Source of the DNA: Chloroflexota bacterium
GTDB taxonomy: Bacteria; Chloroflexota; UBA11872; VXOZ01
Direction of reading: 5' to 3'
Assembly (NCBI GenBank): GCA_965221905.1
Contig: OZ244922.1
Location: 2,560,001 to 2,624,000, forward strand
Length of the DNA stretch: 64,000 nucleotides
Below, one piece after another: positions 1-64,000 of this stretch. How positions within the stretch are numbered: the first letter of the stretch is position 1; every line of letters begins with the position of its first letter. Position numbers and translations under genes: made by a program. A model generated the notes under the pieces. The model did not search any database. It was not told where the DNA came from and was given only the letters and a program-made list of their open reading frames with translations.

Positions 1-1
1 C

Positions 2-208
2 CAGAGGTACAAGGGCCTCGGCGAAATGAACGCCGATCAGCTTTGGGAAACGACCATGGATCCGGCGCGCCGCAAGCTCTTGCGGATTGTGCTGGAAGAC
101 GAGGCTGCCGTCAGCTTGGTATTCGACCGGCTCATGGGAGATGATCCGCAGGCGCGCAAGCGCTTTATCCAGGCGCACGCCAAAGAAGTCCAACATCTCG
201 ACGTTTAG
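2..208 (+). CDS. gyrB: DNA gyrase subunit B, C-terminal part (5' truncated by window)
   Basis: Frame reads [21 protein letters not shown]...[16 protein letters not shown]...LDV*, the canonical GyrB tail. Confidence 0.93.
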
Positions 209-361
209 ACCTCGTTGTCATATACTGATGCACAAATGCCGACTGGGAACCGCCAGAAGGGTCGAGATGCAGTGCGTCGCAGCACAGAGAACCCTTCCTA
301 GCCGGCACATGACCGCAAGGATTCAAAGAAGCATCCTTAAGGCAATGGAGCCGGCGCGGCA

Positions 362-1663
362 ATGAGCATCGCTCCCGACAACGCCCAGTTTGTCTTGCTC
401 AGCTTCGAGGGACCGGACCGGTACTCACTGGCCGGTGGACTGGGGACGCGCGTCACCGAGCTTGCGCGCGCGCTCGCCCAAGCGGGTTTCACGACCCACT
501 TGATCTTCATTGGCGATCCGAATCTACCTTCCGTAGAAACCGTCGATAACGGCAATTTGCACCTCTATCGCTGGTGCCAATGGATTAGCCACTCTCATCC
601 GAAAGGCGCTTACGAGGCAGAGTGGGATAAGATCATAGACTTCGGCAACAGCGTTCCTTGGTTCGTTACCGACCGCATCGTGCGGCCCGCTGCCGACGCC
701 GGCCAGCTCACCGTAATCATGGCGGAAGAATGGCATACCACGGACACTCTGGCACGGCTGAGCGATTCCCTGCACTTCAACGGCCTGCGCCAGCAGTGTG
801 TGCTGCTGTGGAACGCAAATAACGAATTCGGTTTCGGCCACATCGATCTTCCCCGGCTCGGATTCATCGCCACCGTTACGACAGTGAGCCGATTCATGAA
901 GTATCGCCTCTGGGATTGGGGACTAAACCCACTCGTGTTGCCGAACGGCATCCCTCGTCGATTGCTTGAAAAAGTGCCACAGAAGCCGGTGACAAAGCTC
1001 CGCAATGGCATGGCCGCGGATTTCTTGCTACTCAAAATGGGACGCTTCGACCCGGATAAGCGATGGTTGCAGGCAATTGAGGCCGCGGCACAACTCAAGC
1101 ACGCCGGCCATCGCGTACGCTTCATAGCGCGGGGCGGTCTGGAGCCGCATGGCGGTGAAGTGCTTCATCGGGCGGTGGAAATGGGCTTAGTGGTCCACGA
1201 CGTTCATAGCGACAACTCGAACCTCGATGAGGCTCTGGATACCATGCTCGCTGCCAATGATGCAGACGTCCTGAATCTTTGCCAATTCGTGCCTGAGGAC
1301 TTGCAGCGGGTTCTCTACTCAGCCGCCGACGCGGTACTCGCCAATAGCGGGTATGAGCCGTTCGGCCTCGTAGGCCTCGAAGCCATGGCGTGCGGCGCTG
1401 TGGTGGTCACGGGCACTACCGGAGAAGATTATGCGATTCAACTGCACAATGCCCTCTCGGTTGAGACCGATGACCCGGCAGAACTGGCCAGCTATTTGCG
1501 CTTTATACACGACCAGCCCGACGTAATTCGGCAGATACAACGCCACGCGGGGCAAACTGCGGCTCTCTTTACCTGGGATTCGACCATTCGAGACCTCCTG
1601 GGCAAAGTCGAATACCTGGCGGAAAAGCAAGGCATTCTCCTGCAGAGCAACGCCGATGGCTGA
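362..1663 (+). CDS. GT4 glycosyltransferase (glycogen/starch-synthase-like)
   Basis: N-terminal SFE...AGGLGTRVTELARALA; C-terminal YEPFGLVGLEAMACG motif; overlaps the GH57 gene. Confidence 0.85.
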   Translation: MSIAPDNAQFVLLSFEGPDRYSLAGGLGTRVTELARALAQAGFTTHLIFIGDPNLPSVETVDNGNLHLYRWCQWISHSHPKGAYEAEWDKIIDFGNSVPWFVTDRIVRPAADAGQLTVIMAEEWHTTDTLARLSDSLHFNGLRQQCVLLWNANNEFGFGHIDLPRLGFIATVTTVSRFMKYRLWDWGLNPLVLPNGIPRRLLEKVPQKPVTKLRNGMAADFLLLKMGRFDPDKRWLQAIEAAAQLKHAGHRVRFIARGGLEPHGGEVLHRAVEMGLVVHDVHSDNSNLDEALDTMLAANDADVLNLCQFVPEDLQRVLYSAADAVLANSGYEPFGLVGLEAMACGAVVVTGTTGEDYAIQLHNALSVETDDPAELASYLRFIHDQPDVIRQIQRHAGQTAALFTWDSTIRDLLGKVEYLAEKQGILLQSNADG

Positions 1664-2861
1664 CAATCTTGTGATCTATGTGATCGCGCACCAGCCCCGG
1701 CGTGTGCGATTGCCCGCCAACGTAATCCCTCCCGGTGCCGCTCCGCAAGATATGGCGCGGCTGCTCTTCGACGAGGAGATGAACGAACGGTATTTTCGCA
1801 AGGTTGCCCGCTACTGCTATAAACCCGCCACTGAACTATGGCTGCGGTTGCTCGACTCCGGTCTCAAGCTCTGCTTCGGCATCTCGTTCTCCTTGATAGA
1901 GCAGGCGCAGCGGTGGGACCCAAGCGTGCTCGAAGGCTTCAAGCGCGTCGTCTCCCACCCCAATACGGAACTGATTGGCGTCGATCCCTACCATTCGTTC
2001 CTCTTGCTGATAGACCTGCCTGCTTTCACGGCGCGGATGGAATCTATGGCGGACGAGCTATCGGACCTCTTTGGGAAACGACCCATCGTAACCGATACAA
2101 CCGAAATGCTCATGTCGGAAACCATTGTCAGCGCGCTGGACAAAGCCGGCTTTCGCGGCGCCCTCATGGACGGGAGGGAATGGATGCTGGGATGGCGACA
2201 ACCCACGCATCTCTACTATCATCGCCCGGGCGTCAAGCTGCTTGCGCGTCACTATGAACTGAGCGACGACGTTGGGTACCGCTTCTCTCAGCGCCAGTGG
2301 GCGGGGTGGCCCCTCATGGCGGACGACTATGCCCGTTGGGTGCGAAACGCCGACGGCCCGTTTGTGATGGTGGGCTGGGACTTCGAGACTTTCGGCGAGC
2401 ACCAGTACTACGACAGCGGAGTCTTTGAATTCATGGAGGCGCTGCCCCGCTACCTTAAACACGAGGGTGTCACACCGGCTACGGCTACAGAGGTGATCGA
2501 CAATTACGGCGGCCAAGCTAATCGGATTACACTGCCGCCTTTCCCCGGGACCTGGGCAGGTTCAGGGGGCTCTGAGTTCTTCCTCGGCAACGAACCGCAG
2601 CGCGCCATCTTCCAGCTTATGACTGCCTGCTATCAGAAGGCGCGACTCACAGGGAATGAGCAGCTCATCGACCTCGCCCTCTGGCTCTCTCAATCCGACA
2701 ATCTCCACCTGATCCATTGGTGGGGCCGCTGGGGCTCCGAAGCCGAAGTGTCCGTCTACTTCATGCCGGATGAATGGTGGGGCCTGGGCGTGGACGGCAT
2801 CATCTGGGAGCAGCAGTGCGTTTACAAGAATTTCCTGAGCGCGTTAGGCTACTTTCTCTAG
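1656..2861 (+). CDS. GH57 glycoside hydrolase (alpha-amylase-like)
   Basis: HQP, PYHS, DTTEM, SDDVGYRFS and WDFETFGEH motifs matching GH57 conserved regions. Confidence 0.88.
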   Translation: MADNLVIYVIAHQPRRVRLPANVIPPGAAPQDMARLLFDEEMNERYFRKVARYCYKPATELWLRLLDSGLKLCFGISFSLIEQAQRWDPSVLEGFKRVVSHPNTELIGVDPYHSFLLLIDLPAFTARMESMADELSDLFGKRPIVTDTTEMLMSETIVSALDKAGFRGALMDGREWMLGWRQPTHLYYHRPGVKLLARHYELSDDVGYRFSQRQWAGWPLMADDYARWVRNADGPFVMVGWDFETFGEHQYYDSGVFEFMEALPRYLKHEGVTPATATEVIDNYGGQANRITLPPFPGTWAGSGGSEFFLGNEPQRAIFQLMTACYQKARLTGNEQLIDLALWLSQSDNLHLIHWWGRWGSEAEVSVYFMPDEWWGLGVDGIIWEQQCVYKNFLSALGYFL

Positions 2862-4423
2862 CGCCGTTCTGCAGCAGTAGCACTCCCCTTCGGTACCGGT
2901 CCCTGTTGGTAATTGGGAAACCGGCGCGCCCGGTCGTCCCCGGATGCAGACCCGCGAATCCCTGATGCGCTCATGCGCTCGTCGGCGCGTGCTTTCCATT
3001 TGGCGTAGTTCGGTGAGCGCAGGAAGGCGCCGTCCGGTTGCACGACCAGTTTGCCGCCTTGACCGCGTGGGTCGCCACGCTCCTCATTGACGCGCGCAAG
3101 CAGGCTGCGCATTGCCTCAATTCTATCTTTCGCTGCCGGATTCCCGGCAAGGTCGTGGCACTCCTGGGGATCCTCGATAAGATCAAAATACTGTTCCTTG
3201 CCCGTATGGTGGAACCAGGTGTACTTCTCGCGCTTATTCACGATGAACTGCATGCCGTTCTCTCTGCCATGGAGATTCGTCTGCTCCCCTTGCAAGTACT
3301 CACGCCAGTCAGTGGGCTCCCCTCTTGCCAGAGGAATTACGCTCTTCCCATCGACGCAATCCGGGATGTCCACCGCGGCGGCATCGAGCACCGTCGGCAT
3401 GATGTCCCGCACTTCGATTATCTCATCGCACACGCCACCGCGAGCCTCGCTCCAAGTATCCGGGTACTTGATGAAGAAGGGTATGCGCGAAGAACCGTCG
3501 TAGGAATAGCCCTTTCGCCACAAACAGTGGTCGCCAAGCATGTCGCCGTGGTCTGACGTAAAGACGAAGAAGGTATTCCTCATTGCCGCCCGCTCAAGCC
3601 GTCCGAATTCATACAAGAATCGTCCCACCTGATGATCGATGAACGAGATGGCGCCGTAGTAGGCTGCTCTTGTCCGGTGCACTTGAGCATCCGTTGCCCG
3701 TCCCTTCCAAGCCGAAATGCTCGTGATCGGCTCATCGTACATTTCGGCCCAGTCACCTTGCGGCGGCATCGGAATGTCGGGGTTGTCTTTGTACATGTCA
3801 AAGTAGACCGGCGGCGGATCGTACGGCGCATGGGGACGCGAAAACGATAACCACAAGAAGAAGGGACACGTGGGGTCCCGCCGCTCGATGAACTTGACGG
3901 CCTCACTCGCCGTCCAATACGTAGGATGCAGGTGTTCCGGCAGGTGGCTCGGCCGGGCCATCCAGCTATTCCACTCCAGTCCATGATCCAGGTCGCCGAA
4001 TTTGCCGGCGGTCTGCTCGCGCAGCCAAATCTTGTAGTCGGTTTCAAGCCCACGCCCTGTGCTGTCCTGCACCGCGTTGAAGAATCCGTAGAGGGCACGG
4101 CGGGGAAATTGGTCTGATTTCCCGATGCTCTGGGTATGGTACCCGGCTTTCATGAGCTCGCCCGCCAACGTCGCCGGAAAGTCCAGCGCGTCGTAGCCCG
4201 CGCCGCCGCCTAGGCGACCGTGGGTCCATTGGTCCATCCCTGTCATCATGGCGGCACGCGACGGCAAGCAGGACGGCGAAGCGGTATAACACCGCGAAAA
4301 CTTTACTCCTTGTGACGCCAGGTCATCGAGATAGGGAGTCTCCAAGACCGGGTTGGCATATCCTACACAGTCCGATCGTTGCTGATCGGTGACAATCACG
4401 ACAATGTTTGGACGTACTGGCAT
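2858..4423 (-). CDS. Formylglycine-dependent sulfatase (aryl/choline-sulfatase-like)
   Basis: RPNIVVIVTDQQR start, CLPSRA (CxPSR), PHAPY, TSDHGDMLG. Confidence 0.92.
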   Translation of the reverse strand: MPVRPNIVVIVTDQQRSDCVGYANPVLETPYLDDLASQGVKFSRCYTASPSCLPSRAAMMTGMDQWTHGRLGGGAGYDALDFPATLAGELMKAGYHTQSIGKSDQFPRRALYGFFNAVQDSTGRGLETDYKIWLREQTAGKFGDLDHGLEWNSWMARPSHLPEHLHPTYWTASEAVKFIERRDPTCPFFLWLSFSRPHAPYDPPPVYFDMYKDNPDIPMPPQGDWAEMYDEPITSISAWKGRATDAQVHRTRAAYYGAISFIDHQVGRFLYEFGRLERAAMRNTFFVFTSDHGDMLGDHCLWRKGYSYDGSSRIPFFIKYPDTWSEARGGVCDEIIEVRDIMPTVLDAAAVDIPDCVDGKSVIPLARGEPTDWREYLQGEQTNLHGRENGMQFIVNKREKYTWFHHTGKEQYFDLIEDPQECHDLAGNPAAKDRIEAMRSLLARVNEERGDPRGQGGKLVVQPDGAFLRSPNYAKWKARADERMSASGIRGSASGDDRARRFPNYQQGPVPKGSATAAERR

Positions 4424-4564
4424 GGCTAACTCCTCGTAGACCTGTAATCGCTCATAGTGTTCCGTGGCAGTATCCAGATTTCAGAAAACTCTTTTTCAAC
4501 ATGGTGTAGCCCGGCAGCAAGCTTTAGGGAAATGCTGGTGCTGTACGGGGGAATACTTCCCCGG

Positions 4565-4597
4565 ACGTTCATGCTTCGACAAGCTCAGCACGAACGG
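4565..4597 (-). repeat. 33-bp hairpin REP, TGC/GCA stem variant
   Basis: Minus strand reads CCGTTCG-TGC-TGAGCTTGTCGAA-GCA-TGAACGT. Confidence 0.85.
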
Positions 4598-4644
4598 CTG
4601 GGAAGTGCTATGCATTCCAAATAGCCTCTAACTAGAAGTACCAC

Positions 4645-5877
4645 CTAAGCAGAAGCCGATGCCAGCTCCTCCGCCACGAATTCTTTTATATTAATCCACT
4701 CACCGTTACGGCTGATCGACTCCTCCGCTGCCAAACAGATGACCGTGCTCTCCATACCGGCTTCCGGCGCCACCGGCGCGGGCTTGTCGTGAGCGACGCA
4801 GTCCAAGAAGCGGAAAGCTTGCGTCAGGTCGCCGGAATGCCCCGGCAGGTTGCTGTCTCGGCTGACCTTATATACGGCATGGTCGTTAAGCGGACTGCGC
4901 CCGAAGACCTCGACCGAGCCGCCCTTCACGACTATGCGCCCGTTGTCGCCAATCGCATCCAAGACTGCCTTCGGCCCACTTGAAGCTGTAGCAAACAAGC
5001 AAAGCTGCAGGCAACCCCGGGCGCCGTTCTCATACTCTACGAGAACCCACGCGTGGTCGATGACATCGGTGTTTTCGGTAAGAACATGTTGGCCGCCGAT
5101 GCCCATCACACGCTGCGGCTTAGAATCGACGAACCAGTTGAAGAGATCGAAGTCGTGGCAGTTTTTTTCGTTCAGCGCGCCGCCGCTCTGCGCCTGACTA
5201 TACCGCCAGGGAGTCGGAGCAAATGGGTGTCGAATCGACTGGGCGGTTATCATCTGGGGACGGCCGATTTGACCGGTAGCAACAACCTCACGGGCCTTCG
5301 TCACGGCCGGGTTGGATCGCTCGTTAAGTCCCATGTACATTTTACCGCCGCTGCGATGCGCGGCGTCCACAATTGCCTGGCAGTCCGCCACGGTCGTCGC
5401 CAGCGGCTTGTCGCACAGCACCCATGCCCCCGTGTCGAGCGCCGCAACGGCAATCTCGCGATGCGCAAAGTTGGCGCTGACCACGACCACGGCATCCAGC
5501 GCGGCCTCATCCAGCATCTGCCGATAGTCGGTATAGGTCTTGGGCGGCTCCCTGCCAAGCTCCTCAGTCAGGATCTGCGTCGCCACATCAAGGTGTTCGT
5601 CCTTGATATCGCAGACGGCCACAATCTCGGCGCTCAGATCCCGTATCTCAACGATCCCGTACTCCTTGAGGCTGCGCGCATACTGCTTGTACATCTCTTC
5701 CGGGTAGGCTATGTCACGCGATTCACGCAGCACGGTTCCCCAATACGACGTCCGCTTCGTATGGCTCCAGTGCCGGTCCGCGCCCAGGTACGAACGACGG
5801 TCAACCTCACTGATCCACCGCAGATAGTTCTGCCCGCGGCCGCCGATACCAACCACCCCCACGCGAATTGCGCTCAT
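4645..5877 (-). CDS. Gfo/Idh/MocA oxidoreductase with N-terminal insertion
   Basis: RVGVVGIGGRG, CDKPLA, SGGALNEKNCHDFD motifs. Confidence 0.9.
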   Translation of the reverse strand: MSAIRVGVVGIGGRGQNYLRWISEVDRRSYLGADRHWSHTKRTSYWGTVLRESRDIAYPEEMYKQYARSLKEYGIVEIRDLSAEIVAVCDIKDEHLDVATQILTEELGREPPKTYTDYRQMLDEAALDAVVVVSANFAHREIAVAALDTGAWVLCDKPLATTVADCQAIVDAAHRSGGKMYMGLNERSNPAVTKAREVVATGQIGRPQMITAQSIRHPFAPTPWRYSQAQSGGALNEKNCHDFDLFNWFVDSKPQRVMGIGGQHVLTENTDVIDHAWVLVEYENGARGCLQLCLFATASSGPKAVLDAIGDNGRIVVKGGSVEVFGRSPLNDHAVYKVSRDSNLPGHSGDLTQAFRFLDCVAHDKPAPVAPEAGMESTVICLAAEESISRNGEWINIKEFVAEELASASA

Positions 5878-6059
5878 AGGTCAAGATCCTCGTTTCTGTT
5901 TAATCGTAACTGTGGGCAAGAATCCGATATGTAACCGAGAGATTGCCTGCCAAGGCACTGTAGCGCAAAGTCTCCGTTTGTCAGCTTAGTAGCCCATCCG
6001 CCCTGAACACCGACCACCACACCTTGAAAGCCAAGACAACTCCTGAGCCTGCCCCCATA

Positions 6060-6449
6060 CCGTTCGCCCTGAGCTTGTCGAAGGGCCGTTCGCCCTGAGC
6101 TTGTCGAAGGGCCGTTCGCCCTGAGCTTGTCGAAGGGCCGTTCGCCCTGAGCTTGTCGAAGGGCCGTTCGCCCTGAGCTTGTCGAAGGGCCGTTCGCCCT
6201 GAGCTTGTCGAAGGGCCGTTCGCCCTGAGCTTGTCGAAGGGCCGTTCGCCCTGAGCTTGTCGAAGGGCCGTTCGCCCTGAGCTTGTCGAAGGGCCGTTCG
6301 CCCTGAGCTTGTCGAAGGGCCGTTCGCCCTGAGCTTGTCGAAGGGCCGTTCGCCCTGAGCTTGTCGAAGGGCCGTTCGCCCTGAGCTTGTCGAAGGGCCG
6401 TTCGCCCTGAGCTTGTCGAAGGGCCGTTCGCCCTGAGCTTGTCGAAGGG
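6060..6449 (+). repeat. Tandem array of 15 identical 26-bp units CCGTTCGCCCTGAGCTTGTCGAAGGG
   Basis: Counted directly: units start at 6060 and every 26 bp to 6424; no spacers. Confidence 0.97.
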
Positions 6450-6482
6450 CCGTTCATGGTTCGACAAGCTCACCACGAACGG
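6450..6482 (-). repeat. 33-bp hairpin REP, TGG/CCA variant, inverted relative to the 26-mer array
   Basis: Minus strand CCGTTCGTGGTGAGCTTGTCGAACCATGAACGG, identical to 42484-42516. Confidence 0.92.
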
Positions 6483-6525
6483 CACTGGCAGTCGTTCTGG
6501 CCAACCATTGTGTCACCCTCTAAGC

Positions 6526-6560
6526 CACATCTCCGCAGAGAAGTGTTCCGCGGAGATGTG
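6526..6560 (-). terminator. Hairpin downstream of solute-binding protein 1 (terminator or mRNA stabiliser)
   Basis: CACATCTCCGC...GCGGAGATGTG inverted repeat; paralogous hairpin at 8193-8229. Confidence 0.6.
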
Positions 6561-6604
6561 TTCTTGGACTAAATGGTTGCCAAAGTTGCCGTTCTAGCCT
6601 CTTA

Positions 6605-7975
6605 CTATCCCCTACCGGTCTCATCCAATCGCGCGTTCCACAACTTATCCAACTCGCGCGTAACCTCTTCCACCGAGGTCGTGCCTTCCCAGATCTTTGG
6701 CAGCAACTCACGTGCGATACCGTTAAAGGAAACGCCATCCCAACTGTGGGAATAGGGCACTACTGCGAAGTCAGGATTCTGGAGAAAGACGTGCCGATTC
6801 GCCGGCTTCTGCAAATGCGTATTCCAGAAGTACTCGTTTGCCTCTCTGTGCGCGGTTGGCGACCCAGCAACGAATGCTATTGCCCGGGCAAGCGCCCACT
6901 CGCCGCCGTCAGAGTTCGTATACCACTTCAGCACTTCCCACGCGGCATCAGGCGCATTGGTATTGCTGAAAATGCCGGCCCCGCCCGGAATGAAGAACGT
7001 CACTCTTCCCTCCGGCCCTTGCGGGATAAGACCGATCTCAAAATCCAGTCCTTCTACGGCAGCCAGCCTTACCGCGGCCCACTCCGGCAGGAATGACATC
7101 GAAACTACGCCTTGGGAAATTCCGTTTCTCCATCCCAGCGTCGGATAAGGATGAACACGGTCCTTCAACATCAGGTCGGCGAGGTATTGCAACGCCGTAA
7201 TGGAACCGGGATCCGTCACGACCGACTTCGTATTCTCCTCGACAAGGAAGCCGCCCCCGTAGGAGCGCAGCACATGGTCGAGACGCACCAGGCGAAACTC
7301 TACCCCCCACGCCTCCGGTTCGCCGTCATTATTGGCGTCCTTAGTCAGCTTGCGCGCCGCTTCAGCGACGTCGTCCCAATTCCAGTTTTCGTCAGGTTCT
7401 TCGACACCCGCTTCGGCGAAGTGCTGCTTGTTATAGTAGAGCCCCTCAGTAGCATAGTTCCACGGCAGGCACCACAGGCCGCCTTCCGGTACGCGGTAGT
7501 AGTCCGTGACGCGCGGATAGTACACGTCGATGTCGAACGAATTATCCGCCTTGGCATAGTCATCCAAGTTGACGAGGTTGCCGTCCACGGCGTACGTTAG
7601 GTGCGGGCCGGACATATGCACCACGTCCGACGCGGCGCCGGCAGCGACAAAGATGCGGATGTTCTCTTGATAGTTTCCCGCTCCCGCGACGATCAAATTG
7701 ATCTGAATATCGGGATGCTTCTCATGGAAGTTCGCGAGCAAAGTGTCGAACGTTTCGGCGTTGCGCCCCGCAAACGGCCCGATGAAGAAGTCAACGACGG
7801 TCGGCTCGGCAGGCTCAGGTGGCTTCTGCTCCTCTTTGGGCGCCATTGCCTCCTTTTCTGCCGGTGCCGGCGTCGTCACGACGGTACCGCAAGCCGCCAA
7901 ACCCAAGGCAACAAACGATCCACCGATGCCCTGCAAGATTCGTCGCCTGCTTGTTTTACCGGCAATTGCCTTCAT
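6605..7975 (-). CDS. ABC sugar-binding lipoprotein (SBP family 1), TAT-exported
   Basis: GGAGG upstream; SRRRIL twin-Arg, LAAC lipobox, LYYNK..F and W.WDD motifs. Confidence 0.88.
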   Translation of the reverse strand: MKAIAGKTSRRRILQGIGGSFVALGLAACGTVVTTPAPAEKEAMAPKEEQKPPEPAEPTVVDFFIGPFAGRNAETFDTLLANFHEKHPDIQINLIVAGAGNYQENIRIFVAAGAASDVVHMSGPHLTYAVDGNLVNLDDYAKADNSFDIDVYYPRVTDYYRVPEGGLWCLPWNYATEGLYYNKQHFAEAGVEEPDENWNWDDVAEAARKLTKDANNDGEPEAWGVEFRLVRLDHVLRSYGGGFLVEENTKSVVTDPGSITALQYLADLMLKDRVHPYPTLGWRNGISQGVVSMSFLPEWAAVRLAAVEGLDFEIGLIPQGPEGRVTFFIPGGAGIFSNTNAPDAAWEVLKWYTNSDGGEWALARAIAFVAGSPTAHREANEYFWNTHLQKPANRHVFLQNPDFAVVPYSHSWDGVSFNGIARELLPKIWEGTTSVEEVTRELDKLWNARLDETGRG

Positions 7976-8192
7976 GCTCGCACCCTCCTGCATAACTTCA
8001 ATCTGCTTCAAGTCGAGTATATGCTACCATACTGCGCATCCTCAATGCAGTCTAGCCCGCTCGCAGCCTTTACTGCACACGAAGTATCCCTGCCCAGCAG
8101 AGGTTTACCGCGCCGTCAGCCCCTCTTAATGCGCTCACCCTTCACGATCTGTGATCGCGCACGTGAGTTAGGAAGTCTCACTGCAAACGAAA

Positions 8193-8229
8193 ACACATCT
8201 CCGCAGAGACATGCTCTGCGGAGATGTGT
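8193..8229 (-). terminator. 16-bp perfect-stem hairpin downstream of solute-binding protein 2
   Basis: ACACATCTCCGCAGAG-ACATG-CTCTGCGGAGATGTGT. Confidence 0.65.
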
Positions 8230-8272
8230 GCTTGGACTTAACAGTTGCAAGAGATGCCGATCTCGTCTCCTA

Positions 8273-9646
8273 CTATCCCCTACCGGTCTCCTCCAGCCGC
8301 GCGATCCACATCTTATCCAGTTCCCGTGCTACCTCTTCCACCGACTTCGTGCCTTCCCAAATCTGCGGGAGCGCCTTGCGCGCGCTTTGGTCGAAGAATC
8401 TGCCGTCCCAACTGCCGCCGAAAGGCACTACGGCGAAGTCGGGATTCTGGAGGAAGCGGGTGCGATTTGCCGGCTTAGTGAGATATTCTGTCCAGAAGTA
8501 CTCATTGGCCGCAATCAATGCAGACGGCGATCCGGCGGGGAATGAAATCGCCCGGGCAACCGCCCACTCGCCGCCGTCAGAGTTCGTGAACCACTTCAGC
8601 ACCTCCCAGGAAGCATCCGGCCCCTTGGTCGTGCTGAACATAGAGGCGCCACCCGAGCCGAAGAACGTAAACCTTCCCTCAGGGCCCTGCGGCATGATGC
8701 CGATGTCGAAGTCAAGCCCCTCTACTTTGCCCAGCCTCACTGCCGCCCACTCCGGCAGGAAAGACATCGCTATCTTGCCCTGGGAAAACCCTTTGTTCCA
8801 TCCCAGCGCCGGGTAAGGGTGGGTGCGGTCCTTGACGATCAGGTCGGCGATGTATTGCAACGCGGTGATTGAACCGGGATCGGTTATAACTGACCTCGTG
8901 TTTTCATCGGCAAGGAACCCACCGCCGAACGATCGCAGCACGTGATCGATGCGCACCAGTCGAAACTCAACGCCCCATGACTCCGGCTCGCCGTCATTAT
9001 TGACATCCCTGGTCAGCGTACGCGCAGCCTCGCGGAGGTCGTCCCAAGTCCAATTCTCGTCCGGTTCTTCGACTCCGGCCTCGGCCAGGAGCGTCTTGTT
9101 GTAGTAGAGCCCCTCGGTGGCATGGTTCCACGGCAGGCACCACAGCCCGCCTTCAGGCACGCGGTAGAACGCCGTAACGCGGGGATAGTAGGCTTCGATG
9201 TCGAAGCCACCATCCGCCTTGGCGTAGTCATCCAAATTGACCAGAATACCGTCGGTGGCGTACGTAAAATGCCCACCGGACATATGCACCACGTCGGCAT
9301 TCGCTCCGGCAGCGACAAAAGTCCGGATCTGTGTCTGGTAGTTCACGCCCGCCTCGGCGACGATCAGCTTGATCTGTATGCTAGGCGTCTTCTCATGGAA
9401 ATTTGCCAGCAGCGTGTCCATCGCATCGGCGTTGCGTCCCGCGAACGGTCCGATCAAGAATTCAACCTCGGTCGGCTCAGCCGGTTCAGGCGCCTTCTGC
9501 TCCTCTTTGGGCGCCATGGCCTCCTTCTCTTCAGGAGCCGGCGCGGTCGCCACCGTTCCGCACGCCGCCAAGCCCAACACACCTAACGTCCCGCCAATGC
9601 CCTGCAAGAGCCGGCGTCTACTCAGACCTACAGAATTCGCCTTCAC
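8273..9646 (-). CDS. ABC sugar-binding lipoprotein, tandem paralog of 6605-7975
   Basis: SRRRLL, LAAC; long identical stretches with the neighbour (e.g. YRVPEGGLWCLPWN). Confidence 0.88.
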   Translation of the reverse strand: MKANSVGLSRRRLLQGIGGTLGVLGLAACGTVATAPAPEEKEAMAPKEEQKAPEPAEPTEVEFLIGPFAGRNADAMDTLLANFHEKTPSIQIKLIVAEAGVNYQTQIRTFVAAGANADVVHMSGGHFTYATDGILVNLDDYAKADGGFDIEAYYPRVTAFYRVPEGGLWCLPWNHATEGLYYNKTLLAEAGVEEPDENWTWDDLREAARTLTRDVNNDGEPESWGVEFRLVRIDHVLRSFGGGFLADENTRSVITDPGSITALQYIADLIVKDRTHPYPALGWNKGFSQGKIAMSFLPEWAAVRLGKVEGLDFDIGIMPQGPEGRFTFFGSGGASMFSTTKGPDASWEVLKWFTNSDGGEWAVARAISFPAGSPSALIAANEYFWTEYLTKPANRTRFLQNPDFAVVPFGGSWDGRFFDQSARKALPQIWEGTKSVEEVARELDKMWIARLEETGRG

Positions 9647-9926
9647 GCTCGTACCCTCCTGTTAGGTTCACTCTTCGTTCGAACTGCACACTCCCATTGC
9701 CAAGCAGTATATCGTACACGCTGCTTGGCTTCAATCGTTACAGTTGGACAAGATTCTATCACACACTACCCCCACTTTTAAGCATCTAGATAGACTAGAC
9801 TGCACCGCGCAAACCTGGTAAGCGTAGCCCCTGACGTCTCCTCGCTTTGTACAGAGATTAACCCAGTCGCGGACAGCCCAAATCCGGCTGGTCCATGGGA
9901 GCCAAATGAGCAGCGAATTTACTCAC

Positions 9927-9944
9927 GATGTTGTATACAACATC
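9927..9944. promoter_or_regulatory. Perfect 18-bp palindrome, probable GntR-family operator
   Basis: GATGTTGTATACAACATC with a TTGTATACAA core, between divergent SBP and EamA genes. Confidence 0.6.
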
Positions 9945-10216
9945 TCCGCTCAATACACGCCCTGACTGCCGCGCTATACTGGGATGAGCCCTTCTCCACC
10001 TTGACCAAGCTGTAAGACCGTAACGCGATCACGTGTGGAGATGAAGTCGGGAAACCGCGAGCAAATCTGTGGAATGCGGAATCGACAGATCAGATTTCAC
10101 CTTGTACCTGCCCAGGCCTCAGTACTCTTGAACACTAGTAAGCAAAAACCTTCACGGGTGCGCAACGCAGAGCCGTCAGAGAATCCCAGTTATCATAACG
10201 GTGGCGAGGCGCAAGC

Positions 10217-11092
10217 ATGACCGTGCTTGCGTTGCTGCTCGTGCTGGGAGCAGCCTTGGCCCACGCCACGTGGAACCTGCTCCTGAAGCGCAGCGGCCGG
10301 CCCCTGATCTACACCTGGAATCTATGCGTGGCCGGTACCGTCGTCACGCTGCCAATCGCTTTGTACCTACTTTCCAGGACAACGATTACGCCCATCGGCT
10401 GGGGATTCTTCCTGGGCACCGCGATCATCCACGCGTTCTACTTCACGCTGCTCGCTCAGGCCTACGAGCACGGCGACCTGTCGGTGGTCTATCCCCTGGC
10501 TAGAGGCGTCGGCGTGGCGCTAACGCCCATTGGCGCGGTGCTGTTTCTCAGCGAGCACATCAGCCTGCCGCAAGGGCTCGGCATTGCCGGTATCGTTCTG
10601 GGGCTCCTGATCGTCCAGATTCCGGCAGACCTCTCGCGCGAGGGTCTTGACGCCCACTTTCGCCCTGCCGCCGGTATCGGCTTCGCCGTCGTCACCGGTA
10701 TGACCATCGCGACGTACTCGCTGTGGGACAAGGTGGGCGTATCGCACGTGCCGCCCTTGCTCTACGTCACCGGAGCATTCCTCGGGCCAGCCCTCACAAT
10801 GTCGTGGCTGCTCCGTCGCAGAGTGGACTCCCTAGTTGCCGCGTGGCGCGCGCATCCGGTCACCATGGGCGCCGGCGCAGTGCTCTCGCCGCTGGCCTAC
10901 AGTCTCGCGCTGGTGGCTCTCTCGATTGCGCAGGTGAGTCAAGTGGCGCCATTACGCGAAGTAGGGGTAGTTATCGGCACGGTGCTGGGCATCATGGTAC
11001 TGCGCGAGCAATCGCCGGTGCCGCGCATCGGAGGCGCAATAGTGATCGCCTTGGGCGCTATCGTGCTCGCGTATAGCAGTGTGACGGTTTGA
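10217..11092 (+). CDS. EamA/DMT family transporter
   Basis: About 10 hydrophobic segments; HATWNLLLK, GDLSVVYPLARG, VAPLREVGV. Confidence 0.9.
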   Translation: MTVLALLLVLGAALAHATWNLLLKRSGRPLIYTWNLCVAGTVVTLPIALYLLSRTTITPIGWGFFLGTAIIHAFYFTLLAQAYEHGDLSVVYPLARGVGVALTPIGAVLFLSEHISLPQGLGIAGIVLGLLIVQIPADLSREGLDAHFRPAAGIGFAVVTGMTIATYSLWDKVGVSHVPPLLYVTGAFLGPALTMSWLLRRRVDSLVAAWRAHPVTMGAGAVLSPLAYSLALVALSIAQVSQVAPLREVGVVIGTVLGIMVLREQSPVPRIGGAIVIALGAIVLAYSSVTV

Positions 11093-11175
11093 AGATGGCC
11101 GGTTCTAGTAGTACGACACCATTGCACTGACGGGTAGTTGCGCGGGGCATGGTTGCCTATCAATGCAGGTCAACG

Positions 11176-11214
11176 GCGCAGGTTACGCGCACGACCCGTG
11201 CGAACCTACGCTAC
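11176..11214 (-). repeat. GTAG-tagged palindromic REP-like element between convergent genes
   Basis: Minus strand GTAG-CGTAGGTT-CGCAC...GTGCG..-AACCTGCGC nested hairpin. Confidence 0.45.
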
Positions 11215-11251
11215 CGGCGCTCCCACTCATTGATACAAGCTTGTCGAACCA

Positions 11252-12106
11252 TTAGGCCGCCCGCTCTAACACAGCGTCAAGGGCCTGTTTGGCAATGCTC
11301 ACTGCTACTTCTCGGTCTTGATTGCGAAATGCCTCGTCGAAGACCTCGATGGCGACGTAGCCGTCGAAGCCAATCTCAGCAATCGCCTGGAACCATCCCA
11401 CCAAGTCTATGACGCCTCGGCCGGGCAGCACGCGGTCCGTGTCTTCCAGGCTCATCACGTCGGCATGGGGGGCATCATTCACGTGCAAGTGCACGATATC
11501 CTGCGCGCGCAACGAACGAATCTGCGACAAATCGCCGCCGCTCGTGAAGTAATGGAACGAGTCGAGAATCAAGCCGACGTTCGGCCTGCCGGTCTCACGG
11601 AGCATAGTAATGGTGTCCGGCACGTTGTTGATGAATGCATGGGGTTCGTCCAGCCGGAACGTGCGCAGACCCAGAAACTCCAGGCCGATGGCAATGCCAT
11701 GAGGCTCCGCCCGCTCAGCTAATGTGCCCGTACGATCTCTTAGAATCCGGCGTGCCTCGTCCGGCGGCAGCGGCATACGATTGGGGAAGTACGAGCCGGT
11801 GCGCCGGCAACCTACGGATTCTGCCACCGCGCAGTTCTCCGAAAACTGGTCAAGAGACTGCATAAACTCTGCCTCCGGCGAAAATATCCCTGCCGGGATA
11901 AATCCCATGAAGGCGGGCAGCGCACCGTGGGCGGCAAAGAGATCGCGCACAGAGGCAGGCGATGTCTCCTCCACCAATGCCCGCACTGCGCCGAAAGAAG
12001 CGTCTACTCCCGGTAAGCCAAAGCGCTTGGCTAGAGCAAGCATCTCCGCCAACGAATAGCCTGCTTTTAAAACTGACCCATGAAGTGATTGTTGTGGCAA
12101 GGTCAT
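11252..12106 (-). CDS. Sugar phosphate isomerase/epimerase (AP-endonuclease-2 TIM barrel)
   Basis: IGLEF, LILDSFH, HLHVND, LPGRGVID, AIEVF; start chosen at ATG after GGAGAG. Confidence 0.88.
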   Translation of the reverse strand: MTLPQQSLHGSVLKAGYSLAEMLALAKRFGLPGVDASFGAVRALVEETSPASVRDLFAAHGALPAFMGFIPAGIFSPEAEFMQSLDQFSENCAVAESVGCRRTGSYFPNRMPLPPDEARRILRDRTGTLAERAEPHGIAIGLEFLGLRTFRLDEPHAFINNVPDTITMLRETGRPNVGLILDSFHYFTSGGDLSQIRSLRAQDIVHLHVNDAPHADVMSLEDTDRVLPGRGVIDLVGWFQAIAEIGFDGYVAIEVFDEAFRNQDREVAVSIAKQALDAVLERAA

Positions 12107-12164
12107 GTTCATTCTCTCCATTGTGAATCCGCTGCCAATCTTCTGATGTGCTCTGCTACCTTCT

Positions 12165-13133
12165 TCAAGGGGCTTCGGCATAGTCGAACTTCCAAAACAC
12201 CTCTTCCTCAAGCAAAGCAGCCGGTAGCTCCGGCCAGTCTGCAATACCTATGCGCTCCGCATACATGCTGAGCGCATCTTGCTTCTCCTCCGGGGCAGTT
12301 ACGTGAACACGCAGGTCCGGAGGTCGCCGCGCGTCGGCTTTTTGTGAATATACAAGCACCCTAGCGGTAGGGGGCGCCACTTCGCGCAACGACCGCACAA
12401 TCAGCCGTCCCGCGGCAGCCGCGGTCTCATCTTCACTGTCGGGTGAGGGAAAGTAAATCTCCCTCGGGTTCAATTCAACCAGCACGTCATTCAGGTCGCG
12501 CAATACAAAATTGAACGCATACGGGAAACCGTATCCGGTGCGCAGGATGCGATACGGGGTGACGTTGGGATCATGTACGCCGTCTTTCTCGGTGTAGGGC
12601 GAGCGGATCACTTGGTCCGGCGCTTCCTCCGCCAATTGATGCAAATTGCCGTCGGGATATGAGAGGAAGAATACGTCTTCCCACGTTAAGCCAAACGAAT
12701 TCTCCGCCACTTTCAATGCCGTTTCCTGGAGCACCGCCGCCCCGTGCAGATATTGCCGTGGGGTGGGCGTAGCATCTGCAGGCAGGTCGGCAAGTCCTCG
12801 CGCAACAATAGTCTGGGCGTCACCGTCGGTCACAAAGACGATGACGACTCGCTTGCCCTGCGCGACTGCTTGCCTAATCGTGGCGAATGCCGACACCGCC
12901 GCATCACCGGGACGTGCCGCAAATACGACAACATCCGCCTTTGCGATGGGATCTCCGCCAATCGCAGCGGTAGTAGGTGGCACATAGTCGGCAGGGGGTT
13001 GTATCTCCGGCTGAGAGCGGATTGCGTTATACAGGCGGCCAAAGCGCTCCGTACTTCCTTCAGCCGAACAACCAACGAGCAAGAACGGAAGCAGAATACA
13101 AAGTATCCAACGGGGCACACGCCTTACCATCAC
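12165..13133 (-). CDS. PIG-L/LmbE-fold lipoprotein with degenerate metal site
   Basis: LVGC lipobox; VVVFAARPGD (vs AHPDD), VFVTDGD, FLSYPDG. Confidence 0.7.
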   Translation of the reverse strand: MMVRRVPRWILCILLPFLLVGCSAEGSTERFGRLYNAIRSQPEIQPPADYVPPTTAAIGGDPIAKADVVVFAARPGDAAVSAFATIRQAVAQGKRVVIVFVTDGDAQTIVARGLADLPADATPTPRQYLHGAAVLQETALKVAENSFGLTWEDVFFLSYPDGNLHQLAEEAPDQVIRSPYTEKDGVHDPNVTPYRILRTGYGFPYAFNFVLRDLNDVLVELNPREIYFPSPDSEDETAAAAGRLIVRSLREVAPPTARVLVYSQKADARRPPDLRVHVTAPEEKQDALSMYAERIGIADWPELPAALLEEEVFWKFDYAEAP

Positions 13134-13927
13134 ATTCTACCTACCAGCTCGATGAGGTTGTCTCCCCTAAAGCAGATTGTCGTCCCCCCACGCCGAATGC
13201 TGTACACGCCATCGCACGCAATGGCATCGAGAAACCTCGGTGAGCTGTACTGCAAGCACAATTCATACGGCGGCGCAATGAAATGTGGCGTCAATTCACC
13301 GGCGCGGCGCACCGCCCGCGCTGCAGCCTCACGGATCCTGGCGTGCTGGTCGGCAACAGGCAAGAGCTTGGCGGCATGCCGTCCCAGCCCGGTCTTGACC
13401 GGCACAACATCCACCAAAGGCCCCAGCAACGCGCAGGCCTCTGCACACACCTTGTCATCGCCGACCACGATACCGACCGGTACGCCGTAAACGCCCGCGC
13501 ATGCGGCGCTTAGTCCCAATTCGCCTATCGCCACTCCGTTCAGCCAAACGTCGCTCCAACGTGACGAACTCACGGTATGGTCTCGAAAAGCGTGCATCGT
13601 GCCCTGAGCTGCGTGGTATCCCACGCAGAAGAAAACGTCAACATCAGGTTCCAAAATTGCGTGCTGGGGATAGGGCAGGTTGCCCATATAGACGTCCGCG
13701 CGCGGGTCAATCTGCTCTATTGGCATGTTCATGCTGCTGCCGTGGTTATCGTGCACAATTACGTCTGTGGCGCCGCCAACAAAAGCCCCCTCTATGGCGG
13801 CATTTACCTCCGCCATCACCAATCTTCGGCCCTGCTGATATTGCCGCCCCCCAATGTGGCGGGAAATCTGCTCGCGCAGCGCAACGCCGGCGAGTCCTTC
13901 CATATCAACGCTGATGTATACGCGCAC
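13130..13927 (-). CDS. M55 family D-aminopeptidase (DppA-like)
   Basis: VYISVDMEG, EVNAAIEGA, VGYHA, DHT, IGELG, GDD; GTG start. Confidence 0.9.
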   Translation of the reverse strand: MRVYISVDMEGLAGVALREQISRHIGGRQYQQGRRLVMAEVNAAIEGAFVGGATDVIVHDNHGSSMNMPIEQIDPRADVYMGNLPYPQHAILEPDVDVFFCVGYHAAQGTMHAFRDHTVSSSRWSDVWLNGVAIGELGLSAACAGVYGVPVGIVVGDDKVCAEACALLGPLVDVVPVKTGLGRHAAKLLPVADQHARIREAAARAVRRAGELTPHFIAPPYELCLQYSSPRFLDAIACDGVYSIRRGGTTICFRGDNLIELVGRM

Positions 13928-14001
13928 GGATGTCTGCCTCCGAGGACTATTCGTACCACGTCTAGTATCGCCTACGCGGCCAATCTGCGCTACACTATGA
14001 A

Positions 14002-14050
14002 TACGCATGTCTATGCGTACGCACGTCTATGCGTGCGCACATCTTATGCG
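14002..14050. repeat. Three tandem 16-17-bp imperfect palindromes (CGCA-N6/7-TGCG)
   Basis: TACGCATGTCTATGCG / TACGCACGTCTATGCG / TGCGCACATCTTATGCG in a divergent intergenic region. Confidence 0.7.
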
Positions 14051-14154
14051 CGCGCAGCAGAGAGCCGTAACGAACGGCTGTGCGCGGGAGCTACCTCGCT
14101 TTACTTCCTTAGTTTGACCCGAACTCTCCACTGGAACCATTATGATTCAACACA

Positions 14155-15177
14155 ATGATCACACCGGTTAGTCGCGTTCGCACGTGCATCATTGGCGCAG
14201 GCGCCAGCGCCCGCAAGCACATAATCGGCTGGCAAGCGGTGAATGATTCCCAGGTGGTGGCGATTGTAGACCTGGATGAGTCGCGTGCCCACGGCTTGGC
14301 CCAAGAGTTTGGGATCGCCACAGTCAGCACGGACTACTACGCCGTTCTTGAGCGCGCTGACATCAACATCGTTTCTCTCTGCACCCCTTCGACATTGCAC
14401 GGGCCCATCGGCCTTGACGTCGTTAAGCACCATAAGCACGTATTCTGCGAACGCAGCATCACGCACGCGCTGAGCGAGTGCGACACGCTCTTGGCAACGG
14501 CGCACGGCAACCGGGTAGCTGTCGGCGTGAGTTTCCCGCGCCGTTTTCAGCCCAGTTTTGTGCGCATCCGTGAAATGTTGGATGAATCCACCCTTGGTCG
14601 ACCTGCGATATATCGTGTCCACTGCCTGATGCCGGCGTTTGCCAACCCGCCTGACCGCAACGAATCGCAAGGCATGCAAGTCTTCCTCGATCTGTTTGCA
14701 GACCACTACGACGTGTGGACTTGGCTCTTTCGTAGCGAAGTCAAACAGGTAACCGCCCGCGGCTTCAGTTGGGGCAAGCAGCAGTCCGACCAACGCAAGA
14801 AGCTTGGCGCCCCGCCCGATACGGGCGTCGCACTTATCGAATTCGATAGTGGCGACATTGGCGTCATCACAACTTCCTGCGGCATGCCGCACGGATTCAA
14901 GCCCTTTCCGGTACAGGAGGAAGAGCTAATTGGACCCCTCGGGGTAATCATGGACATCGAAGCTACCCAATTTACCCACAGAGACCATGTGGGCAGAGCG
15001 CAAGAGTACAGATTCCGGTCTCAACATGCGTACACCGCAGCTATTCAAGAGTTCTCAAACCGAATACGCCGCGGCGAGCCACCACGAGTAGCCGGGGAAG
15101 ATGGGAAGCGCGCGCTACGCGTCGGCCTTGCGGTATGTGAATCCATGGAAACTGGAGAAACGGTGGCCCTTCGCTAG
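14155..15177 (+). CDS. Gfo/Idh/MocA-family oxidoreductase, divergent
   Basis: IIGAG, AIVDLD, HVFCERS (vs CEKP), GEDGKRALRV. Confidence 0.82.
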   Translation: MITPVSRVRTCIIGAGASARKHIIGWQAVNDSQVVAIVDLDESRAHGLAQEFGIATVSTDYYAVLERADINIVSLCTPSTLHGPIGLDVVKHHKHVFCERSITHALSECDTLLATAHGNRVAVGVSFPRRFQPSFVRIREMLDESTLGRPAIYRVHCLMPAFANPPDRNESQGMQVFLDLFADHYDVWTWLFRSEVKQVTARGFSWGKQQSDQRKKLGAPPDTGVALIEFDSGDIGVITTSCGMPHGFKPFPVQEEELIGPLGVIMDIEATQFTHRDHVGRAQEYRFRSQHAYTAAIQEFSNRIRRGEPPRVAGEDGKRALRVGLAVCESMETGETVALR

Positions 15178-15249
15178 CCAAGAGCTAGAATTGGGAGTAA
15201 GCAATTGGCGGTTTGCTGACAGAGCGGAGCAGAGTGTGCGCTCTATTGA

Positions 15250-15282
15250 CCGTTTACGCTTCGACAGGCTCAGCGCGAACGG
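15250..15282 (-). repeat. 33-bp hairpin REP, CGC/GCG stem variant
   Basis: Minus strand CCGTTCG-CGC-TGAGCCTGTCGAA-GCG-TAAACGG. Confidence 0.85.
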
Positions 15283-15290
15283 TTGGAGCA

Positions 15291-15388
15291 TTCCGCGCTC
15301 GGTTTCCCGCGCTCAATTCTCTGCGCTCGGATTTCCGTGCTCGGTTCTCCGTGCTCGGTTTTCTGCGCTCCGTTTACTGAGCTGGGTC
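15291..15388 (+). repeat. About 7 degenerate 14-bp tandem units (TTCCGYGCTCGGTT)
   Basis: Units at 15291, 15305, 15319, 15333, 15347, 15361 and 15375. Confidence 0.8.
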
Positions 15389-15542
15389 TAAAGCGCTGCG
15401 TTTCTTGTGCTCTTGGTGATTTGCGCCGCATACAGTTTGGCACAATCAAGCCTCGGCACACTCGTGCCTTGGTACACTCAGGCCTTAACACATCCACGCC
15501 ACTGATACTGCAAAACCGGCAAGGTAGAAAGAGAGAGAGTTT

Positions 15543-16328
15543 ATGTCAATAGAGAAATCCCAGCCCCATGTTACGTACTCCATGCTTGTCGATGGCTTGC
15601 GCAATCTTGGACTTGCCGACGGCGACGTGGTACTTGTGCACTCGTCCCTCTCTCGCTTTGGGTACGTCGAGGGTGGGGCCGACACTGTCGTGGATGCGTT
15701 GCTTGCAGCGGTAGGCGCCGAAGGGACGGTAGCAGTCCCAACCAGCCCGGTGACCTGGCGCGGGGGGTCGCATTTCCATTACATCAAGCACAACCCAATC
15801 CTCGACCTCCGAGTCACCCCATCGAAACTTGGCGCCATTACTGAGGCGCTGCGCCGGCGACCGGAGGCCCGGCCCTCCCTCTCCGCTTGCCATACCCTCC
15901 ACGCCATCGGCGCCCGCCGCGACTGGCTACTCGCCGGTGCGGAGACCGCCGTTTATCCTACCGGGCCGGGAACCCCGTGGCACAGAAATTGCGTCAGCGG
16001 CGGGAAAGTGTTGTTGATCGGCATCGGCCAGAATAGCAATACGACCATTCACACGATTGAAGAGGCCGGCGGCGCCCCGATCTTGAGTAAGGAAGTCTTC
16101 TATCCCAAGGTAATTGACTTAGAAGGGCGCATTGTCACCGTACCCACCCGCGCCCACTTGCCGGAGCACCCCCGCGCATTCGAGAAGATGGATGCCGTCT
16201 GCCTCGAGCACGACATCATGCGCGTAGGGAAGATTGGCAACGCAACCCTGCGCCTCATCGAGGCAAAGCCGTTCTTGGAAATTGGCGTCAAGATACTTGA
16301 GAAAGACCCGCTGTTTCTGCTCGCGTGA
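15543..16328 (+). CDS. AAC(3) family N-acetyltransferase
   Basis: GDVVLVHSSLSRFGYVEGGADTVVDALL, GKVLLIG, NTTIHTIEE. Confidence 0.88.
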   Translation: MSIEKSQPHVTYSMLVDGLRNLGLADGDVVLVHSSLSRFGYVEGGADTVVDALLAAVGAEGTVAVPTSPVTWRGGSHFHYIKHNPILDLRVTPSKLGAITEALRRRPEARPSLSACHTLHAIGARRDWLLAGAETAVYPTGPGTPWHRNCVSGGKVLLIGIGQNSNTTIHTIEEAGGAPILSKEVFYPKVIDLEGRIVTVPTRAHLPEHPRAFEKMDAVCLEHDIMRVGKIGNATLRLIEAKPFLEIGVKILEKDPLFLLA

Positions 16329-16594
16329 CCCTGGGCGAAGCAGAATCCCGGTTCGCGAATGCACTGTTTGAATTCTGATGTGGGAGGCGCTTCCAGAGGC
16401 GCATCAAGCAACCGTTTTCCACTGCGAGGAACCCTCATTTCTCCAATGTGAATTACAATTATCCAGAGCATTGTTTGCACACAAGGCCGCATCATTGGCA
16501 CTGCACAGCACGGCAGCCTAGGGCCGGAGTATGTGCTAAGATGTAATTACTACTGGCGAGGTAGGAATTAGCTGTTGTCGTTTTCATAGCGCAA

Positions 16595-17086
16595 ATGACA
16601 CAGTCAGGAAACCTGCCTTACGAGGGAAATACATTGGTCGCTGCACGCTCACAACTTGCGACTTCAAATGCTAAGCGACTTCTCCGGTCGTCAGGCCGCC
16701 GCTTCACGCGACAGCGTGAAGCCATTTTGAAGATCATTCGCGAGCAACCCGGACACCTGGGAGCGGATGAGGTATTTCAGATTGCGCGGCAGCGCGGTCA
16801 TCGGGTCAGTCTCTCTACCGTGTACCGCACGCTTGATCTCCTGCGCGAGCAGGGGCTCGTGGAGGCAGCGAACCTGCAGCAAGACCATCGCCACTTCAAA
16901 GCCGCCGGTGATGGAGAGCATCACCACCTCGTCTGCATAACATGCGAAGCAGTAATTGAATTTAGCAGCCCGCACATCGACCAACTCAAGCAGTCCCTTC
17001 AAGAAGAGCACGCCTTCACCATCAGAAACGTGGAACTTGAAGTCGGCGGGCTCTGCTCGAATTGCGCCGCCTCTCCCGTTGGGTAG
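16595..17086 (+). CDS. Fur-family transcriptional regulator (Fur/Zur/PerR)
   Basis: FTRQREAIL, SLSTVYRTL, HHHLVCITC, GLCSNC. Confidence 0.92.
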   Translation: MTQSGNLPYEGNTLVAARSQLATSNAKRLLRSSGRRFTRQREAILKIIREQPGHLGADEVFQIARQRGHRVSLSTVYRTLDLLREQGLVEAANLQQDHRHFKAAGDGEHHHLVCITCEAVIEFSSPHIDQLKQSLQEEHAFTIRNVELEVGGLCSNCAASPVG

Positions 17087-17269
17087 CTTCCTTCGCGGAC
17101 GTGCCCACACGCACCGTGGATACGCACCGCATCAACTCTATTGACCCTTTCGGCTCTCACGTCCGACTCTTGCATTAACCTGCAATAGAAATCTCAGCCC
17201 CTCTATGCACTTTGGGCTTTTTAAAGAGCAGGTCAGCCATCTTCTTCTGTTGTGGGCCGCAATCACCGG

Positions 17270-17998
17270 TTATTTGCCGGCAATCTTGATTGCCCGTCGG
17301 TGTGCAGCCTCCTCGATGGCATCGTCGAGCGGAGGCAGTGAAGCAACACCATAGCGACGCTGCAGGGCTTGCAGGATCAGGTGATCCGCAAACGCCGGAT
17401 TCTTGGGCAGCAGAGACCCATGCAGATAGGTGCCGTAGACGTTCTTCCACTGTGCACCTTCCGTCCGGTCTTCACCATTGTTCCCGAATCCGCTAGAAAC
17501 GGTAGCCAGAGCAGACGCCGGGTCGCGAAGATATGTGCGCCCACCGTGATTCTCAAATCCAACGAGCTTTTCCCTGTGCCACGTGGTAACTATGTTGCCA
17601 ATGCAGCGTTGGCTGGCTGCACCCGGGTGAATGGTATAGGCTGGCAGCACCTCAAGGCCGCGCAGCTCGGCGCCGGTGTGATCACGATAGTACTCGCCGA
17701 ATAGTTGATATCCCCCGCACACCGCGAGCGCAACCAGCCCATCCGTAATCGCATCCTGCAACACTGAGCCCTTTGCCTCTACCAGGTCCTGCGAGGCTAG
17801 CATTTGCTCGCGGTCTTGGCCGCCGCCAACCAAGAGAATGTCGATCTCCGCGGCCGCGTGCATGGGTCCGGGATCGATGCTTCGTATTTCCAATTCTATA
17901 CCGCGCCATCGGCAGCGCTGCTCCAAACAAATGACGTTACCGCGATCCGCATACATATTCATGAGGCGCGGATAGAGATGCCCAATCACGAGCTTCAT
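17270..17998 (-). CDS. gatD: Lipid II isoglutaminyl synthase glutaminase subunit
   Basis: HLYP..MNMYADRGN, GGGQD, VCGGYQL, GFENHGG, TYLHGSLLPKNP; ATGA overlap with murT. Confidence 0.9.
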   Translation of the reverse strand: MKLVIGHLYPRLMNMYADRGNVICLEQRCRWRGIELEIRSIDPGPMHAAAEIDILLVGGGQDREQMLASQDLVEAKGSVLQDAITDGLVALAVCGGYQLFGEYYRDHTGAELRGLEVLPAYTIHPGAASQRCIGNIVTTWHREKLVGFENHGGRTYLRDPASALATVSSGFGNNGEDRTEGAQWKNVYGTYLHGSLLPKNPAFADHLILQALQRRYGVASLPPLDDAIEEAAHRRAIKIAGK

Positions 17999-19425
17999 CC
18001 TTGTCCCTCCCAATAGCGGCGCACAAGCCCGCGCCCTACCCAAACTTTGCGCATTTCAAGCATACCTGTGTACGTCGCCAGGACGAAGAGCGTACCACCG
18101 GTCGGTACGCCGGCAAGAGCCCTGTCAAACGCGCTCTCGATATCACGCATGGCGGTCATGTCCGTTACACCCGCATACTTTAACCGCACCGCCATATCCT
18201 CCGCACGCCGTCCGCTAGTCGTGACTGCGGCATCCGCCAAGCATTCGAAATCTACATCCCATATCCATGAAACATCATGCCCGTCCGCCGCGCGATCCTG
18301 GAGTATTACGAGCGCATGCAGGGGGCCTTCTTCAGCAGACAGCAGCCGCAAGACTTGGTTTGCGCCGACCGGATTCTTAATGAGCAGCAGCCATGTATTT
18401 CGCTCACCGACCTCAACTACCTCTGCACGTCCAAATGCGGGAATCGTGGTACTGAGACCCTGCGATACTGCCTCTGCGGCGGCGCCAAAGTACCACGCCG
18501 CCGCCGTGGCTGCGAGCGCATTGTAGACGTTATAGAGTCCCGGAACACGCAGATTTACCCGGGTTTCGTTCTCCGGCAGTGAGATGGTGAGGTCCGCGCC
18601 GGCAAAGCCGTGCAATTCCACTGCTGTTGCCCGCACATTGCGCTCGGGCCGCTTCCAACCGCACGCTCCGCACACGTAATCTCCAAGGTGCCCGTAGTAG
18701 GCAGCCGCATACGTCAACGGAATCGCGTCATGGGGGCAGTAGTGCGAATCGGCTGCCAACTCGATGTCTTTGCGTGCCAAGCCGGGATCATCAAGGCCGA
18801 AGTAGTGCACCGGGCCGCCATAGGATTCACCCAGACTCGCTACCAATGGATCATCTCCATTCAGAAGTAGCGCTGTGGAGGAATCTAATTGTGAAAATGC
18901 AGTGCGCAAACCGGTGGCAATCGTCTGCACCTCGCCGTAGCGGTCGAGCTGATCGCGAAATAGATTGGTCACTACAATACATTTTGGCCGGTGCTGCCGG
19001 AGCGCCTGCACTATCGCCGCCTCGTCCAACTCCAAAACGGCCATGCTCTCGCGCGTAAGATGCAGCCTGCCGTTCCACGCCGTGTGTTGGAGTAGCATGC
19101 TCAAGACGCCGCGAGTCAGATTCGACCCCGTGGCGTTGTGCAGAACGGAGCGCCCGTCTGCAGCAAGGATATTGCGAAGCAGAGCAGCGGTTGTCGTCTT
19201 GCCATTGGTGCCAGTCACAAAGACAGTGCCCGCGGGCACCTGGGCAAGTAGGAAACCGAGCAAGGTTGGTGACAGGTGCTCAGCCACAAGCCCGGGGAGG
19301 GCAGTGCCGCCGCCGCGCTGCAATCGGCGCGAGAAAGCGCCTGCCACCTTGGCTAACAGAATTGCAAGGATCCGTCGCAGGCGGGGAATTGGATTACCTC
19401 CGTTAACCACCTTCTCGAATCTCAT
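17995..19425 (-). CDS. murT: Lipid II isoglutaminyl synthase MurT subunit (Mur ligase + DUF1727)
   Basis: GGGTALPG, TGTNGKTTT, NLFRDQLDRYGE, LIKNPVG, DGHDVSWIWDVDFE, TYT; start uncertain. Confidence 0.9.
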   Translation of the reverse strand: MRFEKVVNGGNPIPRLRRILAILLAKVAGAFSRRLQRGGGTALPGLVAEHLSPTLLGFLLAQVPAGTVFVTGTNGKTTTAALLRNILAADGRSVLHNATGSNLTRGVLSMLLQHTAWNGRLHLTRESMAVLELDEAAIVQALRQHRPKCIVVTNLFRDQLDRYGEVQTIATGLRTAFSQLDSSTALLLNGDDPLVASLGESYGGPVHYFGLDDPGLARKDIELAADSHYCPHDAIPLTYAAAYYGHLGDYVCGACGWKRPERNVRATAVELHGFAGADLTISLPENETRVNLRVPGLYNVYNALAATAAAWYFGAAAEAVSQGLSTTIPAFGRAEVVEVGERNTWLLLIKNPVGANQVLRLLSAEEGPLHALVILQDRAADGHDVSWIWDVDFECLADAAVTTSGRRAEDMAVRLKYAGVTDMTAMRDIESAFDRALAGVPTGGTLFVLATYTGMLEMRKVWVGRGLVRRYWEGQG

Positions 19426-19597
19426 AGCCTGCAGCAGTTGGCATAGATGGGAACACCCGCGCAGCAAGAAGACCCAGTCAATCGCCGACCCGGACACCGT
19501 AGCTCCACATCGGCAAACAAGAGAACATGAGGCTCAAGAGCCCGATTAGGCTTCAATTCAAGACTATGGGTGGGATAAGTCGAGGGATTACTCGCGA

Positions 19598-19927
19598 TTA
19601 GAAGCGTTCGAACCGCTCAACGTCTAGGACGAAAATGACGGCTCCCCCCACCTGCACCTCGACCGGGTAGGGCATGTAGAACTCGCCCGGCTCCATAGCA
19701 GGCGGCATGGGGTTGATATACTGCATGCGGGTCGTGCAATTTCGCCGGACAACCACCAGTACCTCGCTGACTTTCTCTTCCTCCACGCCCACGAGCACAG
19801 TGGCATTGCCATGCCGCAGGAAGCCGCCGGCAGTATTAATGCGCGTTGCGCCAAAGCCGGCCTTCACCATGCTATCAATGAGATTTCCCGCGTCCTCGTC
19901 TTGCACAATTGCCACGACGAGTTTCAT
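19598..19927 (-). CDS. darA: PII-like c-di-AMP receptor (DarA/PstA/YaaQ)
   Basis: MKLVVAIVQDED, TAGGFLRHGNAT, EVQVGGAVIFVLDVERF. Confidence 0.9.
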   Translation of the reverse strand: MKLVVAIVQDEDAGNLIDSMVKAGFGATRINTAGGFLRHGNATVLVGVEEEKVSEVLVVVRRNCTTRMQYINPMPPAMEPGEFYMPYPVEVQVGGAVIFVLDVERFERF

Positions 19928-20153
19928 GTTATCGTCCATGCTGTGAAACTCCTAGTCCCAGGAGGTCTCAGACCCAACAACGGGCGTCGCCAAGAGCAGA
20001 GCACAGGGAATACCGTTTCTGCGTCCGCCGCAGCAAGCGCCGTTCGACGGTCCTTTTACGAGCCCCGGCATCCGGGCAGCCTCTTCCACTACTCCCATTA
20101 TTGCAGGAACGGCCTTTCGCGACGCAGTTGTCGCTGATATGCGGCGCGCCAAT

Positions 20154-21236
20154 CTAGCGCAACCGCTCGATCAGGGCATCCGCCACGCCCGACGTGCTGG
20201 CTGCGGTCGGATCGTTGCGGTCGGGCTTCATATCGTAGGTGACGTGCTTGCCCTCCGCGATAACGTCCGCGAGCGCTGTCTCCATCCGCTCCGCAGCCTC
20301 GCGCTCGCCAATGTGGCGCAGCATCATCACCGCGGAAAACATCTGGGCCATGGGGTTTACTTTGTTTTGACCCGTATACTTGGGCGCACTGCCGTGAATA
20401 GGCTCGAAGAGCGCCATTTGATCACCGATGTTCGCGCCCGGCGCCACACCAAGACCGCCCACCAGCCCGGCACAGAGGTCGGACAGAATATCGCCATACA
20501 AGTTCGGCATGACCATGACGTCGAATTGTTCCGGCCGGCGCACAAGCTGCATGCACGTAGCGTCCACTATCATGTCCCAAAACTCTATATCCGGGTAGTC
20601 TTCCGCTACTTCACGCGCCACACGGAGAAAGAGGCCGTCGGAGTGCTTCTGAATGTTCGCCTTGTGGATGGCCGTGACGGCCTTGCGTCCATTCGCCCGG
20701 GCGTACTCGAAGGCGAACTTTACAATGCGTCGGGAACCCTCTACTGAGATTGGTTTAATCGTAATGCCGGAGTCAGTAGGAATCTGGCTGCCGTGATGAG
20801 CGCGGATAAAGTGAATGAGCTCAAGCGCATTGCCGGCGCCTTCCTCGAACTCGATACCGGCATAGAGGTCTTCTAAATTCTCGCGCACCACCACTATGTC
20901 AATTTCGTCAAATCGGGTCTGCACACCGGCATAGCTCCTGCAAGGCCGCAAGTTTGCGTAGCACTCTAACTCCTTGCGCAAGGTCACGTTAAGGCTGCGA
21001 AACCCCGTGCCCACCGGCGTCGTGATCGGCCCTTTGATACCTACTTTGTTCCGGCGCAATGAATCGACCACGGACTGCGGCAGAAGCTCACCGGTCTTCT
21101 CAAATACGTGCAGGCCCGCTTCTTGGACGTCCCACGTTATGCCGACGTCCAACGCCTCAATTACGCGGCAGGTCGCGTCCGTAATCTCAGGACCCACACC
21201 ATCGCCCGGAATGAGGGTTATTGTATATCCCACCAA
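20154..21236 (-). CDS. icd: Isocitrate/isopropylmalate dehydrogenase family, likely NAD-type isocitrate dehydrogenase
   Basis: IPGDGVGPE, KGPITTP, SLNVTLRK, RENLED, HKANI, NLYGDILSD, EPIHGSAP. Confidence 0.75.
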   Translation of the reverse strand: MVGYTITLIPGDGVGPEITDATCRVIEALDVGITWDVQEAGLHVFEKTGELLPQSVVDSLRRNKVGIKGPITTPVGTGFRSLNVTLRKELECYANLRPCRSYAGVQTRFDEIDIVVVRENLEDLYAGIEFEEGAGNALELIHFIRAHHGSQIPTDSGITIKPISVEGSRRIVKFAFEYARANGRKAVTAIHKANIQKHSDGLFLRVAREVAEDYPDIEFWDMIVDATCMQLVRRPEQFDVMVMPNLYGDILSDLCAGLVGGLGVAPGANIGDQMALFEPIHGSAPKYTGQNKVNPMAQMFSAVMMLRHIGEREAAERMETALADVIAEGKHVTYDMKPDRNDPTAASTSGVADALIERLR

Positions 21237-21351
21237 GTGTTCTCCTGTTACTAGCTTTCTTCTATGCTCTTAGATGACTGCAAACACCCCGGAAAGGGCA
21301 CTTAGTTCAAGACTTCTTATACTACCTGGGGCTGGGTCTGCCTATCGCTGC

Positions 21352-21381
21352 GGTCGATTCGATTCAAGCGAATCGACCTAC
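21352..21381 (-). repeat. GTAG-tagged REP-like palindrome
   Basis: Minus strand GTAG-GTCGATTCG-CTTGAAT-CGAATCGAC. Confidence 0.55.
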
Positions 21382-21632
21382 CCTGCACCGGAATCTCTAC
21401 AGAAGGACACTGTTCACCGACGAGTGCGCATTCAAGTGCCCAGTTGGTGCGCTTGATGATTGCAGACCGCAGTGCACCTGCAATTGGCGCAATTGCTATT
21501 CCTATCTCGCATTATATACTGTGAGTATGTGGTTCGCCATTAACTGCCGAGGCGAAGGCTGCGGCAGGTGGCTTTGACATTGAGGACGGTGATCCACGTG
21601 AACCTGGTGTAGGACGTTTGGAGCTGATCGCC

Positions 21633-22091
21633 ATGAAACAGAAACTCACGTGGGTTTTCGTCATCGCATTTTCAGGACTGATCGGCCTTTTCATGCTCGT
21701 CCTAACCGCGCCTCGCAACCATGTCTACGATCCGCGCATTGACGAACGCAACACCTCCGTTGTGACAAAGAGGCCCCAGGAGATCATGGACGCAATTCTC
21801 ACGCAAGCCGAAGGTCTGCCCAAGCAGGACATCGCGCTCGTTGAAAATGATGGCAGGCTGCCTACTAGCGTACGCTACTACCCAATCCAGCGCTATACGG
21901 TTACGCGGGTGCGGATACTCGGCAATGAACCAATCTGGCTCGATGCCTTCATTCCCGAACCAACCTATGACTACATCATTACGGCCGACGTGGAGTACGC
22001 CGATCGGGACCTGCGGCAAATAAAAGTAGTCGTCACACGTCCGGGCATGTTCACGGGCTTTTCGATTCGCACCTCTCTCTTTAGTCCGTAG
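21633..22091 (+). CDS. Hypothetical membrane-anchored protein
   Basis: GGAG upstream; single N-terminal hydrophobic helix; no recognised motif. Confidence 0.6.
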   Translation: MKQKLTWVFVIAFSGLIGLFMLVLTAPRNHVYDPRIDERNTSVVTKRPQEIMDAILTQAEGLPKQDIALVENDGRLPTSVRYYPIQRYTVTRVRILGNEPIWLDAFIPEPTYDYIITADVEYADRDLRQIKVVVTRPGMFTGFSIRTSLFSP

Positions 22092-23090
22092 GCTGCTTAG
22101 CTTGCGTGACTCCCTTTAGTTGACGTTGCCGCTGCAGGACCTCCATTGGGTGCGGTACCGGCTCCATGCGAGCAAGCATTTCCTCGGCGGATATGCGCCG
22201 CAACTCACTCTGTTGCTTTCCGTCACGGAGCATCTGGGACAAGCCTCGAAGAGCGGCAATGCGCCCCGCAATCGGGGCGAGAGTGCGAGTGCCGGCCACC
22301 GTCACCGGCATGCCGGCTAGGTCAAAGAACATAATCGCCGGAAGGTACCGCAGTAAACCGGGCCAAGGGTAATTCTTCGCGAGAAGCCAGACCTTGTTTC
22401 GGCCCAGAAAGCGCAGCTTGAAGGCCGATCCTGCCTGAGACGTGCCCGAATACGCGTGAAGCACCTCCGCCTCCGGGACGTATAGAGCGCGCCATCCCGC
22501 CACTGCGCCCGCCATGCGAGATCGACGTCTTCAAGGTAAGCGAAGAAACGTTCGTCGAAGAGCCCTATGTCATCCAGCAACTTCCGCCGGTAGAGTGCCG
22601 CCCCCGCAGAAGCGCCGAACACCTCTGCCTTAGCACTTGCTTCTTCAACCGGATCACCACAGTGCCGATCCCAGGCAAGTCCGGCACGATCGACAACGAG
22701 CCCAGCCGAATTGATAACGTGCGGTTGCTGCCAAAAACACATCTTGGAAGCAAACGCGCCGTAGTCGGCATGGGCGTCAGCCGCCTTTACGAGGGATGAG
22801 AGCCAGCGCGGCCGGGGCAACGTATCGTTGTTCAGCGTGGCGACAAACTCAGTGCGCGTCGCTCGCATGGCGGCGTTATTGGCCGCCGCGAATCCAAGGT
22901 TCCGCTTGTTGCGGATTACGTGAATCGTAGGATAACAGCGGTCCAGGTAGTCCGTAGTGCCGTCGCTGGAACCGTTATCAACGACCACTACCTCAAAGTC
23001 AACCTCCTCTTGCGCCATCAACGCAGGCAGACACTGCTGCAGGTGTGTGAGACCGTTCCACGTGGGAATTACGACTGAGACTCGGGCCAT
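22081..23090 (-). pseudogene. GT2 glycosyltransferase split by a 1-bp frameshift near 22500
   Basis: VSVVIPTWNG...EDVDLAWRAQW continues in another frame as AGWRALYVPEAEVLH; one G missing in CAGTGG(G)CGGGA. Confidence 0.8.
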
Positions 23091-23377
23091 AGTGACTTCT
23101 GCTTAGGACTCCCTTTTGCCTGCTCTACACATTCTCTATACAATTGAGCCTAGACATCAAGCAAGCGGTACGCCGCCGTCTACCTCCTTTTTGAAATTAA
23201 GAGCGGCCGTGCGAACTTGTGCACGGCAGTGCGAATGAGGGAATTGAAGCCTATTCGCACACTCCGGAAGTGTGGTCGTCATCAGGTTGTTCAGGCGGTT
23301 GCCTGACCCCACCTCCGAGCCGGAAGTATCTTGTCTACTATACCCACAAGGCAATGTTTGGAGTGCAGTAAAGTCCT

Positions 23378-24079
23378 ATGCAAGCCATTATCCTCGCAGG
23401 AGGACTAGGAGAGCGACTGCGACCGTTTACGTCCGACCGTCCGAAGACGATGGTCCAGATAGCAGGCGTGCCAATCCTCGCCTATCAGCTCGCCTGGTTG
23501 AAAGCCGCTGGGGTCAATCGCTTTGTAATTTCATGCGGATACCGGCACGACGTGATCCAAGAGCACTTTGGCGATGGCGAGCGGCTCGGCGTCCAAATCG
23601 AGTACGCAATCGAGTGGGAAAAACTCGGCACGGGCGGTGGGCTGAAGCTCGCGCTTGGATCGGCGGATGCCGCTGAGCCCTTTATCCTTGCCACGAACGG
23701 CGACATACTTACCGATCTAGACATTGCTTCGCTCGTAGACTTGCACGTGGCGGGCGAGAATCTGGCGACGATATCCCTCACCCAGTTGCAAAGCCCGTAC
23801 GGCATCGTCGACTCAAACGATGTGCACAAGGTTACCGCATTCCACGAGAAACCGCTCTTACCCTATTGGCTGAGTGCCGGCATCTACGTGCTTTCTCCGG
23901 CCATCCGAAGTCTATTGCCGGACAAGGGCGATCACGAGCGGAGCACGTTTCCCCAGGTTGCCCAAGATGGCAAACTCGGCGCCTACAAGGCGACCGCGTA
24001 CTGGCGCGCCGTCGATACGGCCAAGGACCTTTCTGAAGCTGAGAGCGAGCTAATCGCACACCCATTGCCCCATGTCTAA
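23378..24079 (+). CDS. Sugar-phosphate nucleotidyltransferase family protein
   Basis: AIILAGGLGERLRPFT..RPK, LGTGG, NGD, AGIY. Confidence 0.9.
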   Translation: MQAIILAGGLGERLRPFTSDRPKTMVQIAGVPILAYQLAWLKAAGVNRFVISCGYRHDVIQEHFGDGERLGVQIEYAIEWEKLGTGGGLKLALGSADAAEPFILATNGDILTDLDIASLVDLHVAGENLATISLTQLQSPYGIVDSNDVHKVTAFHEKPLLPYWLSAGIYVLSPAIRSLLPDKGDHERSTFPQVAQDGKLGAYKATAYWRAVDTAKDLSEAESELIAHPLPHV

Positions 24080-24809
24080 GGATTCAGAAACAGGGAAAAG
24101 CACCGGTTTCGACTATGCGCCTTGGGAACAAGAGCTCGACAGTGAGACTCTTAAGCAGTCTATGCAGGTCTACTACGACGAGCGCGCCGGCGAATACGTA
24201 GACTGGTTTCTGCGCACAGGGCTCTACGACCGACCGGAAACAAATGAACCGTTTCTTAGCGGCCTGCGGCAACTTGAGGAAGACGTTGCTGCATTTGGTG
24301 AAGGGCGCGTATTGGAAATCGCCTGCGGCATTGGCTGGTGGACTTCGCTCCTTGCCCAATCCGGTCGAGAGGTAGTTGCCCTTGACTACGGTCCCCGCAT
24401 GTTGGCGGAGTGCCGCAAGCGGCTTGCCCTGAACGAAACCCATGCTGCGCTTGTGCGCGCCAGCGCCTATGCGCTACCGTTTGCCGACAACTCTGTCGAC
24501 AGTTGTTTTTTCGGGTTCTTCTTCAGCCACGTGCCTCACGAAGATGTCTCTCCTTTTCTCAGCGAAGTGAGTCGCGTCGTTCGTCCCGGCGGCAGCGTAT
24601 GCATCATCGACTCGAGCCTGCCGACGCTCGACCTCGTTGAAACCGAGATTCAACGCCGTCCCCTCACTGACGGCTCGCTCTACCCCGCCCTCAAGGTCTA
24701 TTACGGTACAAAAGGACTCTCCCAAGTACTAGGACCGTTTGCGGAGGACCTAGAGATCAAGAAAGTGGAAGGCCTTTTCATCACTGCCCACTACCGAACG
24801 CGAGCATAG
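24072..24809 (+). CDS. Class I SAM-dependent methyltransferase
   Basis: VLEIACGIG, LPFADNSVD, RVVRPGG. Confidence 0.88.
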   Translation: MSKDSETGKSTGFDYAPWEQELDSETLKQSMQVYYDERAGEYVDWFLRTGLYDRPETNEPFLSGLRQLEEDVAAFGEGRVLEIACGIGWWTSLLAQSGREVVALDYGPRMLAECRKRLALNETHAALVRASAYALPFADNSVDSCFFGFFFSHVPHEDVSPFLSEVSRVVRPGGSVCIIDSSLPTLDLVETEIQRRPLTDGSLYPALKVYYGTKGLSQVLGPFAEDLEIKKVEGLFITAHYRTRA

Positions 24810-24872
24810 CGCTTGTGGGGAAACCTCAAGAGTAATCCGTTCTCACGGAGACCTGGAGAGACTCCTGGGCCG

Positions 24873-26660
24873 TTATTCAGTGGGTGGCGGCAAGTGCCAG
24901 GCGGAGAGCCGGTTTTCCTCGTCCAGCACCACCAGAAGATTGCCGTCCGTGGCCACGGCGAAGTCGCGGATCGGCGCCAGGGGGCTCACTGTCCCGAGGA
25001 TGCTGCCGTCGAAGCGGACAACAACCAACCGGATGTTATCCGATAGACCGATAAGGTAATCGCGATTGGCCACAATCTGCGACACAGGTACAGAGTCCTG
25101 CGTCCACAACCGGCGGCCATCTTGGAAGAACGCGGTGATGCCCTGCACGCCACCGACATAGATGATGTCCCCTGGTTGAGAAACCGTCAGTGCGCGTCCG
25201 CGTGCCGCAGCCTGCCATTCAATCTGCTGCGACTCTATGTCGAACTGGCTGACGTGCCTTTGGGTAAGGACAACGAGCTTCTCGTTAAGCCCAGCGATTG
25301 CGACACGAACGACGGGCTCAGCTAGGTCTGAGCCCATCACTTGCTCGCCGCGTTCATTCAGCACAATGACGTGAAACCGGCCCTCGCCGACTGCTCCCAG
25401 CGCAATCTTCGTACCATCCGAGGAAAGGTAATAAGTATTCACACCAAGGGAAACTGGTGTAACCCATGTTAAGCCGGATTCACTGAAGCCGAAGGCCTGT
25501 CCCAGTCCTTCCGCATTTGACGTGGACGCAACCATGAATTGACCGTTATTGCTTATTGCAGCACTCTCCAGGATTACGTTGTACTCATCCAGCGAGTCAC
25601 GCCAGCGTACGCTTCCATCCCCATCAAGCGACTGTGCGCCGATTCCTGCCGCAAATATCCCCTCGCCTTCTCGCGTAACTGCTAGCGCATACGTTGGCAG
25701 GGCAAGGGTTTGAGTCCACTGACGGTCTCCCTGCCCTGTACGGCGCTGGATTGTGCCGCTGGTATCGCCGACAAGCACAACGTTCCCATCGGGAGAGACG
25801 GCGATGAAGTGCGCCGGCTGTTCCACCACGTGAACCCAGGCCAACTCCCGCCAGATTCGGCCCTGTACAGGCGAGACCTCGGTAGCGCGAAATTCATACA
25901 CAGCAACTTCGTGAATGGCGGCCTGGATATTGCGTTCCCGCCACTGCGCCGCGACCGCTTGCGCCTCCGCCGCAGCGCGAAAAGGCCCCAGCCAGACCGT
26001 GGGCAGTTCACCTTCACTGATCACCGCATCGAATGAGGTTGCCGCCGCCTGGGCGTCTTGGGCCTCTTCGATGTTTGGAAACGGCCCCAGCGCTACGCGA
26101 AAGACAGCAGTTGACTCCGCAACGATTTCGATACGTCCCGCCTGAAGATATAGGTCGAGAAGCGTCGGGCCTTGCTCGAGAGTCGTGTTGGCGAGAAAGT
26201 CTTCGAGTTGAACGTGCGCATAGGCGAGCTGGGCATAGGCCGCGGCTAAGGCATCATCCTGATTGGTGTCGACATAGCGGCGGAATTCCCTTGCAGCGCG
26301 CGTGAGAGGGTCAATGGCCTCGAGCAAGTCGACAGAGTTCTGCCCGGAACCACCCTCGATAACATCAACGACTTGCTGAGCCAAGGCCTGAATTTCGGGA
26401 ATGAGAAAGCCAAGAGCTACACGATACCTGCTTGGAGGAAGCGCATGACGCAAGAACGCCAGGTTGTTGATATTAAGGCGCCGGACGATGAGGATGGCGT
26501 CTCGCGAAATCTGCTCGACGCGCTGATTTGCCGGCTCTATGGATTCTTGGGGAGCCTCAATTGGGGAAGATGACGAAGGAAATAAACTGCAACTGGGGGA
26601 AAAGAAGAGAATTAGTGAGCAAAGGGCCAACGATCTTGCAATTCGCACTGGACCGGACAT
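24873..26660 (-). CDS. Secreted protein with SPOR-like segment and C-terminal PQQ/WD-type beta-propeller
   Basis: N-terminal signal; RVALGPF/VWLGPF..AEA (SPOR-like); repeated AVSPDG/DG..RW blades. Confidence 0.6.
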   Translation of the reverse strand: MSGPVRIARSLALCSLILFFSPSCSLFPSSSSPIEAPQESIEPANQRVEQISRDAILIVRRLNINNLAFLRHALPPSRYRVALGFLIPEIQALAQQVVDVIEGGSGQNSVDLLEAIDPLTRAAREFRRYVDTNQDDALAAAYAQLAYAHVQLEDFLANTTLEQGPTLLDLYLQAGRIEIVAESTAVFRVALGPFPNIEEAQDAQAAATSFDAVISEGELPTVWLGPFRAAAEAQAVAAQWRERNIQAAIHEVAVYEFRATEVSPVQGRIWRELAWVHVVEQPAHFIAVSPDGNVVLVGDTSGTIQRRTGQGDRQWTQTLALPTYALAVTREGEGIFAAGIGAQSLDGDGSVRWRDSLDEYNVILESAAISNNGQFMVASTSNAEGLGQAFGFSESGLTWVTPVSLGVNTYYLSSDGTKIALGAVGEGRFHVIVLNERGEQVMGSDLAEPVVRVAIAGLNEKLVVLTQRHVSQFDIESQQIEWQAAARGRALTVSQPGDIIYVGGVQGITAFFQDGRRLWTQDSVPVSQIVANRDYLIGLSDNIRLVVVRFDGSILGTVSPLAPIRDFAVATDGNLLVVLDEENRLSAWHLPPPTE

Positions 26661-26701
26661 AGCGGGAACCTATACGACGGGGCTAATCGAAACAATACTT
26701 C

Positions 26702-27514
26702 CTAGAAGTCTTCCTCCATCATCTTAAGATCCTCATGCTCAATAGTCTCAGTTTGAAGATCGGCCCAATCATCAGAACCATCATGGCTGTCGGCGGTTTC
26801 GCTTGCGATGGCCACTGCGGAATGTCGGACACGCGCAAATCTGGCGCCCTGGCTGCGACTCCGACTAGGGAAGGAATGTTGGCCGACCTGGCTGGGGTGT
26901 TGATACGTCTCTTTGATTACTACGTAAATGTCGCCACTCTGTAACCCCACCACCGCAGCGGCGTAGCAATTGCCGGAGTCAATAAGATAACCTAGCCGCT
27001 GTGCGAGCGCGGCGTCGAGCTGTCCCAGCGGCTGGCCGCTACGATTCAAAACCCGAATGCTATTGACATGCTTCTGCAATCGCAACGGATCACCCGGCAA
27101 TGGCAGCACGTTACAGGTCCTTCCAGGTAGCGGAAGCACTTTTACAATCGTGGACTTGCCGGATTCCGCTATGAAGATATCCGCCGGCACATGCGGAATA
27201 TCGTCGGTGTTGCCAGTGTCATAGATGATATCCAACGAGGATTCCAGCCTCTGTAGATTTCGTCCGGCAATCGCGTTTTCCGGATCGAGCTCAAGCGCCT
27301 GCCGATAGCTCTCTTTGGCATCCTGCAGCAGCCCCAGTTCCCAGAGAGCCTTGCCCAGGCGATTGTGGGCATCAACGTCCTCCGGACAGAGCCTTACGAT
27401 TGACCGATTGATCTTCTCAGCTTCAGCCCAGCGGTGATGTGCGGCGCATTGGATTGCTTGTTGCTCCCAATACCGCTTGAAACGGGTACGGTCAGTGCTA
27501 ATGACTTGTGACAT
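26702..27514 (-). CDS. TPR protein with acidic tail
   Basis: AHNRLGKAL..LG...AKESYRQALELDPEN; FIAESGKS. Confidence 0.75.
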   Translation of the reverse strand: MSQVISTDRTRFKRYWEQQAIQCAAHHRWAEAEKINRSIVRLCPEDVDAHNRLGKALWELGLLQDAKESYRQALELDPENAIAGRNLQRLESSLDIIYDTGNTDDIPHVPADIFIAESGKSTIVKVLPLPGRTCNVLPLPGDPLRLQKHVNSIRVLNRSGQPLGQLDAALAQRLGYLIDSGNCYAAAVVGLQSGDIYVVIKETYQHPSQVGQHSFPSRSRSQGARFARVRHSAVAIASETADSHDGSDDWADLQTETIEHEDLKMMEEDF

Positions 27515-28087
27515 TTCTCTTGGCCTCACACAAACAGGTACGAATTACACACGAAGTTGCGAAAAACAGCATGGCACGCATGCCGAACAGTGGGAAAACT
27601 AACCACAGACACACTGCTCCCTAGGAAACCGAAGGGGAGCAATCTCAGACTGCATCAGTGCTACAATTGACTTAAACTAGAGGATAGTTACAAGTCAATG
27701 CGCCCATCTACTATAGCATAAGATTTCGCGATGTCACTAGTGACGAGACAAAAAAGTGTTAAAATACTGGATTCTTTCGGAATGTCAGGTGGACCATTCG
27801 ATTTCTCCACCAATAGCACCCGTAAGTTAAGTAAGACCACGCGCAATGCATGACAGATTCCTTGCTAAGAGTACAATGGCGGAACTACAGTCTTAGAGGA
27901 TAGAATCAGTAGTACCTGTTATGTCGTGTTCGGTCGCGCATGTAGGCCGACCAAGTGAGAAGACATCCAGGCAGTCGATCAAGATTCAGTTTCCGCCACT
28001 TGATGAACCGCCCGCGAATTGACGCGCAAAGCGCTTGCACAAGGAGTCAGCCGGCTTGCTGAGAGTTACGCGGAAAGCGCCGCTGCC

Positions 28088-29053
28088 ATGGGCGTGACCG
28101 CGAGTGTGCTCATTCCAACCTGGAACGGCAAGGAGTTGCTGCGCCCCTGTATAGATTCCCTTTCTCACCAGACATTCCGAGATTTCGAAGTCGTCGTAGC
28201 GGAGAATGGTTCCACCGACGGCACACGCGACATGCTGGAGCAAGAGTACCCCTGGGTCCGCGTCGTCGCCCTCGATCGCAACTATGGCTTTGCGCGCGGT
28301 GTGCATGCGGCATATGACGCTGCCACAGGGAACCTAATCGTGTTACTCAATAACGATACAGAAACCGCCCCTACGTGGCTTGAAGAGCTTGTGGCCGCGG
28401 CAAACAAGCATCCTGAAGCGGGATATTTTGCGTGCAAAATCCTCTTGCAGCAGGATCGCAGCCGCCTCCACTCTGCGGGTGACTATTATGGCTTCGACGG
28501 CATACCCGGCAATCGCGGTATCTGGGAGCGGGACGGTCCCTCATTTAGCGAGCGCGGGTGGGTGTTTGGCGCGCAGGGGGCAGCCTGTGCGTATCGCCGG
28601 AGCCTTCTGGATGCCGTCGGCTTCTTCGATGAAGATTTCGTATCCTATTGTGAAGACGTTGACCTCAACTGGCGGGCAAACCTTCGCGGCTACCGGTGCC
28701 TCTACGTACCCGAAGCGCACGTCTACCACCACGTCTCCGCGACCGGAGGAGGAAAGCTGGCGAGTTATTACTGCGGGCGAAACTTCATTGCCGTTGCTGT
28801 GAAGGACGTTCCAGGGCCCTTCTGGCGGCGATACTGGAAAGAAATGCTCAAACAGCAACTAGCGATCACCCTCGCGGCACTGCGGAGCTATCGAGGCGAA
28901 GCGGCGCGCGCACGATTGCGCGGACAGCTAGCGGGTCTCGCTCTCTCACCCCGCATGCTCCGCAAGCGCCGCGCCGTACAGAAGCAGATTTCAATAGATT
29001 TGGCGCAGGTAGAGAAGCTGATGGGCCCCTGGATAGTGCCTTTGGATCAGTGA
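28088..29053 (+). CDS. GT2 glycosyltransferase
   Basis: SVLIPTWNG, NYGFA, LLNND, EDVDLNWR. Confidence 0.9.
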   Translation: MGVTASVLIPTWNGKELLRPCIDSLSHQTFRDFEVVVAENGSTDGTRDMLEQEYPWVRVVALDRNYGFARGVHAAYDAATGNLIVLLNNDTETAPTWLEELVAAANKHPEAGYFACKILLQQDRSRLHSAGDYYGFDGIPGNRGIWERDGPSFSERGWVFGAQGAACAYRRSLLDAVGFFDEDFVSYCEDVDLNWRANLRGYRCLYVPEAHVYHHVSATGGGKLASYYCGRNFIAVAVKDVPGPFWRRYWKEMLKQQLAITLAALRSYRGEAARARLRGQLAGLALSPRMLRKRRAVQKQISIDLAQVEKLMGPWIVPLDQ

Positions 29054-29387
29054 TTATTGAAGAGAGTGTCCCAAACGCGCACGGTACACGATATGCGCAA
29101 TCAAGAGACGTAGACTACTACGCGGAATTCAACCGGATTCGGGCACTAGGCATTTCAGGTTCAGCAGCACCATGCCAGCCACAGCGAAAACTATGAGCGC
29201 CCGCGATTGCGCCGAGAAGAGAAGGCAGCATTGAATGGAATCTCCCGGCTGCTCTCGCTCTGCATTTGAGGCTGAGAATCGGCCGTGTAGACCCTGGTTG
29301 CGCAGAGTTCGTACAATAGAACGTGAATGGACTGCTTGTTTTCAAATTGCTTCGCACTACATGTAATCATCAGGAGTGGATTCGTCA

Positions 29388-29744
29388 ATGAAATTCCTCA
29401 AGCGCTTTCTCTCCGGCCCAAGCGGCGAATCAGGTTCCGGCGCCGATCCAAACTTACTCTGGTTTTACGTGCAATGTAAGCGTTGCGGGGAGACCATTGC
29501 CGTGATGGCGCGCAAGGGATACGACCTTGTAGAAGAGTACGAGGAGTCGGGCAGCAGCGATGCACCCACCGGCTACAGTCTTTTGAAAGACGTCATGGGC
29601 CGCAGCGACACGTGCTTCCAGCACATGCGAATCGAAGTCCACTACAACACAAAGTATGAAGAGCAGAGCAGACACATCGAGGGCGGTAGCTTCATTACCG
29701 CTGATGAGTACCGCGCCGGCGCCAACGGTGATGAACAGCTCTAG
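29388..29744 (+). CDS. Hypothetical protein with CxxC (possible Zn ribbon)
   Basis: AGGAG upstream; YVQCKRCGE...TCFQ. Confidence 0.7.
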   Translation: MKFLKRFLSGPSGESGSGADPNLLWFYVQCKRCGETIAVMARKGYDLVEEYEESGSSDAPTGYSLLKDVMGRSDTCFQHMRIEVHYNTKYEEQSRHIEGGSFITADEYRAGANGDEQL

Positions 29745-30014
29745 CATTTATCAGCACAGATCGTGAATATCGGTATACATGACAATTGCTCAGGGCCGCT
29801 TGCCTCAACATCCTACGTCGTGGAATTTCCCCTACCAACCTTGAGGAAATTATGGAAGTCGCCCTTTTGCATTCGAGAATGATTATCCTCCATAGATTCC
29901 AAACCGGTGCAACCACGCGCCCGATGCCTTGGAAACGCCGCAGCCTGAGGACGACGAGAGAAGGCTAGCGCATAGAACGCGGGAATCACGTACTGAAAGA
30001 GTATAGAGCCTGCA

Positions 30015-31451
30015 ATGAGCTTGGGACTACCGGCCGGTCTCTTCCGAAGTGAAGCAATTGCCCATGCCGTATGGACGAGTTTCTTTCTCCTGGTCGCGGT
30101 GCTGATAGGCGCCGTCATCGGCTGGGGGGCGGTAAGTTTATCGCCGTTTACACTGCTCTTTCTGCTGGTGGGACTCATTGGAAGCATTGCCGTGGCCTTC
30201 TCCCCCGGCTTGGCAATTATCGGGCTGATGGCGATAGTGTGGCTGCTGCCATTCGGCACCTTGCCGTTCCGCATTGGCTTTCGATTCAGTCTTCTCGATC
30301 TAGCAACGGGGGCTCTATTGCTCCTCTTTACGTGGCAGGTATGCACCCATCGCCAGCGCATACCGGTTCGTCCCGCCATTATCGCCGTTACACTCTACGC
30401 TATATTGCTCATAGTTTCTGCAGGTAACGGCCTGCGGTTCGGTGTGACCGAGGACGCACTTACGCTCTCAACAAAACTGGTCTCAAGTGCCTTATTGTTC
30501 GTGATGCTCACCGCCTGGCTGCAAACAGCCGGCGGCATACGGCGCGCGGCAGCGTGGTTTCTTGCATTTGCGGCGGGGGAGGCCCTCATTGGGGTGGCGC
30601 TTTACTTCTTACCCGCGGGCCACACTATTGGAATACTCTCGCGATTGGGGCGCATAGGCTATCCGGTGGGAGGCAGTGTGCTACGGTACATTGCCGACAC
30701 GCCGTTGCTCCGCGCTACGGGAACAAGCATCGATCCCAATCTGCTCGGTGGCGCTTTGGTTTTCGCAATTGCCTTCGGGTTTGCGCTTTGGGCACGTCAA
30801 CCAAGGCGCTGGTGGCTGCTCGGCATGCTGGGCCTCTTTCTGCTGTGCCTCCTCCTCACGCGATCACGCGCTGCCTTGCTTGGGAGTGGCGCGGCCATTA
30901 TCGCTCTCACAATTCTGCGCTACCGCGCGCTGCTGTGGCTTTACCCACTCGGCGGACTGGCAATCGTCGCTTTACCGCAAACTCGCGCCATGCTCATGCA
31001 TCTGTTGTCCGGTTTTCGTGCACAGGATCGCGCGGCGGCGATGCGGTTGGACGAATACGCAAAGTCACTCCAACTCATCCGAGAGCACCCTTGGATTGGT
31101 GTGGGATTTGGGCCCCCGCCTACCTTAGACACCTTCCTTGGTGTCTCAAGTATTTACCTGCAGCTCGCCGAATTTGGTGGGCTGCTCACGCTCGCTGCCT
31201 TCGGCCTGGCTGTCGGAGCGGCACTCGCCGCCATGTGGCAAGGATGGCGCAAGGGTGTGCCGCCTGAAACTGAGTGGGTAGTACTTGGCGCCGGTGCCGG
31301 ACTGCTTGGCGTGCTTGTAACAGGACTATTCGATCATTACTACGTATCCCTCCCTCACATGGCGACGATGTTCTGGTTTGTTGCCGGGATTGGCGTCGCT
31401 GCGGCTTGGGTACGGCCCGGCCCAGAGTACACTGCCGGCGATCTACCATGA
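30015..31451 (+). CDS. O-antigen ligase/Wzy-like polytopic membrane protein
   Basis: Many TM helices; RATGT..DPN, TRSRA, HPWIGVGFG, LAEFG. Confidence 0.8.
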   Translation: MSLGLPAGLFRSEAIAHAVWTSFFLLVAVLIGAVIGWGAVSLSPFTLLFLLVGLIGSIAVAFSPGLAIIGLMAIVWLLPFGTLPFRIGFRFSLLDLATGALLLLFTWQVCTHRQRIPVRPAIIAVTLYAILLIVSAGNGLRFGVTEDALTLSTKLVSSALLFVMLTAWLQTAGGIRRAAAWFLAFAAGEALIGVALYFLPAGHTIGILSRLGRIGYPVGGSVLRYIADTPLLRATGTSIDPNLLGGALVFAIAFGFALWARQPRRWWLLGMLGLFLLCLLLTRSRAALLGSGAAIIALTILRYRALLWLYPLGGLAIVALPQTRAMLMHLLSGFRAQDRAAAMRLDEYAKSLQLIREHPWIGVGFGPPPTLDTFLGVSSIYLQLAEFGGLLTLAAFGLAVGAALAAMWQGWRKGVPPETEWVVLGAGAGLLGVLVTGLFDHYYVSLPHMATMFWFVAGIGVAAAWVRPGPEYTAGDLP

Positions 31452-31536
31452 TGCTATGATTGATTCAGGATCTGAACTTTTCCGGCTTCCCAAACCCCCA
31501 TGTAGAAAGCAAAGTCGCGCCCGAGACTAGCAACGT

Positions 31537-32643
31537 ATGAAGATTGGTATCGATTGTCGCCTGCACTACTACAACCGCACGGGGATCGGCCGCTATATTC
31601 ACAATCTCATTAGGGAATTCCCGCAGTGCACCCCGGCCGACGTGGAGCTCGTCTTGCTTCAGAGTAGACGGGAGCGCGGGGCAATCGCCCAAGAGCCGTC
31701 AGTGCGTTGCCGCAAGGTCGTCACCCCGGCCCACCACCCCCGGGAAAAATGGCTCCTGGCAATGGAAGTCGCCGCCAAAAGGGTTGATGTACTCCATAGC
31801 CCCGACCACATTGCACCACGCCGGTTTGGCTGGCAGAGCGTAGTGACAATACTCGACCTCGCCTTTCTGGCGCACCCGGAAGCCTATAGCGCTGCAAGCC
31901 TTCTCTATTACACCCAGGTATTCCGCTCTCTCTCTCACGCGGCGCGGGTGATTACGATTTCGGATTTCACGCGGGATGAAGTTCTCAATCGTGTTTCCAT
32001 TGCGCCGGACAAAGTAAAAACTATCCACTTGGCGGTGGATCCAACGTTCTATCCACGGTCTGATAATGCTTGCAAGAGCGTCAAGAGCAGACTCGAGATT
32101 CCCGATTCGTACTTTCTCGTTGTTGGCACCATCGAAGCGCGCAAGAATCTTGAACGCCTTGTCGCAGCATACGCGCTGCTGCCGCGCAAAGATCGTCCCC
32201 GCCTCGTCTTCGCAGGCGGCAGCGGCTTCCACTCCGATAGAGTGCTCAAGGCCGTGCAGGCGCATCACCTAGAGGATCAGGTTCGCTTTCTCGGCCACGT
32301 AAGCGACGCCGACTTGCCGATGCTCTATTCCGGGGCGCTCTGTCTGCTCTTCCCTTCTCGGTATGAAGGATTCGGTCTCCCCATTCTTGAGGCAATGGCG
32401 TGCGGCTGTCCTGTTGTGACTTCTAACCGAGGCAGCATGGCAGAGGTAGCCGGGGATGCCGCCATCCTCGTGGACCCGGACTCCGTCGAAGCGATGGCGG
32501 AAGGTATTTCAACTCTCATGGAAGATCAGTCGCTGCGCGACGACATGATTACCAAGGGGCATACACGCGTGCAGCATTTCTCGTGGCGCGCCGCGGCCAA
32601 GCAAACGCTCGCCGTCTATCGGGAAGCGGCAGAATCCCATTGA
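31537..32643 (+). CDS. GT4 glycosyltransferase
   Basis: TGIGRY, VGTIEARKNL, PSRYEGFGLPILEAMACG. Confidence 0.92.
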   Translation: MKIGIDCRLHYYNRTGIGRYIHNLIREFPQCTPADVELVLLQSRRERGAIAQEPSVRCRKVVTPAHHPREKWLLAMEVAAKRVDVLHSPDHIAPRRFGWQSVVTILDLAFLAHPEAYSAASLLYYTQVFRSLSHAARVITISDFTRDEVLNRVSIAPDKVKTIHLAVDPTFYPRSDNACKSVKSRLEIPDSYFLVVGTIEARKNLERLVAAYALLPRKDRPRLVFAGGSGFHSDRVLKAVQAHHLEDQVRFLGHVSDADLPMLYSGALCLLFPSRYEGFGLPILEAMACGCPVVTSNRGSMAEVAGDAAILVDPDSVEAMAEGISTLMEDQSLRDDMITKGHTRVQHFSWRAAAKQTLAVYREAAESH

Positions 32644-33851
32644 TGCGTGTACTCTTCCTTACACCACAACCGCCCTGGCCGCCGCACGTGGGGCCGGCGA
32701 TCCGAAACTACCAGCTTATCGCCGGGGCTGCTACGCAGCACCAAGTGTACGTGCTATGCTTCGGCGACTCTGGCACTGACCTGAGCGCCCTGGACGAGAT
32801 TTGCAGTTGGGCGGGGTGGGTAGCACGCCCCCACTACTCAATGCGTGACCGCATGTTACATCTCTTACGAAGCTCCGAACCGGATCTCGCCCTCCGTCTC
32901 CGCAGTGAGGCATTTGCCGATCGTCTGCGTTTCATCCTGGCGCATCAGCAATTTGACATCGTCCAATTCGAGGGCTTGGAGATGGCCCCTTACTTTCCGG
33001 TGGCGAAGTCGGAAAGTCCGAGCAGCCTGCTCATCCTCGATGAGCACAACGTAGAATACTTGCTGCAAGAGCGTATAGCGGCCATTTCGCGGACAGTGGG
33101 TCGTTGGTATTCTCGAGAGCAAGCCCGTCGGCTGCGAGCATACGAATCAAACGCGCTTGAAACCAGCGACGGATGGATTGCAGTCTCCGAGGTTGACGAA
33201 GCCTTTATAGAACCGCTAAACCCCGGCAAGCCGCATACCGTAGTTCCCATTGGCATAGACCCGGAAAGTCATGCTGCCAAGGAAATTCCGCTCGCTCGGT
33301 TACCGCGCCTCTTCTTTGCGGGCAAGCTAGACTACCGACCTAATTCAGAGGCCTTACGCTGGTTCTGCACCCGCGTCTGGCCGCTAATTCGCGCTCAGGT
33401 GCCAACTGCGGAGTTCATAATCGCGGGCTCGGGATCGGGGCGCAATCAAAGCTGGCTCCATCAGACTGGAATACAAGTGCTCGGCTACCTGGACGATAGG
33501 GAGTTTGCGCAGGCCCTCGGTAGCGCGTGGGTCTGTGTAGTGCCGATACAGGCGGGGAGCGGCATGCGCGTGAAGATCCTCGAAGCTTTTCTTTGGGCGA
33601 AACCGGTAGTGACCACGAGTCTGGGCATAGAGGGCATTGCGGCTCGCGCTAACGAACACGTGCGCATTGCCGACACGCCGGAAGCCTTTGCTGCGAATAC
33701 GGTGGATCTCCTCCGCGACCGGCTGCTGGCACAAGAGCAAGGCCAGGCAGCGAAGCGGTTCGCGGAGGAGCTTTACGATTGGCGTCTCTTTACGCCGCGC
33801 TTGCTGGAGTTTTATGCCCGTCTGTTGGAGTCGCCTCATGGACGCTCCTAG
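32643..33851 (+). CDS. GT4 glycosyltransferase
   Basis: TGATG coupling; DEHNVE, GSGMRVKILEA. Confidence 0.88.
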   Translation: MRVLFLTPQPPWPPHVGPAIRNYQLIAGAATQHQVYVLCFGDSGTDLSALDEICSWAGWVARPHYSMRDRMLHLLRSSEPDLALRLRSEAFADRLRFILAHQQFDIVQFEGLEMAPYFPVAKSESPSSLLILDEHNVEYLLQERIAAISRTVGRWYSREQARRLRAYESNALETSDGWIAVSEVDEAFIEPLNPGKPHTVVPIGIDPESHAAKEIPLARLPRLFFAGKLDYRPNSEALRWFCTRVWPLIRAQVPTAEFIIAGSGSGRNQSWLHQTGIQVLGYLDDREFAQALGSAWVCVVPIQAGSGMRVKILEAFLWAKPVVTTSLGIEGIAARANEHVRIADTPEAFAANTVDLLRDRLLAQEQGQAAKRFAEELYDWRLFTPRLLEFYARLLESPHGRS

Positions 33852-34815
33852 AGTTTCGCTGATCATAACGGTACGGAATGAGGAATCGGCATTGCCTGCG
33901 CTGCTGAATTCGCTTCAGGAGCAAGAGCGTCGGCCGGACGAGATTGTCATCGCAGACGGGGGCTCAACCGATGAAACCATTCCTCTGTTGCGCGCGTTTG
34001 CATCTGAGCATCAGCACGTCACTATATTGGAGCTTCCAGGACTAAACATTGCACAGGGGCGTAACGCTGCAATTCAAGCAGCAACCGGAGACATTATCGC
34101 CGTCACCGATGCCGGAGTCTCACTGCCTGCCTGCTGGCTTGCGGAGTTGGTGCGCCCTTTCGAGCACCGACCGGAGGTCGACATGGTCAGCGGTTTCTCG
34201 CGCGCGGCTCCCGAGACGCGCTTCGAAGAGCTCTTGGCGGCAACGACTCTGCCGTTGGTTAGCGAAGTTCACGAGTCCTCGTATCTTGCTTCAAGCCGGA
34301 CTGTGGCGTTTCGCCGCAGGCTCTGGGAGGCGTCAGGCGGCTATCCGGAATGGCTCGACTATAGCGAAGACGTGGTATTCGACCTCAACTGCAAGACAAT
34401 TGGCGCGCACGTTGTCTTCCAGCCCGCGGCAACCGTGCGCTTTCGTCCTCGTCCCAACTTGCGTGCGTTCTTCTTGCAGTACTATCGCTACGCCCGCGGC
34501 GACGGCAAAGCGAACCTATGGCCGGGTCGCCATGCTCTCCGGTACTGCGCATACATCCTCGGCGGCGTCATGCTGTGGCACGGCAGGCAGAATCCAGTGT
34601 GGTGGGCCGTGCTCGGCTTGGCGGCAGTGGCGGCCACCCGTAAGCCGCTCTTGCGCGAGCTCACAGAACCCAAACCCCGCAGCTTAGTGACTCTCATACA
34701 ATCGCTGGGTAGTATTCTGTATATACGAATGGTGGGCGATATTGCCAAGTTGCTTGGTTACCCTGTTGGAGTTTGGTGGCGATGCCGACTTCGTCAAAGA
34801 CACCTAAACCGATGA
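33838..34815 (+). CDS. GT2 glycosyltransferase
   Basis: VSLIITVRNE, DGGSTD, TDAG. Confidence 0.88.
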   Translation: MDAPRVSLIITVRNEESALPALLNSLQEQERRPDEIVIADGGSTDETIPLLRAFASEHQHVTILELPGLNIAQGRNAAIQAATGDIIAVTDAGVSLPACWLAELVRPFEHRPEVDMVSGFSRAAPETRFEELLAATTLPLVSEVHESSYLASSRTVAFRRRLWEASGGYPEWLDYSEDVVFDLNCKTIGAHVVFQPAATVRFRPRPNLRAFFLQYYRYARGDGKANLWPGRHALRYCAYILGGVMLWHGRQNPVWWAVLGLAAVAATRKPLLRELTEPKPRSLVTLIQSLGSILYIRMVGDIAKLLGYPVGVWWRCRLRQRHLNR

Positions 34816-35717
34816 GTCCGGCTTCTCTCGAGCTATCCATCATCATTGTTACGCACAATGTCTTGGCGCATCTACGAAGGTGTCTGGCTTCGATCTATGC
34901 CGGTGACTTTGCGGAAAGCTTTGAGGTGTTCGTCGTCGACAACGGCACTGACGAATCGTTGGCAATGGTCGCGGCTGAGTTTCGAAAAGTAAAGCGCGTA
35001 TTGGGATCGCCGCACATTGGCTTCGCGGCAGGCAACAATCTTGCACTCCCCCAGGCGCGCGGTCGCTACATCCTCTTGTTGAACCCGGATACGGAACTCC
35101 CGTCCTCTGCTCTCTCTGAACTCCATGCCGTGATGGAAACGCACCCGCATTGGGGAGTGGTGGGGCCCAAGCTCCTGCGTGCCGACGGTAGCCTGGATCT
35201 TGCCTGCCGCCGCTCGTTTCCGACGCCCTGGAATGCGCTCATGAAGGCGTGCGGCCTCGCAAAACGCTTCCCCCAATCGCGCTTTACGGCCGGCTATAAT
35301 CTCACATATATCGATCCCGATGAGAGCCATCCCTTAGATGCTATAGTGGGCGCGTTCATGTTCATTCGCCGCAAAGCACTCGCCCAAGCTGGGCCGCTGG
35401 ACGATGTCTTCTTCATGTACGGCGAAGACCTCGATCTCTGCTATCGTATAAAGCAGGCTGGATGGCAAGTATGGTATTGGCCGGCAGTTGCGGTGCGGCA
35501 CCTTAAGGGTGAGAGCAGCCGCCAGCGGCCGGGTCGCATGACTTTCGAGTTTTTTCGATCCATGCATTTGTTCTATGCCAAGCACCAAGCGCCAAGCAAC
35601 TCAACCACATTGAATTTCTTCGTCATTTTGGCAATTTGGGTATTCTTCATCGCTGCGATGCTCCGAGTTTGGACGCGAAGAAGATCCCAACAAGCACCGC
35701 GGCTTCCAGCGCTCTAG
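34812..35717 (+). CDS. GT2 glycosyltransferase (WbbL/rhamnosyltransferase-like)
   Basis: GFAAGNN, LLNPDT, FFMYGEDLDLC. Confidence 0.88.
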   Translation: MSPASLELSIIIVTHNVLAHLRRCLASIYAGDFAESFEVFVVDNGTDESLAMVAAEFRKVKRVLGSPHIGFAAGNNLALPQARGRYILLLNPDTELPSSALSELHAVMETHPHWGVVGPKLLRADGSLDLACRRSFPTPWNALMKACGLAKRFPQSRFTAGYNLTYIDPDESHPLDAIVGAFMFIRRKALAQAGPLDDVFFMYGEDLDLCYRIKQAGWQVWYWPAVAVRHLKGESSRQRPGRMTFEFFRSMHLFYAKHQAPSNSTTLNFFVILAIWVFFIAAMLRVWTRRRSQQAPRLPAL

Positions 35718-35731
35718 CAAGGAGAGGAAGC

Positions 35732-37138
35732 ATGACGCTAAAGAGAGATCTAAATTTCCTCTTCGTGCCGTTGTGGCTCCTACTCGATGCCCTGGCAGTA
35801 GCTCTTGCCGTCTTCTGCTCCTATTACGTGCGCTTCACTCTAGGCTGGCCTCCGCCGGAGGAAATTCATGCCATTGAGGTGTACTACCGGCTGTGGTTCC
35901 TCTTGACCGTGTTGTACATGGGCATGATGATGCTCAATGGGCTCTATCGACCGCAACGGCACGTACCTTCAGAAGAGTATTTCCTCAAGATTTTTGCCGC
36001 CGTTGCGCTGGGTACTATCCTTGCCGTAGGCATCTCCACGTTCTTCTGGCGCGAAGGTTTCGTGTACTCCCGTCTACTCGTCGGCTATGCAGCATTTCTC
36101 AGTATCTTCTTCCTCACGTTTGAGCGCGTTGTCCTGTCTCTAACGCGCGGTGCAATGCATCAAAGAAACTTTGGGACGGTACGCACAGTCATTGTGGGAC
36201 ACGGATCGGGAAGCGAATTCGTGCACGATCATCTTCAGCGCCTTCCGCAACTCGGGTACGAAATAGTCGGCATCCTGGATGACGATCCGGATGAAAACGC
36301 GCTGCGCTTGAGCTATCCCTTGCTGGGCAAGCTAGCTCTGCTCCCGAACGTTATTTCGGAGTATGAGGTTAAAGAGGTCATAATCACATTGCCCGAGCTC
36401 AACACGAAGGAGTTGCTGCGCATCCTCGACCTCTGTCCCACAGAGAATGTCCGAATCCGCGTACATCCGGACCTCTTCCAATTCCTGGTCAGCACTGTGC
36501 AAGTGGACGAAATCTCCGGCCTGCCGCTGCTCACGGTCAAGGAACCCCGTCTTGCCGGATGGCACCGGGTGGCGAAACGCACGATGGACATCGTGGTCGC
36601 GGCCTTCACTCTAGTCCTGCTATCGGGCCCGCTGCTTATTGTTACACTGCTGATTCGCCTCGACTCGGCCGGCCCTACGTTCTTCGTCCAGGAGCGTGTA
36701 GGTCGTGACGGTAAGGCCTTCCCCATCATCAAGTTTCGTACAATGGTGGATAACAGTTCCGGTCAAGATAGCCGCGATTGGACAGTTCCCGATGACCCGC
36801 GACGCACCCGTTTGGGTAGATTTCTGCGTCGGTTCTCCATAGACGAGTTGCCTAACCTTATCAACGTGCTTATGGGCCACATGAGCCTTGTTGGCCCGCG
36901 CGCTGAGCAACCGCAATACGTGAGGCAATTCAGCGCCGAAATCCCACGGTACATGGAGCGCCATCGAGAGAAAGCGGGAATGACCGGCTGGGCGCAGGTC
37001 AACGGCTTGCGCGGTGACGTGCCCATCGACCAGCGCACACAATACGACCTCTATTACATCGAGAATTGGTCGATCTTCTTCGACGTTCGCATCCTCCTGA
37101 GAACGCTCATCGCCGTCTTCAAGGAGCCGGCCTACTAA
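35732..37138 (+). CDS. Undecaprenyl-phosphate sugar phosphotransferase (WcaJ-like)
   Basis: KRTMDI, KFRTM, DDPRRT, SIDELP, MSLVGPR, GMTGWAQVNG, DLYYIENWS. Confidence 0.92.
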   Translation: MTLKRDLNFLFVPLWLLLDALAVALAVFCSYYVRFTLGWPPPEEIHAIEVYYRLWFLLTVLYMGMMMLNGLYRPQRHVPSEEYFLKIFAAVALGTILAVGISTFFWREGFVYSRLLVGYAAFLSIFFLTFERVVLSLTRGAMHQRNFGTVRTVIVGHGSGSEFVHDHLQRLPQLGYEIVGILDDDPDENALRLSYPLLGKLALLPNVISEYEVKEVIITLPELNTKELLRILDLCPTENVRIRVHPDLFQFLVSTVQVDEISGLPLLTVKEPRLAGWHRVAKRTMDIVVAAFTLVLLSGPLLIVTLLIRLDSAGPTFFVQERVGRDGKAFPIIKFRTMVDNSSGQDSRDWTVPDDPRRTRLGRFLRRFSIDELPNLINVLMGHMSLVGPRAEQPQYVRQFSAEIPRYMERHREKAGMTGWAQVNGLRGDVPIDQRTQYDLYYIENWSIFFDVRILLRTLIAVFKEPAY

Positions 37139-37225
37139 TGGTATTGTCGTTGGAGGAACATCGGATCGGCATGCCGGCACAATGCTTCCAAGTACAGCAA
37201 CTAGGAGCACACCATAGGATGAACC

Positions 37226-38305
37226 ATGAAAATCACTGAAATCACACATCGTGAATACCGCTGGCCCCGTCGCAAACCTATCCGCAACGGCATGTTTACC
37301 TACACCGACGTCACACTCTCTGTCGTGGAAGTTGCGACCGACGTTGGGCTCGTCGGTCTCGGTCTGGGAGGTGTCAACCCCTCTCTCTTGGAGCGTTTCA
37401 AGCCGCTGCTCATCGGCGAAGACCCCTTCAATGTAGAGCGGCTGTGGCATGCTCTGTGGGTGCCGAAACTTGTGGGAAGGCGCGGCACGGAGACACGCAC
37501 GATTTCAACCCTAGACATCGCCCTTTGGGACCTGAACGGAAAAGCCACGGGAAAGTCCGTGCGCCAATTGCTTGGCGGCTATGCGGAACGCATTCCGGTC
37601 TACATTGCGGGGGGCTACTACGAAGAAGATAAGGGCCTCAACGAGTTGGCGGAGGAAATGGCGGAGAACGTGCGCATGGGCGCACGGGCGGTCAAGATTA
37701 AGATCGGCGGCGCACCGATCCGAGAGGATGTGGAGCGCGTGCGAATAGTGCGTGAAACGGTGGGCCCGGACGTAGCCGTGATGGTGGACGCGAACAATGC
37801 CTACCCTGCCCACGAAGCCATCCGCATTGCCGCCCAGATGGAAGAATTCGACATCTACTGGTTCGAGGAGCCAGTGGGTGCGGACGATTATGCGGGCTGC
37901 GCCCGCGTTGCCCAAGCGACCAGCATCCCCATTGCTACCGGCGAAAACGAGTACACGCGCTATGGATTTCGCGACCTCATTCAACACCAGGCCGCCAGCA
38001 TCCTCAACGCCGATGCCAATATCTGCGGCGGCGTGACGGAGTTCCGTCGCATCGCCGCGCTAGCTGCTGCCCATGATTTGGTGATCGCTCCGCACGGTTC
38101 GCAAGACATTCACATTCACCTCGTTACCGGTATTCCAAACGGGCTAATCCTCGAGTACTATCGAGATACCGTGGATCCGATGTGGGGCAAGACATTCGAA
38201 GAGCCGCTAATGCTGGATGCCGACGGCATGCTCGCGCCGCCGGAGAGGCCGGGCTTTGGCATCACGCTCAATGAGGACGCTTTAGCGGAGTTCCGCGTAT
38301 TGTAG
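37226..38305 (+). CDS. Mandelate racemase/muconate lactonizing enzyme family protein
   Basis: DIALWDL, KIKIG, MVDAN, WFEEP, TGEN, PERPGFG. Confidence 0.92.
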   Translation: MKITEITHREYRWPRRKPIRNGMFTYTDVTLSVVEVATDVGLVGLGLGGVNPSLLERFKPLLIGEDPFNVERLWHALWVPKLVGRRGTETRTISTLDIALWDLNGKATGKSVRQLLGGYAERIPVYIAGGYYEEDKGLNELAEEMAENVRMGARAVKIKIGGAPIREDVERVRIVRETVGPDVAVMVDANNAYPAHEAIRIAAQMEEFDIYWFEEPVGADDYAGCARVAQATSIPIATGENEYTRYGFRDLIQHQAASILNADANICGGVTEFRRIAALAAAHDLVIAPHGSQDIHIHLVTGIPNGLILEYYRDTVDPMWGKTFEEPLMLDADGMLAPPERPGFGITLNEDALAEFRVL

Positions 38306-38489
38306 GGACGTGGAGCGAATGCTAGACCACTGCATTGGGACCAATCTGCCTCATTACGCATATCCTAACCGGCCACGCTTCGTTCTTGCATTCAGAGACC
38401 TTGCACATACTGTGTTACGCTAATATGGGCAGTGCAGGTGCCGAAAAACCAAATCCAACTCCCCACTTAGAAAGTGAGCACCCAAGCCA

Positions 38490-39374
38490 ATGACGGTCTT
38501 TGAAAAGCCAGGAAACTGGTATAAGGGCAACCTACACACCCACTCTACTAACTCGGACGGGCTCTTTTCACCGGAGCAGGCAGCGTTGTGGTACTGGACT
38601 ATGGGGTACGACTTTCTTTCGATCACCGATCATCGCACGCTCACCCTTTTTGAAAAGCAGCCTCAGCGCAGCCCAGTGCTCATCCCCGGTATGGAACTCG
38701 ATGGCGGTGATGCTCGCGCCGGCGGTAGCTACCATATCGTTGGTCTCGGCCTCCGCGACATGCACGAGCAGCCACCCAACCTGGATGCCCAAGGAGCCAT
38801 AGACACCATACGCGCGGACGGCGGCTTGGCCGTGCTAGCGCATCCCTACTGGCAGGGACACGTCACCTCCGATCTCACGCATCTGGAAGGCGCAGTCGGC
38901 CTTGAAGTTTTTAACAGTGCCACCGAACTCAGCATCAACAAGGGCAACAGTTCCTATCTTTGGGATGGACTGCTTGACCGCAAGCGAGCCCTCTACGGTC
39001 TTGCCGTGGACGACACACACTGGAGACGTCCGGCTGCTGGCGGCGGTTGGATCATGGCCAAGGCCGCGGCATGCACGCCGAATTCAATACTAGAGGCAAT
39101 ATCTGCGGGCGATTTCTACGCCTCCCAGGGACCGGAAATTCACGACTTTCGGCTGGAGGATGGTATTGCCTCGGCCAAGACTTCACCGGTCCGTACGATT
39201 GCTTTCATGGCCGAACGCAACCACGGTTTGGCAATCCGCTCGCCACAGGGCGATCCCATCACTTCCGCCCACTACTCCTTAAGAAATGAGCGTACTTACG
39301 TGCGTTTGGAGTGCGTGGACTTCCAGGGTCGGCGCGCATGGAGCAATGCGATTTGGCTTGAGGAGAATGAATAG
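38490..39374 (+). CDS. PHP-domain metallohydrolase (CehA/McbA-like), copy 1
   Basis: WYKGNLHTHSTNSDG, ITDH, AHPYW, DDTH. Confidence 0.85.
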   Translation: MTVFEKPGNWYKGNLHTHSTNSDGLFSPEQAALWYWTMGYDFLSITDHRTLTLFEKQPQRSPVLIPGMELDGGDARAGGSYHIVGLGLRDMHEQPPNLDAQGAIDTIRADGGLAVLAHPYWQGHVTSDLTHLEGAVGLEVFNSATELSINKGNSSYLWDGLLDRKRALYGLAVDDTHWRRPAAGGGWIMAKAAACTPNSILEAISAGDFYASQGPEIHDFRLEDGIASAKTSPVRTIAFMAERNHGLAIRSPQGDPITSAHYSLRNERTYVRLECVDFQGRRAWSNAIWLEENE

Positions 39375-39387
39375 AGCGAGGAGAAAC

Positions 39388-39669
39388 CTGCGGCGGCGCA
39401 ACCGAATTTCGCCGCATCGCCGCGCTTTCCACCTCCCATGATCTGGTGACGCCCCTCACGGTTCGCAGGATATTCAAATCCACCTCGTAACCAGAATCCC
39501 CAATGGGCTGATTCTCGAGTATTACCGCGACACCGTGGATCCTATGTGGGGCAAGACGTTCAAAGAAACGCTCATACTGGATGCGGATGGGATGCTCGCG
39601 CCGCCCGATAGACCTGGCTTTGGCATTGAACTGAACGAGGAAGCCTTAGCACCGTATCGCGTGGCATAG
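39388..39669 (+). pseudogene. 3' remnant of a paralog of the 37226-38305 enolase-family gene
   Basis: Aligns by eye to about 38023-38305 (EFRRIAAL...LEYYRDTVDPMWGKTF...PGFG) with a 1-bp deletion; 5' part absent. Confidence 0.88.
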
Positions 39670-39845
39670 GGATTCCACAGGCACGCCACCCGCTATCTAC
39701 GTCGCAGCCACGCACTGGCGACTCTTTCGTTCAATAATTGCCTAGGGCGTCAGCCCGCATGCTTGGCGCTGCGGTGATTGCGCTAGAATGAAGGGAGAAC
39801 GCATCGGTCCCAATCCCTCCCCAATCGCAAAGAAAGTGAGTGCAC

Positions 39846-40736
39846 ATGGCACAGACAGTCTTTCAAAAGCCTGGAAACTGGTACAAGGGAAACCTGCACA
39901 CGCACTCCACAAACTCAGACGGCCTCTATCCTCCGGAGATGGTAGCGTTGTGGTATTGGACGACGGGCTACGACTTCCTTTCGATTACGGACCACCGCAC
40001 CCTCACCCTCTTTGAATCGCCGCCTACGCGCAGTCCGGTGCTTATTCCCGGCATGGAGCTCAATGGCGATGATGCCCGCGCCGGAGGAGGATACCATATC
40101 GTTGGTCTCGGTCTGAACAACATGCACGCCCAACCGCCTGATCTCGATGCTCAAGGAGCAATTGATGCGATCCGCGCCGATGGGGGTCTGGCGGTGCTGG
40201 CCCATCCCTACTGGCTGGGACACGTCACCACCGACCTTGCACACCTTGAAGGCGCTACCGGCCTCGAAGTCTTCAACTACGGCACGCAAGTGAGCATCAA
40301 CAAAGGTGACAGTACCTATCTCTGGGATGGTCTGCTCGACCGCAAGCGGCCGCTCTTGGGTCTGGCCGTAGACGACACACACTGGAAGCTGCCCGATGCC
40401 GGCGGCGGATGGGTCATGGCGAAAGCCGCTTCATGCACACCGAAAGACATCTTGGACGCAGTCGCAGTAGGAGACTTCTACGCGTCTCAAGGACCGGAGA
40501 TTCATGATTTCCGCATCGAGGACGGTGTGGCCTATGCGAAGACCTCGCCGGTGAGGACCATTGCCTTTATGTCCGAACGCTCGCATGGACTGGCAATCCG
40601 ATCCCCGCAGGGCGATCCCATTACCTCAGCCCGTTACTCCCTGCGAAACGAGCACACGTACGTGCGCCTGGAATGTGTTGACTTTCAAGGACGACGCGCG
40701 TGGAGCAATCCCATCTGGCTTGAAGGAAACGAGTAG
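39846..40736 (+). CDS. PHP-domain metallohydrolase, copy 2
   Basis: Same motifs and high visible identity to 38490-39374. Confidence 0.85.
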   Translation: MAQTVFQKPGNWYKGNLHTHSTNSDGLYPPEMVALWYWTTGYDFLSITDHRTLTLFESPPTRSPVLIPGMELNGDDARAGGGYHIVGLGLNNMHAQPPDLDAQGAIDAIRADGGLAVLAHPYWLGHVTTDLAHLEGATGLEVFNYGTQVSINKGDSTYLWDGLLDRKRPLLGLAVDDTHWKLPDAGGGWVMAKAASCTPKDILDAVAVGDFYASQGPEIHDFRIEDGVAYAKTSPVRTIAFMSERSHGLAIRSPQGDPITSARYSLRNEHTYVRLECVDFQGRRAWSNPIWLEGNE

Positions 40737-40753
40737 CTCTAGGAGGAAGTTGC

Positions 40754-41887
40754 ATGAAGATCGTAGACCTTAGGCTCCATCCGGTTGCCGTGGCAAGGCA
40801 ATATGCCACGCTGACCTCCGGCGGCCAAGAAGGCCGTCAAAACCCTGACGCCGTACCCGTGGAACTATCCTATTTCTACATCCTCGAATTAGAGACCGAT
40901 TCCGGCATTGTGGGCATTGGCGAGATATCGGACATCGACCCAAAGACGCGTTTCGGCGACGGTTCTTCCATGGAGATCGATAACGTATCTCAGAAGCTGC
41001 GTTCGCAGCTTATGGGGCGTGATCCGACCAACTTCGAGCAACTCGTACGAGATGTAGATTTCGGCGGCCTCGTGAATTGCGCCATCGACACTGCCTGCTA
41101 CGACATCTTGGGAAAGGTCTCCGGAATCTCGGCCACTACTCTGGCCGGCGGCCGCTATCGCGAGAGTGTTTGGGTCTCGTGGGTAGCCTATATTCGCGAG
41201 CCCGAAGCCATGGCGCCGGAGATCGAGGAGAAGCTGGGGCAGGGCTTCGATGCTTTCAAATTCAAGGTAGGGCGCGACATCGACCTGGACGAAGAGCGCA
41301 TCAAGCTCTTCCGACAAATCGGCGGCCCCGATCTGAACCTAAAGCTCGATGCCAATGCGGCCTGGGACGTTGATGAAGCCATCTCATACATCCGCCGCCT
41401 GGAAAAGTACGATATCTCAGGTGTAGAGACGCCCATCGACAAAGTGAATGTCACCGGCATGGCCCAAGTGCGCAAAGCAGTCGGCACGCCAATTCTGGAG
41501 CACGTGAGTACGCCTGAGTACGCCCTCGAGTTGGTGCGCCATGAGGCAGTGGACGTCTTCAACGTTTCAACGGTAGGATGCGGCGGCATCTATCGGGCGA
41601 AGAAGGTAATCGCCCTGGCCGAAGCCACCGGTCTGGAAGTACTCCTCGGCAGCACCGTAGAACTCGGCGTGGGCACCGCCGCGCAACTGGCGCTTGCCGC
41701 TTCCTCGGCGCGTGTGGACTGGCCCTCAGACCTCATCGGGCCGCTCATGTACGTTGACGACGTACTGGTAGAGCCTTGGGAGTGGGAGAACGGGTATCTT
41801 CGCGTTCCATCCGGCGCGGGTATGGGCGTCACGCTCGACTCTCAGAAGCTCCAGTCGCTCTATCACACACTTCCCACATCGTCGTAA
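40754..41887 (+). CDS. Enolase superfamily enzyme (muconate-lactonizing/epimerase type)
   Basis: AGGAGG RBS; FKFKVG, LDANA, VETP, GGIYRA, GMGVTLD. Confidence 0.88.
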   Translation: MKIVDLRLHPVAVARQYATLTSGGQEGRQNPDAVPVELSYFYILELETDSGIVGIGEISDIDPKTRFGDGSSMEIDNVSQKLRSQLMGRDPTNFEQLVRDVDFGGLVNCAIDTACYDILGKVSGISATTLAGGRYRESVWVSWVAYIREPEAMAPEIEEKLGQGFDAFKFKVGRDIDLDEERIKLFRQIGGPDLNLKLDANAAWDVDEAISYIRRLEKYDISGVETPIDKVNVTGMAQVRKAVGTPILEHVSTPEYALELVRHEAVDVFNVSTVGCGGIYRAKKVIALAEATGLEVLLGSTVELGVGTAAQLALAASSARVDWPSDLIGPLMYVDDVLVEPWEWENGYLRVPSGAGMGVTLDSQKLQSLYHTLPTSS

Positions 41888-41969
41888 TACATGTCGAAGA
41901 TCTCTTATGGCAGCGCCGTATAGACCTGCTCAGCGCGCTAGAATGCGCTTAGGGTAAAGCGACTGGATA

Positions 41970-42482
41970 GTCCTGCCCGAAAGAACGCTCGTGGCGAGCC
42001 TAGTGTCTGCTCATCGTGAGCCGAAAGTCCATTCGTAGCGGGCCTAGTGTCCGCTCGTCCTGCCCTATAGTCCGCTCGCGGTGAGCCTAGATTCCGTTCG
42101 TCCTGCCCTGTATTCCGCTCATCGTGAGCCTAGCGTCTGCTCGTCGTGAGCCGAGAGTCCGTTCGTGGTGGGCCTAGTGTCCGCTCGTCCTGCCCTATAG
42201 TCCGCTCGCGGTGAGCCTAGATTCCGTTCGTCCTGCCCTGTATTCCGCTCATCGTGAGCCTAGCGTCCGCTCGTCGTGAGCCGAAAGCCCATTCGTAGCG
42301 GGCCTAGATTCCGCTCGTCCTGCCCTATAGTCCGCTCGCGGTGAGCCTAGATTCCGCTCGTCCTGCCCTATAGTCCGCTCGCGGTGAGCCTAGATTCCGT
42401 TCGTCCTGCCCTGTATTCCGCTCATCGTGAGCCTAGCGTCTGCTCGTCGTGAGCCGAGAGTCCGTTCGTGGTGGGCCTGGAT
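41970..42482 (+). repeat. Satellite array of about 23 degenerate 21-22-bp monomers arranged as a 130-bp higher-order repeat
   Basis: TCCGCTCGTCCTGCCCTATAG recurs at 42050, 42180, 42310 (and 42353 after a 43-bp duplication); monomer consensus TCCGYTCRNNGTGAGCC-N5. Confidence 0.92.
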
Positions 42483-42483
42483 T

Positions 42484-42516
42484 CCGTTCGTGGTGAGCTT
42501 GTCGAACCATGAACGG
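42484..42516 (+). repeat. 33-bp hairpin REP, TGG/CCA variant, capping the satellite
   Basis: CCGTTCGTGGTGAGCTTGTCGAACCATGAACGG; identical to the reverse complement of 6450-6482. Confidence 0.92.
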
Positions 42517-42599
42517 ACTGCTCCTCACCAGGTGGAAGTGAGCGCGAGAGCGGAGTCGTCCCACGTATTGCTACGCGCAGTCGCTCGAACAGACTGCTG

Positions 42600-42680
42600 T
42601 TGACACTCCCGCCTCGCCATTGCTATCCTAAGCAATGCAGGGCAGCACGGCCCCTTGGGCAAGTGCGCTCAGAGCCCTGC
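42600..42680 (+). promoter_or_regulatory. Sigma70 promoter and structured leader of rplU-rpmA
   Basis: TTGACA (42600)-18 bp-TATCCT with upstream TG; GCAGGGC...GCCCTGC leader hairpin. Confidence 0.6.
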
Positions 42681-42727
42681 TCTTTGCATGCTGGCAAAGA
42701 CAAGCATAGAGATTGATGAGGAACATC

Positions 42728-43039
42728 GTGTTCGCAGTCGTCGAAATCGCCGGAAAGCAATATCGCGTCAGTCCCGGAGACCGTATCGCAGTTGAAAGAC
42801 TAGAGGCAGAATCGGGCAGTGAAATCACGCTGGATTCCGTTCTTCTGACCTCCACCGATGATGGCGTTACCATAGGTACACCGGCAATTGCCGGGGCCAA
42901 CATTCGCGCCAACGTGATTGGTGAAGAAAAAGATAGCAAGGTGCTCGTTCTCAAGTACAAACGGAAGAACCGGTACCGGCGCCTTTCAGGCCACCGGCAC
43001 ACATACACTATTCTTGAGATCGCTTCTATCAACACCTAA
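42728..43039 (+). CDS. rplU: 50S ribosomal protein L21
   Basis: FAVVEIAGKQYRV, IGTP, KYKRKNRYRR..GHR. Confidence 0.96.
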   Translation: MFAVVEIAGKQYRVSPGDRIAVERLEAESGSEITLDSVLLTSTDDGVTIGTPAIAGANIRANVIGEEKDSKVLVLKYKRKNRYRRLSGHRHTYTILEIASINT

Positions 43040-43112
43040 AAGTGTTGAGCGGTTTCGCAGGAAGCATAGAGCACTCCAAGAGCTCACCATACGAACGAGG
43101 AGTAACTAACAA

Positions 43113-43370
43113 GTGGCACAGAAAAAAGCCGGCGGCAGCAGCCGTAATGGGCGCGATAGCGCGGGTAGGCGGCTTGGCGTAAAACGTACCGACGGACAGG
43201 TCGTACGCGCGGGAAACATCCTGGTGCGCCAGCGCGGCACGCCGATCAGCCCCGGTGAAAACGTCGGCATAGGTAAAGACCATACGCTCTTTGCCAAAGT
43301 CGACGGCGTCGTCAAGATTGAGACCTTCGGCCGCGATTCCAAACGCGCCATCATCGTTCCTCTCGGCTAA
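43113..43370 (+). CDS. rpmA: 50S ribosomal protein L27
   Basis: [39 protein letters not shown]. Confidence 0.97.
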
Positions 43371-43392
43371 TACACCAATCAGACCTCGCTTT

Positions 43393-43467
43393 GGGCCGGT
43401 AGCTCAGTGGGAGAGCGCTGCGTTCGCATCGCAGAAGTCGGGGGTTCAAATCCCCCTCGGTCCACCA
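43393..43467 (+). tRNA. tRNA-Ala (anticodon CGC)
   Basis: Cloverleaf GGGCCGG...TCGGTCC-ACCA, CTGCG-TTCGCAT-CGCAG anticodon arm, GGTTCAAATCC T-arm, G3:U70. Confidence 0.96.
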
Positions 43468-43544
43468 AACTTCGTTATACGCCACACTGATTTGAGACGC
43501 ATCCCCGTCCTAGACCAGCGCTACACAATGAGACGACGATAGCC

Positions 43545-44201
43545 ATGGAGATGGAGCCCGTCACGGAGGGCTGCACCGATTCCCTCGCCGGGGGCGATGA
43601 CATGCGCGGAGACAGGTGGGGAATCGAAGGGCCGCCCGAAGAAGCGTACTCCCGCGTAACCAACCCGGAACGCTTCCAGCCTCTGCACGCCGCAGCGACG
43701 GAGTTACTCGACCGGCTGGAGCGAGAGTTTGCGGTCGAGCGGCTAGAGGGACCGGATGCCGACGACGAACTGGGCAGCAAAAGCCTTGCGCGTCCTGCGA
43801 TCAGACTCACCCCGCACGACCCCCAAGCAGCACCAATCGTGGTGGCTTTTACTGAGTTTCCAGGGCTGCATGTCAGGTTCGGCTCTTGGCGCACAGAGCC
43901 ATTTCCCAATTGTGGCTGCGACGCCTGCGACGAAACGGCCGACGAGGAGATAGGGAAGATGACCGAAATGGTGGAAGCCATCGTCGCCGGCGGGTTCCGC
44001 GAGGCGATGCGAGTGCCTCCGCTGTTGGGGAGCGGTCGGCGGGTATCAGAGTTCCGGTTTAGCGACGGCCACGGCGGTTTTAGCCGCTCTGGAAGCCGCG
44101 TCCCGCGCTCCCGCGCCCTCGAGATGACGGGGGGCAAACTGAACGTGACGCTGGAGTGGAAGCCCTGGCCCCGACGTATTTCAACCGCCGCGCCGCCCTA
44201 G
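43545..44201 (+). CDS. DUF6226-like hypothetical protein
   Basis: RWG..GPPEEAYSRVTNPERFQPLH and FP.CGCDACDE motifs; start may be 43602. Confidence 0.7.
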   Translation: MEMEPVTEGCTDSLAGGDDMRGDRWGIEGPPEEAYSRVTNPERFQPLHAAATELLDRLEREFAVERLEGPDADDELGSKSLARPAIRLTPHDPQAAPIVVAFTEFPGLHVRFGSWRTEPFPNCGCDACDETADEEIGKMTEMVEAIVAGGFREAMRVPPLLGSGRRVSEFRFSDGHGGFSRSGSRVPRSRALEMTGGKLNVTLEWKPWPRRISTAAPP

Positions 44202-44657
44202 CGCTGCTGAGAATGGTCGACGCTCCATAGCAGGCTCGTGCCACGCGATGAAATGACGACGGCCATAAGGACGGAGCCCGACACCAAGAGTTGCGTCGAT
44301 ACCCTCGCCCAGGGGCTGGCGGCTCCCGGGTCAGGGGAGGTACGGGCCGACGCGGCTAGGATATGAACTAGGGTGTGTAGGTGGTATTTCTGCATCCCAT
44401 AACATTGGTAGTTATGAGTCGCAGACCCTGGAAAGCTCACAGGGCGACCTCCCGCCGAAAAGTTCGCAGTACAGTCCGCTCAGTCCCACCGCACTGGACA
44501 AGATCGAGAAATTTCGTGTTGAATTTCAGGCTGGCGCTGTGATTGGCGTCCCGACCCTCGCCGGGCCAGCCACCCGTCCCAGCTATCTCTAGAATTGGCA
44601 ATCGGACGGACGCATTCTATACTAAGCCACATTCAGAGAAGCGGTGAAGGAAGCGAA

Positions 44658-45095
44658 ATGTTGCGGCTGGGGGTGATTGCGATCCTCGGTTTTGTGCTGG
44701 CCTTGGCGGTAGCATGTGGTGGAGAAGGCAACGTGTACGACATCAGGGAAGGGGACTGCCTCAACTACGAGGAGTCGGAGGAGTTAAGTGATGTCGACTT
44801 CATACAGTGCGATGATCCGCATCAGCGCGAGGTGTACGCCGTAGTCTCGATCGGGGTAGATGCAGGCCTGCCATACCCCGGCTCTACCCGCGTGGAGGAA
44901 GTGGCATTGAACCTCTGCTTGGAGCGCTTCGGCTAGTTTGCCGGGCTCCCCTACTCCGAATCGCTGCTCGAAATCGAGACGTTCTTTCCAACCCAGGATT
45001 CGTGGGAAGACATAGACGACCGAGAAGTCATTTGCATGCTGTACGACCTCGAAGAGCTTTACATGGAAGGGTCCATGCGAGGCAGCGAGCGATAA
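44658..45095 (+). pseudogene. Septum-formation-family lipoprotein with in-frame TAG at 44934
   Basis: VAC lipobox, GDC, C..PH..EVY; after TAG the same frame gives FPTQDSW...DREVIC...GSMRGSER*. Confidence 0.8.
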
Positions 45096-45100
45096 TAGCT

Positions 45101-45333
45101 ATGGAAATGGAGGGGGAACGCCCGTTTGGTCGCACGACGGAATCATTTGTACAGGTGAGACCTACAAGCAGATCGTCAAGCTGACCTTCGCCAAGGGCGC
45201 CTTCTTCGCGGACGCCCACCATCTGTTCAACGCTGGATTGACGGAAATCGTCCGTCGAGCGATCGACCCTCGGGCAGAGGATGAGATTGACGGTCCCTCG
45301 TTTCAAGACCTGATCCGGGAGGCCGTCGCCTAG
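45101..45333 (+). pseudogene. DUF1801 (YdhG-like) gene fragment
   Basis: KW.GTPVWSHDGIICTGETYKQIVKLTFAKGA with frameshifts and no start. Confidence 0.7.
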
Positions 45334-45637
45334 AACCAAGACCATCCGCCCAGACAACGCCGTTCCTCAGGTAAGGGCTCGTCCGGTCGATGAGCGCTCC
45401 CGTGCGAGGGCCGAGTCCCGCGCCATCCGCTCACGGCGAGCAGCCCTCGCCGACCGACTGTTCTGCTCGAGTATCGCCCCGCCCGAGGCGCTCGAAAGGC
45501 AGGGCGGCCTCAGCGTCATGACCACCTCGAAAGATCGCAGTACAGGGCACGTTGGCCCGCCAGAATTAGGCTTTTGGATTTCTTGCCGACCAATTTAGCC
45601 GCGCGAAGCGCGGATTGGAATGAATGCAATGATCGTC

Positions 45638-45900
45638 ATGACGTCCAAGCAGTCAGCGAAAATCGCAAAGCAGGCCGGCGCGAAGCCGACTCTCCTCGCA
45701 TGGGGCAACCCTTAAGTTGGGAAGGCCGCCGGCGACGTCCCAGTGCAGGCCTACATTGCGGCCTTGCCAGGATGGAAATGCGGCAGCGGGCGCTGCCTCG
45801 ACGCGCTCATCGTGCGCAGTGTGCCTAACGTGCGAAAGGCCGTGAGGTGGAACTCGCCTTTCCAGGCATCGAGGGCCAGGGCTGGTTCTTTTGGCTCCGC
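45638..45900 (+). pseudogene. Second DUF1801 gene fragment
   Basis: KPTLLAWGNP*VGK..GDVPVQAYIAALPGWK...LDALIVRSVPNVRKAVRWNSPF. Confidence 0.72.
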
Positions 45901-46242
45901 GTATTCACTCCTCAGTCCCCCCCCCAGCCAGCCTGCCAAGTTACAGCTACTCCTTTGGATCGGATCGCCCCCATGTGAAGTGCGATCCCATTTGGTTTTG
46001 CGGCAGCGCAGCCGATGAGAAAGTAGGGATCTAGAAGAATCCTGGCTCCGATTTCTTCTACCCCAAGTCCTAAGGTATTTTCATCAGGTGTCCTGCTTAG
46101 ATAGACTTGGAGTTAAATGCATAAGGGGTCAGCAACATGCAATTGTACGCAACCCCAGCTTTGCCGCGCCTATCGCTAGGCAAGTCACCTGGCCCCCTCT
46201 CCCCGGAGCGGCTTGTCATCCCGGCCACTTTTATGGCAAAGT

Positions 46243-46280
46243 GAGACCCCGCGCTGGGTGGTGGTTTAGCGCGGGGTCTC
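46243..46280 (-). terminator. GC-rich 13-bp stem hairpin, probable terminator
   Basis: GAGACCCCGCGCT...AGCGCGGGGTCTC; ACTTTG follows on the minus strand. Confidence 0.55.
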
Positions 46281-46807
46281 GGGGAAAGTGGAGTGGACGG
46301 AAATCTAATTAATCAAGGGCATGGTGCCAAGCCGAGTCGCTTTCTTTTGCGACCGGCGGAGCATTTGTCTAAGGCGTGGCCTAAGACTTGGTACATCCCT
46401 TGCTCGACGGTGCATGCTGCACACCCGGTAAGTCCGTGGTGTTCGCAGTTTCCTTAACTAAGTCTGCAATAGTCAACACTCGCAAACAATATAACACATT
46501 CATATTATTCTTGCCAAATACTCTCCAAGCGGGATTCTTGAGACGCTTATCCTAGTAGATGGTGCTTCCAGCAGTCGCATGGGATCGATGCGGCGCCCTT
46601 ACTCCTCAGCAATGTGAGACTCAATTATGATACTGTTGTGTCATAGACGGATATTGCATTTATCCCTACCATTAGTCATTACTTCCTTAACTATTTTGCA
46701 GGGCGCTGTGAAGTAATTAGTCTATAGTCCCTTCAAGTCGCCATAGGTTCTTTTTCCCTCGCTATCGTTAGCCAAACAGCCGTTCAACCCATCAAGGTCT
46801 CAATGAA

Positions 46808-47500
46808 ATGATTGCAGCAGGGCTTTTTACTGCGCTGGCAAACGCTTCCTGCGCCGCGTATGCCGTCTCCGTAGACCAGACCATTGTCTTCTGGAACCGC
46901 GCTGCAGAGCGAATTCTCGGCTACACTTCTGAGGAAGTCTTAGGTCGCCGTTGCTATGAGGTTGTAAATGGCCGCGCTCCAGGCGCCTTGACAGAGCAGT
47001 GTTTGAAGGGATGTCCTTCAATCCGTTACCTGCGGGCGGGATTAGTGCCGGCCGCGTCCCGGCTGCACGTGCTCTGCGCCTCTGGTGAGCGAAAGTGGGT
47101 CAGCGTCACGCCCATGGTAGTGGCAGGCATATTGGAAGATGCGCCCCTGCTCGTGCACCTCTTTGAGGACGGCAGTGATGCGGAAGACGCCACCTCATCC
47201 ATATTCGCCCTGCGGGAAGCGATGACAACAGGCGGCGCTGACATTCTGTCGGACCATCCCGCCTCTCTACCAACCCAGACTGAGGCTCCGGCATTGACGC
47301 ACCGGGAGCTGGATGTGCTGCGCCTGGTCGCACTCGGTTGGGACACGCCCCGCATTGCCGGCGAACTAGGCATCAGCCGACACACGGTGCGCAACCACAT
47401 TCGCAATCTGCGGCAGAAGCTCGGAGCAAGCACCAAGCTCGAAGCTGTGGTTACGGGTATTCGCCTGGGCATCCTGCCAATCAGCGGCCCATCGCCATAA
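46808..47500 (+). CDS. PAS-domain LuxR-family transcriptional regulator
   Basis: IVFWNRAAERILGY..EEVLGRRC; LTHRELDVLRLVALG...IAGELGIS.HTVRNH. Confidence 0.9.
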   Translation: MIAAGLFTALANASCAAYAVSVDQTIVFWNRAAERILGYTSEEVLGRRCYEVVNGRAPGALTEQCLKGCPSIRYLRAGLVPAASRLHVLCASGERKWVSVTPMVVAGILEDAPLLVHLFEDGSDAEDATSSIFALREAMTTGGADILSDHPASLPTQTEAPALTHRELDVLRLVALGWDTPRIAGELGISRHTVRNHIRNLRQKLGASTKLEAVVTGIRLGILPISGPSP

Positions 47501-48026
47501 ACGCATCACGTGCGTAGAACGCTCTACTGGACGGTAGAGAGAAACGGCGCCCAGGGAGTCGCAGGTGGGATATTCAGGGACGTGTCGCGCACATTCTTCG
47601 CCTGTCTCGCTCCCCGATCCAATGCAATCTCACAAAGCCGTGCGACACAGCCGGCTAGGGTGCGGCGCAACGCTGTCGCGACCAACAGAGCAACTACACC
47701 TCTGTCGCGTCTTCGTTAATGGGTTGAGGAGCAATTGAAGTTACGTCGGCGCAGTCGCTGACGAGGATTCTCAGCTTCCGACTACTCTCGCTTCTTTGCA
47801 TTGACAGCGAAACCCGCCGCATGAGCAATGACTCTCGGCGCGACTAACGAAACTGGGCTAGGAAAACAAGAATCTTCGTCTGGGGACCATTAGGAATTGT
47901 CAACGCAAATCGTCTAGACTAGATGGGGTGTGGGGCCTTTTCTTCTGCGCCATTCACTATTGGGTTCCCCCTGGGGTGGAACTCCGAAAACTGATCCAAC
48001 ACATATGAATTGAGCAAAGTCATCCG

Positions 48027-48836
48027 GTGATGAATAGAATCACACATCTGGCCCAGCGCATAACGAGCGCGCGGGCATTTGAATTCGGCATTATTGTCAT
48101 CATCATTCTCAATGCCCTGCTGCTCGGTCTCGGCACCTCACCTGCCATAGAAGAGCAATACGGCAACTGGATTCAGTTCTTATATGAAGTGGCCCTGGCA
48201 ATCTTTGTCTTGGAGGCGCTATTGAAGATGGTGGCGTCGTCGCCGCGGGTAGTGGGTTACTTTCGCGATGGTTGGAACGTCTTCGACTTTTTAGTGGTCG
48301 CACTGGCCCTGATACCGGTAACCGGACAGTTCGCTACTATCGCCCGGCTGGTCCGTCTGCTGCGCGTAATGCGGCTCGTGTCGACCATCAAAGACCTGCG
48401 CGTAATCGTTACTGCGCTTGTCAGCTCTATTCCAAGTGTGGGACACGTCATCATGCTGATGGGCATCATCGTATATATCTACGCCATCATTGGCATTCAC
48501 TTGTTCAGCGAGCATGACCCGGAGCATTGGCGAAACGTCGGTATTGCCGTCCTTACGCTCTTCAATATCATCACGTTCGATGGGTGGACTGATGTCATGT
48601 TCACCGCAATGGACCTCAATCCCCTGGCATGGGTCTATTTCGTCAGTTTCGTGGTGGTCGGCACTTTCGTGGTGATCAATCTATTCATCGCCATTATCAT
48701 CGACAAGATGGGTGACGCTAAGCTGGAGCGTATCCTTGATCAAGAGAACCCTGTGTCACGGGAGGAACTTCTGCAGGAGCTCCGCGCCACCAAGGAAACG
48801 CTGCAAAAGCTTGAAGAGCGGATACAGGACAATTAG
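48027..48836 (+). CDS. Prokaryotic 6TM voltage-gated cation channel (BacNav-like)
   Basis: FRDGWNVFDF, S4 ARLVRLLRVMRL, pore LFNIITFDGWTD, S6 NLFIAII, C-terminal coiled coil. Confidence 0.92.
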   Translation: MMNRITHLAQRITSARAFEFGIIVIIILNALLLGLGTSPAIEEQYGNWIQFLYEVALAIFVLEALLKMVASSPRVVGYFRDGWNVFDFLVVALALIPVTGQFATIARLVRLLRVMRLVSTIKDLRVIVTALVSSIPSVGHVIMLMGIIVYIYAIIGIHLFSEHDPEHWRNVGIAVLTLFNIITFDGWTDVMFTAMDLNPLAWVYFVSFVVVGTFVVINLFIAIIIDKMGDAKLERILDQENPVSREELLQELRATKETLQKLEERIQDN

Positions 48837-49150
48837 AACTTTGCCGCAGGCTACCGATTCAGGTCAGGCAGCGGGCTCGCCTTAACGCGGCATCCTGCTG
48901 GCGCTTGGGGTTATTGGCGTGCTTGGCACACTCCTCATCGCCGGTTACTACGGATCCAGAGGCAAGCCGGCCTAGGGGCAACTCCAGTACAAGCTGTCCG
49001 CGCTTAGGTTCGCTTGCCGACACGAAAGGGCCTTCGTTGCTCCTTTGGGAACCGAAGGCCTTTTTGCAATGGATATTGTCAAACTTCGCCGGCATTGAGT
49101 TGTATAATGTCTGATATCACTGCCGAAGACCGTTCCGGAGACAGTTCCAA

Positions 49151-50893
49151 ATGGCTTCGCTACCTTCCCAGAGTCCGCGCTACGAGGCGCACGAGAATCC
49201 GCCCTTCTTGGCAACCTTGGGGTATGGGTTTCAGTTTAGCCTGCTCGCTTCCGCCACCCTCCTGGTAACGCCCGTTATCGTGGCAAAGGCATCGGGCCGC
49301 GACGACTCCTACCTCCTCTGGATGGTCTTTGCTTCTCTGATCGTAGTGGGCATAACCACGCTCTTGCAGGTGCGCCGCATCGGTCCTGTTGGCGGACGGG
49401 CCGTGCTTCCCATGTTCACGGCTGCTTTCTCTATCCCCTTCTGTATCACGGCGGTGGTGGATGGTGGGCCTGCCACTCTGGCGATGCTTGTAGTCGTCTC
49501 CGGCATCTGCCAGTTGATTATCTCGAAATGGCTCTTCATCCTGCGGCGCATGGTCACGCCCACTGTAGGCGGCACTGTGATGATGATTCTCTCCATCACG
49601 CTGGCCTCCGTTGTCTTCGCTCTGTTGGATGAAGCATCGACTGTAGAGCCCACGGCCGCGACCGCGACCGCGCTGGCGACGCTCCTCGTTGTTTCCATTC
49701 TCACCTTTCGCGGGACTCCATTTCTGCGCCTCTGGGCACCGCCGATCGGTATCGTCGTCGGTTGCCTCGTGGCTGCAAGTTTCGGCACGTACGAAATCGA
49801 TCGGGTGCTGCAAGCGCCGTGGGTTGGGTTACCCAGCGAGTGGCCGGATCTTAGGCCCAACTTCGGCATCCCGTTTTGGACCATCCTGCCGTCTTTCGTC
49901 TTCCTGGGCATCATCATTTCCATTCAAGCCAACGGCGAATCCATCGCCCTCCAGCGGGTATCAAGCCGCGAGCCCCGGGCTATCGACTTCCGGCAGGTGC
50001 AAGGCACGCTTGCCGGCGGCGGCATAGGCAATATCCTGAGCGGCATTGCGGGCGCTGTACCCATCATCATCCATCCGGGCACAGTCGCATTTACGCAAGT
50101 CGCCAGTGTTGCTTCTCGCCGGGTCGGCTACCTCATCGGCAGCCTCTTCATCATCATGGCCTTTGTGCCCAAGCTCTCCGGATTGCTCAGTACCATTCCC
50201 GGCCCCGTCATGGCAGGCTACCTTACGCTGGTGACGGGCACCCTGTTCGTTGACGGCGCGCAGCTTGTGATACAAAGCGAACAAAACCGACAAAAAGTGG
50301 TCGTGGCGGGGGTTTCCTTCTGGATTGGCGCTGCTTTCCAATTCAAACTCTTCGCTTTGCCGGCCCTGGGCCCGGTGTGGGATACGCTCCTCAAGAGCGG
50401 CATCTCAACCGGCGGTTTCGCCGCCATCATCATGCTCGTGTTCTTGGAGGTCACGGCCCATCGCAACATACGCTTCAAGGCGCAACTTCACATCGACACA
50501 CTGCCGGAACTCAACGAGTTCATCACCAAGTTCTCTGCCAGCAGAGGCTGGAATACCGCGATGACGGAACGCCTCATGGCAGTGGGGGAAGAGACGCTCC
50601 TCACCCTCGCGCCGCTAGACCTGGAAGGTGATGATGATGAAGAGCACGATGGGCGGCAATTGGTCGTCTTAGTATCCAGTGAGGGCCCCGTGGCAGACCT
50701 GGAATTCATCGGCGGTGGAGACGATGAGAACCTGGAAGACCGCATCCGCCAGCTCCAGCAGCACGATTCGGAAACCCCCGTCGAACAGGAACTTTCCCTC
50801 CGCCTCCTCCGCAACTTCGCCGACTCCGTCCAGCACAAGCAGTACCAAAACAACGACGTCATCACCGTCCGCGTCACAGCGCCGGAGTCTTAA
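49151..50893 (+). CDS. NCS2 (xanthine/uracil permease)-fold transporter with soluble C-terminal domain
   Basis: LGYGFQ, TLLQV, PTVGGTV, VASRRVG, FVPK...IPGPV; about 140-aa acidic tail. Confidence 0.78.
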   Translation: MASLPSQSPRYEAHENPPFLATLGYGFQFSLLASATLLVTPVIVAKASGRDDSYLLWMVFASLIVVGITTLLQVRRIGPVGGRAVLPMFTAAFSIPFCITAVVDGGPATLAMLVVVSGICQLIISKWLFILRRMVTPTVGGTVMMILSITLASVVFALLDEASTVEPTAATATALATLLVVSILTFRGTPFLRLWAPPIGIVVGCLVAASFGTYEIDRVLQAPWVGLPSEWPDLRPNFGIPFWTILPSFVFLGIIISIQANGESIALQRVSSREPRAIDFRQVQGTLAGGGIGNILSGIAGAVPIIIHPGTVAFTQVASVASRRVGYLIGSLFIIMAFVPKLSGLLSTIPGPVMAGYLTLVTGTLFVDGAQLVIQSEQNRQKVVVAGVSFWIGAAFQFKLFALPALGPVWDTLLKSGISTGGFAAIIMLVFLEVTAHRNIRFKAQLHIDTLPELNEFITKFSASRGWNTAMTERLMAVGEETLLTLAPLDLEGDDDEEHDGRQLVVLVSSEGPVADLEFIGGGDDENLEDRIRQLQQHDSETPVEQELSLRLLRNFADSVQHKQYQNNDVITVRVTAPES

Positions 50894-50999
50894 CCTGCCG
50901 CTGGCCGAGTGTTAACGGCTGCGCCACATGGCCTGGCCGCGTATACTAAGTCTCAACCGTAGCCCCATACGTTTACCAAGGAAAGCCTATTGAGCGCTC

Positions 51000-51400
51000 T
51001 CAACATCAGTAGCTTTATCGCGGCATTGCCGATGTCGAACTGCGCGATGTCTACGTGCGGGGCAAGTACTACGACGTCTTTTGCCCATGACCGCAATTCG
51101 CTGGTTGGACGCAGTGCTGGAGCCCACCAGGACGCGATGCTCAGCATGAAGGAGCAGTTGGACTAGTCTAGCATTGCAAACCAAGACTCCGCGCTGCGCC
51201 GGGTCGCCGGCCAAGCCTGCTATAACACCTCTCGCTTTCAGCTCCGCGACCTCGCCCGGCGAGTCGTCAGCAGCTGGCAGGGACCTTGAGAATTACGTTG
51301 ATGGCCTCTTGCCCAGCGTCCAAGGCATTTTGGGAAAGTTCGATTTTCGCAACCAGAATTCCAGACTCATGGAAGCGGATGGCTCGACGCCCATCGCGGG
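51000..51400 (+). pseudogene. hsdM: Type I R-M methyltransferase (HsdM) N-terminal remnant
   Basis: Frameshifted pieces GIADVELRDVYVRGKY.DV, PMT...LDAVLEPT, YNTSRF.LRDL, Y.DG..PSVQ.IL.KF.FRNQ. Confidence 0.8.
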
Positions 51401-51437
51401 CGTTGCGGAATCTCTGTGTTCTGGATAGAGCATTTTG

Positions 51438-51472
51438 TTGCCAAAATGCACACTTCGTGTGATAATTGACGC
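51438..51472 (+). promoter_or_regulatory. Promoter of the brnTA pair, apparently leaderless, with a spacer palindrome
   Basis: TTGCCA-17 bp-GATAAT, ATG 6 nt downstream; ACAC-TTC-GTGT inverted repeat. Confidence 0.55.
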
Positions 51473-51757
51473 ATGAGCGTCAGCTTCGATTGGAGCACGG
51501 AGAAGAACCAATGGCTCATCGAGCAGCGGGGACTCTCGTTCGAGCGCGTGGTCTCCGCCATCGAACAGGGCGGCTTGGTAGACGTGCTGGACCACCCAAA
51601 CCAGGATCGCTACCCGGGGCAAATGATTTATGTCGTGGAAATAGATGAGTACCTTCATCTTGTGCCATTCGTCACGCAGGCTGACGGCACGCGCTTTCTA
51701 AAGACGATTATTCCCAGCCGGAAGTCGATGAGAGACTATCGGAGGAGGTTACCGTGA
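51473..51757 (+). CDS. BrnT-family toxin
   Basis: FDWSTEKN..L..QRGLSFE, HPN..RYPGQ, FLKTIIPSRK. Confidence 0.85.
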   Translation: MSVSFDWSTEKNQWLIEQRGLSFERVVSAIEQGGLVDVLDHPNQDRYPGQMIYVVEIDEYLHLVPFVTQADGTRFLKTIIPSRKSMRDYRRRLP

Positions 51758-52029
51758 ACGACGAGATAAGCGCGGAAGAGCGTGACATTCTCGCTCGATT
51801 CGAGCGGGGCGAGTTGCGTTCCGCGCCTGACGCTGAACGCGAGGTCGAGACCGCCCGTCAGGCGGCGCGCAATACCTTCAATAAGACCAAGCGGGTGAAC
51901 TTGCGCGTAACTGTGCGCGACTTCAACCTCGCCCATTCCCGCGCCAGGGAAGAGGGCATACCCTATCAAACCCTGCTTTCCAGCGTGATTCATAAATACC
52001 TCTCCGGTCGACTGACCGAGAAACGATAA
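51754..52029 (+). CDS. Cognate antitoxin (BrnA/CopG RHH type)
   Basis: GTGA overlap; KRVNLRV, AREEGIPYQTLLSSVIHKY. Confidence 0.85.
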   Translation: MNDEISAEERDILARFERGELRSAPDAEREVETARQAARNTFNKTKRVNLRVTVRDFNLAHSRAREEGIPYQTLLSSVIHKYLSGRLTEKR

Positions 52030-52303
52030 ACGCGAGGTCATAGCGGGTGCGGCAGCCTGTTGATGGGCTGGTCCCTTGCTTCCCTATGGGGCAGTCCGTG
52101 GCTTCCAATGTTGCACGGCTTCAAGCACGCGCCCAATCGTCTATCCCCTCAGACGCAAACTTCGCCCCGGGACCATAGGTAGGAGCCTCTGGCTGATATA
52201 CTGACATTAGAGAAGGAGACCTCAGCCGTGCCGGGAGAGATAGTGGGAGACCTCGAAAGCAGCGCAAACCAAAAATAAGAATATGTGAAAGATTGCCTAT
52301 CCA

Positions 52304-52807
52304 ATGGCCGTGAAGAGTAGAGTATTCTTCAGTTTTCATTACGAAGCCGATGCCTGACGTACAGCCCAAATCCGAAATGCCGGTGTCGTTGAAGGCAATG
52401 AGCCGCTTTCGGATAATGACTGGGAAACTGTCGCTCGGAGTGGTGATGCCGCAATCAGTACATGGATTGATTACCAACTGAATGGAAAGTCTTGCGCTAT
52501 TGTCATGATAGGCAGCAAGACGGCCGGCCGTAAGTGGATCGACTATGAGATTGAGAAAGCCTGGAATGATGGGAAGGGATTGTTGGGCATTTATGTCCAC
52601 AAGCTTAAAAACCGGAATGGGTACCAAGCAAGAAAAGGTCGTAACCCGTTTGAGCATTTCAGTCTTGGGAGCACAAGCCTTTCAACCGTTGTTAGAGCCT
52701 ACGATCCGCCATACTTTCAAAGTACAGACGTTTACGCATACATTACGGAAAACATAGCTAGTTGGGTAGAAGAGGCCATTGGAATTAGGGAGAACCACAG
52801 GGGGTAG
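52304..52807 (+). pseudogene. ThsB-like TIR protein with in-frame TGA at 52355
   Basis: MAVKSRVFFSFHYEADA*RTAQIRN...DNDWETV...WID.QL.GKSC.IVMIG.KTAGRKWIDYEI; TGA falls where such TIRs usually have Trp. Confidence 0.85.
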
Positions 52808-52811
52808 GGTG

Positions 52812-53270
52812 ATGAGCAGTCAGCAACAATTAGGTGCAGACTCTTCTGCCATTCAGACCCACCTAAACATCATGCAAGACGTAATTCGGCGCATGGCGGA
52901 GAACAGCCGCTCGTGCAAAGTGTGGTGCGTCACATTGGTTTCTGCCACTCTGGTCTTGGTGACGAGAACTGAGAACCCGAACCATGCCTTGATTGCTCTA
53001 GTTCCCGCTCTCCTCTTTTATATTCTCGACGCCTACTATCTGGCCTTAGAGCGGTCCTTTATCAAATCATACGACACGTTTGTGGCTAGCTTGCACGAGG
53101 GCAGTTTGGCTTCATCGGCCGTCTACGCGATCAAGCCAACCGGTATGGGGTGGAGAGCAGTTGTTTGGTGTTTCCGGTCTTTCGCGACGCTGCCTTTTTA
53201 CGCTCTATTGACTGTCACTATTGTGCTTGCCTGGTTGGTGATCTTGCCGTCAAGCATAGCCGGAGGGTGA
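52812..53270 (+). CDS. Small membrane protein (about 3 TM), putative TIR-associated effector
   Basis: HL.IMQ.VI.RMA.NS...K.W, LDAYYL..ER.F...Y motifs; hydrophobic segments; sits between two TIR genes. Confidence 0.75.
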   Translation: MSSQQQLGADSSAIQTHLNIMQDVIRRMAENSRSCKVWCVTLVSATLVLVTRTENPNHALIALVPALLFYILDAYYLALERSFIKSYDTFVASLHEGSLASSAVYAIKPTGMGWRAVVWCFRSFATLPFYALLTVTIVLAWLVILPSSIAGG

Positions 53271-53278
53271 GACGAGAC

Positions 53279-53848
53279 ATGGCGAGGCAAGAAATACCGA
53301 GGCACAGGGTCTTCATTAGCTATCATGATAAAGATCGAAAATGGATGGAGCAATTTGTCAGGCAGATGGGCGCACAAATCGTCGACAGATCAGTGAAAGT
53401 CAACAGTATTGACGACCGCAACATCAAGACAGAGACAATTCGACAACAAATACGTGACGACAATTTGAGAGATTCCACCGTCACAATTGTGCTGATAGTC
53501 CCCTGTACGTGGCAGCGAAAGCATGTGGATTGGGAAATAGGTTCTAGTCTTAGAGACACAAAGAAGAACCCAAGAAGTGGACTGCTGGGCATAATCCTTC
53601 CCAACCACCCCAGCTACAAGAGGAAGAACTTTAACCCTCGGCTGTTGCCATCTAGGCTGGCGGATAACTTGGACGGAGAGGACGCCTAAGCGGTTGTTTA
53701 CAAGTGGCCGACTACCTGGGCGCCTGTTCGAATTCGAGGATGGATTCACCGAGCATTCGCGAGAAGGAAAGGCACACCTCCAAACAACAGCAGACTACCG
53801 TTCAAGCAGAATAGACGCACAAAATGCTCCGCTGGATGGAAGAATTAG
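53279..53848 (+). pseudogene. Second TIR (MTH538/DUF1863-like) protein with in-frame TAA at 53687
   Basis: HRVFISYH, IRQQIRD..LRDSTVTIVL, TWQRKHVDWEI, LPSRLADN; frame continues AVVYKW...WIHRAF..R...PNNSR to TAG 53848. Confidence 0.82.
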
Positions 53849-54053
53849 GATGTGCTGGCAATGAAATATCGAGTAATAAATAACCCCATCCCACGCGCTC
53901 AACCCTCTACAAGCTTTCCAACGTAAAATGGCTTAGCAAATTGCCAGCCTAACCGGATGTATTGGAAATTGCAAGTCCCCGGCGAACGGTTGGGCATCAT
54001 GCCATGTCCGCAGTGCGTGCGTTTGACTCTTATCCGCCTTCGGAGGGTCTTCA

Positions 54054-55211
54054 ATGAAATCTAACTCTATTGGAATTCTCTTACTTGGTATCGGCATTTT
54101 GATTCTACTGATTGTGGCCGCTGGGTGTCAGACCGCGCCGGGAGCGTCGCAAGGCACGCAGGAAATCCCGTCCGGGCGGGAGCCGAATGCGGCGGTGAGT
54201 GGGTCGGTAACCTATCGGGAGCGGATTGCGCTGACGCCGGGGGCGAGTCTGGTGGTGGAGTTGCGGGACGTGTCATTGGCCGACGCTGCCGCGCCGTTAA
54301 TTGCGCGGCAGACCATTGCTAATCCGGGTCAAGTGCCGATCGATTTCAAGGTGGAGTATAGCCGCGACGACATCGATTCCCGGCACACCTATGCGATACA
54401 GGCCAGAATTGTCGAAGCCGACGGCCGCCTCGCCTTCATCAACGACACGGCACATCACGTGATAACCCGCGGGAATCCCAGCCGGGTAGACATGCTGCTG
54501 GTGCTGGTGCAGCCGCCGCCCGACCAGGTTGAAGAAGGCGTGGACTGGCGAGAGTGGGTGGAAGTCCCGGTGCCGGTGGTATGGGCGAGCCTCATACCGA
54601 ACGAGACGGAACACTTGCTACGGATTGCCTATTATCAGTCCACCATAGAAGGGTGCGCCCGCCCCGGAAACGAGGAACTTAGAGTAGACGGCAAAGACAT
54701 CGTTGCCACGGTTACATTGATGCAGCCGCCGCCAACCAAGTGGGCGATTCCCTGCCATAAGCAGGTGGTGGAACTCGACACCGTTCTGCCCATCCAGGCC
54801 TCGCTGGGACCCGGACAGTCTTACCGCGTGATCGTGAACGACCGCGTGACCGGCGCCTTCTCTCTGCCGCGACCCGAGCTCGAGGATACTGCCCTCGCCG
54901 AATCACCAATTGAAGATGTGGAGATTATGGTGCTGGAAGGCGACCCTAAGGAGTATCAACTGCGCATCGTGTCCGCCATGCCGCAAGGTAGTAGCTGCTC
55001 GCAGTTCAACGGTTACGAAATCCGGCGCAGCAAGTCCAATTCGATAGACATCATCGTTACTCACCACTACGTTGCAGCGAAGAATGTCATCTGCACCACC
55101 GACTATCCGATAGTGGAAACCATCGTCCCGCTGGGCTCCGAATTCGAGCCGGGTATGGAATACACCGTTAGCGTCAATGGAGACACTACCACATCATTCG
55201 TGGCCCGGTGA
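54054..55211 (+). CDS. YbaY/YscW-family lipoprotein with two Cys-containing C-terminal domains
   Basis: AAGC lipobox; VSGSVTYRERIAL.P, L.DVSLADA, GQVPI.F. Confidence 0.8.
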   Translation: MKSNSIGILLLGIGILILLIVAAGCQTAPGASQGTQEIPSGREPNAAVSGSVTYRERIALTPGASLVVELRDVSLADAAAPLIARQTIANPGQVPIDFKVEYSRDDIDSRHTYAIQARIVEADGRLAFINDTAHHVITRGNPSRVDMLLVLVQPPPDQVEEGVDWREWVEVPVPVVWASLIPNETEHLLRIAYYQSTIEGCARPGNEELRVDGKDIVATVTLMQPPPTKWAIPCHKQVVELDTVLPIQASLGPGQSYRVIVNDRVTGAFSLPRPELEDTALAESPIEDVEIMVLEGDPKEYQLRIVSAMPQGSSCSQFNGYEIRRSKSNSIDIIVTHHYVAAKNVICTTDYPIVETIVPLGSEFEPGMEYTVSVNGDTTTSFVAR

Positions 55212-55604
55212 TTGAATCTTTCCCATTCGCGATTGCGTTACCAGCCTACCGAGATTCCAGCAAACGAGCTGACCGCGTTGCCATGCCACATCTTATTGGC
55301 GACAGCACGCCAACAGACAACGGTGCAAGAACCCAATTGGCCTTCCCATCTTCCAGAGTCCTGAGGGAGTAGGCGGTCCGTGCTTTATGCTCACTATCTC
55401 GATACTCCGTTGCGCTATAATCAGTCCATCTTGCTTTAGGGCTACTTATCCCGCATCCTGGCGGAGTTCCTCAACCCCAATCCAGCGCATTGACTGCACC
55501 AGTTCACAAATAGCAACAAACATGATGCCCGAATGCCTCATGTGCAAGGACTAGGGCAAAACCAACCAGCAGCGGCCCCACAACAAGGGGGCCAGGGAGG
55601 TCAC

Positions 55605-56195
55605 ATGACAGATCTTACGCAGTTCCCGGAACTCTACGTTCGGCAGGAAATCGAGCACCTTGAGGTCTTTACGGGCTTTGAGACCGCAAATCGCTATAGC
55701 GTGAGAACTCCCAGCGGTGAGCAACTCCTGTATGCCTTCGAGGAATCAAGCATGCTGGGTCGCAACATCCTCAAGTCGCACCGCCCCCTCAACATCCACG
55801 TCGTCGATAGAAACAACGCAAATGTGATTACAGCCAGCCGCAGCTTCTATTGGTTCTTCGCCCATTTGCACGTCAGCGACGGATCGGGACAGCGCATCGG
55901 CTCAATGCAGCGGCGGTTCTCTCTCTTGACCCGCCGCTTCGACCTGATGGACGCCGCCGGCCGACCGGTAGCCGAAATGCGCGGCCCGATATTTCGTCCC
56001 TTCACGTTTATGGTCTACCAGCAGGGGCAGGAAGTAGGCCGCGTCACGAAGCAGTGGAGCGGAGTCGGCAGAGAGATGTTCACCGACGCCGATACGTTCA
56101 AAGTGGAAGTGGACACCAGCCACGCCGACCAAGACTTCTCACTGCTCATGCTGGCCAGTGCCCTCGCGATTGATCTGGACTTCTTTGAAAAATAG
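55605..56195 (+). CDS. Phospholipid scramblase/LURP-one (Tubby-C) family protein
   Basis: GGAGG RBS; GFETANRY, VGRVTKQWSGVGREMFTDADTF, IDLDFFE. Confidence 0.85.
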   Translation: MTDLTQFPELYVRQEIEHLEVFTGFETANRYSVRTPSGEQLLYAFEESSMLGRNILKSHRPLNIHVVDRNNANVITASRSFYWFFAHLHVSDGSGQRIGSMQRRFSLLTRRFDLMDAAGRPVAEMRGPIFRPFTFMVYQQGQEVGRVTKQWSGVGREMFTDADTFKVEVDTSHADQDFSLLMLASALAIDLDFFEK

Positions 56196-56600
56196 TAAAG
56201 GGCACCCTTGGGACGAGTCCCAGGCGCGCTCATAGTCAGTTGACTAGATTGTCAGACTGACGACCAGTCCGCCGCGACGGCCAGATCAACGCGAGTGGGC
56301 CACCCTCCATGGCGAGGCGTGACATGCTTGGGGAGTAGGGTAGCTGGAAGAGTGTGTGGGGCAATGGCTCCGACAGTATAGCGGTTCTTCGGTTGAGGTG
56401 TAGTGAACTACAAGCCTCGATCTGTTCTTGGTGGTTCGAATCTAGCCTGGCGCATCCGGATTGGGATTCTGATGTCGCACTGGCACTGTCATGCTCTAAG
56501 AGCTAGTGAATGCATGGTTTCAATTCAAGGGTACCATAGCCTATACTGGGTTAGTAGTGATGGAGCAACTTCCGCTTCTATTCTCTTTGGGAGGTGCCCA

Positions 56601-57989
56601 GTGCCTATTACTAGCCTTAGCTTCACCAACGTCGGCCCATTTGACGAGGTCGAATTCTCCTTTGACTCGCAGGTCAACATCTTCACCGGACCGAATAATT
56701 CTGGGAAGTCGTCGGCGTTGTGGGTGCTTGGAGATATCGCAGTCTTTCCCTTCTTATTCCCCAAAAAACTTATGAGAACGGGAAAAGACTCTACGTTTGA
56801 ATTTCATATACGGGGTGACTCTGATCACAATTTTAATGGTCACCTGCCGATCTACGCCGCCTCACCCGACAGTGTCAAGGGATACTGGACTACAGAGCGC
56901 TGGTCCCAATACATTGGTGTCCTGAAGGTGATTGGATATTCAAAATTCATTCCGGCATTGCGACGGAGTACCGATTTCAGATCGCCGGGGCCGACAGTAG
57001 TGAAAAGAGAGCATGTTGAGGGGGAGCAACTGTCGTTGTTGGGCGGCCCCAAGTCTCGTTTGCAACACCTCCCTACGAAGTTGGCTAGAGATCTGGGAAG
57101 AGCCGAACACCAGCAAGACCCTGAGTTGAAAAAACGGCTTGCACTGATCTCCGACGACCCCTCTCTGATCAGCGACGAGGCTGTCATACAGAAAATTGTC
57201 GAACTGGACTACCGATCCTACTTGAAGCAAAAACCAGAATTGCGCAATATTATTGACAAGATCGCAGAGGTGGCTTCCGATATTGCCAAGGGCTTTCCAA
57301 TCGAGTTCCGAGGTGTAGATGAGGATGCCAGTGGTTTTTTCCCCGAATTTACTACACTGGATGGGACCATCCCCCTCAACACCATGAGCCAAGGGACCCA
57401 ATCTCTAGTCCAATGGTTAGCGCACCTGTTAATTGGCTATGGAGAGTACTATGACTTTCCTGAGAATCTGGAAGCCTTGCCAGGAATCCTGATTGTCGAC
57501 GAAATAGATGCCCATCTACACCCCTCCTGGCAGCAGCGCATCATTCCTACTCTAACCCGTCACTTTCCCAACCTTCAGATCTTTTGCTCCACCCATTCTC
57601 CCTTGATGTTGGCAGGCCTTAAAGAGGGACAGGTCCAACTTCTGCAACGAGATGAAAAGGGGAAGGTGACCGTATCGAGAAACGAAGTTGACATAGTTGG
57701 TTGGTCGGCAGACGAAATCCTGCGCAGCTATTTGGGCGTGGCTGACCCTACCGATTTGGACACGGTTGGCCACCTCGAGAGACTTCAAGAGTTGCGGGGC
57801 AAAGAAGGATTGTCCTCAGAGGAAGCACAGGAGTTGGAAATGCTGCGCCACGCAGTTAGGCGAGACTTGCTGAGTGGCCCGATGTCCGCTCAGATAGAGC
57901 GCTTTGATGAGGAACTAATGCGATCCAAAAGAGAATTCAGTCTTAGAGAAAAACCACTTTCTTCCTCTAGAGAATCACCAAGTGACTGA
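56601..57989 (+). CDS. AAA/ABC-type ATPase, PtuA-like
   Basis: GTG start after GGAGG; GPNNSGKS Walker A, MSQG signature, LIVDEIDAHLHPSWQ, STHSP. Confidence 0.85.
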   Translation: MPITSLSFTNVGPFDEVEFSFDSQVNIFTGPNNSGKSSALWVLGDIAVFPFLFPKKLMRTGKDSTFEFHIRGDSDHNFNGHLPIYAASPDSVKGYWTTERWSQYIGVLKVIGYSKFIPALRRSTDFRSPGPTVVKREHVEGEQLSLLGGPKSRLQHLPTKLARDLGRAEHQQDPELKKRLALISDDPSLISDEAVIQKIVELDYRSYLKQKPELRNIIDKIAEVASDIAKGFPIEFRGVDEDASGFFPEFTTLDGTIPLNTMSQGTQSLVQWLAHLLIGYGEYYDFPENLEALPGILIVDEIDAHLHPSWQQRIIPTLTRHFPNLQIFCSTHSPLMLAGLKEGQVQLLQRDEKGKVTVSRNEVDIVGWSADEILRSYLGVADPTDLDTVGHLERLQELRGKEGLSSEEAQELEMLRHAVRRDLLSGPMSAQIERFDEELMRSKREFSLREKPLSSSRESPSD

Positions 57990-58006
57990 AGGACGCCAAG
58001 CTAATA

Positions 58007-58678
58007 ATGCACTGGATTGACCGTGGTCCTGAGCCGGATGGGATAGTACAGATCCATGCTCGTTACACACAGAGTTGGGTTCAACACTACAGGCATCGCG
58101 TTGGACGTAAACCGAGTGATAACTACTGGCGTGACTTCCATAACGACATGGAGCGAGTCTTTTGCGGCCTTTGTGCTTACTGTGAGGAGTTATGCAAGGG
58201 GGAAGTTGACCATTTCCGCCCCAAGAGTCGCTTCCCTGAGTTGGTCTATACTTGGTCCAATTGGCTTTTTGCCTGTCATGACTGTAATCAGGCCAAAGGC
58301 GGGAGGTGGCCTACAGAAGGTTTTGTTGACCCATGTGCAACTTCCAAGCAATCCCACCCTGAAAGCTACTTCGAATTTGATGTTCTAACGGCAGAAGTGC
58401 TTCCCAGAGAAGGCTTAAGCCAGTCGCGCCGCAATAGAGCGCAAAAGACAATTACAGACCTTCGGCTCAATGGGCGGCATCACCTAAGAAAAAGGCTCGC
58501 ATGGCTTCTGTTGCTATCTGATAGTCTCACAAGTGATGCAACTGCCGAAACCCCCGATAAGAAGAGTTTTCGCGACCATTTTGCATCGCGTGGAACACAG
58601 CTATCCAGCATCACACGGGCTTGGTTGTCGCAACGGGGTTTTTCAATAGACAATCGAAGTAAATTACAGAACTCCTAA
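58007..58678 (+). CDS. HNH endonuclease, PtuB-like
   Basis: CAYCE, VDHFRPKS.FPEL.Y.W.N...AC..CNQAK, A.KTI..L.LN. Confidence 0.87.
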   Translation: MHWIDRGPEPDGIVQIHARYTQSWVQHYRHRVGRKPSDNYWRDFHNDMERVFCGLCAYCEELCKGEVDHFRPKSRFPELVYTWSNWLFACHDCNQAKGGRWPTEGFVDPCATSKQSHPESYFEFDVLTAEVLPREGLSQSRRNRAQKTITDLRLNGRHHLRKRLAWLLLLSDSLTSDATAETPDKKSFRDHFASRGTQLSSITRAWLSQRGFSIDNRSKLQNS

Positions 58679-59250
58679 TTGATTAGTGGTGAACTTGGCG
58701 GGGTTGCAAGCTTTCGCCGCGGTCAGTGCGTTCAACAGCGGAAGCATTCACCGCAGGCCCTCATTCCAAGAGCAAAGCCACAGAAAATTCGTAGAACAGT
58801 CCCCCCTAGTCTCACTGAACTACGTAAGCCCAAAAGCCCTAGTATTGGGGTCTAGCCTAGCGGTGCAGAGAAGGGGTTATATCGACGCTTCGAGCTACTG
58901 TTGTTAGAAGAGTCAGTTTTGCCCAGAGTCTTCCCGTCTGCGCTCACAACTGTTTCATATACGGTCATCTCTCCAGGCCTTGGCAGACCCTAACTTCCTC
59001 TAGCCCGTGCGGGTCATTGATGCACGAGAACCAATTGGCGCGCTCGTGTAACCCGACAGTTCTGCGGCAAAGAGCCATGGGACGGCGCCGGCACTAGCCA
59101 CCTAATGGAACTACCTTCACGCCCTCGATCCTACCAACATCTGTGAAGCACCACACGCCGACGTGGCCGCGCAGCAGGTCTCCGTTCTCGTCCCAGTCCA
59201 GAGTTGTGGAAGTGCCTTAGTAGTAGATCTCGCCCTCACTCTCCAGCACC

Positions 59251-60072
59251 TCATGGCTTCGTTCCCATGCATTCGCCAAAGGCAAGTGCTGCAAAGCATC
59301 CGGGCGTATCTCTCCACTCCTCGAGGTCACTGCGCCATTCGTCGAATTGCTCGCGCGTGGCCAGACCATACTTTATCGCCGCCGCCACGACAGCAGGCGC
59401 ATGGAACCAGTCCAATACAAACTGAAAGAAAAAAACAACATCCTGAGGCGTGCCAAACGAGTCGAAGGAAGCGCTTGCCCGTACGTCAGCAAAGCCCGCC
59501 TCAAGAAAGTGATTCCTTAGCTCTTTTCCTATTTCGGGATGACCGCCATTGCCCGCGAGCAATCTCGCAAACGTGTTCCATGCAGGGCGAGTTTTTTCCT
59601 CACGCGGCTCAAAAAACGATGCGGAGACAATGAGCTCTCGACTAAAGATGAGGCCGCCCGGTTTCAAGACCCGTTTTGCCTCCCTTAGCACCGCAGCGGT
59701 ATCGGGGACGTGCGTGAGCACGGTGTGGCAAAAGGAAACGTCGAAGTAGCCGTCTTCAAAAGGCAGCTTGGTCACGTCGCCCACGTGAAACGTGGCGTTA
59801 TCGTGACCGCCGCCCTTGGCCGCCGAACGGGCAATGGCAATCTGGGATTCTTCCATATCAACACCGTGAAACTCTCCGGGTTCCACCGCCCTGGCGAGAC
59901 CCATCGAAATCGTCCCCGGTCCACAGCCAAAGTCCAGCAGGCGCTGGCCCGACTTGAGGTGGGGAAGCAGCCTCGCAGCGTTTGTCTGGGCGCTGCGTCT
60001 ATCGAGAAGCTGAGTAAACTCTTCTCCATATCCCATAGTGTAAGAGGATTGACCCGTAGCCTGATCCGACAT
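59251..60072 (-). CDS. Class I SAM-dependent methyltransferase
   Basis: LLDFGCGPG, LPFEDGYFD, RVLKPGG. Confidence 0.9.
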   Translation of the reverse strand: MSDQATGQSSYTMGYGEEFTQLLDRRSAQTNAARLLPHLKSGQRLLDFGCGPGTISMGLARAVEPGEFHGVDMEESQIAIARSAAKGGGHDNATFHVGDVTKLPFEDGYFDVSFCHTVLTHVPDTAAVLREAKRVLKPGGLIFSRELIVSASFFEPREEKTRPAWNTFARLLAGNGGHPEIGKELRNHFLEAGFADVRASASFDSFGTPQDVVFFFQFVLDWFHAPAVVAAAIKYGLATREQFDEWRSDLEEWRDTPGCFAALAFGECMGTKP

Positions 60073-60583
60073 AGCTCGCGCTCCTTTGCAGCTCGCTACA
60101 AGATTAGCTCGAAGGACAATGGGTACGCTAGAAGATGCAACTATCTTAAGTGTTGCCTCTCATTCTGTCTATGCCTTATGCCGTGGTTACAGCGTATCCG
60201 CTTCAGCAGAACGCCAGCCGATCCTGGGCCGCCACCTATTTCCTTTGATGTGAAGAAGACACGGATAGACAACGATCTGAAGCTCGTCTACACTCCGATA
60301 ATCCGCAACAGTGCGCAGTTGCAGAATGTAGTCTCGCGCGGCGATTACAAATGCGGTAGACTGATTCTTAGGGGGAAGTGCGGCCTCTCCAGAGTTGCGC
60401 AGCTTGCCGGAAGTGCCTCCATTAGGGAATCTCTCTCGTGAATGGATCGAAGCACTATGGTTATGGTGTTTTTGCAGGAACTGCCGGCCCCTCATTCTCC
60501 CGCAAATCCTCGTCTGAAGTGGGACAGCGAGTCAAACTGCAACACTCTGCGTTGGCACACAGCAACTTACTTGGGAGGAATCC

Positions 60584-61006
60584 ATGCCGCTCAATGTGTA
60601 TCTGACCTTCGAAGACAACTGCCGTGAGGTATTCGATTTCTACCGTTCCGTCTTTGGCGGCGAGTACTTGATCATTCAGACATTTGGGGACGGACCCGCC
60701 GATATGGGGATACTGGACTCGGAACGGGACAGGATCATGCACGCGACTATTTCTATCGGGGACAGCTTCCTTATGGGCAGCGACTCGGCATCCAGTTTCG
60801 CGCCCCCACCAACCGTGGGCGACAACTTCTCCCTCTCCTATACGTCGTCGAGCAGAGAAGAGGCCGATGAGTTGTTCGCCAAGCTGTCCACTGACGGTAC
60901 GGTAACCATGCCGCTGCAAGAAACCTTTTGGGGGTCGTATTTTGGTTCCTGCACCGACAAGTTCGGCATCAATTGGCAATTGGACCACGAATTGACCGTG
61001 GAGTGA
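60584..61006 (+). CDS. VOC/PhnB family protein
   Basis: YLTF...C.E..DFY.SVFG, IMHA, MPLQETFWG..FG..TDKFGINW. Confidence 0.9.
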   Translation: MPLNVYLTFEDNCREVFDFYRSVFGGEYLIIQTFGDGPADMGILDSERDRIMHATISIGDSFLMGSDSASSFAPPPTVGDNFSLSYTSSSREEADELFAKLSTDGTVTMPLQETFWGSYFGSCTDKFGINWQLDHELTVE

Positions 61007-61294
61007 TGCGGGTAAACGACAAGATATACGTCCCGTTGGCATCCTGTTTGCTTTGCGGAAGTCTGAAGTGGAAGGCGAACTGTAACCCAGCTAACTTTGT
61101 GCTGACTTGAGAATTGTAATGCGTCTAAGAAGGCCCAAGCAGCTACATATCACATGACGCCATAGGCAGGAACACTATAGACGAATGGGCCCAACGAGAT
61201 CCGAATATAAGAGTGGTCGCTGGAGTTCCACCGACACTGTTGGCCAAGAACAAGACAGGAGTATCTCATTCGACACCTCTTAGCGACCCTCGCT

Positions 61295-61705
61295 ATGATT
61301 GGCCTCGCTCTAGTTCTAGCGCTTGCAGGCTGCAGTTACGGCGGCACCGAGTCTGGCGAGCACAGCGGTAGCGAGTCAGGCGAGCACAACGGTGGCTCTG
61401 AATCCAGTGAGGAGGGTGAGGAGTCTGGCACCCAGCTCAGCTTGAGCGAAACATTCGACGAAGTGCGGGCCGGCGCGCGGCTGATCCTATCATACGACGC
61501 CGACGCCAACGCCTTCACCGGCACCGTAGAAAACACCACCGATGCCACCCTTAAGCAGGTCCGCGTCGAAGTGCATCTCTCGAACGGAACTGAACTCGGC
61601 CCCACCACTCCGTTCGATCTCGCTCCCGGTCAGGCGGCCGCCATCACCTTTCTGGCTACCACTGAACAATTCACATCCTGGAGTGCTCACCTCGAAGTCG
61701 GCTGA
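61295..61705 (+). CDS. Small lipoprotein with Gly/Glu/Ser linker and Ig-like (FxLYD-type) domain
   Basis: LAGC lipobox; ESGEH repeats; FTGTVENTT...VRVEVHL. Confidence 0.65.
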   Translation: MIGLALVLALAGCSYGGTESGEHSGSESGEHNGGSESSEEGEESGTQLSLSETFDEVRAGARLILSYDADANAFTGTVENTTDATLKQVRVEVHLSNGTELGPTTPFDLAPGQAAAITFLATTEQFTSWSAHLEVG

Positions 61706-61869
61706 CTCGTGACTGAGACTTAGCAGCGTTGTTAAATGGAAAATACGGAGGGGTTATCGGCCATCAGGGTGACCAACCTTTTGCAGATGAAGAGAGAGGC
61801 AGTCTACCAATCCAGTCACTCCCGCGAAAGCCAAATAGGCCCGTTATTACCGTGAGAACCACAATGAGT

Positions 61870-61897
61870 CCGTCATTCCCGTGAAAACGGGAATCCA
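61870..61897 (+). repeat. CGTC-tagged REP (ATTCCC-N8-GGGAAT); partial second copy at 61815-61831
   Basis: CCGTCATTCCCGTGAAAACGGGAATCCA. Confidence 0.75.
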
Positions 61898-61943
61898 CAG
61901 AGTTGGGAGTAATTGCTGCCCTGGAAGGTCATCAGCCCTAAGA

Positions 61944-61984
61944 TTGACAGGGCCCGTGCCAGTGTATAATGCGCGGACGGGCCC
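61944..61984 (+). promoter_or_regulatory. Candidate promoter with the -10 box flanked by an inverted repeat
   Basis: TTGACA and TATAAT (short 15-bp spacer); GGGCCCGT...ACGGGCCC flanks the -10. Confidence 0.4.
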
Positions 61985-62033
61985 GCACACGTAGCGAATC
62001 TTCTTGAAACAGTAGCTGTGATGGAATGACCCA

Positions 62034-64000
62034 ATGACGCCACGTGCCCATATACTCAGCAGACGAGAGCTAATCGCTAGCGGCGCCGCAATCGGATTGG
62101 CCGCCTGTGGCGGAACTCCCCGTGGCCGCGACCCGCTCGATTCTGTCCACCTGGGACTGGCGGTCGCACCAATTCCCCGCCCATGGAAGCCGCTCGTGGT
62201 GCGCGGCACGGCTGTTGAAGTTGCCGGGCACCGGTACCGTTTTGACGCCGGGCCGCTTCCGACCAGTTTGGAAGTTAACGGCGCCGAGCTGCTCTTCGAT
62301 GCGATGAAGTTGGACATCCGCATTCAGGACGAACTGCTCGTCTGGCAGCGGGTGCGTACAATCTCTACAGACGCTGCCGAGGTTGAGCTACTTGCGCGGG
62401 GCAACGCCGGTGATCTCATTGCCCAAGCGCGAGTCACCATCAGCTACGACGGCACGTGCCGCTTTCGAGTCAGCTTGATACCTCAGGGCGTCATTACCAT
62501 TGACTCCATCCTCCTGGACGTGCCAGTCCTCCGCACTGAGACAACCCACTACGCCCATCACGTCTTAGGAGCGGACACCGTCACCTACTCCTGGGAGGAA
62601 ATCGCCGGCGCCCCACAGGCCCAGTGGGGAGGAGGACGCGTCCCCGACATCGGCTGGTCCGGAGATATTACGCCGTTCTTTTGGGTGGGAAATCCGGACC
62701 GAGGCATCGTCTGGTTTACCGACTCAATCATTGGACCGCAGCGCGAGGGAGCGGTTGCACAAGTGCAGTTGCGACCGGTGGCGGGGGCAATGCGCCTCCT
62801 CGTAGAACTTGTCACCGGTCCGCTCGACATGCCCGATACGGTGCACCTTGACTTTGGCTTGCAGCCGACACCGGTGCGACCCACCGTGGCCCCGCGGAGC
62901 CCCGTTAGGCAGGTGCGCGTCGAGTGGTCGGCGGAGGGCAGTCGTCTGGCCGCTGAGCAATTAAATCGCACGCCGTCTGATACGCTGAAGACTCTTGAGT
63001 CACTGCGGGATCGGGGCGCGACGGCTCTCGTTTTGCAGCACGGCTGGTCGGATATATCGGGCTTTCCCATCTTGGAGAGCGCAGAGGACAAGCGCGCGTT
63101 TCGCGAATTAGTAGACCTCACCCACGATGCCGGACTAAAGATCATCCCTGCGATCTCCGTTCTTCAGCTCTCAAATAGGGTTCCCGGGGCGAAAGAAATC
63201 TTGGAAGACATGCCGCTCCCAATTGGACAGATATTTACAAACTTATCCCCTATGGAGCAGATATTCCCGCTGTTTCACACAGATGCCACGGTTTCGCTCT
63301 TCGAAGACGCTGTCCGTGCATTTGCCACGGAGTTTCCGATAGATGGTGTGCACGTAGCCATGGGAGAACCTGCGGTGAGGCTCCTAGACCGGAACGAGGG
63401 CGTGCCGGGCGCCGTAGCCGCACTGGACCTCCATGCGCGGCGCGACTTGCTGAGACGACTCTACGCGCTCTTTCACGGCGGTCTGCGCGAAAGAGATGAG
63501 GAGGGCCTCGTGATTGCGCACTCGCTCGTTCCCTGGAGCATGGTGCATGGTTTTGCGGACCAGATCGTGACGGGGCTCTTTCTCTTCCAGTCGATCGCCT
63601 CCCGTCGGCTCGGCGGCGAAGCGCTGGCTGAACGCTGGCAACCCGAGCTTGTCCCCTACCTCTACGGGGACGTTCTCCATCAGGTGCCGACCCTTTGGCA
63701 AGCGCCTCCAGCGGACACTCCGCTTCACAGCATCGTCGAATCATACACACGCGAGGAATTGGTGACCGACCAGGAGCTATTCGGCCTGGCAGCGGTGCAT
63801 AATACCTCGCTTTGGCCGGAAGAATTCACACCTACAGCTTCCTTCGAGAACCTTGCCCGGTTGGAGCAACTGCGCTTGAACCTTGGCTTTGGCGACGCCT
63901 CGTGGCATCCCTACTGGCAACGCCAGCAGAGCCTTATCGTGCAACCGCCCAGTACGTTTTTCGGTTACTGGCAGAAAGACTCCGGGTCGATGCTTCTGCT
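62034..64000 (+). CDS. Large TAT lipoprotein, DUF6067/glycoside-hydrolase-like (3' truncated by window)
   Basis: MTPRAHILSRRELIASGAAIGLAAC; PWKPL, LPTSL.VNG.ELL, FGLQPTP, WHPYW; absent from the ORF track because no stop in window. Confidence 0.7.
   Translation, partial: MTPRAHILSRRELIASGAAIGLAACGGTPRGRDPLDSVHLGLAVAPIPRPWKPLVVRGTAVEVAGHRYRFDAGPLPTSLEVNGAELLFDAMKLDIRIQDELLVWQRVRTISTDAAEVELLARGNAGDLIAQARVTISYDGTCRFRVSLIPQGVITIDSILLDVPVLRTETTHYAHHVLGADTVTYSWEEIAGAPQAQWGGGRVPDIGWSGDITPFFWVGNPDRGIVWFTDSIIGPQREGAVAQVQLRPVAGAMRLLVELVTGPLDMPDTVHLDFGLQPTPVRPTVAPRSPVRQVRVEWSAEGSRLAAEQLNRTPSDTLKTLESLRDRGATALVLQHGWSDISGFPILESAEDKRAFRELVDLTHDAGLKIIPAISVLQLSNRVPGAKEILEDMPLPIGQIFTNLSPMEQIFPLFHTDATVSLFEDAVRAFATEFPIDGVHVAMGEPAVRLLDRNEGVPGAVAALDLHARRDLLRRLYALFHGGLRERDEEGLVIAHSLVPWSMVHGFADQIVTGLFLFQSIASRRLGGEALAERWQPELVPYLYGDVLHQVPTLWQAPPADTPLHSIVESYTREELVTDQELFGLAAVHNTSLWPEEFTPTASFENLARLEQLRLNLGFGDASWHPYWQRQQSLIVQPPSTFFGYWQKDSGSMLL

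What the first reader, a model, noticed from the sequence alone, without database searches (positions are those of the whole stretch)
41970..42516. Bacterial satellite with higher-order repeat structure, apparently grown from a REP hairpin arm
About 23 monomers of 21-22 bp (starts 41984, 42006, 42028, 42050 ... 42461) resemble the left arm (CCGTTCGTGGTGAGC) of the intact 33-bp REP that caps the array at 42484. Six diverged monomers form a 130-bp block: the same monomer recurs at 42050, 42180 and 42310, then a 43-bp two-monomer duplication occurs, and the cap lands 130 bp after 42353. Monomer divergence followed by block amplification is the architecture of eukaryotic higher-order satellites; I do not know it as a described REP product. 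It sits just upstream of the rplU promoter. Inference: a REP-driven amplification process, or a multi-site protein-binding/RNA scaffold.
Basis: partly seen in the sequence, partly recalled or inferred. Interest (0 to 1): 0.78.

Follow-up and report, generated by a model that had tools for sequence, protein, structure and literature searches.

The report
Polar half-hairpin minisatellite upstream of rplU
A real but non-conserved 0.5-kb stretch of tandem 22-base repeats, grown on the spot from one arm of a small mobile DNA hairpin, is one of many such one-sided arrays and shows how bacteria can build satellite-like DNA.

Summary
Window 41984-42482 has 23 monomers of 21-22 bp followed by an intact 33-nt hairpin element at 42484-42516. 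Periods of 43, 130 and 173 bp lie on top.

It is not an assembly artefact. Short-read unitigs match exactly, at 1x, 2x and 3x depths that fit the assembled copy numbers.

It is not a conserved rplU element. Two of the 11 congeners whose spacer I read carry it (11 and 14 monomers). Five have a 178-233 bp spacer without it.

It grew in place: two of the six monomer types contain locus-specific flank sequence.

It is one of about 37 arrays of this element family in the genome. All 16 short-period arrays I inspected are 5'-arm units ending 3' in the element's loop. The 5'-arm pattern occurs in 25 of 98 genomes of the class and the mirror image in 0 of 98. At least 119 loci in other phyla also carry it.

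The family is tied to a small GIY-YIG nuclease gene, not to a RAYT.

Best reading: neutral, hypervariable, polar slipped-strand amplification. The cause of the polarity is inferred, not shown.

The scan had already noted a sister array in this window (e1-3769763), and the hairpin/GIY-YIG link in other genomes.

The parts
40754..41887 (+). Upstream gene, enolase-superfamily (MR/MLE) enzyme. The array lies 83 bp beyond its stop.
   Evidence: Pfam MR_MLE_C E 1.2e-48 and MR_MLE_N E 6.3e-9; ORF list.
41970..41983 (+). Locus-specific flank (GTCCTGCCCGAAAG) that was drawn into the array. It is the source of the 14-nt body of monomer types d and f.
   Evidence: Flank plus first monomer is 28/36 identical to each d+e unit. 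The same GTCCTGCCC flank stands in the array-less relative G003. The TRF 43-bp row starts at 41970.
41984..42482 (+). 23 tandem monomers of 21-22 bp. Each is the 5' arm of the element plus the first loop bases and about 5-7 nt of filler. Order: x b' c' d e f | a b c d e f | a b c d e | d e f | a b c.
   Evidence: Monomer parse; TRF; self-identity and lag analysis against shuffles.
42114..42243 (+). One complete 130-bp higher-order block (monomers a-f).
   Evidence: shift-130 identity 0.81.
42310..42395 (+). 43-bp two-monomer (d+e) unit present twice in tandem (42310-42352, 42353-42395).
   Evidence: A short-read unitig spanning the e-to-d junction (42327-42374) is exact, at depth 83 against flanks of 84-100.
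42484..42516 (+). Intact 33-nt hairpin element ('cap'): 11-bp stem with one G.T pair and an 11-nt loop.
   Evidence: DNA fold is -8.9 kcal/mol on the + strand and -6.7 on the - strand (A.C mismatch). Stem covariation across family copies. G.T in 93 of 108 full copies.
42600..42629 (+). Promoter-like site for rplU (TTGACA, 18 nt, TATCCT), outside the array.
   Evidence: Consensus scan. The same sequence block is seen in all 12 spacers read, including array-less relatives.
42713..43039 (+). rplU (ribosomal protein L21). rpmA (L27) follows at 43113-43370.
   Evidence: Pfam Ribosomal_L21p E 1.3e-34; Ribosomal_L27 E 1.1e-35.

Best explanation
The array is a hypervariable, non-coding minisatellite, probably without a function. 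It arose on the spot beside one copy of a dispersed 33-nt hairpin element.

Proposed steps:
1. A segment of about 22 bp spanning the element's 5' boundary was duplicated in tandem again and again. The segment holds a few flank bases, the 5' arm and the first loop bases. This left the complete element only at the 3' end.
2. The monomers then diverged.
3. Later misaligned events copied several monomers at once: a 43-bp unit that includes locus flank, then a 130-bp six-monomer block. This gave the higher-order periodicity.

The driver is misaligned DNA synthesis or repair (slipped-strand or misaligned restart) at this element family. It acts on one side and one strand of the element only.

Shown: in-situ origin, rapid turnover, genome-wide and class-wide polarity, and the link of the family to a small GIY-YIG nuclease gene.

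Inferred: what makes the process one-sided. My preferred cause is a strand-specific stall or nick just 5' of the element on single-stranded DNA, followed by misaligned resumption. The published Ssn GIY-YIG nucleases make such a nick.
For: In-situ duplication:
- Monomer types d and f carry the locus's own flank, which is also present in array-less G003.

Turnover:
- G000 has 23 monomers with a 130-bp block. G005 has 14 (TRF 14.6 copies) with an 88-bp block. G004 has 11 (TRF 11.8 copies).
- Five congeners have 178-233 bp spacers with neither element nor array. Three have a single nested element. One has an unrelated 742-bp spacer.

Reality of the array:
- Exact short-read unitigs at depths of about 1x (78-83), 2x (169) and 3x (247) of the flanks (84-100).
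- A second study holds an exact 160-nt contig, 42040-42199.

Generality:
- 37 of 112 TRF arrays in the genome hold the family core.
- 16 of 16 short-period arrays are 5'-arm units ending 3' in the element's loop.

Polarity:
- 5'-arm pairs occur at 6 loci in the genome, the mirror at 0.
- 25 of 98 class genomes have the 5'-arm pattern, 0 of 98 the mirror.
- At least 119 loci in other phyla hold 129 arrays. 97 of them run on into the loop. There are 0 mirrored pairs in those loci.

The element itself is one-sided:
- Of 248 loop-bearing copies, 96 keep the 5' arm but lack the outer 3' arm. Only 7 show the reverse.

Strand bias:
- The sense strand lies on the C-rich strand of its replication arm in 26 of 36 arrays (p 0.011), and in 14 of 16 short arrays.
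- All full single elements split 46:51.
- 32 of 40 loci in nine congeners show the same bias, judged by 20-kb local skew.

Nuclease link:
- 11 of 13 loci of the 101-aa GIY-YIG gene have family copies within about 175 bp on both sides.
- SsnA binds its hairpin as ssDNA on one strand only and cuts a few nt upstream (PMC11893778, sections 8 and 12 read).
Against: - No experiment or read-level data shows an expansion event or a nick.
- Arrays occur in at least five congeners (G004, G007, G011, G015, G016) where no homologue of the linked nuclease was found. Their 12 other GIY-YIG matches (8 intact small genes, one small pseudogene, one short piece at a contig start, and two in reading frames of over 1000 aa) have no family copy nearby. 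G004's rplU array changed all the same.
- Most array caps lack the outer 3' arm, so a full hairpin is not needed now. In the cross-phylum set 90 of the 97 caps that reach the loop lack it. In this genome 23 of 31 array-associated copies lack it, and about 14 of those come from one array.
- The strand bias was noticed after the fact. It is partly pseudo-replicated among syntenic relatives. It did not reach significance in cross-phylum 8-kb loci (60:44).
- Which strand is 'lagging' is unsettled. GC/TA skew and parS/parB put the origin near 70 kb. The direction of both rRNA operons, the S10 operon, rpoB and rplU, the direction and position of dnaA and dnaN, and the gene-strand minimum all put it near 2.07 Mb.
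- Neutrality is inferred from non-conservation only. RNA contigs did not cover the array.
Confidence: 0.7

Rival explanations
1. Nuclease-driven amplification. The family's own small GIY-YIG nuclease nicks single-stranded DNA a few nucleotides 5' of the element on one strand. Misaligned restart or ligation at that nick adds a unit of flank, 5' arm and partial loop. When the 3' arm pairs with a distant 5' arm, several monomers are copied at once, which gives the higher-order blocks. This is a sharper version of the best explanation, not exclusive of it.
For: - Absolute polarity and strand specificity: 0 of 98 genomes with the mirror pattern.
- Filler of only 0-8 nt in most short arrays.
- The gene is flanked by family copies in 11 of 13 loci.
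- Published Ssn enzymes cut one strand of ssDNA a few nt upstream of their hairpin, and also when the two stem halves are separate molecules (PMC11893778).
- The 3' arm of the cap can pair with the penultimate 5' arm over 14 bp.
Against: - Arrays exist, and changed, in genomes where the gene was not found.
- The protein's nearest solved relatives are UPF0213 proteins, not shown to be the Ssn clade.
- The published SRM motif hits 0 of 97 copies.
- Most caps lack the outer 3' arm needed for a full hairpin.
- No biochemical data exist for this protein.
Confidence: 0.25
2. A functional array. It would be a phased series of protein-binding sites, or a structured RNA, that tunes transcription of the rplU-rpmA operon or the 3' end of the upstream mRNA.
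For: - Position 84 bp upstream of the rplU -35 hexamer.
- The period is close to two helical turns.
- The array as RNA folds better than shuffles (z -3.1), because monomer cores are quasi-palindromic.
Against: - Absent from 9 of the 11 congener spacers read. Monomer number and sequence differ among the three carriers, while the promoter and leader are conserved in all.
- Sister arrays have periods from 20 to 27 bp and sit in unrelated contexts.
- No Rfam match even at E 1.
- RNA contigs of one metatranscriptome stop at the array edge. This is uninformative because they come from a different strain.
Confidence: 0.06
3. Serial insertion. Each unit is a separate, 3'-truncated copy of the mobile element, inserted at a preferred target just 5' of an existing copy.
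For: - 96 of 248 dispersed copies are 3'-truncated.
- Nested copies exist, with an element inside an element's loop.
Against: - Units within an array share the same break point and the same filler.
- In this array the units contain locus-specific flank. This fits copying in place, not import.
Confidence: 0.05
4. Assembly artefact: the blocks were created by mis-joining repeats.
For: Repeats of this kind are hard to assemble. No single read or contig spanning the array was available to me.
Against: - All array unitigs of run X2 are exact, and their depths track the assembled multiplicities. This includes the unique e-to-d junction.
- A run of another study holds 42040-42199 exactly.
- Two other closed genomes carry the array at the same site with their own structure.
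Confidence: 0.03

Closest known systems
REP clusters / BIMEs and REPINs with RAYT transposases (E. coli, Pseudomonas; Di Nocera et al. 2013, PMC3733652, passages read)
   Same: Both are short, high-copy, extragenic imperfect palindromes with stem covariation. [quoted passage not shown]
   Different: - Units here are half elements (5' arm only) in direct orientation. They are not whole palindromes in alternating orientation.
- The strict one-sidedness was not mentioned in the passages I read.
- The family is not next to any of the three RAYT-like genes, which are flanked by, or contain, other GTAG-type families.
Ssn GIY-YIG ssDNA nucleases with NTS/SRM hairpin repeats (Chenal et al. 2025, PMC11893778; outline, sections 8, 10, 12, 17 and passages read)
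   Same: A single-domain GIY-YIG gene of about 100 aa is flanked by copies of a dispersed hairpin repeat that has an orientation.
   Different: - The published SRM search motif matches 0 of 97 copies.
- The protein's nearest solved relatives are UPF0213 proteins.
- The word 'tandem' does not occur in that paper's main text.
- Activity of this protein is untested.
Neisseria dRS3/NIME intergenic mosaic arrays (name and layout recalled; only a search listing seen)
   Same: Intergenic arrays built around a short repeat that the Ssn paper ties to a GIY-YIG nuclease.
   Different: As I recall, NIMEs alternate 20-bp dRS3 repeats with 50-150 bp units. Here the unit is 21-22 bp and is a truncated element.
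Eukaryotic higher-order-repeat satellites (for example alpha satellite; recalled)
   Same: Diverged monomers (63% alike) sit inside much more similar multi-monomer blocks (85%).
   Different: - Only 3.8 block copies in 0.5 kb.
- No sign of function.
- A defined seed (the hairpin element) and a polar cap.
- 'Satellites in the prokaryote world' (PMC6749651) does not use 'higher order' or 'hairpin' in its text.
Orientation-dependent instability of hairpin-forming repeats during lagging-strand synthesis and Okazaki-fragment maturation (review PMC12708500, passages read)
   Same: A structure-forming strand and a dependence on replication direction. The review states that structures on nascent lagging-strand flaps can drive expansions, and cites recurrent nicks as drivers.
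   Different: - The seed here is a single dispersed element, not a pre-existing microsatellite.
- The strand assignment in this genome is ambiguous.

Membership tests
REP in the classical sense (RAYT-associated, GTAG/CGTC-tagged) | Short (20-40 bp) imperfect palindrome, high copy number, mostly extragenic | tested here: met
   33-nt hairpin. 295 copies of the 5' arm with the loop start, and 248 loop-bearing copies in 3.52 Mb. The inner stem covaries.
REP in the classical sense (RAYT-associated, GTAG/CGTC-tagged) | A cognate RAYT (Y1 transposase) gene flanked by the repeat | tested here: not met
   There are three PF01797 matches. Two are flanked by other families (F3, F2). The third holds an F4-type copy inside its reading frame. 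None has this family within 1.5 kb.
REP in the classical sense (RAYT-associated, GTAG/CGTC-tagged) | Terminal GTAG or CGTC tag | tested here: not met
   Flank profile of 97 full copies shows only a weak T/A preference at -1 to -3 and no tag. The other three families in this genome do carry GTAG (read).
BIME | Regularly spaced REPs in alternating orientation | tested here: not met
   All 23 monomers and the cap are in direct orientation.
Ssn nuclease / SRM hairpin system | Single-domain GIY-YIG protein of about 90-100 aa | tested here: met
   101 aa. Pfam GIY-YIG at residues 3-74, E 4e-19, with no other domain.
Ssn nuclease / SRM hairpin system | Gene flanked by copies of the dispersed hairpin on both sides | tested here: met
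   11 of 13 homologue loci have copies on both sides within about 175 bp. One has a copy on one side only, and one has none.
Ssn nuclease / SRM hairpin system | Protein belongs to the cd10448 clade | tested here: inconclusive
   No CDD tool was on hand. The best solved relatives are 'UPF0213' proteins 1zg2 (E 1.2e-17) and 1ywl. NCBIfam gave no hit.
Ssn nuclease / SRM hairpin system | Repeat matches the published degenerate SRM motif | tested here: not met
   0 of 97 full copies match on either strand.
Ssn nuclease / SRM hairpin system | Strand-specific ssDNA binding, with cleavage a few nt upstream of the hairpin | not testable with these tools
   Needs purified protein and oligonucleotides.
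Higher-order-repeat satellite | Blocks of several diverged monomers are more alike than neighbouring monomers | tested here: met
   Lag-6 identity 0.85 against lag-1 0.63. Shift-130 identity 0.81 against a shuffle maximum of 0.40. In G005 an 88-bp block is 89% matched against 83% for the 22-bp period.
CRISPR array | Direct repeats separated by unique spacers of similar length | tested here: not met
   Units abut with a 21-22 bp period. The 'fillers' are themselves repeated.

The most novel reading that the evidence does not exclude
A very widespread, GIY-YIG-linked hairpin element carries a built-in, strand-specific 'stutter'. A nick or stall on single-stranded DNA just 5' of the element repeatedly re-copies its 5' part. 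The element therefore seeds one-sided minisatellites de novo. When the single 3' arm pairs with a distant 5' arm, whole blocks are copied, giving higher-order repeats. That would be a defined, enzyme-linked way in which satellite DNA is born in bacteria across phyla.
Probability: 0.22. Interest if true: 0.75.

Novelty: new variant of a known kind. Interest (0 to 1): 0.5.

Why it matters
Tandem reiteration of REP-type repeats with their flanks is in print. The scan had already met a sister array in this same window. So the array as such is a new member of a familiar class, and probably harmless.

What I did not find described is the rule behind it. My searches were made, and I read passages of five papers. 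The rule has three parts:
- Only the 5' part of the element is ever amplified (25 of 98 genomes against 0 of 98 for the mirror image; at least 119 loci in several phyla).
- The dispersed copies themselves are truncated only at the 3' end (96 against 7).
- In this genus the arrays prefer one replication strand.

Such a clean asymmetry constrains how this element family is copied, which is still unknown. The family is extremely widespread and linked to a nuclease. The asymmetry also gives a natural system for studying how a satellite with higher-order structure is born from a single seed, with three related genomes caught at different stages.

In practice, these arrays are hypervariable markers for telling strains apart, and a known trap for short-read assembly.

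Tried and rejected
- Rfam: no family at the array, either at gathering thresholds or at E up to 1.
- RNA evidence: contigs of metatranscriptome run X15 cover the upstream gene to 41979 and rplU from 42645, but not the array. They carry 21 and 9 differences, so they come from another strain. This says nothing about transcription.
- Run X3 has no contig depth over 42216-42435. That may hint at a shorter allele in that sample, but a gap in contigs proves nothing.
- Arm-only symmetry test (three copies of the 7-mer against its complement): symmetric by construction, so useless.
- Gene direction: arrays are no more tied to the direction of the 5' gene (23:13) than single elements are (45:24). The crude gene calls also contain errors.
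- Origin of replication: DnaA-box clustering was indecisive, at most 3 boxes per 600 bp at five places. The markers conflict. I therefore state the bias relative to GC skew only.
- Cross-phylum strand test with 8-kb loci: 60:44, not significant.
- An element-level strand count gave 27:4, but about 14 of the counts come from one array, so I do not use it.
- Automated cap test in congeners: 30 of 40. The other ten mostly continue through degenerate units to a later cap, judged by eye. L022, L034 and L041 have no clear cap.
- Nuclease presence against arrays across 98 genomes: 6 have both, 19 arrays only, 6 nuclease only, 67 neither. This is weak and confounded by kinship.
- Literature search for peptide-like words that translations of this element give: 0 papers.
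- I built no structure prediction, complex prediction or covariance model. None would bear on a non-coding, non-conserved array.
Full report
WHAT IS THERE

The nearest named records with the same repeat arrays are Dehalococcoidia MAGs.

An enolase-superfamily gene ends at 41887. rplU starts at 42713 and is followed by rpmA (Pfam). The 825-bp spacer between the two genes holds the array.

TRF reports one array with nested periods of 43, 130 and 173 bp. Splitting on the arm core gives 23 monomers of 21-22 bp from 41984 to 42482, then an intact 33-nt hairpin element at 42484-42516.

Six monomer types (a-f) make a 130-bp block. The order is x b' c' d e f | a b c d e f | a b c d e | d e f | a b c | cap.

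The two-level structure is far beyond chance:
- Self-identity is 0.81 at shift 130, 0.50 at shift 22, and at most 0.40 in 200 shuffles.
- Neighbouring monomers are 63% alike. Monomers six apart are 85% alike.

IS IT REAL DNA?

All four runs laid are short-read contig sets, so none spans the array. In run X2 every array unitig is exact, and unitig depth follows the assembled multiplicity:
- 78-83 for stretches that occur once, including 42327-42374, which crosses the junction made by the 43-bp duplication.
- 169 for a stretch that occurs twice.
- 247 for one that occurs three times.
- 84-100 for the flanks.

A run of a different study (X4) holds 42040-42199 and both flanks without a difference. 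Two other closed genomes of the genus carry an array at the same site (below). An artefact is very unlikely.

HOW IT AROSE

The cap is a hairpin with an 11-bp stem and an 11-nt loop. Monomers consist of its 5' arm, the first loop bases and about 5-7 further bases.

Types d and f are different. After 7 nt of arm they continue with GTCCTGCCC..., which is the sequence immediately upstream of the whole array. The stretch 'flank + first monomer' is 28/36 identical to each d+e unit. The same flank word stands in relative G003, which has neither element nor array.

So the array grew by copying local DNA in place, not by importing repeats. At least one duplication spanned the array's outer boundary.

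COMPARISON WITH RELATIVES

Gene order is kept in all 16 genomes of the genus. I read the spacer in 11 of them:
- G004 has 11 monomers plus cap (TRF 22 bp x 11.8).
- G005 has 14 monomers plus cap, with its own 88-bp four-monomer block.
- G001, G003, G006, G011 and G012 have spacers of 178-233 bp with no element.
- G007, G008 and G015 have a single nested element.
- G002 has an unrelated 742-bp spacer.

For G009, G010, G013 and G016 the BLAST gaps (36-334 bp) leave no room for such an array. This is inferred from coordinates, not read. For G014 (69% complete) only one short piece matched, so nothing can be said.

The promoter-like site (42600-42629) and the leader behind it are present in all 12 spacers read. 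The array is therefore young, fast-changing and dispensable for rplU. No Rfam family matches.

THE ARRAY IS ONE OF MANY, AND THEY ARE ALL ONE-SIDED

A TRF run on the whole genome gives 112 arrays with score of at least 100. Of these, 37 hold the core of this element family at least twice. A further 22 belong to four other palindromic families.

I printed the 16 arrays of this family with short periods (22-39 bp). In 16 of 16 the units are 5' portions of the element, broken anywhere from position 9 to 26. In each, the element's loop appears only in the last unit at the 3' end. Several have two-level periods (25/50, 23/46, 27/54, 22/44, 26/78, 37/111, 38/211), so higher-order structure is common here.

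As a control I wrote two patterns of equal information content:
- Two 5'-arm-plus-loop-start motifs closer together than a whole element would allow.
- The mirror image, built from the loop end plus the 3' arm.

| Where searched | 5'-arm pattern | Mirror pattern |
|---|---|---|
| Own genome | 6 loci | 0 |
| 98 genomes of the class | 25 genomes | 0 genomes |
| One genome per species, all prokaryotes (three-arm version) | at least 119 loci before the scan stopped at its limit | not searched collection-wide; 0 mirrored pairs within those 119 loci |

The 119 loci come from Dehalococcoidia, Beta-, Gamma- and Alphaproteobacteria, Cyanobacteria, Bacteroidota and Fibrobacteres. They hold 129 arrays, and 97 of these run on into the loop at the 3' end.

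The dispersed copies show the same polarity. Of 248 copies with the loop:
- 108 have both outer arms.
- 96 have the 5' arm but lack the outer 3' arm.
- Only 7 show the reverse.

Arrays end more often in such 3'-truncated copies (and 90 of 97). The cap at rplU, being complete, is in the minority.

STRAND BIAS

The element is not symmetric. In 93 of 108 full copies one stem position is G.T on the sense strand, hence A.C on the other. The sense-strand hairpin is the more stable, at -8.9 against -6.7 kcal/mol.

Cumulative GC skew is a clean two-armed curve with turning points near 70 kb and 2.07 Mb. The sense strand of the arrays lies on the C-rich strand of its arm as follows:
- 26 of 36 arrays (binomial p 0.011).
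- 14 of 16 short arrays (p 0.004).
- All full single elements split 46:51.

In this genome the sign of skew in a 20-kb window predicts the arm in 89% of windows. With that proxy, 32 of 40 array loci from nine congeners show the same bias. The count is 24 of 26 where |skew| exceeds 0.02.

Caveats:
- I saw the pattern before testing it.
- Several loci are orthologous between genomes.
- With only 8 kb per locus the cross-phylum set gives 60:44, not significant.

I cannot say which strand this is in replication terms:
- GC and TA skew of the usual polarity, the single perfect match to a recalled parS consensus (313 kb) and parB (563 kb) point to an origin near 70 kb.
- Both rRNA operons, the S10 operon, rpoB, rplU, dnaA (1.80 Mb) and dnaN (2.20 Mb) are all co-directional with replication only if the origin is near 2.07 Mb. 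The weak gene-strand bias also turns at 2.007 Mb.

Under the second it is the lagging-strand template.

WHICH ENZYME?

The genome has three RAYT-like genes. Two are flanked by GTAG-type palindromes of other families, and the third holds a copy of another such family inside its reading frame. None is near this family.

A screen for genes bracketed by the family turned up a 101-aa single-domain GIY-YIG protein at 490556-490861. It has inverted full copies about 60-75 bp from each end.

Homologues of this protein occur in 12 of 98 class genomes. In 11 of 13 loci, family copies lie within about 175 bp on both sides, in some as long arrays. The 12 other GIY-YIG matches of five congeners have none nearby.

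This is the layout published for the Ssn nucleases. From the paper (sections 8, 10, 12 and 17 read), SsnA:
- binds its hairpin only as single-stranded DNA,
- binds only one strand,
- can also act when the two stem halves are on separate molecules.

Membership is not shown. The published SRM motif hits 0 of 97 copies, and the nearest solved proteins are annotated UPF0213. Earlier notes of this scan reached the same link in other genomes. Here I tested it on this genome and its class.

HOW IT MOST LIKELY WORKS

Shown:
- Duplication in place.
- Fast gain and loss.
- Later block duplication.
- Strict one-sidedness.

Inferred: misaligned DNA synthesis or repair that starts again from just 5' of the element.

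A purely structural slippage model predicts mirror-image arrays for elements in the other orientation. Single elements are equally frequent in both orientations, yet no mirror-image arrays exist. Some strand-specific feature of the element must therefore be read.

A strand-specific cut or block just upstream of the 5' arm on single-stranded DNA would explain three things:
- the position of the outer unit boundary (0-8 nt of filler in most short arrays),
- the polarity,
- a dependence on replication direction.

Pairing of the lone 3' arm with a distant 5' arm would explain block-wise copying. It pairs over 14 bp with the penultimate monomer. The review PMC12708500 (passages read) says that structures on lagging-strand flaps can drive expansions, and it cites a study naming recurrent nicks as a driver.

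Against an ongoing role of the nuclease:
- Arrays exist, and the rplU array changed, in genomes where the gene was not found.
- Most caps lack the outer 3' arm.

My estimates are about 0.7 for 'neutral, polar, in-situ slipped amplification' and about 0.2-0.25 for the nuclease-nick version.

WHAT IS KNOWN AND WHAT IS NEW

In print:
- REP clusters reiterated in tandem with flanking DNA (PMC3733652, passages read).
- Bacterial 'satellites' (PMC6749651, passages read).
- Hairpin repeats around GIY-YIG genes (PMC11893778).

I found no description of half-element arrays, of their strict polarity, or of higher-order structure in them.

The scan itself had already reported the perfect 15 x 26-bp sister array at 6060-6482 of this window as tolerated instability of one arm of the same element (e1-3769763).

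VERDICT

The array itself is ordinary in function. The rule it exemplifies is the interesting part.

Noticed in passing
window 6060-6455 (genome 2566060-2566455): A perfect 15.2 x 26-bp array of the same element family. Each unit is the element minus its last 7 nt. It is followed by an inverted full copy. Already reported by the scan as e1-3769763.
   Followed up: partly
genome 3327899-3328216, 1292958-1293143, 1522544-1522732 (L001-L003): Three RAYT-like (Y1_Tnp) genes, each associated with a different GTAG-type palindromic family. Two of the genes sit next to tandem arrays of their own family. The 263-aa gene in L002 appears to carry in-frame insertions of its palindrome.
   Followed up: partly
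whole genome: Replication-origin markers conflict. GC/TA skew and parS/parB point to about 70 kb. The direction and position of both rRNA operons, the S10 operon, rpoB, rplU, dnaA and dnaN point to about 2.07 Mb. If the latter is right, this lineage has an inverted GC skew.
   Followed up: partly
whole genome: The dispersed element comes in two forms: a full 33 nt (108 copies) and a form lacking the outer 3' arm (96 copies). The reverse truncation is almost absent (7 copies).
   Followed up: partly
genome 2870947-2871100 cap; L011, L013, L015 spacers: Nested elements: a second copy of the family sits inside the loop of another. This is also seen at the rplU site of G007, G008 and G015.
   Followed up: no
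window 42630-42712: The leader between the rplU promoter and the start codon is conserved across all 12 spacers read. It has no Rfam match. It may be an undescribed L21 leader.
   Followed up: no
L057, L073, L075, L084: Other small GIY-YIG genes have N-terminal extensions that look like translated repeat elements of other families. None is near the family studied here.
   Followed up: no
L067, L069, L072 (class relatives G062, G058, G064): Homologues of the 101-aa GIY-YIG gene sit inside long same-orientation arrays of the element, spaced about 69-110 bp apart, rather than between one inverted pair.
   Followed up: no
window 42480-42523: The cap's words reach contig depths of about 27,000 in two runs, against about 85-100 for the flanks. 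The element is therefore hugely abundant across the sampled community. Some RNA runs holding parts of the stretch are labelled sponge metagenome.
   Followed up: no
window 14002-14056, 15291-15486, 61341-61393: Further short tandem repeats reported by TRF (periods 14-42 bp). Not examined.
   Followed up: no
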